From IMG/VR virus record IMGVR_UViG_3300008255_000286, positions 1 through 34,879 of that record: a stretch of DNA of 34,879 nt. One strand, written 5' to 3'. This DNA is from a virus (lineage: Duplodnaviria; Caudoviricetes). Both the position numbers and the translations under genes were made by a program. Positions 1-34,879 of this stretch are shown piece after piece (positions within the stretch are counted from its first letter, which is position 1; each line of letters starts with the position of its first letter). The notes under the pieces are model-generated. The model was not told where the DNA came from and ran no database searches. It saw only the letters and a program-made list of their open reading frames with translations.

Positions 1-212
1 GGTCCGTATATCTCGATGATGCGACCTTTCGCAATTCCGCCAACGCCTAGAGCAGCATCAAGACTGACAGACCCTGTCGGGATAACATCTATTTTTACTT
101 TCTTGTCTCCGTCAAGTTTCATGATGATTCCTTCACCGTGTTTTTCTTCCATCTTCTCGATTGCTTCTTTCAAACTGAGTTTCTCAGTATTGATTTGTTT
201 TGATTTCGCCAT
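1..212 (-). CDS. recA: RecA recombinase, N-terminal part (runs off the window edge)
   Basis: Not in the ORF track. My translation from ATG at 212 is [70 protein letters not shown], with the RecA signature [25 protein letters not shown]. Confidence 0.93.
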
Positions 213-213
213 A

Positions 214-390
214 TCAGTCTAATTTTTTATTTGGATCGAATCTCTCTTTCCACAACTTTTTAAGATGTGTTATTCCAAATTGGCGTGGGAATGCAAACAT
301 GAACCGCTTTCCGCTAGCAGCAGCATCAAGCACTTTCTTCTGTGCTTCACTTAAACCAGTTGTAGTAGTCGAGTTGTTCTTGTCCTTCAT
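214..390 (-). CDS. Small hypothetical protein (58 aa, MKDKNNS...)
   Basis: Distal part of ORF 214..534. ATG at 390 minimises the overlap with the Fic gene and the stop abuts the recA start. Confidence 0.45.
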
Positions 391-847
391 GAATAATGTG
401 GATAGGAAGGCCCAGACGAATTCTGTGCCAATTGTAAATAATACGACCTGTTCGACCATTCCCATCCTCGAATGGATGGATTGTTTCGAATAACACGTGA
501 GCATCTTTGCATGCTGTTTCTCTCTCTGAGTCATCGAGTCTGAATGAACTCATTAGCATATCGACGACATCTTGCAATTGCGTTTCTAGCAGCTCTACGC
601 TTCTGAATCTTCGAAGGTGTCCGCCAATCCACACGTCGCATGTTCGTATTTTTCCAGCGATGTCTGGACGAAGTCGTTTCATGAGATGCTCATGCACTGC
701 TAGAATATCTTTGAATGTCAGCAAGTCTACTGACATCACACGAGCCCATGCGTCATGTGCATCTTCTAATGCTGCCTCAGAGTACTCACGCTCAATTGCG
801 TTAGATTCCCTGAGAAATTCTTTGACTTCATTTGCTGTCGGATTCAT
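347..847 (-). CDS. Fic/Doc-family protein (AMPylase-like)
   Basis: Canonical Fic motif HPFEDGNGRTGR and N-terminal ESNAIE. Confidence 0.92.
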   Translation of the reverse strand: MNPTANEVKEFLRESNAIEREYSEAALEDAHDAWARVMSVDLLTFKDILAVHEHLMKRLRPDIAGKIRTCDVWIGGHLRRFRSVELLETQLQDVVDMLMSSFRLDDSERETACKDAHVLFETIHPFEDGNGRTGRIIYNWHRIRLGLPIHIIHEGQEQLDYYNWFK

Positions 848-1142
848 TGTCTTTCTTTTTAAAGTCTTCAGGCGTCTGCTTCTTCTTAGTTTCAGTGCAG
901 AAGTCTTCGACTAGTTTAGAACACTTTTCACAAGTGTCGATGTAGACCTTTTCGACGACATCTTTGTTTGCTAATTCACCGACTCTTTCTGAATAGAACG
1001 GTGACAAAGGCGTTATTACGCTTCCGCTTTTTCCGAAAGTAGAACGAATTCGAGCAATTTCAATCTTGCCAGCTGCTTTGTCGCCTTTCTCGAAATCTAT
1101 TTTGACCCCGCAGAGGTCACAAATTAAGTATTCTACTTTCAT
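828..1142 (-). CDS. Hypothetical protein with two CxxC motifs (possible Zn ribbon)
   Basis: CDLC near the N-terminus and CEKC near the C-terminus; operon-like packing. Confidence 0.6.
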   Translation of the reverse strand: MKVEYLICDLCGVKIDFEKGDKAAGKIEIARIRSTFGKSGSVITPLSPFYSERVGELANKDVVEKVYIDTCEKCSKLVEDFCTETKKKQTPEDFKKKDNESDSK

Positions 1143-1144
1143 GA

Positions 1145-1399
1145 TTATTTCTCTTCTTCCTTCGTCTTCCTAGCGTCTGGGTCTGCAATTGCACCCATCT
1201 CGACTTCATGTCGAACATACGACATCGCTTCTGAAACTGAGCCCGCTATCGAAGAAGACGTCCAGTTAAGGTGCACACCCTTCTCATTCTCCAGCCAGAA
1301 GCACCACACGTCCTTCTCACGGAAGAACACATGGAACGGCATCTTCAAAGCTCGTTTGATGAGCTTAATCCGAGGAATCACTGTTTTTGGTTCTCTCAT
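1145..1399 (-). CDS. Hypothetical protein
   Basis: 84-aa ORF downstream of a sigma70-type promoter, 2 nt from the next gene. Confidence 0.6.
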   Translation of the reverse strand: MREPKTVIPRIKLIKRALKMPFHVFFREKDVWCFWLENEKGVHLNWTSSSIAGSVSEAMSYVRHEVEMGAIADPDARKTKEEEK

Positions 1400-1431
1400 G
1401 TTGTTGTTAATTACCTGATAACTTATTATAC

Positions 1432-1460
1432 ATTATACCACATCATCGACCGTTAGTAAA
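1432..1460 (-). promoter_or_regulatory. Sigma70-type promoter
   Basis: Minus strand TTTACT-N17-TATAAT with extended -10 (TGgTATAAT). Confidence 0.7.
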
Positions 1461-1534
1461 ATGGGTTGTGTTCATAACCTTTTTATTGTGCCAATAGTCG
1501 CCATCTGCAAATATGCAGATAAATGCGTCAGCAA

Positions 1535-2026
1535 TCAAAGATTGTGACGCTGCCCGAAAGTCGCTATGAGGAGACTATCTGTGAGTCCGTCATGCGGCTT
1601 TTTGCTTCGTTCAGTAGCTAGAAATGATTGGTCTGGATAGAGTTGTTTTGCTATGATGACTGACGCTTGTTTAGTGTTCTCAGAATTGAGGTCTCTGAAC
1701 ATCTCTTTCTGCCACGTCTTCGCATGAACGATGGTGTAAGGCATCTTCAGAGCAGCTGTGATGCCTATCATCATTCCGTATAGCTTTCCGAATGAGAATG
1801 CTGAGACGGTGCCCAATTTCGGCATGGCGTGAGCCTTCTCGATGACCACCGTTGCATCAGAATGTCTAGTCAATATTTCTACTATAGCATGGACGTCGTA
1901 CTCTCCGCGTGTGTCAGTAGCTTGCACTGTCGGCATCGTGAGCAATTCCAAAACCTTCTTGCCTTCTATTACAGCTATTCCTCCAGAAAGTCCATTGTCG
2001 ATTCCACAATAAGTTTTGTTATTCAT
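1535..2026 (-). CDS. RuvC-like Holliday junction resolvase
   Basis: RNase H-fold acidic motifs GIDNG, VVIEK and HDGLTDSLLIA; 163 aa. Confidence 0.85.
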   Translation of the reverse strand: MNNKTYCGIDNGLSGGIAVIEGKKVLELLTMPTVQATDTRGEYDVHAIVEILTRHSDATVVIEKAHAMPKLGTVSAFSFGKLYGMMIGITAALKMPYTIVHAKTWQKEMFRDLNSENTKQASVIIAKQLYPDQSFLATERSKKPHDGLTDSLLIATFGQRHNL

Positions 2027-2064
2027 TACTATTGTTTATGTTGTTAATACACTTCGTAAATATC

Positions 2065-2640
2065 TTATAACACGCAACCATACTCGCTACAAAGGTCATG
2101 ACGATTCCATTGCCGAAACTTTTCGTTGTTAATCTTCGAAAGCTCTTCGATGCTGAAGACGTCGTCGTACTGAAAAAGAATTGAAGAATGCTTGAACCCG
2201 ATGTCGTGCTTCAGTTCGTTCTTGTGGTCTGTGAACTTTCCTTTGTGAGTGTGCTGACGAAAATCAAATCCCAAAAGCATGTTGTCTGGAATATACAGAC
2301 GTAGAATCAACAATCTGTAAGCTGGATTCTCGTTTAGGAAGTCTACCCACTCTTTGAATTGTCGATTGTTTAATTTTAGATTTGTGTAGTACGCTATCGT
2401 CATCTTGTCTGCCAACGAGCTCATCGTAGTCTTGACGTCTGCGTATGTGGGAATATTGTCGTAGTCGAAACGAGCGTCATAATGCGAATAGTACAAACTG
2501 GGAGTACGTGAAAGATGAATCACATTTTTGATTGTGTTTTTTGAAAGTCTTTCGAGGCGACCTTTCTCCATGAGCAAGTCTTCAACGACAGTGCCTAGAA
2601 AGCGTTGCACACATGATTCACATTGTCTACGATTCTTCAT
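2065..2640 (-). CDS. Hypothetical protein (~191 aa)
   Basis: Long ORF; probable start MKNRRQC at 2640 overlaps the upstream stop. No motif recognised. Confidence 0.6.
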   Translation of the reverse strand: MKNRRQCESCVQRFLGTVVEDLLMEKGRLERLSKNTIKNVIHLSRTPSLYYSHYDARFDYDNIPTYADVKTTMSSLADKMTIAYYTNLKLNNRQFKEWVDFLNENPAYRLLILRLYIPDNMLLGFDFRQHTHKGKFTDHKNELKHDIGFKHSSILFQYDDVFSIEELSKINNEKFRQWNRHDLCSEYGCVL

Positions 2641-2953
2641 GACTGATATTTTTATAGTATCTTGCATTTGCCCGTATGAACATCTTGTCATCTGTTGTAA
2701 GAGAGTATCCATTGCTTTTCAAATAGTTGAAAGTTTTTTGAAGTAATTTTTTCTGGACTTCAAAAGTCGCAAGACTTCCATTTCCGATATGACATTTGTG
2801 ATTGTGAATAGGACACGCATTGAGGGGCGAGTCTGAAACACGACCCAGGATGTGGTGGAGGGCATCTTGCCCGTTTGTGCCACACCAAAAACATGAATAG
2901 TTGAATATAAATAATGCTCTTGTCTCATCTGAAAAATTATTTTGTAGATGCAT
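2627..2953 (-). CDS. Small HNH-like Zn-binding nuclease (phage recombination-associated type)
   Basis: Pattern CFWCG...ALHHI...NACPIHNHKCH. Confidence 0.6.
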   Translation of the reverse strand: MHLQNNFSDETRALFIFNYSCFWCGTNGQDALHHILGRVSDSPLNACPIHNHKCHIGNGSLATFEVQKKLLQKTFNYLKSNGYSLTTDDKMFIRANARYYKNISHEES

Positions 2954-3527
2954 ACCGTTGTATTTTATTTATACATTTCTGAATATCAGTAGTTATCTCA
3001 TGTTCCCAGAATCTAAAAACTCTAAATCCAGCTAATTTTAATTTCTTATCTTGCTCGACATCTATCTTATGCCTATTTGTATTTCTGTCTGGGCAACATT
3101 TTTCACACCCATGCCAGTAGCATCCATCACATTGAATAATAATTGAAAAGTTTGGAAGATAGAAATCGACGATTGCTATTTTTTGGATTCTTTTATTTTG
3201 CAGATATTCGAACTTTGCTTCTTTTAATGCAATTGCGATTCGATGTTCTAATTTGTTGTTTGAGTATGTTTGATTTCTATCGCCACTCATGTTAGAAGAA
3301 TCTGAACATTTCCATGAGCGTCCGTTTGCAATAGAATTTCCCAGCATTCGTATTCTGAGAAGTTCTCTAACTTCTTTTCGTTTTGAGGGATTTTTTGTTT
3401 TCATACGGAGACTAGTTTTTCGTCTCATCGATATTGGCATCGGTTTAGAGTTTTTTCTCCCTTTCAATGCAGCAGTGATTTTTGCTTGATGCTCTTTTGT
3501 TTTAATGTGCTTCCAATGTTTTCCCAT
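2937..3527 (-). CDS. NUMOD3 + Vsr/DUF559-like putative homing endonuclease
   Basis: Basic NUMOD3-like N-terminus; C-terminal VDFY..QCDGCYWHG...GFRVFRFWEHE. Confidence 0.8.
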   Translation of the reverse strand: MGKHWKHIKTKEHQAKITAALKGRKNSKPMPISMRRKTSLRMKTKNPSKRKEVRELLRIRMLGNSIANGRSWKCSDSSNMSGDRNQTYSNNKLEHRIAIALKEAKFEYLQNKRIQKIAIVDFYLPNFSIIIQCDGCYWHGCEKCCPDRNTNRHKIDVEQDKKLKLAGFRVFRFWEHEITTDIQKCINKIQRYASTK

Positions 3528-3533
3528 ATTGAT

Positions 3534-3562
3534 ATTATATCATGCATAATTCCAAATGAAAA
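3534..3562 (-). promoter_or_regulatory. Sigma70-type promoter, leaderless
   Basis: TTTTCA-N17-TATAAT (TGaTATAAT), 6 nt before the ATG at 3527. Confidence 0.55.
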
Positions 3563-3573
3563 GCGTTCTTGTT

Positions 3574-4191
3574 TCATCGCTGAATGGGTTTTGAAGTTGC
3601 ATGCAGTCTATTTGTTAACTCGACCTTATATGTATTCACTGTCTCTTCGTACTCGCCAATTCTTTTCAAATACGACGGGTGTCTGACAGTCATGACTTTG
3701 TCTTTCACCAGCCATTCGATTTGCTTCATCGCATCCCGAGCAACTGCTCCGACCGCTACGATTACTAATGGCTCTACTAACAAAATTTGATTCTCAAGAA
3801 TTTTTATTTCGCGTGCTGGGATGTATTTCGGAATGATATTGTCTTGGAACGGGCATTTGAAAACGTTTGTGAACGAAATGCTAGACCAGTCATCGTCGTA
3901 GATGTCGTTGATAAAGATTCCATACGTTCCTCTCTTTGATTTCAGTGCTTTAGCATACAGAATTTCTAGCTTGTCGTAATCTTTATCGCAATACGCATCA
4001 AAGTACTCGTCATCGGTGTCTGTTTTCAGAAGTCCTGGATTCTGTGCAACGAAAAGAACTTTGTTGCCACTAAAATATCCTGGCATCACACAATCGTCAG
4101 GGATTGCATCTGTGAACCGAGAGACGTCGTATTTGTCGACAATCAAACGGCTGTATTTTTTCAATTCTTCTTTATTCATTGACGAGTGCAA
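3574..4191 (-). CDS. Uracil-DNA glycosylase superfamily protein (family 4-like)
   Basis: Motifs VLFVAQNPG, FTNVFKC, IVAVGAVA and HPS. Confidence 0.8.
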   Translation of the reverse strand: MHSSMNKEELKKYSRLIVDKYDVSRFTDAIPDDCVMPGYFSGNKVLFVAQNPGLLKTDTDDEYFDAYCDKDYDKLEILYAKALKSKRGTYGIFINDIYDDDWSSISFTNVFKCPFQDNIIPKYIPAREIKILENQILLVEPLVIVAVGAVARDAMKQIEWLVKDKVMTVRHPSYLKRIGEYEETVNTYKVELTNRLHATSKPIQR

Positions 4192-5203
4192 GAAATTGCT
4201 CTACTCTCTTTTCGACAGTGTGCTCTTTCATGAGCTTGTCACGTTCTTCAAGAAGTCGAATTCTATCTACCTGTACGGCATCCCATCGAGCGACGATGTC
4301 ATCACCGCTCTGAACAATCAATTCTTTCGGGAAGAACTTTTCTGCTCCGACCACTCCTGCATCGCAGAAGCACAGACAACGAGCCATTTGTGAAGTAAAC
4401 ACACGAGCAGTCATCAGACCCCTGTCTCTTGCGAAGTCTGGAACGATATGAAGAGTCGCTTTTGCTCTTCGCATGACAGGAATCGCTGCCCAATGGTTTG
4501 TGCTGCCAGCGAATCTAAAGTTAGTGAATTGACTTGAGAACTTCTTTCTCTCTTCGTCAGCAACCCAGCTTCCGAAGACTAATTTGTCGAATGACGCATC
4601 GTTCAAGGGTGCGAAAAATTGCAGTGCTTGCGGCTGACGGAAGTAGATATTCCCGAGGAATACGAAATCGAGTTTCCTTTCAGGTGTCTCTTGGTCGTGA
4701 CGAGTGTACGTGAAGAACGGGAAAAATACTTCTCGTTTGAACTTCCCAGTGGGAACGATAGCTGGGTGCAGGAAGATGACTTCTTCACGCATTCTGTCAG
4801 TGAATTCGTCTGTGAACATATCCTGCTCCCAAACAAATACTTTCTTGCCAGCGTCTAGAAAAGTGTTGATGAGCTTGTAGAGAATCTCATTCTCAATCTT
4901 GTTCGTCAAAGGGCGAGGTTGACAGAGCAAGAAGTCGTATTCGCTTGCATCAAAGAAGTCCCAAGACCTCTTCATTTTCGTGTGTATTGAGTCACGCATT
5001 CCGAGTAGATATTCGGGCTGAAAGTGAACTCCAATTTTCTGAAGTTCTGGATTATCTGTTGAGTTGTCTAAGTCTATTCCCACCCAGTCGAGCTGCATGT
5101 GCTTATGAAGCTCATTAACAAATGGGAAAAGAACATCTGCGTACGTGTGAGGTCCCGAGTACTTGTTGTCTAGAGGACCGACATTAAATATTGCTCCTTT
5201 CAT
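4172..5203 (-). CDS. GT-B glycosyltransferase, T4 beta-glucosyltransferase-like (putative DNA glycosyltransferase)
   Basis: 343 aa; C-terminal DFVFLGNIYFR, MTARVF and HTVEKRVEQFL resemble BGT/CgeB-type GT-B nucleotide-sugar domains; genomic context supports it. Confidence 0.65.
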   Translation of the reverse strand: MKGAIFNVGPLDNKYSGPHTYADVLFPFVNELHKHMQLDWVGIDLDNSTDNPELQKIGVHFQPEYLLGMRDSIHTKMKRSWDFFDASEYDFLLCQPRPLTNKIENEILYKLINTFLDAGKKVFVWEQDMFTDEFTDRMREEVIFLHPAIVPTGKFKREVFFPFFTYTRHDQETPERKLDFVFLGNIYFRQPQALQFFAPLNDASFDKLVFGSWVADEERKKFSSQFTNFRFAGSTNHWAAIPVMRRAKATLHIVPDFARDRGLMTARVFTSQMARCLCFCDAGVVGAEKFFPKELIVQSGDDIVARWDAVQVDRIRLLEERDKLMKEHTVEKRVEQFLALVNE

Positions 5204-5204
5204 A

Positions 5205-5357
5205 TTATGTTGTTGTTCTGCTATCTTTAATCAAACGATATGCTTGTCGTAGACCGTCGACAAACCCCTTTCTCCAATCATCTGGCATGTTTTGAGGAGT
5301 ATTCTTGCACCCTTCTATTTTTTGCTTGATGATTTCTAATGCTTCTCTTTTCGTCAT
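5205..5357 (-). CDS. Small hypothetical protein (50 aa)
   Basis: My translation MTKREALEIIKQKIEGCKNTPQNMPDDWRKGFVDGLRQAYRLIKDSRTTT; ATGA overlap with the upstream gene and fills the gap exactly. Confidence 0.55.
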   Translation of the reverse strand: MTKREALEIIKQKIEGCKNTPQNMPDDWRKGFVDGLRQAYRLIKDSRTTT

Positions 5358-6649
5358 ATGGTGTTAAGTTTAGCTGCTAAATCTTTTGCCCATCTGATGT
5401 TGTCTTCTATCGAACAGTATGTCCAGAGACCGTACCTCCCTGTCAAATAGACCCCTTGCTCTTCCAACGATGTGCGATACTTTGATACTTTTGAATCAGT
5501 ATCTGTCTCGATGATTGCGTACGCTGGAGACATCAAGAGTTGCTGAGAATCTTTGATGACTGCATCATCGTAAATGAAGCCATGCTTTCTGAGCGATCGA
5601 TCAATTTCTTCGAGAGACGGTGCGACATCTTGCATTCCAGAGGGAGTAGACACTTCGACATAGATGCTAGTGTCGGGTTTCCCTGACATATAGCTGTAGT
5701 AGCCGACTCTGTAGAATGGAATATGCTCGTCTGGAACGTACACCCAGCAGCGATTGTCGATGGTCGGAGAACTCTCTCCTTTATATGTGATATTGTAGAC
5801 ATTCACATCTACGCTTCTCAAACCAACGTCCGCCTGATGAGTTAGTTTAGTAAATAGATTTAATGGCAGTGTGTTGATAAGTGTCTCGTATGTGATTGTA
5901 CATTTGTCAGTCTTCACTATCTTTTGGTAGATGTCGATGTCTATTATTTCTTCATTGAGTGATGCGTTCACTGTTTTTTCCTTAACGAACGCATCTACTA
6001 GACCTTGAATGCCCGACGTCGGAGAGTACAAGAAGAGACTATTGTACCCGAAGTTTTTCGGTGCTTTGAAGTTTTCAATCACTTCAGCGAAAGAGACTTT
6101 CGGTATGAATCTTCTCATTCCGTCAGCAGAGATATTCTTCAACTCTGTGCAATACAATTTCTCGTTGTAGGGCTTGAAGAAAATGTCTGTGATTTTGTTT
6201 CCAAACGTGTTTCTGACAAGGTCTTCAAACGAAGCGATATGACCTGTCACTTTGTCTGCTATTCCAGCGTACCAGAGGTCAGTAAGAGCATCGATGAAAA
6301 CGCCTTTGTCGAGTTGATGGATGTTAGCTTGGAATGGATAGTCTACCACTTGACTAACTCTGCCGTCAGGGCCCATCATCGCAATTCCTGCCCGTCTTTC
6401 GTATTGTCTGAATTCCCCAGTTGAATGTTTGGCCACGAGGTCTCTCACGTATTTCTCAATTTCAATATCTTTGAAATGCATGAAGTGACCCGAGTAATCG
6501 AAGATAGAGTCTCCGACTTTGAATGATTTGCAAAGACCGCCGAGTCGGTCAGTCTTCTCTATAATGAGATAGTCGTCTTTGTCGTAGAAGTGGCTGAATG
6601 CTATTCCACTGATGCCGCCGCCGAGAATGAGAGTGTTGACTGATTCCAT
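5354..6649 (-). CDS. FAD-dependent oxidoreductase, UDP-galactopyranose mutase-like
   Basis: N-terminal GGGISG Rossmann motif, GGLCKS..FDYSGH, FFKPYNEKLY, AY and GRYGLWTY...ED. Confidence 0.75.
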   Translation of the reverse strand: MESVNTLILGGGISGIAFSHFYDKDDYLIIEKTDRLGGLCKSFKVGDSIFDYSGHFMHFKDIEIEKYVRDLVAKHSTGEFRQYERRAGIAMMGPDGRVSQVVDYPFQANIHQLDKGVFIDALTDLWYAGIADKVTGHIASFEDLVRNTFGNKITDIFFKPYNEKLYCTELKNISADGMRRFIPKVSFAEVIENFKAPKNFGYNSLFLYSPTSGIQGLVDAFVKEKTVNASLNEEIIDIDIYQKIVKTDKCTITYETLINTLPLNLFTKLTHQADVGLRSVDVNVYNITYKGESSPTIDNRCWVYVPDEHIPFYRVGYYSYMSGKPDTSIYVEVSTPSGMQDVAPSLEEIDRSLRKHGFIYDDAVIKDSQQLLMSPAYAIIETDTDSKVSKYRTSLEEQGVYLTGRYGLWTYCSIEDNIRWAKDLAAKLNTI

Positions 6650-6658
6650 ATCATTTAC

Positions 6659-6687
6659 ATTATACTATATCGTTCAAGCTCTGTAAA
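6659..6687 (-). promoter_or_regulatory. Sigma70-type promoter
   Basis: TTTACA-N17-TATAAT, 9 nt before the ATG at 6649. Confidence 0.7.
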
Positions 6688-6707
6688 GGTGTGTTTTCGA
6701 GGGTATT

Positions 6708-7619
6708 TTATTTAGTTGTATGACTAAACCCATACACAAAGTTGTCAATCTTTTTTAACTGCTCTTTCAGATTCTCATCGGTCGTGTCTAAAACTAGAAT
6801 TTTACATTTTGTTTCTTTAGCAAAACGCATGTATTCTTTTTGAACTTTCTCAACTTGCTTTCTAGTAAACAAAGTATCTTTGCGTTTAGCATTTTTTATG
6901 CACAAAATAATTTTTGTGCCAATTTTCGAGTGCTCTAAATCTACAATTCTCCAGTATTTTTCATCAATTGCTCTGAATGCTCTTCCGTAGCATATCTCAC
7001 TCGGGTAGTTTCGATCAAATGCTGCGTTGAACTTAACCTGTCTCACAAACGAGATAAAGAATTCTGCTTCTAATTCATGACCTAGCTTCAGGATGTCGGG
7101 TGACACGTCTTTTACGTATACTTTGTCTTTTTTCAATTTGAAATAATTGAATTCGACATGTCGTTTTACAAATGCTTTTGCTATATGTGTTTTTCCACAC
7201 CCGTCAGGCCCTTCAAATATAACAGCCTTAGGAAGAGTCGTGCCTCTTAAAATCCATAAAATGTCATCATAGTAGTCTTTTGCGTTTTTAGCGTATTTAG
7301 CATAATTCGGTTTTCCGTATTCAACTTCAACACCCGTCACTTCTATATCTTTTCCTTTGATCGCTATTATGTCTGGAGTCGTCCGATGACCGACGGGTAT
7401 ACAGCGATATCCTAATTTTTCAAGAGCTGGTATTTCTGCTAGAAGTCTTTCAACTGTGCGATATCTGGCTTGTCGAAACGCTTCTTTTTCTGCGTCAGTC
7501 CAGGGTCGTGTTTTTTTTCCTAGATGTGCTTTGCGCATTTTCGATTTTGATTTTTCAGACATCTTGTTGCCTATCAGTTTCAATCGTATCTTTTCACCGC
7601 GTCTATCTTTTTGTTGCAT
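6708..7619 (-). CDS. dNMP (thymidylate-type) kinase fused to an N-terminal NUMOD3/PD-(D/E)xK-like module
   Basis: C-terminal half has IFEGPDGCGKT and FDRNYPSE; N-terminal half has a basic NUMOD3-like segment and PDIIAIK..VEVE. Confidence 0.7.
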   Translation of the reverse strand: MQQKDRRGEKIRLKLIGNKMSEKSKSKMRKAHLGKKTRPWTDAEKEAFRQARYRTVERLLAEIPALEKLGYRCIPVGHRTTPDIIAIKGKDIEVTGVEVEYGKPNYAKYAKNAKDYYDDILWILRGTTLPKAVIFEGPDGCGKTHIAKAFVKRHVEFNYFKLKKDKVYVKDVSPDILKLGHELEAEFFISFVRQVKFNAAFDRNYPSEICYGRAFRAIDEKYWRIVDLEHSKIGTKIILCIKNAKRKDTLFTRKQVEKVQKEYMRFAKETKCKILVLDTTDENLKEQLKKIDNFVYGFSHTTK

Positions 7620-7715
7620 GCTACTTTTTATTGAAGACTTATTATAATTTTATTTTGCTTGCTTCGACGCAGCCGTTACTTCTCGTCCTTTCTTTCGTTG
7701 CTCTCGCTCTTTTTC

Positions 7716-8819
7716 TCATTGCTTCTTTGCTTCTTCGAATAATGATTTCTGCTTCGGTTTCTTTTTCTCTTCTCGTTCTGCAGCCTTGCGAACGCGCTCT
7801 TCTTCTCGTTGCTTCTTTGCTTCTTCTCTAGCTGCTTTCTTTTGAAGTCTTTCTTCTTCTCTTGCTTTCTTCGCTTCTTCTCTTTCTATTTTTCGCTGAG
7901 CTCTTGCTTCAACTTCTTTTTCTCGTTCGATGCGACGAATTTCTTTTTCTTCCGCTCTTTTCAGTTTCTCCTGTTCAGCCAACGAGTAGCTAGCCCATTC
8001 TTTTGAGTGTTCTGGCCAGATTGTCTGTAGAATTCTCATGATGGGGGCGTAGATTTGAGTATCCCAATAATATCGTCTGTCCCACGTACCGTCATAATCA
8101 TCGACATGCACAGCAGTCTGTTTTGGAACTGAAGCAGAGATGATGTAATCTATTCTAGTCCCCCAAGCATCTGCTTCTTCGCTCGGCTGTAGAATCAATC
8201 CCTTCTCGACCATTTGCTCAGCTAAGATAACGTGGGCAGATTTTGAAGCATATTTGTATGTCGGCTTCGACAACCTAGTACTGATGATGAGGTCTTCTTT
8301 TGAAACAGAAGTTTTCTCATCAAAAACTGTCTCTCTTAATTTGTTGAGCCATTCTACTATATGGTCTTTCCCCTTGTCTTCGTATGTGACCATCTTGGAC
8401 AAGTCTCTCATAGCTCTCTTTGTGATGCCAATTGTGTTTTTCTTTGCGTCTTCCAAGCCTTTGGAGAAAATCATGTCCGTCTTCTGACCATTCAACCACA
8501 TCATCGTTCCAGTGTATCGTTTCTTGTCGACCATAATCATCTTCCTGTACGCTTTCTCGTATTCTAGATGCACGATGTTTGTCGTCAGATGAAACTTCTC
8601 ATTCAGGAATTTGACTAATTTAGGATTCACAATGTCGTCGTTCAGCTTGTCGATGTCTTCATGAGTGCCGGGTAGCGGCACAAAAATGCTATCAGTATTG
8701 TGAACGATGATGTCATTTGCTAAAAATGCTTGAGTGCTGGGCACTTCAAAATCATACACGTATTGACCAGTATTCTGTATCTTTCTGATGCTAACAATTT
8801 TTTCTCTTTTTAATGACAT
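7716..8819 (-). CDS. polB: Family B DNA polymerase, C-terminal subunit, preceded by a split-intein C fragment
   Basis: First 41 aa end VYDFEV..FLANDIIVHN, followed by TDSIFV (second half of motif C), KKRY and KGLE. Confidence 0.9.
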   Translation of the reverse strand: MSLKREKIVSIRKIQNTGQYVYDFEVPSTQAFLANDIIVHNTDSIFVPLPGTHEDIDKLNDDIVNPKLVKFLNEKFHLTTNIVHLEYEKAYRKMIMVDKKRYTGTMMWLNGQKTDMIFSKGLEDAKKNTIGITKRAMRDLSKMVTYEDKGKDHIVEWLNKLRETVFDEKTSVSKEDLIISTRLSKPTYKYASKSAHVILAEQMVEKGLILQPSEEADAWGTRIDYIISASVPKQTAVHVDDYDGTWDRRYYWDTQIYAPIMRILQTIWPEHSKEWASYSLAEQEKLKRAEEKEIRRIEREKEVEARAQRKIEREEAKKAREEERLQKKAAREEAKKQREEERVRKAAEREEKKKPKQKSLFEEAKKQ

Positions 8820-9718
8820 ATCTTTTGCAATTTTTTAATGACATTGTCTATATCTGTGTAGATTTCATGTTCAGTGAAACGTAGCACCGTCCATCCACGC
8901 TTCTTGAGCAATGCATTCTGTCTAGCGTCTACTTCTAAATTATGCAATTGCGTAGTATTCAGTTTTTTCATAGCTTTTCCTGCGACTGGATGCCAATACT
9001 CACCATCACAAAAGATAGCAATTTTTTTGTCTAGTATGATAAAGTCGGGTGTGCAATATCGCTCAATACTGTGTTGTCGCATATAATGTATTTTTGTTTT
9101 TTTCAGAGCTGCTTCGAAGTAACGCTCGAGTGCGGTTTCTTTTTTTCCGAATTTTTGTTTCAATCGGGTTACTCTAACTTTTTGACGTGACTCTTCTACA
9201 TTGTAGTACTCTCTCAATCCCACTGCAGCCATGTTAGCACGAGTCGCTACTCTAGCATCTGAATTTTTAGTTAATCCAGTACACCAGGGTTTACTATTTT
9301 TCTTAAATGCAGTAGATGGTGTTGTTTTCTTACGTTTTGTTTTACAATACAATAAATCAGTTTTCATATTTATCATTGCCGGCTGTACGACTATGTTCTT
9401 TCCGTTGCGATTCACGATCATTGAATGGTCTTTTGTGACTACTACTTTTTTGCCCGACTCAGTAGTAATCTCGTATAGCTCTTTTGTAGTCCAATGACGA
9501 ATCATTTTACTAACGTGCTGTTTCTTTTCTATATTTCTATCTGTGAGCACTGCTTTTTTAGATAGCATCGAATACGTTTGAGCATGCGGCATGTGTATAT
9601 CAAAATCAACAATATCTTTAGTGCCTCTTTTCACAGCTCTCACTTCAAATTTTTTCCAAAGTTCGTCGAATGTTAAAAGTCTATCGTTAAATCTAATTTT
9701 TGTAGAGCCCACTACGCT
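8697..9718 (-). mobile_element. Naturally split intein in PolB motif C (Int-N + Vsr-like nuclease 9718-8810; Int-C 8819-8697)
   Basis: YGD|SVVGST...VTKDHS (blocks A/B), then PDFII..CDGEYWH..GWTVLRF and a stop; the next ORF supplies blocks F/G ..VHN|TDS. Confidence 0.88.
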
Positions 9719-12700
9719 ATCGCCATAAATTACTTTTTGAGAACTCACTTTTTCAAAGATGCTCGACACCGCTTTGTTCAAAAATTGTCCAGTTATCGTG
9801 ATTGACTCTGCTACGTTTTTGTCGAAGTATCTAGATGTTCTGTCGCCCGTTATCCCGTACATGCTGTTGTGGCTGAGAGTGCATCCGATAAAAAAATTAT
9901 GATTTTTTTCAACTTCGATATCATACACATCTCCAGAATATTCGAAGTTGCCTATATTGCGAATAGAGTCTAGCGTGTATGCTTTGTCTGATGAGTACGT
10001 CATGATACTAGAAGCAACATTCAAATTCATCAACATTCGATATGACACGTTGCAATTGTCATTAGCCGGGGGTGCTGTTGTGATCTCGACGGGTCGTTCA
10101 TAAACGTATCTTAAAAGATCAGAGATCTGATACACTAACTGTTTTGATACAGTCGTGCATCTGATATAGTTATCTCTGTGTTTTGAGTTTCCGTCACCGT
10201 CTGCATAGCCCTTTATAAAGCTAGCAATTTCTTTTTTAGATTGAGAAAAAATCCAACGTGGGACACTCTTTGTCGTAGCATTGAATTCAGTTTGTGAAGT
10301 ATAGCACTCTTTTGAGAAAAACTCCCCAATCAATGCATTTAAGATAGCACACCCGACTGCATTATTTTTGATTCTCGTTTCATGTAAGCCTACTTCAACA
10401 AATGTTCTTTTAACTCTATCAGTATAGTGTGTGTTCGTGTTTGACACGACAATACCACCAGTTGTCTGTCCCTTCGAGTTCTTTTTTATTCCGCCGCTGC
10501 CCTCTGCTACATACATGCCAAACACCCATAATAGATTATCTGTTATTCGCCATGCTAGCGGAACTCTATGCCCGTTATCACTCAAACTAATGCGAAGTTC
10601 ATACTCGATGACTTCTTCAAGAGTCAATGCTTTTACCGCATCCCACAGTTTGTCATCCAGCTCAATCATGTGGTGATACCTGTTATTTGACTGTTTACTT
10701 TGTTTGTGTCTATTGACGTATCTTGACTGCACAAGTTCATTAAATGCAGCACTGGATGTTTGTACGAGATCTTGATTGCGATATTTTTTTTGTGCGCATG
10801 ACAGATGCAGCATAGGTGTCGATACAGATTTTAATACTGAATAGTCGTGCTTACGCAAATCTAAGTATTCTGCTTGTGCTTGAGTGTACGTAGTAGATGC
10901 AAGATTGACTAGCAGATCGAATTGTTGTAAGTCGCAAGCAGTCTTTTTTCGTAATTCAAGAATACTCAATTGTGTTAATTGCATATGAGAATTTGATAAG
11001 ATGCTCTTTTGATTTCGATTCTTTCTGTATGCGGGATTCACAAATGACGTAGCAAACAAACGATGTTCAGGTGTGCATAAAATCTGTAACGAATGCGCAG
11101 GCTTAATTGCTATTAAATGCTGAGACGATGTCTTCCAGATTTTGCTAATGCGCTGCCACTCGACAGCGTCGTTCTTAAAATTATACGACTGTATCTCGTA
11201 TTGTTTATTTGAATCGTGAATTTCTTTAACTGACATAGCACGGTAGATGTCTGCATCGACATCATGCACGTACAGTGTCGTGCTCGGATGTAAACAATTT
11301 GCTAACTCTTTCACGATTGCTTGAGAAGAACGAGTACTCCCGTACTCTGGAGACCCCGGCTTCAGACCCTCTAACTTCTTCTTCATCTCACCACGCAACT
11401 CAAGCAATTCTTCGACTAAGCTGGAGATGAATGAATCTACAGCTGTCCTGAAGAAGTTATTGTTAGCAGTCTGCCAACACTCATTCTTCGGGTCTATTCT
11501 TTTCTTTTGCTTCATAAGGAAATTGTACCACTCGTTGAAGTCGACGTCTTCTATCTTTCTGTCAGGGTCTGTAAGGAACTTTCTGAATTCAACATCTCCC
11601 AACTTTGATTTTTCACGGTCCATCGAGTCAGGACCGATATTCCAACTCACAATCATTGATGGATACAGCGACTTGAAGTCGAAGATTCGAACATCTGTGT
11701 AGAGTCCAGTTATCGGTGGCTTCACGTACCCGCCTATGATATGCACAACTTTGTTAGCTTCTGCTTCTTCGTACGTGGGTCGTGAATAGAGATATTGCTT
11801 GAGGTCTTTCGACTTTCTAAGCATGTAGTTGTCAAGAAGTTCTCCTACGTAGAATCTGTCGAGAGTTGTTCCAGTCCACTTGCATTCGTTTATCATCAGC
11901 TGGATGATGCCGAGCTTCGCATCTAGCTTCATGAGAAGTTCAGAGTCTTTGCGGTTGTATTTTTCCAACAACTCTCTGTTGTTATCATACATCTCTTTGA
12001 TTCCCTCTTCGTGCTTCACTTTCTCTTCACCCAAGAAGACTCTAGCGACCTCGTTGAGTGCGAAACCCGTCAATCCGATTTTGTCCATCTCGTATGTGTA
12101 GAGCTTGATACAGCGTTTCATCAAATCGAGATGAATTCGTCTTCTCCAGTCGTACTTCAATCCGTACTTCTCCATTCTGCTCTGGATATACGGGAGGTCG
12201 AATTTCTGTGAGTTCCAACCGACGAAAATGTCGTGTTTGTCTATCAATCGAATCAGCCGTTGAAGCAATGCTTTTTCATCTTCTACGTCGTAATACCAGC
12301 TCTTTCCGCGGTTGTTGTATGCTGCCCATGAGAGGATTCGGTCTCTCCCAATCTTTATTCCTGCTCCGCTGGAGTCGTCAGTTTCGATGTCGAAATAGAG
12401 AATGTTCAAATCTTCTGCTATGGGCACCTTGTTGTCAACAAGATAACGTTTCGTTCGTGAGAGGTCTGACTCGTACGTGACGACACCGAGTTTTTTCAGA
12501 CCACATACAATTTTAGACACTAACGGATTCTTCGACGTGTATTTACAATAGATGAGAGTGTAGTCGCCTTTCTCAACGAACTTTTCTATCGTGCCAGCAT
12601 TCACAGATTTTCCGAACCTCTTCTCTCCTCCCAACTTGTTGAAGTCCACCGTCTTGACTGTAAAATACCAGGGCTTGTCTTTCAGACGTCGTTCAAGAGT

Positions 12701-12790
12701 CTCATGTCCCTTCTTCAGGATTAGCACGATATCAGACCAGTCGTCCCAGCCAGTTAGCACTTTGTATTTTGTGTCAGTGTCTTTTGCCAT
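8810..12790 (-). CDS. polB: Family B DNA polymerase, N-terminal subunit (3'-5' exonuclease + palm) with a cis intein and a split-intein N fragment
   Basis: Motifs FDIET, GWNSQKFD, YNRKD, DFKSLYPS, KELAN|SMYG and YGD|. Confidence 0.93.
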   Translation of the reverse strand: MAKDTDTKYKVLTGWDDWSDIVLILKKGHETLERRLKDKPWYFTVKTVDFNKLGGEKRFGKSVNAGTIEKFVEKGDYTLIYCKYTSKNPLVSKIVCGLKKLGVVTYESDLSRTKRYLVDNKVPIAEDLNILYFDIETDDSSGAGIKIGRDRILSWAAYNNRGKSWYYDVEDEKALLQRLIRLIDKHDIFVGWNSQKFDLPYIQSRMEKYGLKYDWRRRIHLDLMKRCIKLYTYEMDKIGLTGFALNEVARVFLGEEKVKHEEGIKEMYDNNRELLEKYNRKDSELLMKLDAKLGIIQLMINECKWTGTTLDRFYVGELLDNYMLRKSKDLKQYLYSRPTYEEAEANKVVHIIGGYVKPPITGLYTDVRIFDFKSLYPSMIVSWNIGPDSMDREKSKLGDVEFRKFLTDPDRKIEDVDFNEWYNFLMKQKKRIDPKNECWQTANNNFFRTAVDSFISSLVEELLELRGEMKKKLEGLKPGSPEYGSTRSSQAIVKELANCLHPSTTLYVHDVDADIYRAMSVKEIHDSNKQYEIQSYNFKNDAVEWQRISKIWKTSSQHLIAIKPAHSLQILCTPEHRLFATSFVNPAYRKNRNQKSILSNSHMQLTQLSILELRKKTACDLQQFDLLVNLASTTYTQAQAEYLDLRKHDYSVLKSVSTPMLHLSCAQKKYRNQDLVQTSSAAFNELVQSRYVNRHKQSKQSNNRYHHMIELDDKLWDAVKALTLEEVIEYELRISLSDNGHRVPLAWRITDNLLWVFGMYVAEGSGGIKKNSKGQTTGGIVVSNTNTHYTDRVKRTFVEVGLHETRIKNNAVGCAILNALIGEFFSKECYTSQTEFNATTKSVPRWIFSQSKKEIASFIKGYADGDGNSKHRDNYIRCTTVSKQLVYQISDLLRYVYERPVEITTAPPANDNCNVSYRMLMNLNVASSIMTYSSDKAYTLDSIRNIGNFEYSGDVYDIEVEKNHNFFIGCTLSHNSMYGITGDRTSRYFDKNVAESITITGQFLNKAVSSIFEKVSSQKVIYGDSVVGSTKIRFNDRLLTFDELWKKFEVRAVKRGTKDIVDFDIHMPHAQTYSMLSKKAVLTDRNIEKKQHVSKMIRHWTTKELYEITTESGKKVVVTKDHSMIVNRNGKNIVVQPAMINMKTDLLYCKTKRKKTTPSTAFKKNSKPWCTGLTKNSDARVATRANMAAVGLREYYNVEESRQKVRVTRLKQKFGKKETALERYFEAALKKTKIHYMRQHSIERYCTPDFIILDKKIAIFCDGEYWHPVAGKAMKKLNTTQLHNLEVDARQNALLKKRGWTVLRFTEHEIYTDIDNVIKKLQKICH
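9866..11296 (-). mobile_element. Cis intein (477 aa) with LAGLIDADG endonuclease in PolB motif B
   Basis: Starts CLHPST after KELAN and ends HNFFIGCTLSHN before SMYG; internal GMYVAEGS and GYADGDG. Confidence 0.9.
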
Positions 12791-12791
12791 G

Positions 12792-13628
12792 TTATTCTGT
12801 TAGCAGCCACCGTGCGAAAGTGAAGTTCTCAGGCACTGCGTTCACATCTGTGTGCCCTAGGTCAGTCTTCCTTAGGTATTCTACCTCTTCAGGAGACGAC
12901 ATCCTCGGACACTCAACTGCTTTGAAGGTATCTGGTGTCGATTCAGCGTCAGTTAGCAGTCTATTGACCATCTCGAAGTGTCGTTCGTAGACGTGTAGAG
13001 AGTCTGCAAAATGGAAGTACTCTCCCATCTTCAACTCTGGATACGCTGATTTGAGAGCGACGAAGACCATCTCCTGGACGAAAGAGAATGCCGGAGCATC
13101 GTTTCCCATCCCGAAGACCGCATCTTGCGATCTCATATGAACTGTCATGTTCAATTTGTTGTTTCTGATTCTGAAGTTGAGAGCATACGTGCAAGGATAA
13201 TCCTTTGTCACTGAAAGCAGATGGTCTACTGACAGTATCATGATGCTTGCTCTTCTAGAATCTTTGTCATCTTGCAGAGTCTTGATGACATTGTCGAATT
13301 GCTTGTTGATGTACTGACCATAGTTCGAGTTGATTCCGCCATCTTCGTTGATGAGACCCTTCCACAAACTAGCATGCTCTGTAATGCTAGTGTCGTATCT
13401 GTCGCCTTTCAAGTACCAGAGAAACTCTCGTTTGATGTATTTCACACTGAGTTTTCTAGCATCGAAGTTGGCGAAGCGAACGTACGGCGGAAGGACATAC
13501 GTTGCGTTCTCGAGTTCTTTAATCAGGAGTCCTCGAGGAGAAACTTCTTTGCCATTCGTCATCAGAGAATCGTATATCTCCAAGAACGGACGTGCTTCGT
13601 TATGCGTGTTCTGGTGTAGATTCTTCAT
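12792..13628 (-). CDS. Thymidylate synthase homologue with dCMP-type specificity (dCMP hydroxymethylase/hydroxylase-like)
   Basis: DSRRA, catalytic PC, MRSQDAVFGMGND (Asp at the position of TS Asn177, as in T4 gp42) and SLHVYERHF. Confidence 0.82.
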   Translation of the reverse strand: MKNLHQNTHNEARPFLEIYDSLMTNGKEVSPRGLLIKELENATYVLPPYVRFANFDARKLSVKYIKREFLWYLKGDRYDTSITEHASLWKGLINEDGGINSNYGQYINKQFDNVIKTLQDDKDSRRASIMILSVDHLLSVTKDYPCTYALNFRIRNNKLNMTVHMRSQDAVFGMGNDAPAFSFVQEMVFVALKSAYPELKMGEYFHFADSLHVYERHFEMVNRLLTDAESTPDTFKAVECPRMSSPEEVEYLRKTDLGHTDVNAVPENFTFARWLLTE

Positions 13629-14004
13629 ACTCTTTGAATGGCTGCTTCAGTTGAGCTGGATTGTGTCCCATCTCATCTGAATATCGCTTCTCAACAATTG
13701 CTGATTTTTCGAAGAACAACTTCTCGAAGCTCTCAGGCGTCATTCCATGCAGAATGCAGACATTGAGCAGAAATTTGAAGCAATCGATAAGCTCCTCTTG
13801 AAGATGCTCTTTGTTGTAGTCCTTCTCATTTGCTCGATGCAATTTCCATGGCATGATGTTGAGAACTTCACCGAGTTCTCGATGCATGCTGAGGATGTAT
13901 TCCTTCGAGAGAGCGATCTTCTCTTCTTCTGTGATGTTGTCTGGATTGAAGAAATTCTTTTGGAAGTTTCTTTGTGTGTTCCAGATGTCTGTTAGATTAC
14001 TCAT
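13600..14004 (-). CDS. All-alpha (MazG/dimeric dUTPase-like) dNTP pyrophosphatase
   Basis: ELGEVLNIMPWK and EELIDCFKF motifs. Confidence 0.8.
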   Translation of the reverse strand: MSNLTDIWNTQRNFQKNFFNPDNITEEEKIALSKEYILSMHRELGEVLNIMPWKLHRANEKDYNKEHLQEELIDCFKFLLNVCILHGMTPESFEKLFFEKSAIVEKRYSDEMGHNPAQLKQPFKEYEESTPEHA

Positions 14005-14257
14005 TTTCTTTTTCCGCTAAATGCAATCGCAGTCTGATGAATGGCTTGCCCTGGGCGAAGCCTTCTCTAGAGTCTCTGTCGCCAGGATTGTTACTCAAGT
14101 GTTTGACAATTCGTTCATGCAGGAATGTATAGACTTTGTCAGTGTCCTCTTCTTGGATGATGTATTTGTCATATTTGCCAGAGTCGAAATCTTTAGCCAT
14201 GACCCAGAAGGCTCCCCACTTCGTATCCTGTGTTCTCGGATGTCTGTAAGTTGCCAT
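13997..14257 (-). CDS. Hypothetical protein
   Basis: 86-aa ORF tightly packed in the operon. Confidence 0.55.
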   Translation of the reverse strand: MATYRHPRTQDTKWGAFWVMAKDFDSGKYDKYIIQEEDTDKVYTFLHERIVKHLSNNPGDRDSREGFAQGKPFIRLRLHLAEKENE

Positions 14258-14272
14258 TGACTGTTGTTTGTG

Positions 14273-14485
14273 CTAATAAGATGCAACGAGCCGACTGAGG
14301 GTGCTAGCGGGTATGTAATACCGCTTCTGCTTCCCCACTCGTTGCACGATTGCTCCGAGCAACTTTTCATTCAGCAAGTCTTCATCGATGAGCTTTCTTA
14401 GAGTCGGCTCAGTTGCTACTTGCGGAAGAAATTGTAATGCTTCGCGAGCAGAATACACTTTCTTTTCGTATGTCGTACTTTTCAT
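14273..14485 (-). CDS. Small MerR/excisionase-like HTH DNA-binding protein
   Basis: YSAREA...TLRKLI...KRYYIP; resembles the protein at 20205..20432. Confidence 0.6.
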   Translation of the reverse strand: MKSTTYEKKVYSAREALQFLPQVATEPTLRKLIDEDLLNEKLLGAIVQRVGKQKRYYIPASTLSRLVASY

Positions 14486-14494
14486 AATTTGTGA

Positions 14495-14902
14495 TTAGAA
14501 TTCGTTTTGCAACAAGTATATTGCCGCAGCGAATCCCTTAACTCCCAGCTCACTTGTTGATTTTTCAAGGTGCCCTTTCTTTTTGAGCATCTCCTTGAGA
14601 GAAGTTTTGACTTCAGCTACTGTCAACCCCTTCTCTGTCGCTACTTCACGAAGTAGAGCATGCATTTGCTTTCGCAAACGATTTATTGTCATGTCTTTAG
14701 TTTCGTTGATTACTTCACCAAAGCTGGCGAAGTCTTCATCGACTGGCAACATCAAGACTAAGAATGTGTCTCCTTTCGAGTAATGTTGAGCTATCGGAAG
14801 AAAACCTGCTCGATGTGCTTCATCGATATCAAGAATCAGTTTATACTGATGAGCCCCGTTGGGACCGTCTTGTTTGCTGAATTGTGCTATGAATGACAAC
14901 AT
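14495..14902 (-). CDS. Hypothetical protein
   Basis: 135-aa ORF in the operon. Confidence 0.6.
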   Translation of the reverse strand: MLSFIAQFSKQDGPNGAHQYKLILDIDEAHRAGFLPIAQHYSKGDTFLVLMLPVDEDFASFGEVINETKDMTINRLRKQMHALLREVATEKGLTVAEVKTSLKEMLKKKGHLEKSTSELGVKGFAAAIYLLQNEF

Positions 14903-14935
14903 AGTCTGTTATTCCGTGAAGACTGCCTCTGAGGA

Positions 14936-15136
14936 CTACTCCTCAGAGGAGCCTTTGAACTCTTCAGATGTCATGACCCGGAGGTTCTGGGCTGCGACTT
15001 TGAGTTCCTGAGCAGTTTTGCGGATGTTCTTTGCTCGAGCATAGACGAAACCTTTCGTTTTCGCCGTCTCGATCTCAGACTTAATCTCAGCAAGCTGGCC
15101 TTCGATAGTCGCTACGATTTGTTCAATCTTGTCCAT
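14936..15136 (-). CDS. Small helical protein, histone H1-like Hc1-family-like
   Basis: 66 aa, two helices with KG..ARAKNIRK..QELK, recalled as similar to Hc1-type nucleoid proteins. Confidence 0.45.
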   Translation of the reverse strand: MDKIEQIVATIEGQLAEIKSEIETAKTKGFVYARAKNIRKTAQELKVAAQNLRVMTSEEFKGSSEE

Positions 15137-15179
15137 GACGGATTTGAGTTAACTAACCTAGTTGATAATTTATCGACCA

Positions 15180-15773
15180 TTAGAACGGATCGTCTTCGTC
15201 TTCATCCTCGTCTTCCGACTTGTTTGTCGACTTAGGCTCTTCCTCGACATCGAAGTCAGCATCTTTTTTAGTTGCTTTCTTCTTAGGAGTCTCCTCCTTG
15301 TCGAGATCGACATCCTTCCCCTCAGCTTTCTTTGTGTCAGCAGCGGGTGTAGCAGCGTTTAGTCTCTTCAAGACTTCTTCTGCCAACTTGGCGATGTCGT
15401 CAAGCTTGACTTTCTTGTCTTTGAAGATGATTGGCGCTAGTGTCGCCGCAACCATATACGCATCTATGATGTTTGGTTTGCGAGGACCCCAGTTGCCGCC
15501 ACCTCCACCCCTGAACTCTTTCTTGTTCGGGTTCTTGATATTCCAAGACTCTTGTTCGAAGCCGTCCTTGTCTTTCCAAGTACGCTTCTCCCAGATACCT
15601 TCAACAGTATCTCCAACTTTCCAACTATCTGCAAATGCACCCATGGCCGCACCTTTGCGTCCAGAGATTTCATCCAAGATGTTTGTGATGTTGTAGGTCT
15701 CTCCTTCCTTGAACTTTGAAGGCATCTCTTTGCGACCAACTTTCGCAATCTTAATTTTTACAGTGTCTGACAT
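15180..15773 (-). CDS. Putative single-stranded DNA-binding protein
   Basis: OB-fold-like N-terminus (WKVGDTVEG..WKDKDG), Gly-rich linker, acidic tail ending EDEDDPF. Confidence 0.7.
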   Translation of the reverse strand: MSDTVKIKIAKVGRKEMPSKFKEGETYNITNILDEISGRKGAAMGAFADSWKVGDTVEGIWEKRTWKDKDGFEQESWNIKNPNKKEFRGGGGGNWGPRKPNIIDAYMVAATLAPIIFKDKKVKLDDIAKLAEEVLKRLNAATPAADTKKAEGKDVDLDKEETPKKKATKKDADFDVEEEPKSTNKSEDEDEDEDDPF

Positions 15774-15785
15774 AATGATTATCTG

Positions 15786-16589
15786 TTATATTTCACCACC
15801 TTGTAATAACAATGCTTCCTCGTAACGAGCAAGCTCTTGCTTCGCGAAGAATCCAATTCCGCTTTTTGGAGCGTCATAGATTCCCTGCCGAATCTTTTCC
15901 ACAATCAGTTCGACCTCATCAAATGCTGCCGCCATGTCCTCTAACGAGACATGTGTCGACACCACTTGTATGACCTGGTCATGCTTGTGCTGTTTGTACT
16001 TCTTCAGCAGGACAAAGTACAAAGTCTCTTCCGCAACCTCATTGAACTCTGAATAGTACCAGAGGTTGTAGAGGAGAGTCTGGACTTTTGATGCTGCACT
16101 GTCTGGGTCCCAGAAGCTCGCCGCAGTTTTGTAGTCGATAATCCGGCCTTCGATCGTAAGATGGTCGAGCACCCCCGAGAATGGAAGAGTCGATTCTTGA
16201 CCAGTGATTGGATTGATAAGTTTTCTGCGGAAGTATTTTTCAGCCTGTCCGCCTTCTAGTCGATAGAGACCATTTAGCTTCGGATAGTAGTCTTTGTAGT
16301 TCTGAAGCATCTCGTAACCCAGTTTGACAAGCTCTGGATGAAGATGTTTTTCATCTTCACCCAGTTTGTTGATATCGAGAGTCTTATCAAACCATGACAC
16401 GGGATTCGGGTCTCCTTTCGTCATCATTTCCAGCGCTTTGTGAATAGCACTACCAAAGAGCAGATGCTGTTGCTTCTGAGGTAGTTGAATCTTAGCGATG
16501 TATTGGTAATAGAAAAGTTGAGGACACTCCAAATAGGAGTTAATCATTGACGCCGATATTCTGTCGATGGGGTATTCTTGTGTTTTCAT
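15786..16589 (-). CDS. PD-(D/E)xK RecB/Cas4-like exonuclease
   Basis: ISASMINSYLECP, FGSAIH, GVLD, IIDYKT, QTLLY; probable start MKTQEY at 16589. Confidence 0.82.
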   Translation of the reverse strand: MKTQEYPIDRISASMINSYLECPQLFYYQYIAKIQLPQKQQHLLFGSAIHKALEMMTKGDPNPVSWFDKTLDINKLGEDEKHLHPELVKLGYEMLQNYKDYYPKLNGLYRLEGGQAEKYFRRKLINPITGQESTLPFSGVLDHLTIEGRIIDYKTAASFWDPDSAASKVQTLLYNLWYYSEFNEVAEETLYFVLLKKYKQHKHDQVIQVVSTHVSLEDMAAAFDEVELIVEKIRQGIYDAPKSGIGFFAKQELARYEEALLLQGGEI

Positions 16590-16593
16590 ATTC

Positions 16594-17328
16594 TCAAAAT
16601 GATTCAACTTTCTCTGCGACTTCTTTCTTAAAGAGGTCTTTGAGATATTTATGTTGCTTTTCAGAGTATTTTCCTTCCGCAACTCGCTTTTTAATAAATG
16701 AGCCAGCTGCTTTCAGTTCTTGCTTCGTTGCTGCATTGAGAATGAGATTGATTTCTTCGACAATCGCTTCAAACTCTTTAGAACCTGGAAGAAGACCGAC
16801 GTCTTTTCTGTCGCTAGGATTCTTGAACTCGTCTACTTCGTCTTCTGAAAATACAGTCGTGTAGAGGCCGAGATGTTTCAATACTGCGATATCGAATCCT
16901 CGCTTTTCAGCCATCTTACGCAAATAACCACGCCCCCTATGGGGCGTATTTACACGATTCGATTCTCCTGTTACTGTAAACGTGTTCTCATCTTCGTTGT
17001 GAACACAGCCCGAGCCCTTCTTAGCATTGCATTTTATTGTCACGCGGACGATGTGCTCCAATTCATTTTGGTACGTGGGCTGAACGTTCGGAGATTCATC
17101 AACTAAATAATTGCTGCTGATGCCTGCTTTCAACGCAATCTTTTCTGTTGCAGCATGAGTCAATATCCAGAGTCCCTTGTTCTTTAGGAACCAGCAATCT
17201 ACTTCTTTATCAATGACATCGAAGAGCATCTTCTTCTTGCCACTTTTATCGATGAAGGAGGCGTCTTCTAGAGAGAGTCGCTTCCGTTCTTCTGTTTTGT
17301 CTAGTTGTGCCGCTTTTCTTTTAGCCAT
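16594..17328 (-). CDS. Putative ssDNA annealing protein (Rad52/Sak-like)
   Basis: TVTGES...YLRKMAEKRGFDIAV..FSEDE; adjacent to the exonuclease and SSB. Start reassigned to the ATG after the promoter. Confidence 0.55.
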   Translation of the reverse strand: MAKRKAAQLDKTEERKRLSLEDASFIDKSGKKKMLFDVIDKEVDCWFLKNKGLWILTHAATEKIALKAGISSNYLVDESPNVQPTYQNELEHIVRVTIKCNAKKGSGCVHNEDENTFTVTGESNRVNTPHRGRGYLRKMAEKRGFDIAVLKHLGLYTTVFSEDEVDEFKNPSDRKDVGLLPGSKEFEAIVEEINLILNAATKQELKAAGSFIKKRVAEGKYSEKQHKYLKDLFKKEVAEKVESF

Positions 17329-17337
17329 ATAATTTAT

Positions 17338-17366
17338 ATTATACCATATCACCCAGTAGATGTAAA
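17338..17366 (-). promoter_or_regulatory. Sigma70-type promoter
   Basis: TTTACA-N17-TATAAT (TGgTATAAT), 9 nt before the ATG at 17328. Confidence 0.75.
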
Positions 17367-17384
17367 ATCTGGGAGTGTTAATAA

Positions 17385-19118
17385 CTAGAGCTCTTCACTT
17401 TCCCAGTCAGCTTCTATTTCTTCTTGTGAATCACTTTTCTTCTTGTCGACCGTTGATTCTTCTGAAGGAACACCGTCTGTCTCGTAATATCTTGCAATGT
17501 TTTTGTTGAGAGAAATCGGAATGTGAATTCCTCCTTCGCCCGTTCGATTCTTTTCGACGACCATGTCGTAGTCTCCGTTCTTTTTCACGTTGATTATGAG
17601 CACAGTATCTGCATCCTGGTAGATAGTTGATGATGATTTTGCATCATGCATCGTGATGTTGTGCTTAGATTTTGCATCCAGTTTCTTGACGTGAGAGATG
17701 ATGAGCACCGGAACTTTCAAGTCGACTGCTAAGTCTTTTAGCACTGAAATGGCGTCGCCTGTACGCTGAAACACATCTGCATACCCTTTGACTAGTTTTT
17801 GGAGGTTATCTATGGCTACGAATTCGATGTCATACGACTTCACAGCTGCTGGTAAAAGCTCTCCCAGCTTTTTCGGGTCCATGTCTGCTTGAGCACCCGA
17901 GTAGAAGTAGAGAGGGAATTCTGAGAAAGTGTCTTTGAGTATCTCCCATTCGCTGTCATCTTTTCTGAGCTCTTCAATCTTTTTTCCAGAATGAATGCTC
18001 ATCATACGGAGAATGTAGTAGTTGATTTTTCCTTCGAGGCAGAATAGCAATACTTTCCTATCTTCACGAATCATCTGGAGCGTTGCGTTGAGCACCCATG
18101 TTGTTTTACCGACACCTGAGTCTCCCATCAAAATGATGAGGTCTTCTGCTTTGAAACCGTTCAGTACTTTGTCGAGCTTCGGGAAGTCTTCTAGTCTCAA
18201 TCCCTCGAGAGAGCCCTCTTGATCGAACCACTGGTCGATGTTGGCAACATAATCACCGACGTCAGAGATGTGTTTGATTGAAAATCTATATGCATTCTCT
18301 TTGACAAACTTTTTGAAAGTAGCAGGGTCTTGCTCTCTGAGATAATCGTTGATGTCGTTTGTAGGCAACACAACATTCTTGCACTTCGGGAATCCGACTT
18401 TTTCAGCTACTTTTCGTGCTCCCTTCTGTCCAGCTTCGTCAGAGTTGAGAACGACATAGACTTCTTTGAACTTATTGAAAATCTTCAGCCACTCTGGTTT
18501 GAATGACTGAGCACCGCCTGTGAGGCCGACTACATTTTCTACTCCCATCTGTCTAGCAGCCATGCAGTCTGTCTCAGATTCTACTATCATCAGGGCAGGT
18601 TTGTCGCAATCTAGACTGTCTGCGTTGAAGAGAACAGTGGGCTGGCCTGAGACACGTTTGAATGCTTTATCTCCAATCCAGCGACGCATTTTGAAATTCC
18701 AAAGCTGCTTCTCGAAAAAATGCGGTATGAGAATCCACTCTTCGTGCAAGCCAATTTTGAAAAATTCGAGAGTCTCATCTGTGAATCCGCGTTTTCGCAT
18801 GTATTCTTGAGCACCTTCACTCTCTTCAAATGCCTTTCTTCCTTTAAGAAAAGTCTCCATGCTCATCGGCGTGTACTTTTTACGAAGCACATCTGCTGTC
18901 GCGATGTCGTTGAGAGCGCCATACTTTGCTTTCAGCATGTAGAGATTGCCCTGCATTCCACAGACTTTGCAGTCGTACAATCCCGATTGCTTGTTGACAT
19001 AGAGTTTGTACTTGTCGTTTCCGCACCACGGGCAGAGCTTAATCGTCAGCTCAGCTGCTGTCGCACTCTGGTGCTCGATGTCGTTGTCGTTTACAAATGA
19101 TAGTCCTGTGTCTGACAT
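17385..19118 (-). CDS. Primase-helicase (T7 gp4/Twinkle-like)
   Basis: Zn finger CPWC..CKVC, TOPRIM (VESETD, NSDEAG, NDINDY), DnaB-like GDSGVGKT, AIDNLQ, QDAD and EKNR. Confidence 0.92.
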   Translation of the reverse strand: MSDTGLSFVNDNDIEHQSATAAELTIKLCPWCGNDKYKLYVNKQSGLYDCKVCGMQGNLYMLKAKYGALNDIATADVLRKKYTPMSMETFLKGRKAFEESEGAQEYMRKRGFTDETLEFFKIGLHEEWILIPHFFEKQLWNFKMRRWIGDKAFKRVSGQPTVLFNADSLDCDKPALMIVESETDCMAARQMGVENVVGLTGGAQSFKPEWLKIFNKFKEVYVVLNSDEAGQKGARKVAEKVGFPKCKNVVLPTNDINDYLREQDPATFKKFVKENAYRFSIKHISDVGDYVANIDQWFDQEGSLEGLRLEDFPKLDKVLNGFKAEDLIILMGDSGVGKTTWVLNATLQMIREDRKVLLFCLEGKINYYILRMMSIHSGKKIEELRKDDSEWEILKDTFSEFPLYFYSGAQADMDPKKLGELLPAAVKSYDIEFVAIDNLQKLVKGYADVFQRTGDAISVLKDLAVDLKVPVLIISHVKKLDAKSKHNITMHDAKSSSTIYQDADTVLIINVKKNGDYDMVVEKNRTGEGGIHIPISLNKNIARYYETDGVPSEESTVDKKKSDSQEEIEADWESEEL

Positions 19119-19119
19119 G

Positions 19120-19977
19120 TTAGTCTTCTCTGTTTAGTACGCCGCTTGATAATATCTTTCCCATAGTGTATAAATTCCATGGGAGAGGGTCTTGACCGCC
19201 ATCGACGCGGTCATCTTCATAATGTTTCTTGCAATACTTCGCTGCTTTGCGAAGGTCAGAGTCTGGAAAGTCTTTGATTGTTCTAGCTGCTCTGATGTTC
19301 TGCGAGATGAATGACTGGATGTGAGAGTCATCTTTGAATTTGATTTTTTTCAATTTTGCAAATTGTCCTATTATCCATAAATCTTTTCTACTCTCTTTGA
19401 CTCCCAACAACTTCTCTTTAACGTACTGGTCTGAGTCAAAAGCCACTGTAGAAGCCACTGTAGATTCGATATTATTATTTATAGTAGTTATATTCTTTTT
19501 AGTAGTATTACTACTATTAGTTATATCGCGACGTACGTACGCGCGAGAGTATGAGATTTTCTGTGCGACGTCGAGTTTGCTCACTCTTTTGTCGACGACT
19601 TCGAACAACTTTCCGACATCCAGAGAATACAACGTTTCTCGTTTGCCTCTATTCTGCTCTATCAGAAGAATCCCTGCTTTTTTGAATTCGCTACGCAACT
19701 CCAGCATTCTTCTGTACGGGATGAGAGTCAGCTCTTCGAGCTGTGGAACTGTGATTGACAACCACACAGACCCGTCTGCTTTCCAGACAGATTCGAATGG
19801 CAACGAATCTGGACGTTTTACTTCATATGAGTAGAGACTTAGAAATGTGCCTATGAGCATGCCGCCCTCTATTCCGAATGCTCTTGCTAGACCCCTGTGT
19901 GTGCTTACGATGTCTCCCAAACGAGCGTAATGCTCTACGAAGCTCTTGATTTCATCAAATGTCTGTTTTTCTTTCAT
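19120..19977 (-). CDS. Putative phage replication initiator (N-terminal wHTH, low-complexity linker)
   Basis: HTH-like N-terminus (W..ITVPQLEELT..ELR.EF...G.L), Asn/Thr-rich linker, immediately upstream of the primase-helicase. Confidence 0.6.
   Translation of the reverse strand: MKEKQTFDEIKSFVEHYARLGDIVSTHRGLARAFGIEGGMLIGTFLSLYSYEVKRPDSLPFESVWKADGSVWLSITVPQLEELTLIPYRRMLELRSEFKKAGILLIEQNRGKRETLYSLDVGKLFEVVDKRVSKLDVAQKISYSRAYVRRDITNSSNTTKKNITTINNNIESTVASTVAFDSDQYVKEKLLGVKESRKDLWIIGQFAKLKKIKFKDDSHIQSFISQNIRAARTIKDFPDSDLRKAAKYCKKHYEDDRVDGGQDPLPWNLYTMGKILSSGVLNRED
19440..19547. repeat. Candidate replication origin inside the initiator gene
   Basis: Tandem 12-mer AAGCCACTGTAG x2 (19440-19463), AT-rich stretch with AGTAGTATTACTACT palindrome, and imperfect palindrome TCGCGACGTACGTACGCGCGA. 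Confidence 0.45.
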
Positions 19978-19989
19978 AAAATTAACAAG

Positions 19990-20102
19990 CAACAACTGCC
20001 TGATCTGACAAACGGGCCCATCTTCCCGTTAGGAGAAAACTCCTAAGACCAAGCAGTTGTTGACTGTCAATTTTATTTGATTGTGGGATGGGATTTTTTG
20101 TC
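19990..20102 (-). ncRNA. Structured leader RNA, C4/CI-antisense-like three-way junction
   Basis: 17-bp stem (19990-20006 with 20046-20062; two G-U pairs only on the minus strand) enclosing two hairpins; upstream bipartite complementary site at 20087-20102. Confidence 0.6.
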
Positions 20103-20129
20103 TGCATACGATTTGCGGTTATGATGTGG

Positions 20130-20158
20130 ATTCTATCATACCTTGCTGACCAAGTTAA
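20130..20158 (-). promoter_or_regulatory. Putative promoter for the leader RNA and initiator
   Basis: TTAACT-N17-TAGAAT with TG extension. Confidence 0.45.
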
Positions 20159-20204
20159 CGAGTAGGACCCTGAGGACTTCTGACTACAACTGACAGCTTA
20201 GCTA

Positions 20205-20432
20205 CTAGCTGAGCTCGTTGTTCTCAAACATCTTGATGAACTTCTCTAGATTTTCTTCACGAACGTAGTATCGTTTACCAGACTTCGAGCCAGTCGTGAT
20301 TGGCTTGAAGATTTCAATGTAGTCTTTAGAGATATACTTGAGCAGCGCTTTGTATGACGTCACCCAGTAGATTCTCTTAGAAGCCCAGATTTGTCTGGCT
20401 GTCAGTAGCTTTGTTTTTTGTTCTTCGCTCAT
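20205..20432 (-). CDS. Small excisionase-like HTH protein
   Basis: LLTARQIW...ALLKYI...GKRYYV; paralogue-like to 14273..14485. Confidence 0.6.
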   Translation of the reverse strand: MSEEQKTKLLTARQIWASKRIYWVTSYKALLKYISKDYIEIFKPITTGSKSGKRYYVREENLEKFIKMFENNELS

Positions 20433-20438
20433 AGTTTG

Positions 20439-20651
20439 CTATTGTGTATTTGTAATCTTTGCAGACAATGGCGCTTTTGCTAATTCTTCGAGCTTCTTCC
20501 GAGTAGTCCTGCTTCTAGAAGCTCTATGCTTCTCGAGCCAGTTCTTAAACTCAGGGCTGTTCTTATCTTTCTTCTTTCCCTTAAGCGCTCGTAAATTCCA
20601 GCCGCGCGGACGCCTTTCGACCTTTTTGTCCTTTTCATTGCTGATAGTCAT
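20439..20651 (-). CDS. Small basic hypothetical protein
   Basis: 70-aa Lys/Arg-rich ORF. Confidence 0.5.
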   Translation of the reverse strand: MTISNEKDKKVERRPRGWNLRALKGKKKDKNSPEFKNWLEKHRASRSRTTRKKLEELAKAPLSAKITNTQ

Positions 20652-20694
20652 ACATTACCATATTTTGACAAGTATGTACAATTGTACCACATTA

Positions 20695-21343
20695 TTGCAA
20701 CAGCTTCTGTATATCACGCTTTTCATATTTTTCATGTTCCCAAATCCTTATAACGCTATATCCTTTTTCTGTCAGCTGTTTTGTTTTTTTTGATGTCATG
20801 CTTTCTCCTTTTAACATGAAAGGTTGGATAATGGATAAGACAATTATGATAATAGCAGCCATCACATTCTAGTATTATCCTTTTTTCTGGAATATAAAAG
20901 TCAACGATTGCTATCTTCTCTATGGGGTGTTGAGCTAAATACAACACACCAAGAGAATCTAATACTTTTTGTAGCTTCTTCTCAATCGACGTGTTGCTGT
21001 ATTTTTTGTTAGGATGCAAAATCTTCCATTCGCTCATCTTTTGTTTTGCGCTTTCTGAATGCTGTTTTCCGACATGAGAAAGACTCATTTTTTGTTTTGT
21101 AGCTTCTGAATGTCTCTTTCCTTTCATTCTAGAAGGCTTGCCACGTAGAATCTCACTTCTTTTCCGTCTATTTTCTTCTGACAGAGGGGCCTTTTTCTTA
21201 CCGCGCAACGCGTTGCCTATCTTTAGTCTGTGTTCTATTGAATACGGTCTCATTTTTTTACCCAACATCCCAGAAGGTTTTCCTTTGCGAGACTCGCTGA
21301 TTCTGAGTTTTGATTCTGTTGTGTGTGTTGAACCTTTCTGCAT
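20695..21343 (-). pseudogene. NUMOD3 + Vsr/DUF559-like endonuclease, frameshifted near its C-terminus
   Basis: Several NUMOD3 repeats and ECDGCYYH; the conserved KGYSVIRIWEHE lies in another frame after an A8 run (T8 at 20784-20791). Confidence 0.7.
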
Positions 21344-21351
21344 GGTGTAAA

Positions 21352-23004
21352 TTACTGAAGTAGCTTCTGAAGCATGGCTCTTGATACACTCTGCTTCTTC
21401 AACTTGTCGTTATCTCCTAATACTCTTTCAGCAGTTCTCTGCTTCTGGTGCAAAACTTTCAAAACGTACTCATCAATCGTGTTTCTAGCAATCAGTTTGT
21501 AGATTGTCACATTTCCTTTTTGTCCGATTCGATGAGCACGATCTTCTCGTTGTTGAGTCTTAGTAATGCTCCATGGCAAATCATAATGAACCACTGAAGA
21601 AGCCGACTGAAGATTCAATCCGAATGCTCCAGCATCTGTCATGACTAACACTTGGTGCTTCGGATTCTCATTGAACAACTTCTTGTTGATGTTTCTGTCG
21701 TCTTCTGTCACTCCTCCTGCAATCAGAAGCGGGTGATACTCTTTCAGCTCTTCCATGAGAATCATCGCCATCTGCTTGAACTTCGTGAAGATGATAGTTT
21801 TGTTCTCTCCAGCACAGATAATCTCAAGAAGTTCTTTCAACGCGTCTAGCTTCGATGACTTCGAACTGTCATGACTGACTAACGATAGACTGTCTGTAGC
21901 TTGTTGCAGCCGTAGCATCTTTGTCATAACGTTGCTGAGACCGCGTCGATCTTTCATTCCGAGGTCTTTCAATTCTTCAGCGATTTCATCTTTAACTGCG
22001 TTGTAGAATGCGCGTTCTTCTGGAGAGAGCTCGATGTAGATTGAATCGTACAACTTGTCTGGAAGCTGACTGAGTACTTCTTTCTTCAGTCGACGTATGA
22101 ACATCGGTCGAATAACTTCTTTCAAGATACTGAGATTCTTGTATGCTTTCACATTCTTCCAGACGTCTAGTTCGCAGTATTTGTCAAGGAATTGCCAGTA
22201 CGACCCCATCGACCCAGGGTCACAGAAGTCTAATATGCTCCAGATGTCTTGAACAGAATTATTCAACGGCGTGCCCGTCAGAGGAAAACGGAATCTTGCA
22301 TTGATTTTCTTTATGGCTATCGTTGTCTTTGCTTTCGGATTAGAAATTCTAGTTGCTTCGTCAGCAATGATTGCGTCCCACTTGATTTTCTGAATCTCAG
22401 GAAGGTCTCTCAAAAGTTGCTCATAGTTTGCAATGTAATAGTTGTGGTCTGCTTGCCACAGTTTGTCTCTGTATTTCTTCTCTCCTTTGATGATGATTGC
22501 TTTCACGTCAGGAACCCACTTGTGAAGTTCTTCTTCCCATGTACCTTTCAATGTTGCAAATGTCAGTACTAAGACTTTCTCGCATCTTAAAATGCGAGTA
22601 GCTGCGATCGATTGGATAGACTTTCCAAGTCCGGGTTCGTCACCATTCAGCGCGCTTTGTGCTGCACACATGAAGCCAGCACTGTTCTGCTGGAACGGGA
22701 AGAGCGGCAATCCGACGCTCATTATTTTTGCGAGTTCTGCTTCGCTGAATGAACCCTCTCGTAGTCGTTCAAGACGCTTTCGTTTTTTCTTCGTCTTCTC
22801 GTAGATGTTCAGCACGTCGTTGTCAAACGAAAAGCCAGCGGGGCGCAATCTGTTATACACTGTATCGATCTGTGATAGAGGCACAGTCCACGCTTTCGCA
22901 CGGTTGTCGAACTTGCGATTTCCCAGCTGCTTCACAACCTCTACGAGGTATGGGTCGTAGCTGAACGATATGACTAAGTTGTTGTTTCTTTTACTAACTT
23001 TCAT
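21352..23004 (-). CDS. SNF2-family helicase with HARP-like N-terminus
   Basis: DEPGLGKS, ADEA, LTGTP, FGLNLQ and QREDRAHRIGQ. Confidence 0.92.
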   Translation of the reverse strand: MKVSKRNNNLVISFSYDPYLVEVVKQLGNRKFDNRAKAWTVPLSQIDTVYNRLRPAGFSFDNDVLNIYEKTKKKRKRLERLREGSFSEAELAKIMSVGLPLFPFQQNSAGFMCAAQSALNGDEPGLGKSIQSIAATRILRCEKVLVLTFATLKGTWEEELHKWVPDVKAIIIKGEKKYRDKLWQADHNYYIANYEQLLRDLPEIQKIKWDAIIADEATRISNPKAKTTIAIKKINARFRFPLTGTPLNNSVQDIWSILDFCDPGSMGSYWQFLDKYCELDVWKNVKAYKNLSILKEVIRPMFIRRLKKEVLSQLPDKLYDSIYIELSPEERAFYNAVKDEIAEELKDLGMKDRRGLSNVMTKMLRLQQATDSLSLVSHDSSKSSKLDALKELLEIICAGENKTIIFTKFKQMAMILMEELKEYHPLLIAGGVTEDDRNINKKLFNENPKHQVLVMTDAGAFGLNLQSASSVVHYDLPWSITKTQQREDRAHRIGQKGNVTIYKLIARNTIDEYVLKVLHQKQRTAERVLGDNDKLKKQSVSRAMLQKLLQ

Positions 23005-23018
23005 TGTTGGTATATAAT
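22990..23018 (+). promoter_or_regulatory. Sigma70-type promoter for the terminase small subunit, leaderless
   Basis: TTTACT (22990-22995)-N17-TATAAT (23013-23018), 6 nt before the ATG at 23025. Confidence 0.65.
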
Positions 23019-23024
23019 CATTAT

Positions 23025-23477
23025 ATGTTAAAAAAGAGTAAGATTGAAGAAAAATATGTTGCTCTCGATGCGCCGCATCAGGAGTATATCCGCATCTATC
23101 ATGCCTACTTTGTTCTGCAATGGGAGATGTATGAAATTTGTGAGCATTTTCAATGCAGTCAGTCTAAGGTGTCTGTTGCGATCCGTTGGGTGATTGAGAA
23201 TAAGGGCAAATTCCCTCCAGAGTATCTTGTCGATGGTGCTATTTACGCTGTCCGCGAGCGTCTGAAGCAGAATAGACTTCTTCTCGATGACGAGCTTAAG
23301 AAGACAAAAGTCCAGGATAAGCGATTCATTATCGAGCTCAACAACCAGATTCGCTTTGACGAAGATCGATTATTTAAGCTTCAGCAAATTACTACTAGTA
23401 AGCCAGGTGAGGATGAAGCAATTCGCGCATCGGATGTGCTGAAATTGATTGCGAGTGCTCAAAAACAATCACTATAA
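23025..23477 (+). CDS. Putative terminase small subunit
   Basis: N-terminal HTH (EICEHFQCSQSKVSVAI), helical remainder, directly upstream of TerL. Confidence 0.6.
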   Translation: MLKKSKIEEKYVALDAPHQEYIRIYHAYFVLQWEMYEICEHFQCSQSKVSVAIRWVIENKGKFPPEYLVDGAIYAVRERLKQNRLLLDDELKKTKVQDKRFIIELNNQIRFDEDRLFKLQQITTSKPGEDEAIRASDVLKLIASAQKQSL

Positions 23478-23544
23478 CATATTATACTATACTATTCTAT
23501 ATTTGTACAATATTTATTGTTATAGTATATAGTATACTTGTATT

Positions 23545-26049
23545 ATGAGTGATGATCTAATTGCTCCCTTTTCGACTGAAGAAATCAAAACGATTACACG
23601 AGCGTCAGGTGACTTCGTGTATTTTGTGAATGCTATTTTTTCGAAGAGCTCTAGACATTTTATAGCTGGCGAGCACGTCGACAACACCGCTAGACTGCTG
23701 GGTTCGAATAAACGGACAATGAGAGTCTCAGCACGTAATCATTTCAAGAGCTACTCTTTCTATGCACACATCATGTGGAAGATTATGTTCGAGCTTCCGC
23801 AGAAAAACGTCGAAGCCCACTACTTCTCTTTCAGCCAGGACTTGGCTGGCTATCATGTCGGAAAAATAAAGCAAGCGGTCGCATCAAACCCGTATTTCAG
23901 ACATCTTCGAGATAGAAAACCAACTGCTGAATCAGTCATAAAATACACATGGGACGATGTCACGCATTATTCTCTGGAGCCTCACGGCCTTGTGCAGTTC
24001 AAACGAGGTATTCACTGTGATTATGTATATGTAGACGACCCGTTCCAAGACCCAGAAAATCAATTGAATCCGACAATCATTAAGAAAATCAATGAGATTT
24101 TTAAGTCGAACATTCTTGACATGCCGAATGAACCTGACGGCGAATTGCATTGTGCAGGTACGCCGCAGACAGATGAAGACTTCTATTTCAACAAAGACGT
24201 TACTCGACGATTTTCAGTACGTATTCTTCCAGCTATCTCTGATGACGGCAAAGCACTATGGCCCGAATGGATGGACCTCCCAGAACTCGAACAAAAACGA
24301 ATTGAGCGAACAGACCGCATTTTCAGACGAGAGTATCTCTGTACTCCAGTTTATTCTACTGAAGGCTTCTTCACGAGAGAGTATCTGACTAGAAAAGTAG
24401 TCAATCACGACCTCGTCCCTCATAAAGCAAGTCTCAAATACGCAAAGCAGGGGGAAGTTATCGCTGGATTCGACATCGGAAAGAAATCTCACCCTTCGCA
24501 CTTGACAGTGCTAGAGCACAGGCCGAATCAGAAGCTCGTTATGATTCACCAGAAGTGGATGGACGGCTGGTCTTACTCAAACGGAAAAGACTTCTTGGAA
24601 TTCGCTCCCACTCAGCTGGAGTATCTAAAGAAAGTAATAAACAACTTTGGCATCGATCGTCTCTATTACGACAACACACGAGGTGAATTCGAGTCATTCG
24701 ACGAGCAAGGTCTGCTTCCAAGACAGATGATTCCAATCGTGTTCAACCAAAAGTTGAAACAGACGATGGCTACTGCATTCGACAAAGTCGTTGAACGATC
24801 TCAAATAGAAATCATCAACGACGATCGTCTGCTGACTCAAATTTGTGCAGTCACAAATTCCCTAGAAGCTATTCAGTCTTCTAAGGGTCATGGTGACTGT
24901 TATGACGATCAAACAGAAGTACTGACAAGAGTAGGCTGGAAACTTTTCAAAGATGTGCTATATACTGATGAGATAGCTACGCTAAAAGAAGATCGTTTCA
25001 TTGAATATCAGAAACCCACCAACATTATCAACAAACAGTACTCTGGAAAGATGTATAAAATTGCAACAACTCAAGTTGATCTCGTTGTTACTCCGTTGCA
25101 TAAAATGTATGTTAGCGATGGATATGAAAAACCATATTTGTTGAAACAGCCACACGAGATCGAAGGGAAAATTATTTCATACAAGAAGAATGCAGAATGG
25201 CTTGGACGGGAAAAAGATGTTTTTGAATTCTATGAACATCATATCCCAATGGACATCTTTCTTGAATTTATTGGATACTATGTATCAGAAGGATTCACTT
25301 TGAAAGGAAAGTATATCTGTATTTCACAAAAGCAGGGAGCGAAAGCAGATCGAATGTTTTCTTCATTACGACAGTTGCCTTTCAACGTCAAACAAGCACA
25401 CAAAAATAATTATGATGGCAGCACATATTTCTTTTCTGCAAAATTATCTAGATGGTGCGATGAAAATCTTGGGCATGGGTCATCGAATAAAAAACTGCCA
25501 GAGTGGGTATTTGCGCTGTCAAGCAGACAATTGACTATTCTGCACGATGCATTAGTGTTAGGTGACGGCTCTAGAAAACAGTTAAAGAATGGTCAAACGC
25601 AGACGAGCTATAGCACAACTTCAAAATTGTTAGCAGACCAAGTCCAACGCTTGTGTTTTTTAAGAGGGCTCAGTGCGAATGTATATTGGTCTGATGACAA
25701 TATCGGTAGACCCGCACCAAATGGATTTGGGCGACATCGAACATACGCGATAATGACTATTGCTCAGAAAAATAGACCCGCTGTCAACAAAAAACGAAAA
25801 TCAGATTACTGGATAGATTACTCGGGTTCTATTCATTGTGTCACCGTGCCCAATCATATCATCTATGTCAGAAGAAATGGAAAACCCGTTTGGAGTGGGA
25901 ATTCGTTCTGGTCTGTGTGTCTTGCACTGTTGGGCATTGCAGAACTTACGAACTACGTGGAAGAGGGGACTGCGACTAATCGAAAGAGAATACGAGCAGG
26001 CGGAAAATCTATTTTTTCGGATGATTCTCCAATTCCGTCCGGATATTAA
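23545..26049 (+). CDS. terL: Terminase large subunit (intein-containing)
   Basis: Walker A variant ARNHFKS, RGIHCDYVYVDDP, AGTP, LWPE, FRREY, AGFDIG and HGD|SFWS. Confidence 0.88.
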   Translation: MSDDLIAPFSTEEIKTITRASGDFVYFVNAIFSKSSRHFIAGEHVDNTARLLGSNKRTMRVSARNHFKSYSFYAHIMWKIMFELPQKNVEAHYFSFSQDLAGYHVGKIKQAVASNPYFRHLRDRKPTAESVIKYTWDDVTHYSLEPHGLVQFKRGIHCDYVYVDDPFQDPENQLNPTIIKKINEIFKSNILDMPNEPDGELHCAGTPQTDEDFYFNKDVTRRFSVRILPAISDDGKALWPEWMDLPELEQKRIERTDRIFRREYLCTPVYSTEGFFTREYLTRKVVNHDLVPHKASLKYAKQGEVIAGFDIGKKSHPSHLTVLEHRPNQKLVMIHQKWMDGWSYSNGKDFLEFAPTQLEYLKKVINNFGIDRLYYDNTRGEFESFDEQGLLPRQMIPIVFNQKLKQTMATAFDKVVERSQIEIINDDRLLTQICAVTNSLEAIQSSKGHGDCYDDQTEVLTRVGWKLFKDVLYTDEIATLKEDRFIEYQKPTNIINKQYSGKMYKIATTQVDLVVTPLHKMYVSDGYEKPYLLKQPHEIEGKIISYKKNAEWLGREKDVFEFYEHHIPMDIFLEFIGYYVSEGFTLKGKYICISQKQGAKADRMFSSLRQLPFNVKQAHKNNYDGSTYFFSAKLSRWCDENLGHGSSNKKLPEWVFALSSRQLTILHDALVLGDGSRKQLKNGQTQTSYSTTSKLLADQVQRLCFLRGLSANVYWSDDNIGRPAPNGFGRHRTYAIMTIAQKNRPAVNKKRKSDYWIDYSGSIHCVTVPNHIIYVRRNGKPVWSGNSFWSVCLALLGIAELTNYVEEGTATNRKRIRAGGKSIFSDDSPIPSGY
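24898..25902 (+). mobile_element. Intein (335 aa) with LAGLIDADG endonuclease in the TerL nuclease domain
   Basis: CYDDQTEVLT..GW, VTPLHKM, GYYVSEG, LVLGDG, HCVTVPNH..WSGN|S. Confidence 0.9.
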
Positions 26050-26273
26050 CTTCCTCAAATGTGACTATCATCGTCTCTGCTATTTTTGTAGAGACTTTGT
26101 CAGCTGTTAGTTTGCTGACATCTTCGACAGTCAACTTTTCAAGAATAGCTTTCTTGTGTTTTTCTAAAAACTCTTTAGCTATTTCCTTTGCGACAATGCT
26201 GATGACATCACCTTATCGAATGCTTACGAGAGTTATGACTTTCTTGAATTTCTTTTGTTCTTTATTCATATGA

Positions 26274-27089
26274 TTAGAATGCGAAAATGCTTAGGAATGC
26301 TTTCCAAAACTTGATGAGTAAATTTGAGTGTTCAACTGCAGTCTGTTCTGGCTGCGTCTCGACCACTGATAGTTGTTCAGTCTGAACCTCTACGATAGGT
26401 TCAGCTACACGCTCTTCGGATACGATGGTAGTTTCCATTACTGGTTTCGAGGGTGTGATTGTTTTCGGAGCTTCGATGGCAGAATTCTGTATTTGTAAGG
26501 GTTGTTGTGTTTCAACGAAAGTTTCTTCAGGTTGCGGGACAAGAGCTTCTGACTGCACACTCGCCGGGTCTACGACAAGTGCCGGAGGCGGGTTTGGAGC
26601 AGGAACAGTTAATACTACTGGAGTCGTTGAAGCAGGCGGAGTTTCGACAACGACAGTAGACTCGACAACTACTGGAGCTTCGCCTGTCGGTTGAGCATCA
26701 TCATATGTGATGCTACAAATTTTTATCTCTCCCCACGTGATTACTCCAGAACAATCTCCACTGAGAGTTCCAGTGTACGCATTGTACTGATCGAGATTAG
26801 GCGGTGTTCGTCCGACAAACGGAATTGCTCTGACTTGATACTCACCGATTGTTTCTAATTCATAAATAGCATCACCCTGTGCACTAGCACCGGATAGACC
26901 CCCAGCATAATCTATATTCGAGAATAGATCGCTTGCTGAAAGCACACCGACACCATTATTGATTACACTTATTGAAACCTGCACTCGGGGGCATGTTTGC
27001 TCGCATGTGGCAGCATATACATTAGCATAAGTTACAAAAGATGCTGCTGCGATGAATACTGAAAGCAAAACTTTCTTGTCTTTACTCAT
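26274..27089 (-). CDS. Secreted/surface protein with a small beta-sandwich domain and Pro/Val/Glu-rich stalk
   Basis: Signal peptide MSKDKKVLLSVFIAAASFVTYANVYA, SGDCSGVITWGEIKICSITYDD motif, amphipathic C-tail LLIKFWKAFLSIFAF. Confidence 0.7.
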   Translation of the reverse strand: MSKDKKVLLSVFIAAASFVTYANVYAATCEQTCPRVQVSISVINNGVGVLSASDLFSNIDYAGGLSGASAQGDAIYELETIGEYQVRAIPFVGRTPPNLDQYNAYTGTLSGDCSGVITWGEIKICSITYDDAQPTGEAPVVVESTVVVETPPASTTPVVLTVPAPNPPPALVVDPASVQSEALVPQPEETFVETQQPLQIQNSAIEAPKTITPSKPVMETTIVSEERVAEPIVEVQTEQLSVVETQPEQTAVEHSNLLIKFWKAFLSIFAF

Positions 27090-27095
27090 ATTTAT

Positions 27096-27124
27096 ATTAT
27101 ACCATATTTTACTATGTTTGTAAA
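27096..27124 (-). promoter_or_regulatory. Sigma70-type promoter, leaderless
   Basis: TTTACA-N17-TATAAT, 6 nt before the ATG at 27089. Confidence 0.75.
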
Positions 27125-27127
27125 ATG

Positions 27128-27413
27128 TCACCTGTTAACTCTCGCTTCTTTCGAATGAGAATAACCAATCTTAGCCTTTTTTATTTTATCTATTGTACTC
27201 TGAGAAAACTTCAAATTTTTTCTTGCAAGAGAGATATTTTTTTTTATGTGAATCAGAAAGTATTTTACCTTTACTGCTATGACTAACATTTGCGCCAAAT
27301 TGTGAATGTTTGCATTTTCCTTTCTGAGCTAATGAAATCTTAAATCGGGTTAGTGCGCTAACTACTCGACCAGTCATTTTCTTTTTAATCTTTAATTTTG
27401 TTTCTTCTGTCAT
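27128..27413 (-). pseudogene. NUMOD3-repeat remnant of a homing endonuclease
   Basis: MTEETKLKI.. repeats continue in a shifted frame after an A9 run (27237-27245) as NISLARKNLKFSQSTIDKIKKAKIGYSHSKEAR; no nuclease domain. Confidence 0.55.
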
Positions 27414-27414
27414 A

Positions 27415-28626
27415 TTATTCTTTATCATTCCTGAAACGCTTGAAAACGGGAAATCTTAAAGTGCCTTCTAGTGTGAATTCCTGATACTTCACTTCAATCA
27501 TTCGACCAATGAGAGTGTCTTTGTTTTTCCAGAATTCTTGTCGTTCTACTTCTGTCAATCCTGACCCTACTTGAACTATATTTGCGTTAGGCAATTCACA
27601 TATAAATGCACCGAGCATGTTTGTATATTTGCCAAGTCCTTCTTGCACACTAACAATTCTGATGTCAATATCATTGCAGGGTTTCATCTTCATCCATGAG
27701 TAGCTTCTTTTGAATTCATACATCGCTCCGAGGTCTTTCACCATGATTCCTTCTTGCCCTGCTTCTAATTGAGATGTGTAAAACGCTTTTAGTTCGTTTT
27801 CGTCATCGGCATATCGATGTGTGACTATTCTCAGATGAGTCAATTCGAGTTGGTCTATTCTCTTCTTGATGTCGTCAAGAGAAGCTAATCTCTCACGAAA
27901 CGTCTTCGTAGTATCCATGACATCGAAGATGTTGTAGACAGCGTCTTTTGCCAATTCTATACCATCTTCTTTCCTTGACAGAGTTCTCATAAGATTCTGG
28001 AAGTGACCCATCGTGATTTCTCCGTCGAAGCGAACGTCAAGATTCAACTTCTTCAGTTCTTCTGCGATTGTCGGGTAGTTCCTGAACTCTTTCATATTAC
28101 GTGAATAGAGCTTCAGCTCTACTCCCTCTCTAACAGTGATGCATCTGATACCGTCCAACTTCGTGTCGACGTATACAGGGAATGAAACTCTCTTCGGGTC
28201 ATATTTCATTGCTGACATACAGAAGTCGTCAGGCAACAATCCCGGGTACACGCTGTTGATTACACGTGTCCCAGCGCCGATACGCAAATCTTTCTTTAAG
28301 GTATTCATTAGCAATTCGCCGTACTCTTCAGTCGACTCATTCATGAGCTCCAAAATCGCTTCTTTTGCTGCGTTGCCAGTGACGAGTCTGCTAGACAGCT
28401 GAGCAAGTAACACGAAGTATCTAGCGAACCATTCTGTTGCATCGATATGCTGAACGTGCTTCACGTCTGATGTGTCCAACTTGTGGACGCCATAGGTGAT
28501 GAAATGATTGTAAGCAGCGTTGAAAACTTTTGCTAGCAACTCAGACCTCGTCTCCTTTAAGATTCTCTTTTTCTCATTCGAAGAGTCAGTCGCTGCTAAC
28601 GCCTTGAGTGTTTCGGGTATGTTCAT
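27415..28626 (-). CDS. ATP-dependent DNA ligase
   Basis: TKLDGIR, FDGEI, YNIFD, EGIMVK, WMKMK, VGSG and LRFPVF. Confidence 0.95.
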   Translation of the reverse strand: MNIPETLKALAATDSSNEKKRILKETRSELLAKVFNAAYNHFITYGVHKLDTSDVKHVQHIDATEWFARYFVLLAQLSSRLVTGNAAKEAILELMNESTEEYGELLMNTLKKDLRIGAGTRVINSVYPGLLPDDFCMSAMKYDPKRVSFPVYVDTKLDGIRCITVREGVELKLYSRNMKEFRNYPTIAEELKKLNLDVRFDGEITMGHFQNLMRTLSRKEDGIELAKDAVYNIFDVMDTTKTFRERLASLDDIKKRIDQLELTHLRIVTHRYADDENELKAFYTSQLEAGQEGIMVKDLGAMYEFKRSYSWMKMKPCNDIDIRIVSVQEGLGKYTNMLGAFICELPNANIVQVGSGLTEVERQEFWKNKDTLIGRMIEVKYQEFTLEGTLRFPVFKRFRNDKE

Positions 28627-28877
28627 GATTTCATTTCCAACTCTTCATACATGTACGTCGGTTCGACTCCTGCTCGTACTTCGTAGTCTCGATACTGAGC
28701 GTCTACGCCCTCGTAGTATTTGAAAGTCTTCGTTCCCTTGAAGAAAGTCTCGTATACGTCTTTAGCAAACGAACGAATCAATTCGTCTTTCATCTTGTCT
28801 CCAGTTGGCTGGCAATCCATCAATGTTCCTGCATTGCCACCGAGACCCGTATGTGCAGCAGCTCCTCTGTATTTCAT
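28623..28877 (-). CDS. Hypothetical protein
   Basis: 84 aa with ATGA overlaps on both sides. Confidence 0.55.
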   Translation of the reverse strand: MKYRGAAAHTGLGGNAGTLMDCQPTGDKMKDELIRSFAKDVYETFFKGTKTFKYYEGVDAQYRDYEVRAGVEPTYMYEELEMKS

Positions 28878-29029
28878 ATTTTTTCTATTTCATACACACT
28901 CATGCTGTCACCGAAACAGTTTCCTCGACCAATACATAATGCAATCTCTTTAGCTTCTTCCGCTGTCTCTGCTTCGACTTCTTCAGTATGCAAAGTGTTG
29001 CATTCTAATGTGACTGAATACTTTTTCAT
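28874..29029 (-). CDS. Small phage protein (DpnD/PcfM-like, 51 aa)
   Basis: My translation MKKYSVTLECNTLHTEEVEAETAEEAKEIA...; ATGA overlaps at both ends. Confidence 0.55.
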   Translation of the reverse strand: MKKYSVTLECNTLHTEEVEAETAEEAKEIALCIGRGNCFGDSMSVYEIEKI

Positions 29030-29211
29030 AGTGTCTTTCTAATTTTTTCGATTACTTCTTCAAAATGTTTCTTGCAATACTGTTCGTTGTCTGTGTGTAC
29101 GACTGGCAGATTGCTCATGAAGTACTTCTTGTTCGGGTCTCTTGTGAAGACGTTGATTCGATACGGCTTCTTCAAGAGTATTCTGCATTTGTTGCAATAC
29201 CATCTAGTCAT
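29026..29211 (-). CDS. Small Cys/His-containing hypothetical protein
   Basis: CNKC and YCKKH. Confidence 0.5.
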   Translation of the reverse strand: MTRWYCNKCRILLKKPYRINVFTRDPNKKYFMSNLPVVHTDNEQYCKKHFEEVIEKIRKTL

Positions 29212-29290
29212 AGTTCGTCAATATAAGTTGCTGCCTCACCTGTGCTTTCGTAGCGTCTTAGTAATCTCGATGTCACGTGATCGACCTTTC

Positions 29291-29410
29291 TCATATCCGC
29301 ATTTTTTTTTTTGCATTTATGCCAATCCAATTGTCCTGAGCAACTATTTCTTTTGCTCTTGTGGATTTTCCTGATGCGGGTAGACCGCTTAGCATTACAA
29401 GTTTTGACAT
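29291..29410 (-). pseudogene. Truncated P-loop kinase (polynucleotide kinase PseT-like N-terminus)
   Basis: MSKLVMLSGLPASGKSTRAKEIVAQDNWIGIN, then an A11 run and a stop. Confidence 0.65.
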
Positions 29411-29411
29411 A

Positions 29412-29645
29412 TTATTTTGAATTGACTGTGACGCTCTTAAGAGCGCTTCCGACGAGCATGAGAATTAAAATGATTCCGAAACTTTGCTTATACGTGAGTG
29501 TTGTTATTTTGAAAGCATCGACTATTGCCCAATTCCACAATCCCTGGAACGCCCAAGCGAGAATGGCTGTGATTCCTATGAAAATCGATAACCACACTGC
29601 TACGAGAATGACTACTCCGACTCCAGCATAACAAAGATTTTTCAT
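29412..29645 (-). CDS. Small membrane protein
   Basis: Two hydrophobic segments; promoter directly upstream. Confidence 0.7.
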   Translation of the reverse strand: MKNLCYAGVGVVILVAVWLSIFIGITAILAWAFQGLWNWAIVDAFKITTLTYKQSFGIILILMLVGSALKSVTVNSK

Positions 29646-29651
29646 ATTTAC

Positions 29652-29680
29652 ATTATACCATATTATTCTATGTGTGTAAA
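29652..29680 (-). promoter_or_regulatory. Sigma70-type promoter, leaderless
   Basis: TTTACA-N17-TATAAT, 6 nt before the ATG at 29645. Confidence 0.75.
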
Positions 29681-29792
29681 GGATGCTATGTTAACAACCC
29701 AGAATCTCTCCCAGATTTTTCGGCTAAATGTCCCTTAAGACAAGTCGTTCTACGTTCATGCCACTTGTTCTTAAATCACGTCAAGAATATAG

Positions 29793-29927
29793 TCACTTTC
29801 TAACTCTTTTCTCCATTCTTCTGAGTTCATCATGTTCTCGTAAAATGCGGACATTCTCATTTTCAGGGTACGTCTGTTCTGAGATGAGTCCTTTTTCGAT
29901 GTAGGGTTTAATCTTGTCGTATTTCAT
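29793..29927 (-). pseudogene. Possible N-terminal remnant of an Rnl1-type RNA ligase
   Basis: MKYDKIKPYIEKGLISEQTYPENENVRI resembles, from memory, the N-termini of phage Rnl1-like ligases; it ends after 44 aa. Confidence 0.3.
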
Positions 29928-30345
29928 CGTAACAATAAATTCCGTTGATATGGTCGATTTCGTGCTGGAACATAAATGAGGGATTGCTTGACAACGTGAC
30001 TGTTTCTCTCTCCGTTAATTCACCGTCTTCAATCGTCTGACACTTGACGTCGATCTTGTGTCTCCGCTGCTTTTTGATTCCAGTTCTGTCTGGGAATGTC
30101 ATACAACCCTCTCCACAGTCTACCCAGTAGTTAGTGAATCTAGTGATGACTGGGTTGACAACGATGTCCCAGTCTGCTGTCAAAAAGAAAGCAAGAGGGT
30201 CGTTGTCGTCTACTTGCGAGTGAGCAAGCGCTAGAGTATCTTTCGTGAAGAGCTTCTTCATTTCTTCCACGTCTGCTAGAACTCTGCTGACATCTGCATC
30301 TGTGACGGGTCGACTTTTCAGTCTGTGCTCCTTGACTATTTCCAT
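29908..30345 (-). CDS. def: Peptide deformylase
   Basis: EGCMT and FQHEIDHING; motif 1 is degenerate (LALAHSQ). Confidence 0.85.
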   Translation of the reverse strand: MEIVKEHRLKSRPVTDADVSRVLADVEEMKKLFTKDTLALAHSQVDDNDPLAFFLTADWDIVVNPVITRFTNYWVDCGEGCMTFPDRTGIKKQRRHKIDVKCQTIEDGELTERETVTLSSNPSFMFQHEIDHINGIYCYDEIRQD

Positions 30346-30346
30346 A

Positions 30347-30556
30347 TCACAAATTTGTGTTTCTCATAATAAACTTCTCTTTGTATGCGCAAACTGGGCG
30401 ATATCCTTGTTTGAAAGCTTCTTCAACTGCTTTTTCAAAGGTGTAGCCAGCAGACGGGAACGACGTATCTCGATTCGGAAAACTCCAGATTGCTACTCCG
30501 AAGTGTCCTAATTCGATGATTTGAATGTATTCTGTTTTGTCTTCCCATTCATTCAT
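30347..30556 (-). CDS. Hypothetical protein
   Basis: Start set to the ATG 6 nt after the -10 box. Confidence 0.55.
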   Translation of the reverse strand: MNEWEDKTEYIQIIELGHFGVAIWSFPNRDTSFPSAGYTFEKAVEEAFKQGYRPVCAYKEKFIMRNTNL

Positions 30557-30562
30557 ATTCAT

Positions 30563-30591
30563 ATTATACCATATCGTTCTATGAATGTAAA
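30563..30591 (-). promoter_or_regulatory. Sigma70-type promoter, leaderless
   Basis: TTTACA-N17-TATAAT (TGgTATAAT). Confidence 0.75.
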
Positions 30592-30608
30592 ACGACTAGT
30601 GTTAACAA

Positions 30609-30917
30609 CTACTTCTTCTTTTCGTGTTCAACATACACCTTCAGAATCATAGCATAATTTGAGAGGTCTGCTATCGTATCAGCAATCGTCTCGTCCTTGA
30701 CATTCGCTTCTTTATTCAGAAGATTAGAAATTCGAGTCATCTTGTCAGTCATTCTGACCAGAATCCCTATCTCTACAGGAATACCGAATGCTGTACAGGC
30801 ACGAAAGTTCTGGAATGCGTCATCATCTACAGAATAGTCAGCATTCTTTGCTCGAGCGATATCTAGATTCTTAGCGAATCCAGCTTCCATGTGTTTCAGA
30901 AATGTTTTTTGATTCAT
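30609..30917 (-). CDS. DUF1599/nucleotide-modification-associated domain protein
   Basis: KNADYS..AFQNF..GILVRMTDKMTRISNL..DETIADTIADLSNYA. Confidence 0.75.
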   Translation of the reverse strand: MNQKTFLKHMEAGFAKNLDIARAKNADYSVDDDAFQNFRACTAFGIPVEIGILVRMTDKMTRISNLLNKEANVKDETIADTIADLSNYAMILKVYVEHEKKK

Positions 30918-30918
30918 A

Positions 30919-31107
30919 TTATTTTCTTCGATTAGTAGGGCACTGACCCCGATGATGCCACCAAAGTATAGTGCCATCGCTAAGAGTCGTGATTGTTGCT
31001 AATGTGATGTCAATATCGTACTTTCCGCCGCAATGAAGACAGCCCACCTCGAAAAGATCGCTTTCTGCGAAGCCTTTCGGTAGTGAGCTGTTCTTCTTAT
31101 CTATCAT
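30919..31107 (-). CDS. Small hypothetical protein
   Basis: MIDKKNS...CLHC...HHRGQC; fits between its neighbours. Confidence 0.4.
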   Translation of the reverse strand: MIDKKNSSLPKGFAESDLFEVGCLHCGGKYDIDITLATITTLSDGTILWWHHRGQCPTNRRK

Positions 31108-31400
31108 CAAGATTCCGTAGCCAGTAAATACTCGTTCGAAATTGCTTTGAATGAGAACCGAGTATCGTGTTCGTCTACTTTCATTGTTGATTCGACCACT
31201 GGGCGAATGACGATGCCTTCTCGTTTCGCAGTCGGACAAATTTGACTATTGCTTTCTGCTAGAACAAGAATCTCTTCGACTGTTGCAGGAAGCGGCATTT
31301 CCCGAATGATAATCGGAACGGTCTTCATTCCCAATTTTGCTACTTCACTCTCAAGCACTGCTAGAGGTACGAAGTCTTGTCTGGCGATTTCGAAGGATTT
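31107..31400 (-). pseudogene. C-terminal remnant of an RNA ligase (Rnl2/DRB0094-like)
   Basis: VPII, REGIVIRP and FSFKAISNEYLL (motifs IV/V); no KxDG motif I and no proper start. Confidence 0.65.
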
Positions 31401-31430
31401 GTTTGCGTCTGCGCGCTGCCAAAGCGTTGC

Positions 31431-31670
31431 TTAATTATCTCCGAGATGTGTTTCATCATGGTCTTTTTTCTTAGTCTCAATCTTCATTTCTCTACAAAAG
31501 ATAACGACTCTCTGGTTGAGCGCAGTTATTTCTAAACTGTCACCCGGCTTGAGAGTCGTCAGTGCTTTTGCAATAGTTTGGGCAGTATCGAACGAGATGA
31601 CAACTTTAGTTGTCTCGAGTTCATGTTCTTTTTTTCTGAAGAGTGTGCTTGACATCGTTAGAATTCTCAT
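31431..31670 (-). CDS. Hypothetical protein
   Basis: ORF in the small-gene cluster; start uncertain. Confidence 0.45.
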   Translation of the reverse strand: MRILTMSSTLFRKKEHELETTKVVISFDTAQTIAKALTTLKPGDSLEITALNQRVVIFCREMKIETKKKDHDETHLGDN

Positions 31671-31902
31671 GATACGTTATGCTCGGATTGTTAGTTTTTA
31701 TCATTTTTGCGAATTTTCGCATATCTTCCATTTGTTTTTTCTCGGTTTTGCCTACTATTACATATCCAATGAGTGCAAATATTCCTAGAAAGAAACCGAG
31801 TACTGCACCAAGGGTCGTATTGCGTCCTCGCTTCTCTGCCATTTTGTACCCTGCGAGTGCGAATAGTCCCCATATTATTAACATTATTATTATGACTTCC
31901 AT
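31621..31902 (-). CDS. Small membrane protein
   Basis: TM-AEKRGR-TM architecture. Confidence 0.65.
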   Translation of the reverse strand: MEVIIIMLIIWGLFALAGYKMAEKRGRNTTLGAVLGFFLGIFALIGYVIVGKTEKKQMEDMRKFAKMIKTNNPSITYHENSNDVKHTLQKKRT

Positions 31903-31966
31903 AGTTGTTGTTTAGTTTTTTAATTACCTACATAGTCTTGTCAAACTGTCTATCCTGTGATGTGTA

Positions 31967-32407
31967 TTATTTAGTCTTACGACGAGTGGGTGGCTTCTTC
32001 TCTGTGTCAGTCAATTTGTCGTTCAGTATCTGTCGCTCTGGCACTGAGAAGAGACTGAGATTTTCGTGGAAGAGGTCTACGTTTTTCTCATCTACTATTC
32101 TTTGCATCAATTGATTTTTGTCCATCGAGACTTCTCCAGGGAGAATCTCAAGTGACGATGCTTCGTTGATGAGTTCGTCGACAGGTTTGAAAGCGTACTT
32201 TCTCAAATGCCATGCCGATATCTCCACCTGTCTCTTCGTCGGGTCCTTCAGGAGAGCCCTACTGGCCTCTTGGAGAGCTTCTTCGAGAGAGTATGCCATG
32301 CCCAAATGCAGATACGCCATGACTCCGCAATCCAATTCGATTGCATACACCTTCGGCTTCACTATCCGCTTCTTTATTGTCGAGACTAATTTTTGTAATG
32401 TTGTCAT
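31967..32407 (-). CDS. Hypothetical protein
   Basis: 146 aa; TGaTAGAAT box 6 nt upstream of the ATG. Confidence 0.65.
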   Translation of the reverse strand: MTTLQKLVSTIKKRIVKPKVYAIELDCGVMAYLHLGMAYSLEEALQEASRALLKDPTKRQVEISAWHLRKYAFKPVDELINEASSLEILPGEVSMDKNQLMQRIVDEKNVDLFHENLSLFSVPERQILNDKLTDTEKKPPTRRKTK

Positions 32408-32468
32408 GTGTCTATTCTATCATTTTTGACAATGGGCGATACTTTGATACTACCAATCGACCGTTAGC

Positions 32469-33090
32469 AAGTGGGTTATGTCCACTATTCTGCCCGAAGG
32501 CAGAAGACTGTACACAACTGCTCTTCTCTTTTATTCTCACTTCTAGACGTCGCAGCACTTCTCGTCACGAAAGTATGCTAAGCTGTCTGGTGAGTTTCGC
32601 TCACCCCTCTGCTCGAAAGCAGAGGGCTATTCGAAACTCAGCGTAGGTTGGCTTTTCTTTTCTCAACCTGGCGTATCTCTACCACGCGCAACTTAACCGT
32701 TTTGGTGAGTTCTGCTCACCTCTCTAGCCGAAGCCAGAGAGCTATTCAGAACATTTCTTCATTTCGCGCGGCGTAGCGATTCGTAGCTTTTCTTCGCTAA
32801 ACAGGATTGGTGAGTTCTGCCCACCCTTCTAGCCGAAGCCAGAAGGCTACTCAGAACTCTACGACTCTCCACAAAACGTCGATGTACCGCTACGTTGCAA
32901 GTCTACTCTAAACTCATTAGTGGGTTTTGCCCACTCCTCTGGCCGAAGCTAGAAGACTGATCGAAACGCCACGAAACTTCTGTTCACGTCTTCACTCGAT
33001 ACTAGTCTACTCGCCATTCTACGTCAGTAGGCAGTCTTGGTGAACTATACTGTCCACCAGTTTGCTCCCTCTCTCGAAGGAGCAACGTTG
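32469..33090 (-). ncRNA. Putative guide-RNA array (VIPR-like): five units of pentamer tract + double hairpin, plus a leader hairpin unit
   Basis: Conserved hairpin cores begin at 32469, 32588, 32703, 32808, 32918 and 33038. The tracts between them have C at position 2 in 65 of 74 plus-strand pentamers (my count). UUCG loops and G-U pairs indicate minus-strand RNA. Confidence 0.85.
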
Positions 33091-33097
33091 GTAGGCA

Positions 33098-33376
33098 CTA
33101 TGGCCTGCTGGCTTTCCTTATCTTCTTTTGTACCGCTTCTTTGAGCAAGCGCTGAGTGTTCCTATACCCGAACATTCGTACTGCGCTGAGCTTCGTTTTT
33201 GCGGTGTTGATGTGAAGGTTCCCGAAGCCGATAACTAATCGTTGCTTCTTGATGTCTTCTTCTGTGTAGGGCTCTTTCTTCAACGACTCCGCTCTATTGA
33301 TTGAAGCGTCGAAGAGTCCATTTGTGCGTCCTACGTCCATCACTGCGTCTACATCTGAGATACTTTTTTCGCTCAT
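33098..33376 (-). CDS. Hypothetical 92-aa protein between the RAMP-like gene and the array
   Basis: Starts 4 nt after the RAMP-like gene's stop; its own stop is directly followed by the array. Confidence 0.65.
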   Translation of the reverse strand: MSEKSISDVDAVMDVGRTNGLFDASINRAESLKKEPYTEEDIKKQRLVIGFGNLHINTAKTKLSAVRMFGYRNTQRLLKEAVQKKIRKASRP

Positions 33377-33380
33377 AATG

Positions 33381-33929
33381 TTATTTTACATCTGTGAACT
33401 CTACTAATTCGAATCGACCGAATCGAGGCCTGTATGACCCGATACCTTTGTGCAATCCAGCATACTCAATGATTTGTTTTATCACATCCAAGTCTGCTCT
33501 GTCGTCCAGAACATCCATGTTGAATGATAAACTCCACTCGTTGAGTCTTGGTCTATAGCACATCATTCTTCCACGAGTAGAAGGATTGACTGCTGCTCTA
33601 GCATCTACAATCCATTCTTGATTTTCGTGAGTAAGATACTCTTCGTCTATAAAGCAAGCGCTTTGAACGATTTCTTTATATGACTTCTTACCCGACCCAG
33701 CCAATTTGAACTCAGTGGCTGACTTTGCGAATGCCATCTCAAGATGTATTGAAGGTTGCTTGAGAACGCCTTTTTCGTCCGTATACAAGTATTGGCTCGC
33801 AATCTCTCTTTGCGCTTCAGGAGTCTGCGCTTTATCACCAGCCCGCTTGTTCGTCTTCAAAAGTTTCTCTTCGCTAAACTTATGCATCAGGAGAGGAGCA
33901 ATTCCTCTAATCTTTACATGTACTTTCAT
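33381..33929 (-). CDS. Stand-alone minimal RAMP/Cas7-like RNA-binding protein (Vipr-like)
   Basis: N-terminal beta1 VKIRGIAPLLMH, QPSIHL helix cap, RPR..W.LSF strand, and C-terminal Gly-rich loop AGLHKGIGSYRPRFGRFEL; adjacent to the array. Confidence 0.75.
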   Translation of the reverse strand: MKVHVKIRGIAPLLMHKFSEEKLLKTNKRAGDKAQTPEAQREIASQYLYTDEKGVLKQPSIHLEMAFAKSATEFKLAGSGKKSYKEIVQSACFIDEEYLTHENQEWIVDARAAVNPSTRGRMMCYRPRLNEWSLSFNMDVLDDRADLDVIKQIIEYAGLHKGIGSYRPRFGRFELVEFTDVK

Positions 33930-33977
33930 AACGATGGGTTATTTGTCTTCTAATAATGTCAATGTTCGACCTTTTAT

Positions 33978-34006
33978 ATTATACCATATCCTTCCACATT
34001 TGTAAA
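33978..34006 (-). promoter_or_regulatory. Sigma70-type promoter for the RAMP-like operon
   Basis: TTTACA-N17-TATAAT (TGgTATAAT), 48 nt upstream of the ATG at 33929. Confidence 0.75.
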
Positions 34007-34017
34007 CGGGGAGATGT

Positions 34018-34227
34018 TCATAACATCTTATGTTTACTTATGATTGTCGCATCTGCGGTTGCTCTCTCCAACGCTTCTTCTACTGTCGCCAACGACCTAC
34101 TCACTCTCACTCTCATCGTTGGCGTCACTCGGAAGACAGTGAAGTAGAGAAGCTTTCCGTCTTCGTCCATTCGTTCGACTTCGTAGTTGACTCTGTAGAC
34201 AGTTAGTTTTGTGATGCGAGTTTGCAT
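34018..34227 (-). CDS. Hypothetical protein
   Basis: 69-aa ORF on the dominant coding strand. Confidence 0.45.
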   Translation of the reverse strand: MQTRITKLTVYRVNYEVERMDEDGKLLYFTVFRVTPTMRVRVSRSLATVEEALERATADATIISKHKML

Positions 34228-34382
34228 AGTTAGCGATTGCTCTTTCCCTTTCCCGGACCTCCTGTTGACCCACCACCGACCGGATGAGACAAGAAATAGT
34301 TGCTAATATACTGTAACAATGCGTCTACTTTCAGTAGGACTCTAGTTTCTGCAAGATAACTTTTTATCATATGATGTGTATT

Positions 34383-34622
34383 TTAGTATTTGATAAACTG
34401 ATAATCCATAATGTCCTGGTCTGAGCAATCCGTCGTCTTTCCGCAATATTCCATGTTGAGGCGGACTCGTTGCTCATCTAGTGTTGCTTGCTGCGACTGG
34501 AGACTCGAGAGCTCTTCTTCTCTAGCATTTCGTATTCCGTTGAGTTCGTCAAGAACGAAGTAGAGCATGAACAAGCCAATGATGAAGAGAACGACGAATG
34601 TTGTTTTGCGAGATAGTTTCAT
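34383..34622 (-). CDS. Small membrane-anchored protein
   Basis: N-terminal TM helix followed by a coiled coil. Confidence 0.55.
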   Translation of the reverse strand: MKLSRKTTFVVLFIIGLFMLYFVLDELNGIRNAREEELSSLQSQQATLDEQRVRLNMEYCGKTTDCSDQDIMDYQFIKY

Positions 34623-34840
34623 AGATGATTATTTGTTTAGATACTCGTACTTGCTAATGCTGTTGTGGACGACCTGAACGGGAATGCTGAAGTTTTGATT
34701 TTTGTTTATGTGTGCAATCATGTTACATTTGAAGTTTTGATTTTATCATACTAATATTGTTATTTCGTCCTCTATATACTTCTCTTCATTTTCTTGATTC
34801 CATTTTTTATATAGTTATTTACTTGTAAATATTAAGTGAA

Positions 34841-34866
34841 CGGAGGGCTTGAAAATAAGCCCTCCG
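34841..34866. terminator. GC-rich hairpin, possible intrinsic terminator
   Basis: CGGAGGGCTT-GAAAAT-AAGCCCTCCG, a perfect 10-bp stem; only a weak U-tract. Confidence 0.4.
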
Positions 34867-34879
34867 CGGTAACATCTAA

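Follow-up and report, generated by a model that had tools for sequence, protein, structure and literature searches.

A two-gene locus and an array on a tailed-phage contig

The window, meaning the whole stretch of DNA analysed here, is an entire virus record of 34,879 bases. Pfam and family searches identified genes for a terminase large subunit, a PolB with an intein, a primase-helicase, a ligase, a thymidylate synthase and a peptide deformylase. From these genes we take the contig to be part of a tailed phage, one with a bacterial-type promoter motif; the terminase large subunit, PolB, primase-helicase and ligase provide the viral context typical of VIPR. VIPR is an RNA-guided gene silencer related to CRISPR, with a first description in 2026. 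It is defined by a Vipr protein, an accessory gene and guides of 9–16 pentamers followed by a structured 3′ tail; its targets are read by a one-base skip rule, and types I–VII are delimited by the phylogeny of Vipr together with array architecture and vap family (10.64898/2026.04.26.720920). The locus studied here comprises the following features:

33978..34006, minus strand: sigma-70-type promoter with an extended −10 (TTTACA-17-TATAAT, 11 of 12 consensus matches)
33381..33929, minus strand: vipr gene, 182-aa RAMP-fold protein by sequence and predicted-structure matches
33098..33376, minus strand: accessory gene where vap would lie, coding for a 92-aa protein predicted to be all-helical; it follows vipr immediately in clade relatives
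about 33040..33097, minus strand: tract-less leader hairpin ahead of unit 1 (fold z −4.4)
32919..33043, minus strand: predicted vrRNA 1, 16–17 pentamers, then tail 32957–32919
32809..32918, minus strand: predicted vrRNA 2, about 13–14 pentamers with a one-base register slip, then tail 32847–32809
32704..32808, minus strand: predicted vrRNA 3, 13 pentamers, then tail 32742–32704
32589..32703, minus strand: predicted vrRNA 4, 15 pentamers, then tail 32627–32589
32469..32588, minus strand: predicted vrRNA 5, 16 pentamers, then tail 32508–32469

The original prediction had placed one promoter at 33978–34006 ahead of ORFs of 182 and 92 aa, with no cas1, cas2, cas3, cas5 or cas6 in the window. Promoter and both ORFs, at 33381–33929(−) and 33098–33376(−), were borne out, and the 30 contig ORFs scanned against Pfam gave no match to the Cas1, Cas2, Cas3, Cas5 or Cas6 families; one contig nuclease had a sub-threshold Cas4-like Pfam match. 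The layout is minimal, with vipr and an accessory gene and, across the 30 ORFs scanned, neither a cas operon nor a CRISPR array.

The promoter (34006–33978, minus strand) is one of eight contig copies of a single phage promoter motif and is therefore not specific to this locus. All copies lie on the minus strand (34006, 30591, 29680, 27124, 23509, 17366, 6687 and 1460), combine a TTTACA-type −35 with an extended −10 and stand ahead of minus-strand gene blocks; some genes begin a few bases from such a promoter and may be leaderless. Promoter-like pieces also occur on other contigs of DNA runs X1 and X7. A period-5 signal at 23471–23540 was considered as a guide and rejected, being an AT-rich copy of the promoter. 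A Shine-Dalgarno-like word precedes only 1 of 30 gene starts examined on the contig, suggesting a host lineage in which Shine-Dalgarno use is sparse. The contig also carries PolB with an intein and endonuclease domains, in two ORFs, and a terminase with a LAGLIDADG-like insert (7716–12790 (−) and 23545–26049 (+)), as well as several free Vsr, DUF559 and NUMOD3 endonuclease genes.

The 182-aa protein is a Vipr homologue

The 182-aa protein was matched to the Vipr of Escherichia phage SUSP1 by phmmer (chain 36pp_D, E 2.6e-8) and by hhalign (99.8%), and a profile of 37 homologues returned SUSP1 Vipr as its sole PDB match (E 1.4e-30, positions 1–179). The PDB sequence search also gave Kelch matches, which we discounted because they stem from a short repeated segment. 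The original prediction, which recognized a Cas7-like protein and identified the locus as VIPR, had proposed structure prediction and Foldseek as a check on the fold. An AF2 model reached a pLDDT of 91, and its best Foldseek matches were Cas7/Csm3 subunits (E 1e-7, TM about 0.6). Together with the SUSP1 match, this predicted fold upholds the identification: judged from sequence and model, the protein is a stand-alone RAMP homologue with an RRM core, a thumb and a G-loop, and the product of 33381–33929(−) is, by its sequence, a Vipr protein. The family comprises 4040 representatives at E ≤ 0.001. No recognizable nuclease domain was found in the vipr or the accessory gene product.

Alignment to SUSP1 Vipr places H16, R126 and R167 at the positions of H17, R138 and R179 and retains the equivalents of G87–K88, while S165 stands in place of D177, Y166 in place of W178, K in place of C173 and T in place of K82. 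The change at D177 had escaped the original prediction, as had the departure of the scaffold from GGY. Residue 175 of SUSP1 Vipr (L195) is given as T175 in the structure preprint and as Val in the PDB chain and the GenBank translation.

The accessory protein is predicted to be all-helical with a basic C-terminus. Its family consists of eight database proteins, the window's own included, and the gene directly follows vipr in three relatives (L096, L097 and L161); a more distant homologue follows vipr in the GGY-type locus L156 (E 1.5e-9). It fell into no Pfam or PHROG family; Foldseek gave nothing at E ≤ 0.001, scores in the ESM Atlas all stayed under 0.9, tblastn found no match in isolated phages, and hhalign did not link it to SUSP1 vap1, the gene after vipr in that phage (E 0.38). 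That it serves as a nucleic-acid-binding helper is a guess.

The array consists of pentamer-periodic units with a loosened scaffold

The five tail copies are spaced by 119, 115, 105 and 110 nt, reproducing the first four intervals of the original prediction. Its fifth interval, 120 nt, stood in part: a sixth hairpin does fold ahead of unit 1 and is stable (z −4.4), but it has no tract and its likeness to the tails is marginal (P 0.04–0.17). This leader hairpin may be a sixth tail that has degenerated, or else a signal for 5′ processing.

Between the tails, the tracts have a pronounced period of five. At lags 5, 10, 15 and 20 the mean match was 0.357, against 0.258 ± 0.012 after shuffling, a value reached by none of 5000 shuffles, and four of the five tracts rank within the contig's five strongest period-5 windows. 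Anchored on the tail and read on the minus strand, each unit holds 13–17 tandem pentamers of a triplet plus NN, as expected of VIPR guides (about 9–16). The strings of 13–16 pentamers described earlier were thus real in period and nearly so in number, but had been read on the plus strand, whereas the minus strand is the correct one.

To describe the scaffold we tallied 67 in-phase pentamers, taken from four tracts in full and from unit 2 in its 3′ half. At position 1, A occurs in 33, C in 21, T in 9 and G in 4; position 2 is G in 54 of 67 and lacks it in 13; position 3 is G in only 2; and the information content of positions 4 and 5 is about 0.1 bit each. This gives a scaffold of (A/C)-G-(A/C/T) with two free bases after it. 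The ‘constant triplet’ of the original prediction therefore gives way to a single near-fixed base, the G of position 2, with G in 2 of 67 at position 3. Repeats other than YNNGG, namely NNNGG, YNNNG and NNNNG, are listed in the VIPR methods (10.64898/2026.04.26.720920), and of the published consensus forms the array fits NNNNG only (middle G 54/67). With a structured 3′ tail after each tract, the locus has every VIPR feature that can be checked from sequence, except canonical GGY.

We weighed whether the units might instead be structural or regulatory repeats, such as terminators, protein-binding sites or a CRISPR-like array with ordinary spacers, that lie beside a RAMP gene by chance. They do resemble repeat-spacer units; against this, the 5-nt period of the variable part is far beyond chance (0/5000 shuffles), nothing in Rfam came near threshold, a terminator scan stayed at background (3 against 2.3 expected) and no cas genes were found among the 30 ORFs scanned. 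The search for similar arrays beside homologues, suggested at the outset, called at least 10 pentamers in 99 of 102 dereplicated relative loci, so that periodic arrays recur beside relatives. We regard an origin as non-guide repeats as very improbable and treat the units as predicted guides.

Contigs from eight DNA runs showed no listed differences in the guides, with seven of the eight covering short pieces only. Among the relatives, L161 (550–680) carries two adjacent units with identical tail and tract end, the second with a short tract, which marks a recent duplication within the array. In L097, a tRNA-Gln gene (2084–2157) lies within the vrRNA array between units 2 and 3 and could be a processing site.

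Loss of the G-loop aspartate goes with loss of the first scaffold G

In SUSP1, H17 and D177 read G1, R138 and W178 read G2, and a narrow pocket holds Y3, while D177A abolishes silencing, according to the structure report (10.64898/2026.04.26.720927). To relate the G-loop residue to the first scaffold base, we fetched 183 loci of relatives, using two scans that took the best 80 of 178 and the best 80 of 128, and a locus search in which one pattern favoured Ser/Ala. Dereplication left 102 loci, in which pentamer runs were called near vipr; three without a called tract and four without a parsed motif were dropped, five Thr loci were set apart, and 90 remained, among them the window's own record (L095) as one of seven Ser/Ala loci. 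Among these 90 fetched and dereplicated loci, G1 was present in at least half of the pentamers in 83/83 with Asp or Glu and in 1/7 with Ser or Ala (Fisher P 1e-8, a value that ignores kinship). The Thr loci (L029, L063, L079, L087 and L092) were intermediate, with first-G frequencies of 0.41–0.84. Across the 150 best representatives of the family, the motif could be parsed in 115, of which 26 have Ser, Ala or Thr at this position.

On phylogenetic trees, from which L161 was left out as too short, the Ser/low-G state arose by three changes, in the window's own clade (support 100), in L159 and in L027; a single origin was not rejected (p-AU 0.078). Independent pairs, which fell short of phylogenetic significance, comprised two that changed the same way, none that changed oppositely and one unchanged. 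The last is L024 (2990–3520), an exception to the residue–base link with a very divergent Vipr on a long branch, which has Ser with a G1 frequency of 0.79 and is flanked by arrays of mostly GG-type repeats. Loss of the fixed G1 and loss of the G-loop Asp have likely co-evolved, which agrees with the SUSP1 structure, although the Ser/Ala loci amount to about three lineages. The text accessible to us of the literature that mentions vrRNA contained no statement of a link between Asp and G.

Of two distant Ser-type loci, L027 (3485–4152) has a near-fixed AGT scaffold, with A at position 1 in 51 of 55 pentamers, and long hairpin tails; in L159 (999–2016) the scaffold is (A/T)G, and its units, which are short and free of hairpin tails, lie on both sides of vipr.

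A further reading is that of a decaying system, in which a key residue was lost and a non-working array drifts away from GGY. The middle G missing from 13 of 67 pentamers, the register slip in unit 2, the inactivity of SUSP1 D177A as reported in 10.64898/2026.04.26.720927, and our failure to find targets would fit it. Yet the 21 closest proteins (51–100% identity) all have Ser (17) or Ala (4) at the D177 position with intact frames, and L096, L097 and L161 share one order of vipr, the same accessory gene and non-GGY periodic units with hairpin tails, so that array and accessory gene have both been retained. Moreover, G was replaced by A/C and not at random, and the tails carry compensatory changes. 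We therefore consider decay improbable and favour a probably functional system, although the loss of silencing in SUSP1 D177A weighs against a Ser165 protein that works normally.

The tail can adopt two mutually exclusive folds

Tail folds were derived from the five unit ends, paralogous copies that were aligned without gaps. Two folds share one UUCG-capped hairpin. In fold A, the last two pentamers pair with the loop and 3′ arm of the second hairpin, which lengthens the shared hairpin by six pairs; the double hairpin is fold B, and the two are mutually exclusive. In either fold pairing reaches about 96%, and two-sided changes affect 7 of 17 pairs (A) and 6 of 14 pairs (B), of which columns 9–46, 10–45 and 17–38 are unique to A and 38–54 and 42–50 unique to B. 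Covariation across five paralogous copies amounts to few events, and the shuffle controls ignore relatedness.

For naked RNA, computation gave fold A as dominant, with pair probabilities of 0.98–1.0. The double hairpin of the original prediction accordingly exists, as fold B, but is the less stable of the two once the tract end is included. Among the relatives, an A-like fold is favoured in L096 and L161 and a B-like fold in L097. We rejected a pseudoknot on geometry: the helices compete, and there would be no linker between columns 49 and 50. From these folds we infer that the tail is likely a switch that releases the last pentamers upon loading. Because fold A hides the last two pentamers, these two are likely structural and not free guide positions. 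Such a tail would offer a possible way to gate loading or processing.

Codon-like guides and the search for targets

When the NN dinucleotides are read as codon positions 1 and 2, four of the five tracts give plausible codon strings, and guides 1, 2 and 5 have no forced stop. The codon strings of guides 1 and 5 resemble a Walker B motif of an ATPase or helicase. Codon-like guides would fit an attack on replication genes in rival elements, the skip falling on the wobble base.

Target searches returned no convincing candidates. In the window's own contig the five guides matched at shuffle level under both two-letter and three-letter readings, and nothing convincing appeared at skips of 0–3 in this contig and 182 related loci (about 0.98 Mb). 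IMG/VR was searched with six exact gapped patterns of 18–24 specified bases that together covered all five guides. Four patterns had zero matches; one matched two loci, extending to 23/32; and one matched nine loci, eight of them identical at 25/32 and one at 20/32, with 18 positions forced. Both outcomes are at chance level, and extension of the 11 matches in total was no better than chance. A genome target search gave 0 of 5 genomes. Guides 1 and 5, with up to three mismatches, gave 0 of 401 Patescibacteria genomes, a result of little information because the host lineage was a guess. With no target found, the NN code and skip rule assumed here are taken from SUSP1 by analogy.

The freed first base allows another reading, in which position 1, released from the Asp pocket, is a copy of the skipped target base and may pair, so that each guide would spell an unbroken target in NNN plus G-H units. 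We compared NN plus the next position-1 base, read as codons, with within-guide shuffles in 23 guides from five Ser/Ala loci, and found it more protein-like (z 2.7, P 0.004–0.005). By set, P was 0.04 for the own locus, 0.06–0.09 for three clade loci and 0.03–0.05 for the unrelated L159, while three wrong-position controls gave 0.18–0.58 in the pooled set. The third letter turns the ambiguous acidic residues of guide 5 into D-E-A-D and each of the two possible stops of guide 3 into Tyr. These results hint that position 1 stores the ‘skipped’ target base as weak codon-like information.

Several points count against this three-letter reading. The codon statistic was picked after the idea, one wrong-position control reaches P 0.03–0.05 in the own set, and stop-free frames alone are not significant (14/16, P 0.14). 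Position 1 is strongly A/C-biased, whereas wobble bases are not, and in the Ser-type L027 it is fixed as A (51/55). As reported in 10.64898/2026.04.26.720927, the SUSP1 thumb flips out triplet and skipped base alike. We found no statement of a three-letter code in the accessible text of the literature mentioning vrRNA. On balance, a contiguous three-letter reading is possible but rather unlikely, and we favour guides that read two of every three bases.

Proposed mechanism

The locus is a VIPR system of a tailed phage, comprising Vipr, a small accessory protein and a set of five predicted guides that likely direct Vipr to silence genes of rival mobile DNA by reading two of every three target bases; a use against competing elements follows the SUSP1 papers. 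By analogy with SUSP1, one transcript from the promoter at 33978–34006 would be cut into RNAs of about 105–125 nt, each pentamer would be bound by one protomer with its triplet flipped out, and the NN pairs would bind double-stranded DNA with a one-base skip. Again as in SUSP1, binding would stop transcription; we propose no cutting because neither gene encodes a recognizable nuclease domain. The register may be held by the middle G, which R126, a conserved residue, and Y166 would read, together with the exclusion of G at position 3. The change from Asp to Ser would have lifted the need for G at position 1, which then drifted to A/C. In the naked RNA, the last two pentamers would be buried in a long hairpin, which gives way to the double hairpin once Vipr loads. 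Two further observations weigh against this scheme: the missing middle G (about a fifth of pentamers) and the slip in unit 2 fit some decay, and the first base may carry target information, for which a SUSP1-like model has no need.

Comparison with known systems

Class 1 CRISPR–Cas systems share with the locus the RAMP fold, thumb and G-loop of their Cas7/Csm3 backbone (Foldseek E 1e-7, TM about 0.6). They differ from it in having a cas operon and a repeat-spacer array with contiguous spacers, neither of which was found here, with 30 ORFs scanned; the present array has a period of five, stores its information in dinucleotides and lets each unit end, at its 3′ side, in the structured part.

With VIPR as published (10.64898/2026.04.26.720920), the locus shares a phage-borne two-gene layout, a Vipr RAMP homologue, the lack of cas genes, pentamer guides with a structured 3′ tail and a downstream array of about 110-nt units. 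In contrast to it, the scaffold is (A/C)-G-H and not GGY, Ser occupies the D177 position and guides reach up to 17 pentamers; there is no upstream vrRNA, a tract-less leader hairpin is present, and the accessory family is unlinked to SUSP1 vap1.

The closest comparison is the type II VIPR of SUSP1 (PDB 36pp; 10.64898/2026.04.26.720927; 10.64898/2026.10.15.759431), which has full-length Vipr homology to our protein at 24% identity, equivalents of H17, R138, R179 and G87–K88, and the same order of vipr, accessory gene and array. In the alignment, D177, W178, C173 and K82 of SUSP1 correspond to S, Y, K and T here; the tail is a two-state hairpin here and a pseudoknot in SUSP1; and hhalign shows no relation between vap1 and the accessory gene found here (E 0.38). 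The locus thus lacks the type II traits of GGY with a G-loop Asp (G1 in 4/67, Ser165) and of vap1 (E 0.38). By analogy, its working mode is most likely that of SUSP1.

Non-canonical VIPR arrays with WGT/NN, TGH/NN, GAC/NN and CAC/NN repeats are reported in 10.64898/2026.10.21.760802. As described there, they resemble ours in placing a Vipr-like protein beside a 5-nt-periodic, non-GGY triplet with one degenerate position, whereas two of three scaffold positions are degenerate here. The accessible text of that report does not tie the motif to a protein residue, and its Fig. S10 may include an (A/C)-G-H motif. Both VIPR and arrays with non-GGY repeats have been published before, and the system as such is not a discovery. 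What is added is a natural, testable link between residue and base, Asp with G and Ser/Ala with not-G, which predicts the scaffold from the protein and warns that GGY-based callers miss the clade of this locus; the compact 182-aa protein with a second scaffold could be of use for engineering. If the three-letter code were true, it would be a step from gapped towards contiguous recognition or, alternatively, a fossil record of guides written by copying target DNA, and a freed base that records the skipped base would give a handle on how vrRNAs are acquired. Set beside these systems, the locus is a member of the VIPR family, from a clade with a loosened scaffold, a matching protein change, its own accessory gene and a two-state tail.

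What the first reader, a model, noticed from the sequence alone, without database searches (positions are those of the whole stretch)
32507..33035. Non-canonical constant triplet: [A/C]G[U/A/C] rather than GGY
Seen (my count over tracts 32507-32586, 32626-32700, 32741-32805, 32846-32916 and 32956-33035): plus-strand pentamer position 2 is C in 65/74, position 1 is never C, position 3 is mostly T or G, and positions 4-5 are free. On the transcribed strand this is NN-(A/C)-G-(U/A/C), with only the central G nearly fixed. One tract has a single-base register slip near 32891. As I recall, the described VIPR RNAs use GGY, so this may be a divergent subtype that GGY-based or CRISPR-finder searches would miss.
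Basis: partly seen in the sequence, partly recalled or inferred. Interest (0 to 1): 0.8.

Follow-up and report, generated by a model that had tools for sequence, protein, structure and literature searches.

The report
Phage VIPR guides with relaxed triplet
A phage carries five guide-like repeat tracts beside a VIPR gene (a CRISPR relative described in 2026); the tracts keep only the middle G of the usual GGY spacer triplet, likely because the protein has serine where the model protein's aspartate grips the first G, and three tracts may be aimed at rival VIPR genes.

Summary
In detail: C in 65 of 74 units with one slip; without slip correction the statistic is 60 against at most 45 in 20,000 shuffles. 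The tracts lie downstream of a 182-aa Vipr homologue (profile vs SUSP1 Vipr E=1.4e-30) and a 92-aa accessory gene; each ends in a covarying hairpin tail. Non-GGY vrRNAs are already in print (NNNNG/YNNNG; WGT, TGH), so the bare idea is not new. I found no paper for this: among 146 non-redundant loci, Ser/Ala at the SUSP1-D177 position goes with loss of the first G (6 of 7, against 1 of 132 for Asp/Glu, that one mis-registered). It is the best of 182 columns and arose more than once (AU p=0.018), but rests on only 3 independent pairs. Read by NN alone, the five guides fit a Vipr protein profile (combined p=0.0009, post hoc; three drive it), suggesting anti-VIPR guides. No real target was found. 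Three-base reading shows only a weak trend (p 0.04-0.17). Verdict: new variant of a known system.

The parts
33978..34006 (-). sigma-70-like promoter with extended -10, upstream of vipr
   Evidence: 11 of 12 consensus matches, TG before -10; a consensus match only
33381..33929 (-). vipr gene, 182 aa RAMP; H16, R126, K161, S165, Y166, R167 align with SUSP1 H17, R138, C173, D177, W178, R179
   Evidence: alignment to SUSP1 Vipr; pLDDT 91; Cas7/Csm3 fold hits
33098..33376 (-). 92-aa all-helical accessory (vap-like) gene, conserved in this clade, no family match
   Evidence: 7 homologues; similar ORFs read by eye in L082, L083, L147; no family
33036..33097 (-). leader hairpin element, a divergent copy of the tail
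   Evidence: family D3; z=-3.7
32956..33035 (-). guide tract 1, 16 units; NN code best fits Vipr profile columns 87-100
   Evidence: p=0.019
32917..32955 (-). tail 1: UUCG hairpin plus second hairpin or alternative long stem
32846..32916 (-). guide tract 2, 14 units plus one extra base between 32878 and 32892
32806..32845 (-). tail 2
32741..32805 (-). guide tract 3, 13 units; NN code best fits Vipr profile columns 43-53
   Evidence: p=0.0014
32701..32740 (-). tail 3
32626..32700 (-). guide tract 4, 15 units; no target lead
32587..32625 (-). tail 4
32507..32586 (-). guide tract 5, 16 units; NN code best fits Vipr profile columns 137-150
   Evidence: p=0.068; p=0.015 in a second profile
32467..32506 (-). 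tail 5, last in the array

Best explanation
This is a phage VIPR locus whose five tracts are predicted to be guide RNAs that the adjacent Vipr protein would coat one subunit per five bases, likely pairing only the NN bases with DNA and skipping every third target base, with the spacer triplet relaxed from GGY to H-G-H likely because serine 165 stands where SUSP1's aspartate 177 reads the first G. Shown: Vipr homology and fold, gene order, period-5 tracts on the vipr strand, covarying tails, the Asp-to-Ser substitution and its association with first-G loss across loci. Inferred from SUSP1: transcription, cutting into single guides, filament formation, the one-base skip and gene silencing. Inferred and weaker (about 50%): tracts 1, 3 and 5 aim at the vipr genes of rival elements. 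The middle G is kept because its contacts (R126, aromatic 166) are kept.
For: Vipr: E=2.6e-8; E=1.4e-30, full length. Arrays of at least 11 called units lie on the vipr strand in 175 of 182 related loci. Strand: UUCG-type loops and G-U pairs on the minus strand, which folds better in most copies, and the promoter. Protein-RNA covariation: S/A at column 165 loses G1 in 6 of 7 loci, D/E in 1 of 132. That one (L099) is a G-R-Y array with its first G intact and Cys at 166. Column 165 is the best of 182 columns for G1 loss; column 161 (SUSP1 C173, the Y3 pocket) is the best for A at position 3, with Gly/Ser A-rich in 9 of 9; R126 is present in 145 of 145. All three are contacts named in the cryo-EM paper. 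One clade for the six S/A loci is rejected, p-AU 0.0175. Register: the NN reading fits the Vipr profile (combined p=0.0009), whereas the register shifted by one gives 0.97, the reversed profile 0.41 and 30 column-shuffled profiles at best 0.07. vipr-targeting vrRNAs are known. Pipeline control: 5 of 355 guides hit at a 1-nt skip, none at 0 or 2.
Against: No natural target was found for any window guide. Six viral-contig scans gave best 21/32, 25/32, none, 23/32, 23/30 and 20/26 NN matches, judged chance-level. There was none in 391 genomes for tract 5, none in the window, and best 20 of 51 residues in any Vipr protein. So the skip rule is untested here. Only 3 independent pairs support the residue link and the sign test cannot be significant; L145 and L013 are on long branches. 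L010 has Ser yet keeps G1 (76%). Thr loci keep G in 5 of 6 and L078 loses it. K161 here is A-rich at position 3 while 10 other Lys loci are not, so the A at position 3 is unexplained. D177A abolishes SUSP1 silencing, so Ser alone may not suffice; G is depleted at position 1 (5 of 74), not merely optional. The anti-vipr fit is post hoc (tracts 3 and 5 were first noticed by eye), the 24 tracts of the other S/A loci show no such fit (2 at p<0.05), and in a second profile tracts 1 and 3 are not significant (p=0.20, 0.14).
Confidence: 0.68

Rival explanations
1. Three-base reading: freed from the Asp contact, triplet position 1 pairs with (or is copied from) the base that SUSP1 skips, so the unit is NNN plus G-H and the target is read contiguously.
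For: Codon-likelihood permutation over 21 S/A tracts p=0.036, position-3 control 0.45. At the Vipr anchors p=0.11 and 0.08, controls 0.66 and 0.47. Position 1 varies freely among A, C and U.
Against: Window tracts alone p=0.17; open-frame test p=0.14. These are several overlapping tests, none corrected. L013 has Ser and a fixed A (57 of 61), which carries no information. G is nearly absent at position 1, unlike a codon third base. In SUSP1 the thumb flips out all three triplet bases. No target exists to test it directly.
Confidence: 0.2
2. A different register: the conserved G is the first G of a G-H-N triplet, so the guide dinucleotide is shifted by one base.
For: With only one conserved G the register cannot be read off directly; L099 is such a case.
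Against: The base before the G is constrained (0.37 bits) while the second base after it is not (0.08). Relatives have Y right after the G in 111 of 113 units. The G2 contacts are kept and the G1 contact is lost. The shifted register gives no profile fit (p=0.97).
Confidence: 0.05
3. A decaying GGY array: the system is inactive and the triplets have drifted.
For: 9 of 74 units lack the middle G; one tract has a slip; D177A kills SUSP1 activity.
Against: G1 is lost almost wholly (5 of 74) while G2 is kept (65 of 74), and the same holds in relatives at 54-65% identity. All 21 closest proteins (P0001-P0021) have S/A. Both ORFs are intact and the tails show compensatory changes.
Confidence: 0.07

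Closest known systems
Type II VIPR of Escherichia phage SUSP1 (10.64898/2026.04.26.720920; structures 10.64898/2026.04.26.720927; PDB 36pp)
   Same: Phage-borne vipr plus a small vap gene plus a downstream array of about 110-nt units; 13-16 pentamers per unit; structured 3' tail of about 40 nt; H17, R138, aromatic 178 and R179 kept.
   Different: 24% identity; D177 is Ser and C173 is Lys; triplet H-G-H (GGY 3 of 74); the tail is a UUCG hairpin with two alternative folds rather than the reported pseudoknot; the vap has no match to any family searched.
Alternative vrRNAs NNNGG, YNNNG and NNNNG (methods of 10.64898/2026.04.26.720920)
   Same: This array falls formally in the NNNNG class and its relatives in YNNNG.
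   Different: The text gives no A/C-biased H-G-H consensus and no link to a protein residue. I could not see the fig. S17 logos, so this clade may be shown there; I could not assign a type I-VII.
21 non-canonical VIPR-like clusters of the Evo-PIN/COMPASS survey (10.64898/2026.10.21.760802)
   Same: Period 5, Vipr-like neighbour, degenerate triplets such as WGT/NN and TGH/NN. L145 and L147 here are W-G-Y-like.
   Different: The examples named are degenerate at one position; this array is degenerate at two. 'D177' and 'G-loop' do not occur in its main text. Fig. S10 was not visible.
vipr-targeting solo vrRNAs of SUSP1-family phages (10.64898/2026.10.15.759431)
   Same: Guides aimed in codon register at a rival's vipr gene, as suggested here for tracts 1, 3 and 5.
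   Different: Those are GGY guides with identified targets; here there is a profile-level fit only.

Membership tests
VIPR | Vipr protein: RAMP fold with G-loop and thumb, homologous to described Vipr | tested here: met
VIPR | Minimal locus (vipr plus vap) with flanking non-coding array, no cas genes | tested here: met
   neighbours are phage replication and packaging genes
VIPR | 9-16 tandem pentamers with a constant triplet (GGY or a related consensus) and free NN | tested here: met
   13-16 units; NNNNG class listed
Canonical GGY-type VIPR | GGY triplet read by Asp177 and a purine-excluding pocket | tested here: not met
   GGY 3 of 74; S165 and K161; no YNNGG pair
VIPR | Conserved structured 3' tail after each tract | tested here: met
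   (96% of cells paired; 7 and 6 pairs with changes on both sides; only 5 copies)
VIPR | DNA target read by NN with a one-base skip | tested here: inconclusive
   no real target; profile-level fit to vipr genes
VIPR | vrRNA expression, RNP assembly and silencing | not testable with these tools
   needs RNA data or bench work
Ribozyme-interspersed VIPR array (types I and V) | Hammerhead ribozyme between guides | tested here: not met
   no ribozyme family at E<=5 in Rfam; no hammerhead core seen in the tail alignment
CRISPR-Cas | Near-identical repeats, contiguous spacers, cas operon | tested here: not met
   repeats 63-84% identical; the 'spacers' are period-5 tracts; no PADLOC match in the 3 proteins scanned

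The most novel reading that the evidence does not exclude
A VIPR subtype with a rewritten code: swapping the G-loop Asp for Ser frees the first scaffold base, which then reads the normally skipped third target base, so each pentamer specifies a whole codon. The array uses this against rival vipr genes, and G-loop residues 161/165/166 form a three-residue code for the RNA triplet that could give orthogonal Vipr-guide pairs.
Probability: 0.2. Interest if true: 0.85.

Novelty: new variant of a known kind. Interest (0 to 1): 0.52.

Why it matters
VIPR is new, and it is not yet known how some families do without GGY, given that D177A kills the model enzyme. The residue-to-base pattern found here (165 for the first base, 161 for the third, possibly 166 for the second) turns that into point-mutant tests, predicts the triplet from protein sequence so missed arrays can be found, and suggests orthogonal guide scaffolds, since a GGY-reading Vipr likely could not load these guides. 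If three-base reading held, it would change the published code. The degenerate triplet by itself is of modest interest because related forms are in print.

Tried and rejected
Target hunts: six viral-contig pattern scans gave 1, 9, 0, 2, 36 and 32 hits; none extended convincingly (scored in 46, 59, 88). The best share, 25/32, was one repeated GC-rich stretch in 8 contigs whose reading frame holds a stop just upstream. No hit in 391 genomes of the phylum of G001 (tract 5 only), in the window or 191 loci at skips 0-3, or in 8 further loci. My first idea, that tracts 1 and 5 spell Walker-B motifs of a helicase, was dropped once both fitted Vipr regions. A direct match of 29 S/A tracts to 377 single proteins gave nothing convincing. 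One search's caller mistook G1 for G2 in some loci; it was corrected and used. No RNA holder was listed among sequencing runs; this says nothing about expression. Runs X2, X3 and X5 covered only parts of vipr or vap, not the array. The vap gave no family or fold (pTM 0.38). No Rfam family reached its threshold. The careful tree did not finish; quick and FastTree trees were used. The host was not identified. Three look-ups of earlier notes by place or sequence, and one by words, were empty.

Full report
Observation. With one base removed from tract 32846-32916, plus-strand position 2 is C in 65 of 74 units; without any correction the phase statistic is 60 against at most 45 in 20,000 shuffles, and only period 5 is enriched. 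On the minus strand the unit is NN followed by A38/C21/U10/G5, then G65, then U31/A24/C19/G0. GGY occurs 3 times. In 60-base windows over the whole contig, a C or G column of at least 10 of 12 occurs only here. The slip is also in a separately assembled contig of run X1, possibly the source sample.

Anatomy. The contig is a phage (DNA polymerase, primase-helicase, terminase, ligase). On the minus strand a strong promoter-like site precedes a 182-aa ORF, a 92-aa ORF, a leader hairpin and five tract-plus-tail units. The 182-aa protein matches SUSP1 Vipr and folds like Cas7/Csm3. The 92-aa protein has 7 homologues, and similar ORFs follow vipr in L082, L083 and L147 (read by eye); it matches no family. 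Each tail has a UUCG-type hairpin and two mutually exclusive folds: a second hairpin, or a long stem with the last 2-3 units of its own tract. Both show compensatory changes among the five copies (five related copies, so the shuffles are not probabilities). Cognate tract-tail pairing ranks 2 of 120 permutations. The long stem is predicted in all 6 relative copies folded; the second hairpin in the 3 tested (L082, L083) and not evident in L147. A protein-driven switch is a possibility, not shown.

Literature. I read the full held text of 10.64898/2026.04.26.720920 and searched its supplement PDF as PMC13142463; parts 1-2 of 6 plus passages of 10.64898/2026.04.26.720927; passages and one methods section of 10.64898/2026.10.21.760802; passages only of 10.64898/2026.10.15.759431. 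No figures were visible, and bioRxiv supplements are closed; the logos in fig. S17 and fig. S10 bear directly on novelty. The first paper already lists NNNGG, YNNNG and NNNNG vrRNAs; the third reports 21 non-canonical clusters. Three searches found only these four VIPR papers, and in what I read none links the triplet to a protein residue across families.

Why the triplet differs. In SUSP1, G1 is read by H17 and D177, G2 by R138 and W178, and Y3 by a pocket including C173. Here D177 is Ser165 and C173 is Lys161, while the G2 contacts are kept. I fetched 182 vipr loci; 146 remained after dropping 36 that were identical proteins or had fewer than 11 called units. S/A at 165 went with under 30% G at position 1 in 6 of 7 loci, D/E in 1 of 132, T in 1 of 6. 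The D exception, L099, is a G-R-Y array with its first G intact and Cys at 166; the S exception, L010, is real. In a scan of all 182 columns over 145 loci, 165 best predicted first-G loss and 161 best predicted A at position 3. The six loci are not one clade (p-AU 0.0175), but there are only 3 independent pairs, too few for a test. The loci were retrieved with G-loop and N-terminal peptide patterns, which biases the sample and partly explains the invariance of R167. The A-rich third position of this window is not shared by its relatives (Y in 111 of 113) and is not explained by Lys161.

Targets. No real target was found, though the same pipeline recovers one-skip hits for 5 of 355 guides. A second Vipr subfamily (120 proteins) gave the same three placements with p=0.14, 0.20 and 0.015. 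The phage's own vipr matches poorly there (12/22, 16/28, 8/28). This is post hoc, is not seen in the other 24 S/A tracts, and no single protein exceeds 20 of 51 residues, so I put anti-vipr targeting at about 50%.

Third base. Whether position 1 matches the skipped base gave p=0.17, 0.036 and 0.14, and 0.11 and 0.08, with position-3 controls null. That is a consistent but weak trend from overlapping data: not excluded, not shown.

Host. Unknown. Only 1 of 31 genes has a Shine-Dalgarno-like motif, which from general knowledge suggests a host such as Patescibacteria or Bacteroidota.

Verdict. A real VIPR array of a clade (21 proteins, all S/A at 165) with a relaxed triplet. It is a new variant of a known system; the added value is the testable residue-to-base code and the anti-VIPR lead. 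Interest 0.52.

Noticed in passing
L083:2084-2157: A tRNA-Gln(UUG) gene sits between vrRNA units of a close relative; it could serve as a processing signal, like the ribozymes in other arrays.
   Followed up: no
L265-L271 (genomes of the phylum of G001): 7 of 401 genomes hold Vipr-like genes; L265-L271 form a separate subfamily (355 proteins at E<=1e-10). L265 has arrays best read as G-S-Y/N; the other six show no G-type array within about 1.5 kb.
   Followed up: partly
L099: Array with a G-R-Y triplet; the protein keeps Asp at 165 but has Cys in place of the aromatic that stacks on G2. Single case; L120 and L121 have Asn there and keep G2.
   Followed up: partly
L162-L168, L115, L144, L099: Gly or Ser at column 161 goes with A-rich third positions in 9 of 9 loci, about 3 independent origins.
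   Followed up: partly
L095:913 vs L164:307; L059, L062, L066, L067: One-skip matches of 21-23 of 22-24 bases between canonical guides and neighbouring loci; possible natural targets.
   Followed up: no
window 23545-26049: Terminase large subunit of 834 aa with a LAGLIDADG-like stretch at residues 670-714, likely an intein.
   Followed up: no
window 29908-30345 and 26274-27131: Phage-encoded peptide deformylase and a surface-protein-like ORF with weak pilin/prealbumin-fold leads, scores under 0.8.
   Followed up: no
L147:570-690: Two neighbouring tails are identical over about 45 bases with a short 7-unit tract between them, suggesting a recent unit duplication.
   Followed up: no

Follow-up and report, generated by a model that had tools for sequence, protein, structure and literature searches.

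A groundwater phage VIPR locus with loosely kept linkers, one guide of which matches the Walker B codons of a P-loop ATPase

Near one end of a phage genome fragment lie runs of variable dinucleotides spaced by three bases. A preliminary description, made from the sequence alone, decoded three of them into protein-like strings by taking each pair as the first two positions of a codon and skipping the wobble base. Two of these strings resembled a Walker B motif, and the runs were proposed to be guides directed at conserved ATPase or helicase genes of other elements. What kind of system makes such guides, and does any of them find a target of this sort? The stretch of DNA that we analysed as a whole, hereafter the window, is the 34,879 nucleotides of the virus record IMGVR_UViG_3300008255_000286, a linear record, 46% complete, that carries phage replication and terminase genes. 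There is hardly any doubt about the first answer: the locus is a VIPR system, an RNA-guided DNA-binding protein with five guide units, in a groundwater phage. As to the second, the fifth guide finds a match in an ATPase gene, on the codons for its Walker B motif, and this gene is probably bound and silenced by the complex of Vipr and RNA.

Layout, protein and RNA of the locus

The array lies on the minus strand (32470-33035) and comprises five units, each starting with successive pentamers, in which two variable bases precede a three-base linker, and ending in a 49-nt tail (Table 1). A G that recurs with period 5 (in at least 8 of 10 units) marks 35 scanning frames, all on the minus strand with starts between 32548 and 33012, and none elsewhere in the 34,879 bases. 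With 11-14 units in each guide and a G in the middle of 44 of the 52 linkers, as counted over the four in-phase tracts, the array belongs to the NNNNG repeat class. The published description of a VIPR array is 9-16 pentamer repeats with GGY/NN or a related consensus, NNNGG, YNNNG or NNNNG (Yoon et al., 10.64898/2026.04.26.720920; this and the other VIPR papers cited here were available in part, and what is said of them refers to those parts). In guide 2 a single extra base shifts the phase of the pentamers. Sequencing run X1 covers the array without differences, and no guide variants were found in the sequencing runs compared with the window.

Table 1. Features of the VIPR locus, with their positions in the window
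Feature	Position	Strand	Remarks
Putative sigma70-like promoter, extended -10	33978..34006	-	upstream of vipr; 11/12 consensus bases, TG present
vipr gene, 182 aa, RAMP-fold protein	33381..33929	-	profile match to SUSP1 Vipr and structure model
92-aa ORF, candidate accessory (vap) gene	33098..33376	-	between vipr and array; by position only
Leader, UUCG hairpin and GGUG..UCACC hairpin	33039..33085	-	fold of the region
Unit 1, vrRNA-like	32919..33035	-	14-unit guide 33035-32966, tail 32967-32919
Unit 2	32809..32916	-	about 12 units, 1-nt phase shift near 32881, tail 32857-32809
Unit 3	32704..32805	-	11-unit guide 32805-32751, tail 32752-32704
Unit 4	32589..32700	-	13-unit guide 32700-32636, tail 32637-32589
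Unit 5	32470..32586	-	14-unit guide 32586-32517, tail 32518-32470; matches ATPase Walker B codons in L192/L193

The five tails share a UUCG hairpin and a 3' hairpin, the loop of the latter pairing with the 5' end of the tail. Of the 95 cells 95.8% are paired; in 8 of the 19 pairs both partners have changed, and the covariation extends over all three helices. None of 500 shuffles did as well and slid controls reached 40-45%, the control being lenient since the structure was drawn from the same five paralogues on which it was tested. The tail pattern has no exact match in viral_contigs, and Rfam gave no match. The pair of hairpins in the leader precedes guide 1 and resembles, as read from the sequence, a tail devoid of its guide. 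It may define the 5' terminus of the first RNA.

The 182-aa Vipr ORF has no Pfam match. A profile of this protein and 37 relatives matches the Vipr of SUSP1 (36pp_D) with E=1.7e-33 over profile positions 1-179 of 183, the two proteins being 24% identical. Its structure model (pLDDT 90) retrieves, with Foldseek, subunits of type III and VII CRISPR complexes, and the protein displays the features of a RAMP homologue: an RRM core, a thumb and a G-loop, which reads GIGSYRPRFGRF. The neighbouring 92-aa ORF has neither Pfam nor PHROG match, and its atlas matches all stay below 0.9. A Pfam scan of 30 window ORFs revealed no cas gene, only a weak Cas4-like match inside a PD-(D/E)XK nuclease, and no CRISPR-like array was found in the window. 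Like the VIPR systems of SUSP1 and of P. fulva (type II), the locus combines a small RAMP protein, a neighbouring small ORF and a downstream array of units of about 100 nt, with pentamer repeats, a pseudoknotted 3' tail, a 1-nt wobble skip in the match of guide 5, and no self-target (none for any guide in the window, the best score being 18/28). It is this agreement of layout, protein and RNA architecture that leads to the VIPR assignment.

Linker composition and the G-loop of Vipr

Where the locus departs from SUSP1 is in its linkers. The array of SUSP1 uses GGY, whereas the linker here is HGH: among the 52 linkers the first base is A, C, T or G in 27, 16, 5 and 4 cases respectively, the second is G in 44 and another base in 8, and the third is T, A or C in 21, 17 and 14. 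The canonical GGY, found in just 3 of the 52, is thus not the rule of this array. Non-canonical arrays, such as WGT/NN, TGH/NN and others, have been listed in a language-model survey (10.64898/2026.10.21.760802), and the present array resembles them in its period of 5 and in its non-GGY linkers next to a Vipr fold. Those linkers are, however, fixed or degenerate at one position, while here only the middle G is kept.

In SUSP1 the first linker G (G1) is recognized by His17 and Asp177 (structure paper, 10.64898/2026.04.26.720927; PDB 36pp). Asp177 aligns with Ser165 of the present Vipr, the G-loop having Ser165/Tyr166 where that of SUSP1 has Asp177/Trp178, and the site is Ser or Ala in all 20 closest proteins. 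Does the residue at this site follow the linker? For 77 of 82 VIPR loci there were enough repeat units for a comparison, and their Vipr proteins, grouped at 60% identity, form 16 clusters. Mean G1 retention was 0.87 in the 11 clusters with Asp or Glu versus 0.46 in the 5 with Ser or Thr (p=0.003), the clusters not being phylogenetically independent and the acidic versus Ser/Thr grouping having been picked after a per-locus comparison of Asp with all other residues had failed to reach significance (p=0.11). It failed because Glu behaves like Asp. Across the 16 clusters, then, the state of the residue, acidic or Ser/Thr, tracks G1 retention, with two loci as exceptions, L010 (Ser, 0.75) and L049 (Thr, 0.87). 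Asp177 of SUSP1 and Ser165 here illustrate a residue state that tracks the linker, and this matters for the reprogramming of these small RNA-guided repressors. In the lineage of the present phage, the linker would have relaxed from GGY to HGH together with the loss of the G1-reading Asp.

The same looseness could mean that the array has decayed, its linkers having lost selection rather than followed an altered specificity of Vipr. The rarity of GGY and the eight linkers without a middle G would fit such a history, as would the phase shift in guide 2 and the lack of a target for four of the five guides. Yet vipr is intact, with Ser or Ala conserved at the G-loop site of its closest proteins, compensatory changes occur in all three tail helices, and the first linker base is biased towards A or C (43 of 52) instead of being random. 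We consider decay most improbable.

Two other linker patterns deserve a mention. Locus L013 (3486-4148) has a near-fixed AGT linker, 57 of its 61 units starting the linker with A, and the Vipr next to it carries Ser at the G-loop site. Loci L015, L073, L074 and L078 belong to a Vipr cluster with a G-loop Thr and mixed GGY, TGY and AGY linkers (G1 0.43-0.54).

Guide 5 and the Walker B codons of an ATPase family

The dinucleotide strings of the preliminary description are exact in order and phase: 14 units from 33035, 11 from 32805 and 14 from 32586, all on the minus strand. These three tracts are real guides, their ends having been placed about 10 nt too far, inside the tails (at 32956, 32741 and 32507, for guides that end at 32966, 32751 and 32517), and two further tracts lie in the same range, 32916-32856, with its 1-nt phase shift, and 32700-32636. 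The gapped code, two bases read out of three with a skip on the wobble, was rightly recognized, yet it is already in print for VIPR: Yoon et al. (10.64898/2026.04.26.720920) describe the skip of 1 nt and its bias towards the wobble base, the reasoning on synonymous escape, the pseudoknotted tail and the NNNNG variants. Target searches are reported, in the available parts of the VIPR papers, for types II, III and V only. The core of the skipping code is not new here.

Is the decoding truly protein-like? With codon-position dinucleotide frequencies taken from 22 window ORFs and six phases compared, guides 1, 3 and 5 are best read as 'sense, third base skipped' (log2 odds +3.6, +2.5 and +4.0); the score is neutral for guide 2 (+0.2) and speaks against this reading for guide 4 (-4.5), which is not wobble-phased. 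When the dinucleotides of a guide are put in random order, the run hhh-GA-GA, which evokes a Walker B, turns up in 6% of the shuffles for guide 1 and in 2% for guide 5, so that this look is by itself weak evidence and a search for targets was needed.

Scanned with 11 units of guide 5, metagenome_contigs yielded two loci, L192 and L193, which are identical across a 232-nt overlap and count as one sequence. The match comprises 11 contiguous dinucleotides, in frame and with the skip on the wobble base, and amounts to 23/28 nucleotides (82%) or 11/14 dinucleotides (79%). The site codes for TLILDEADLRD, with the Walker B TLILDEAD, and a Walker A, GDTGSGKS, lies about 35 residues upstream. In a comparison with other gap sizes and with shuffles, made on a limited set of loci, the one-base skip scores 23/28 on L193 and other skips at most 19/28; against the match it counts that in the family loci without L192 and L193 the best guide-5 score, 21/28, equals the shuffle maximum. 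Chance would produce a match of this kind 0.02-0.03 times per 596 Gb, a rough figure drawn from counts of 1/874 and 2/1027, which would allow up to about 0.1.

These counts are very small, and the metagenome collection comes with no stated size in bases. This lends some weight to another reading, in which the VIPR locus is real while the match between guide 5 and L193 is due to chance or is a near-miss, the true target being another gene or a sibling element absent from the collections. Three of the 14 units fail on L193, all of them tail-proximal (units 12-14, 1/6 nt), which makes the match borderline with respect to the published 80% cut-off; assembly and engagement are reported to start at the tail end (10.64898/2026.04.26.720927). 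Seeds of 8 and 9 units also yield many unrelated matches. Against this reading, array and target co-occur in run X5, where L193 is found in three contigs with no difference, one of them spanning the target site, and where a 174-nt contig of depth 2 is identical to window positions 32373-32546, a stretch that takes in the 3' portion of guide 5 together with the tail. The comparison took in four runs that contain the phage, with the window and the L193 contigs only; the target was seen in this one and not in X1, X2 or X3, X1 being the best phage-containing run. Co-occurrence in X5 is the most independent evidence for the guide-5 target. The match falls, moreover, on a motif that had been named beforehand, and unit 13 fits the ATPase family. 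A chance match or near-miss seems unlikely, and there is good reason to believe that guide 5 is aimed at this family of primase-linked ATPases.

What family is it? L192 and L193 are short, and the type of element has to be taken from relatives, which would make the protein a primase-linked P-loop ATPase of mobile elements. It has 1425 relatives, and 12,090 cluster representatives at E<=0.001. The ATPase part of the family (P0039-P0272) has no sequence match in Pfam, PHROG or PDB, its atlas neighbours have DUF3631 in 10-100% of their members, and the target ATPase has one phage record and no plasmid record. Relatives sit in integrative and phage contexts: of 24 viral loci 8 were inspected (33 of 89 ORFs scanned), and 6 of these have a primase fused to the ATPase or next to it, while 5 have an integrase or recombinase in the vicinity. 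The family is very large, and often fused to primase domains that differ from one member to another.

The acidic set of the Walker B, D/E, E and D, is present in all 207 family members in which the motif was located (in 27 of 234 it was not). The Walker B also ranks first among guide-5 sites in 19 of the 20 viral loci where it was located (3 of them tied; 4 of 24 not located), a count that is partly circular, the family having been chosen through the guide-5 match. Unit 13, which is not part of the seed, agrees with D/E in 73% of the 207 members versus a background of 15%. Units 12 and 14 fit 1% and 4% of them, the residues being Ser in 191/207 and Glu in 172/207 respectively, and no member of the 207 exceeds 11/14 with guide 5. 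We infer that only two bases would separate the guide from a member with the consensus end Ser(AGY)-Asp-Glu. The family is thus the likely target, and L193 itself may be bound.

The failing end of the guide might be accommodated otherwise, if guide 5 had been made against the L193 element and had since dropped three units from its interior, between two GA units, leaving a 9-nt bulge in the target or a decayed guide. A gap of three codons does raise the match to 27/28 on L193, and the Asp that would then be read, found in 10% of the family, is present in L193. This fit is post hoc, other gaps reaching 26/28; it needs a guide of 17 units, above the published 9-16, and no tolerance of bulges is reported in the available parts of the VIPR papers. 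Loss of units appears quite unlikely to us, and a guide aimed at the family at large remains the preferred reading.

If SUSP1 may serve as a model, the five units would be transcribed and cut into RNAs of about 110 nt, on which Vipr would polymerise, one subunit per pentamer, gripping the 3-nt linkers. The NN pairs would then be shown to double-stranded DNA with a 1-nt skip, in a triplex, and binding of the Vipr-RNA complex would repress transcription of the target gene. Silencing of the ATPase may stop the replication of a satellite or prophage that competes in the same host. With the skip on the wobble base, and with catalytic residues specified by the bases that are read, a target would escape only through a damaging amino-acid change. 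There is a precedent: the vrRNA4 guide of SUSP1 lies on active-site codons of the recombinase of the F5 satellite (Lopez et al., 10.64898/2026.10.15.759431). As in that pair, a wobble-aligned guide would here sit on catalytic codons of an essential enzyme of a mobile element; unlike in that pair, the proposed target is the Walker B of a replication-type P-loop ATPase. Active-site aiming, described there for a recombinase, would thus extend to the motor motif of an ATPase, and the pair is a candidate natural guide-target for VIPR with the loosest linker class. In the parts that were available, the word 'Walker' is absent from the text and supplement of Yoon et al. and from the text of Lopez et al., while the target tables (Data S3) could list a Walker B target; 'primase', 'helicase' and 'ATPase' do not occur in the available text of Lopez et al. 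(10.64898/2026.10.15.759431). A literature search on Vipr and Walker B gave nothing relevant among the matches listed, and none for noncontiguous VIPR in groundwater.

The most far-reaching reading brings linkers and target together. A groundwater Vipr clade would have dropped the recognition of linker G1 through a single change of the G-loop Asp to Ser or Ala, would read a near-free xGx, and would lock onto the invariant Walker B codons of a very large primase-ATPase family, one guide covering many competing elements. We put this forward tentatively, as possible rather than probable. If it is true, linker specificity would hinge on the G-loop residue as on a simple switch.

The other guides and further features of the window

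That the Walker B of another element's ATPase is the target was supported for guide 5, by its in-frame metagenome match, and found no support for guide 1: an 8-unit seed of the latter gave 92 matches in viral contigs, and reading their translations placed none of the 92 on a Walker B. It would be very surprising if guide 1 were aimed at such a motif. The wider proposal, guides aimed at ATPase or helicase genes, accordingly holds for one guide in five, no target having been found for guides 1-4. Guide 3 gave 18 matches, the best of them 18/22, with no credible target. Compared with 26 target-family loci and 81 VIPR loci, which for guide 2 was the sole comparison, guides 1-4 score within the range of shuffles, and there is thus no sign of targeting of vipr or vrRNA genes. 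Since the seeds demanded exact matches, these searches would have overlooked targets that differ from a guide within its seed. The other four guides are likely aimed at other genes or at non-coding sites.

Several candidates were set aside. The best match of guide 1, 24/28, lies in a frame that looks non-coding; its recurrent match families resemble what we take to be capsid, portal and prohead-protease genes. Among 33 matches of guide 4 the best, 23/26 in two loci, is antisense, presumably to a ubiquitin-conjugating-like stretch, and was taken as chance. In viral_contigs guide 5 had no match with 11 units, and with 9 units two near-identical matches in a non-ATPase protein, without extension. 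Its 9-unit seed found 17 matches in genome_contigs, none above 22/28 and two of them on Walker B motifs.

Several features of the window beyond the array may be of use to those who study this phage. The extended -10 motif TGGTATAAT occurs in 6 copies, all on the minus strand, where 0.14 would be expected; they stand at window positions 1432, 17338, 27096, 29652, 30563 and 33978, all on the coding strand, and are likely the phage's own sigma70-type promoters. A family B DNA polymerase occupies two ORFs, which also hold intein, LAGLIDADG and DUF559/Vsr-like domains (7716-12790, minus strand). The terminase large subunit (23545-26049, plus strand) has an inserted region with a weak LAGLIDADG match, possibly an intein. 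Finally, the phage encodes a peptide deformylase and a Fic-domain protein (29908-30345 and 347-847, minus strand), and the deformylase suggests a bacterial host.
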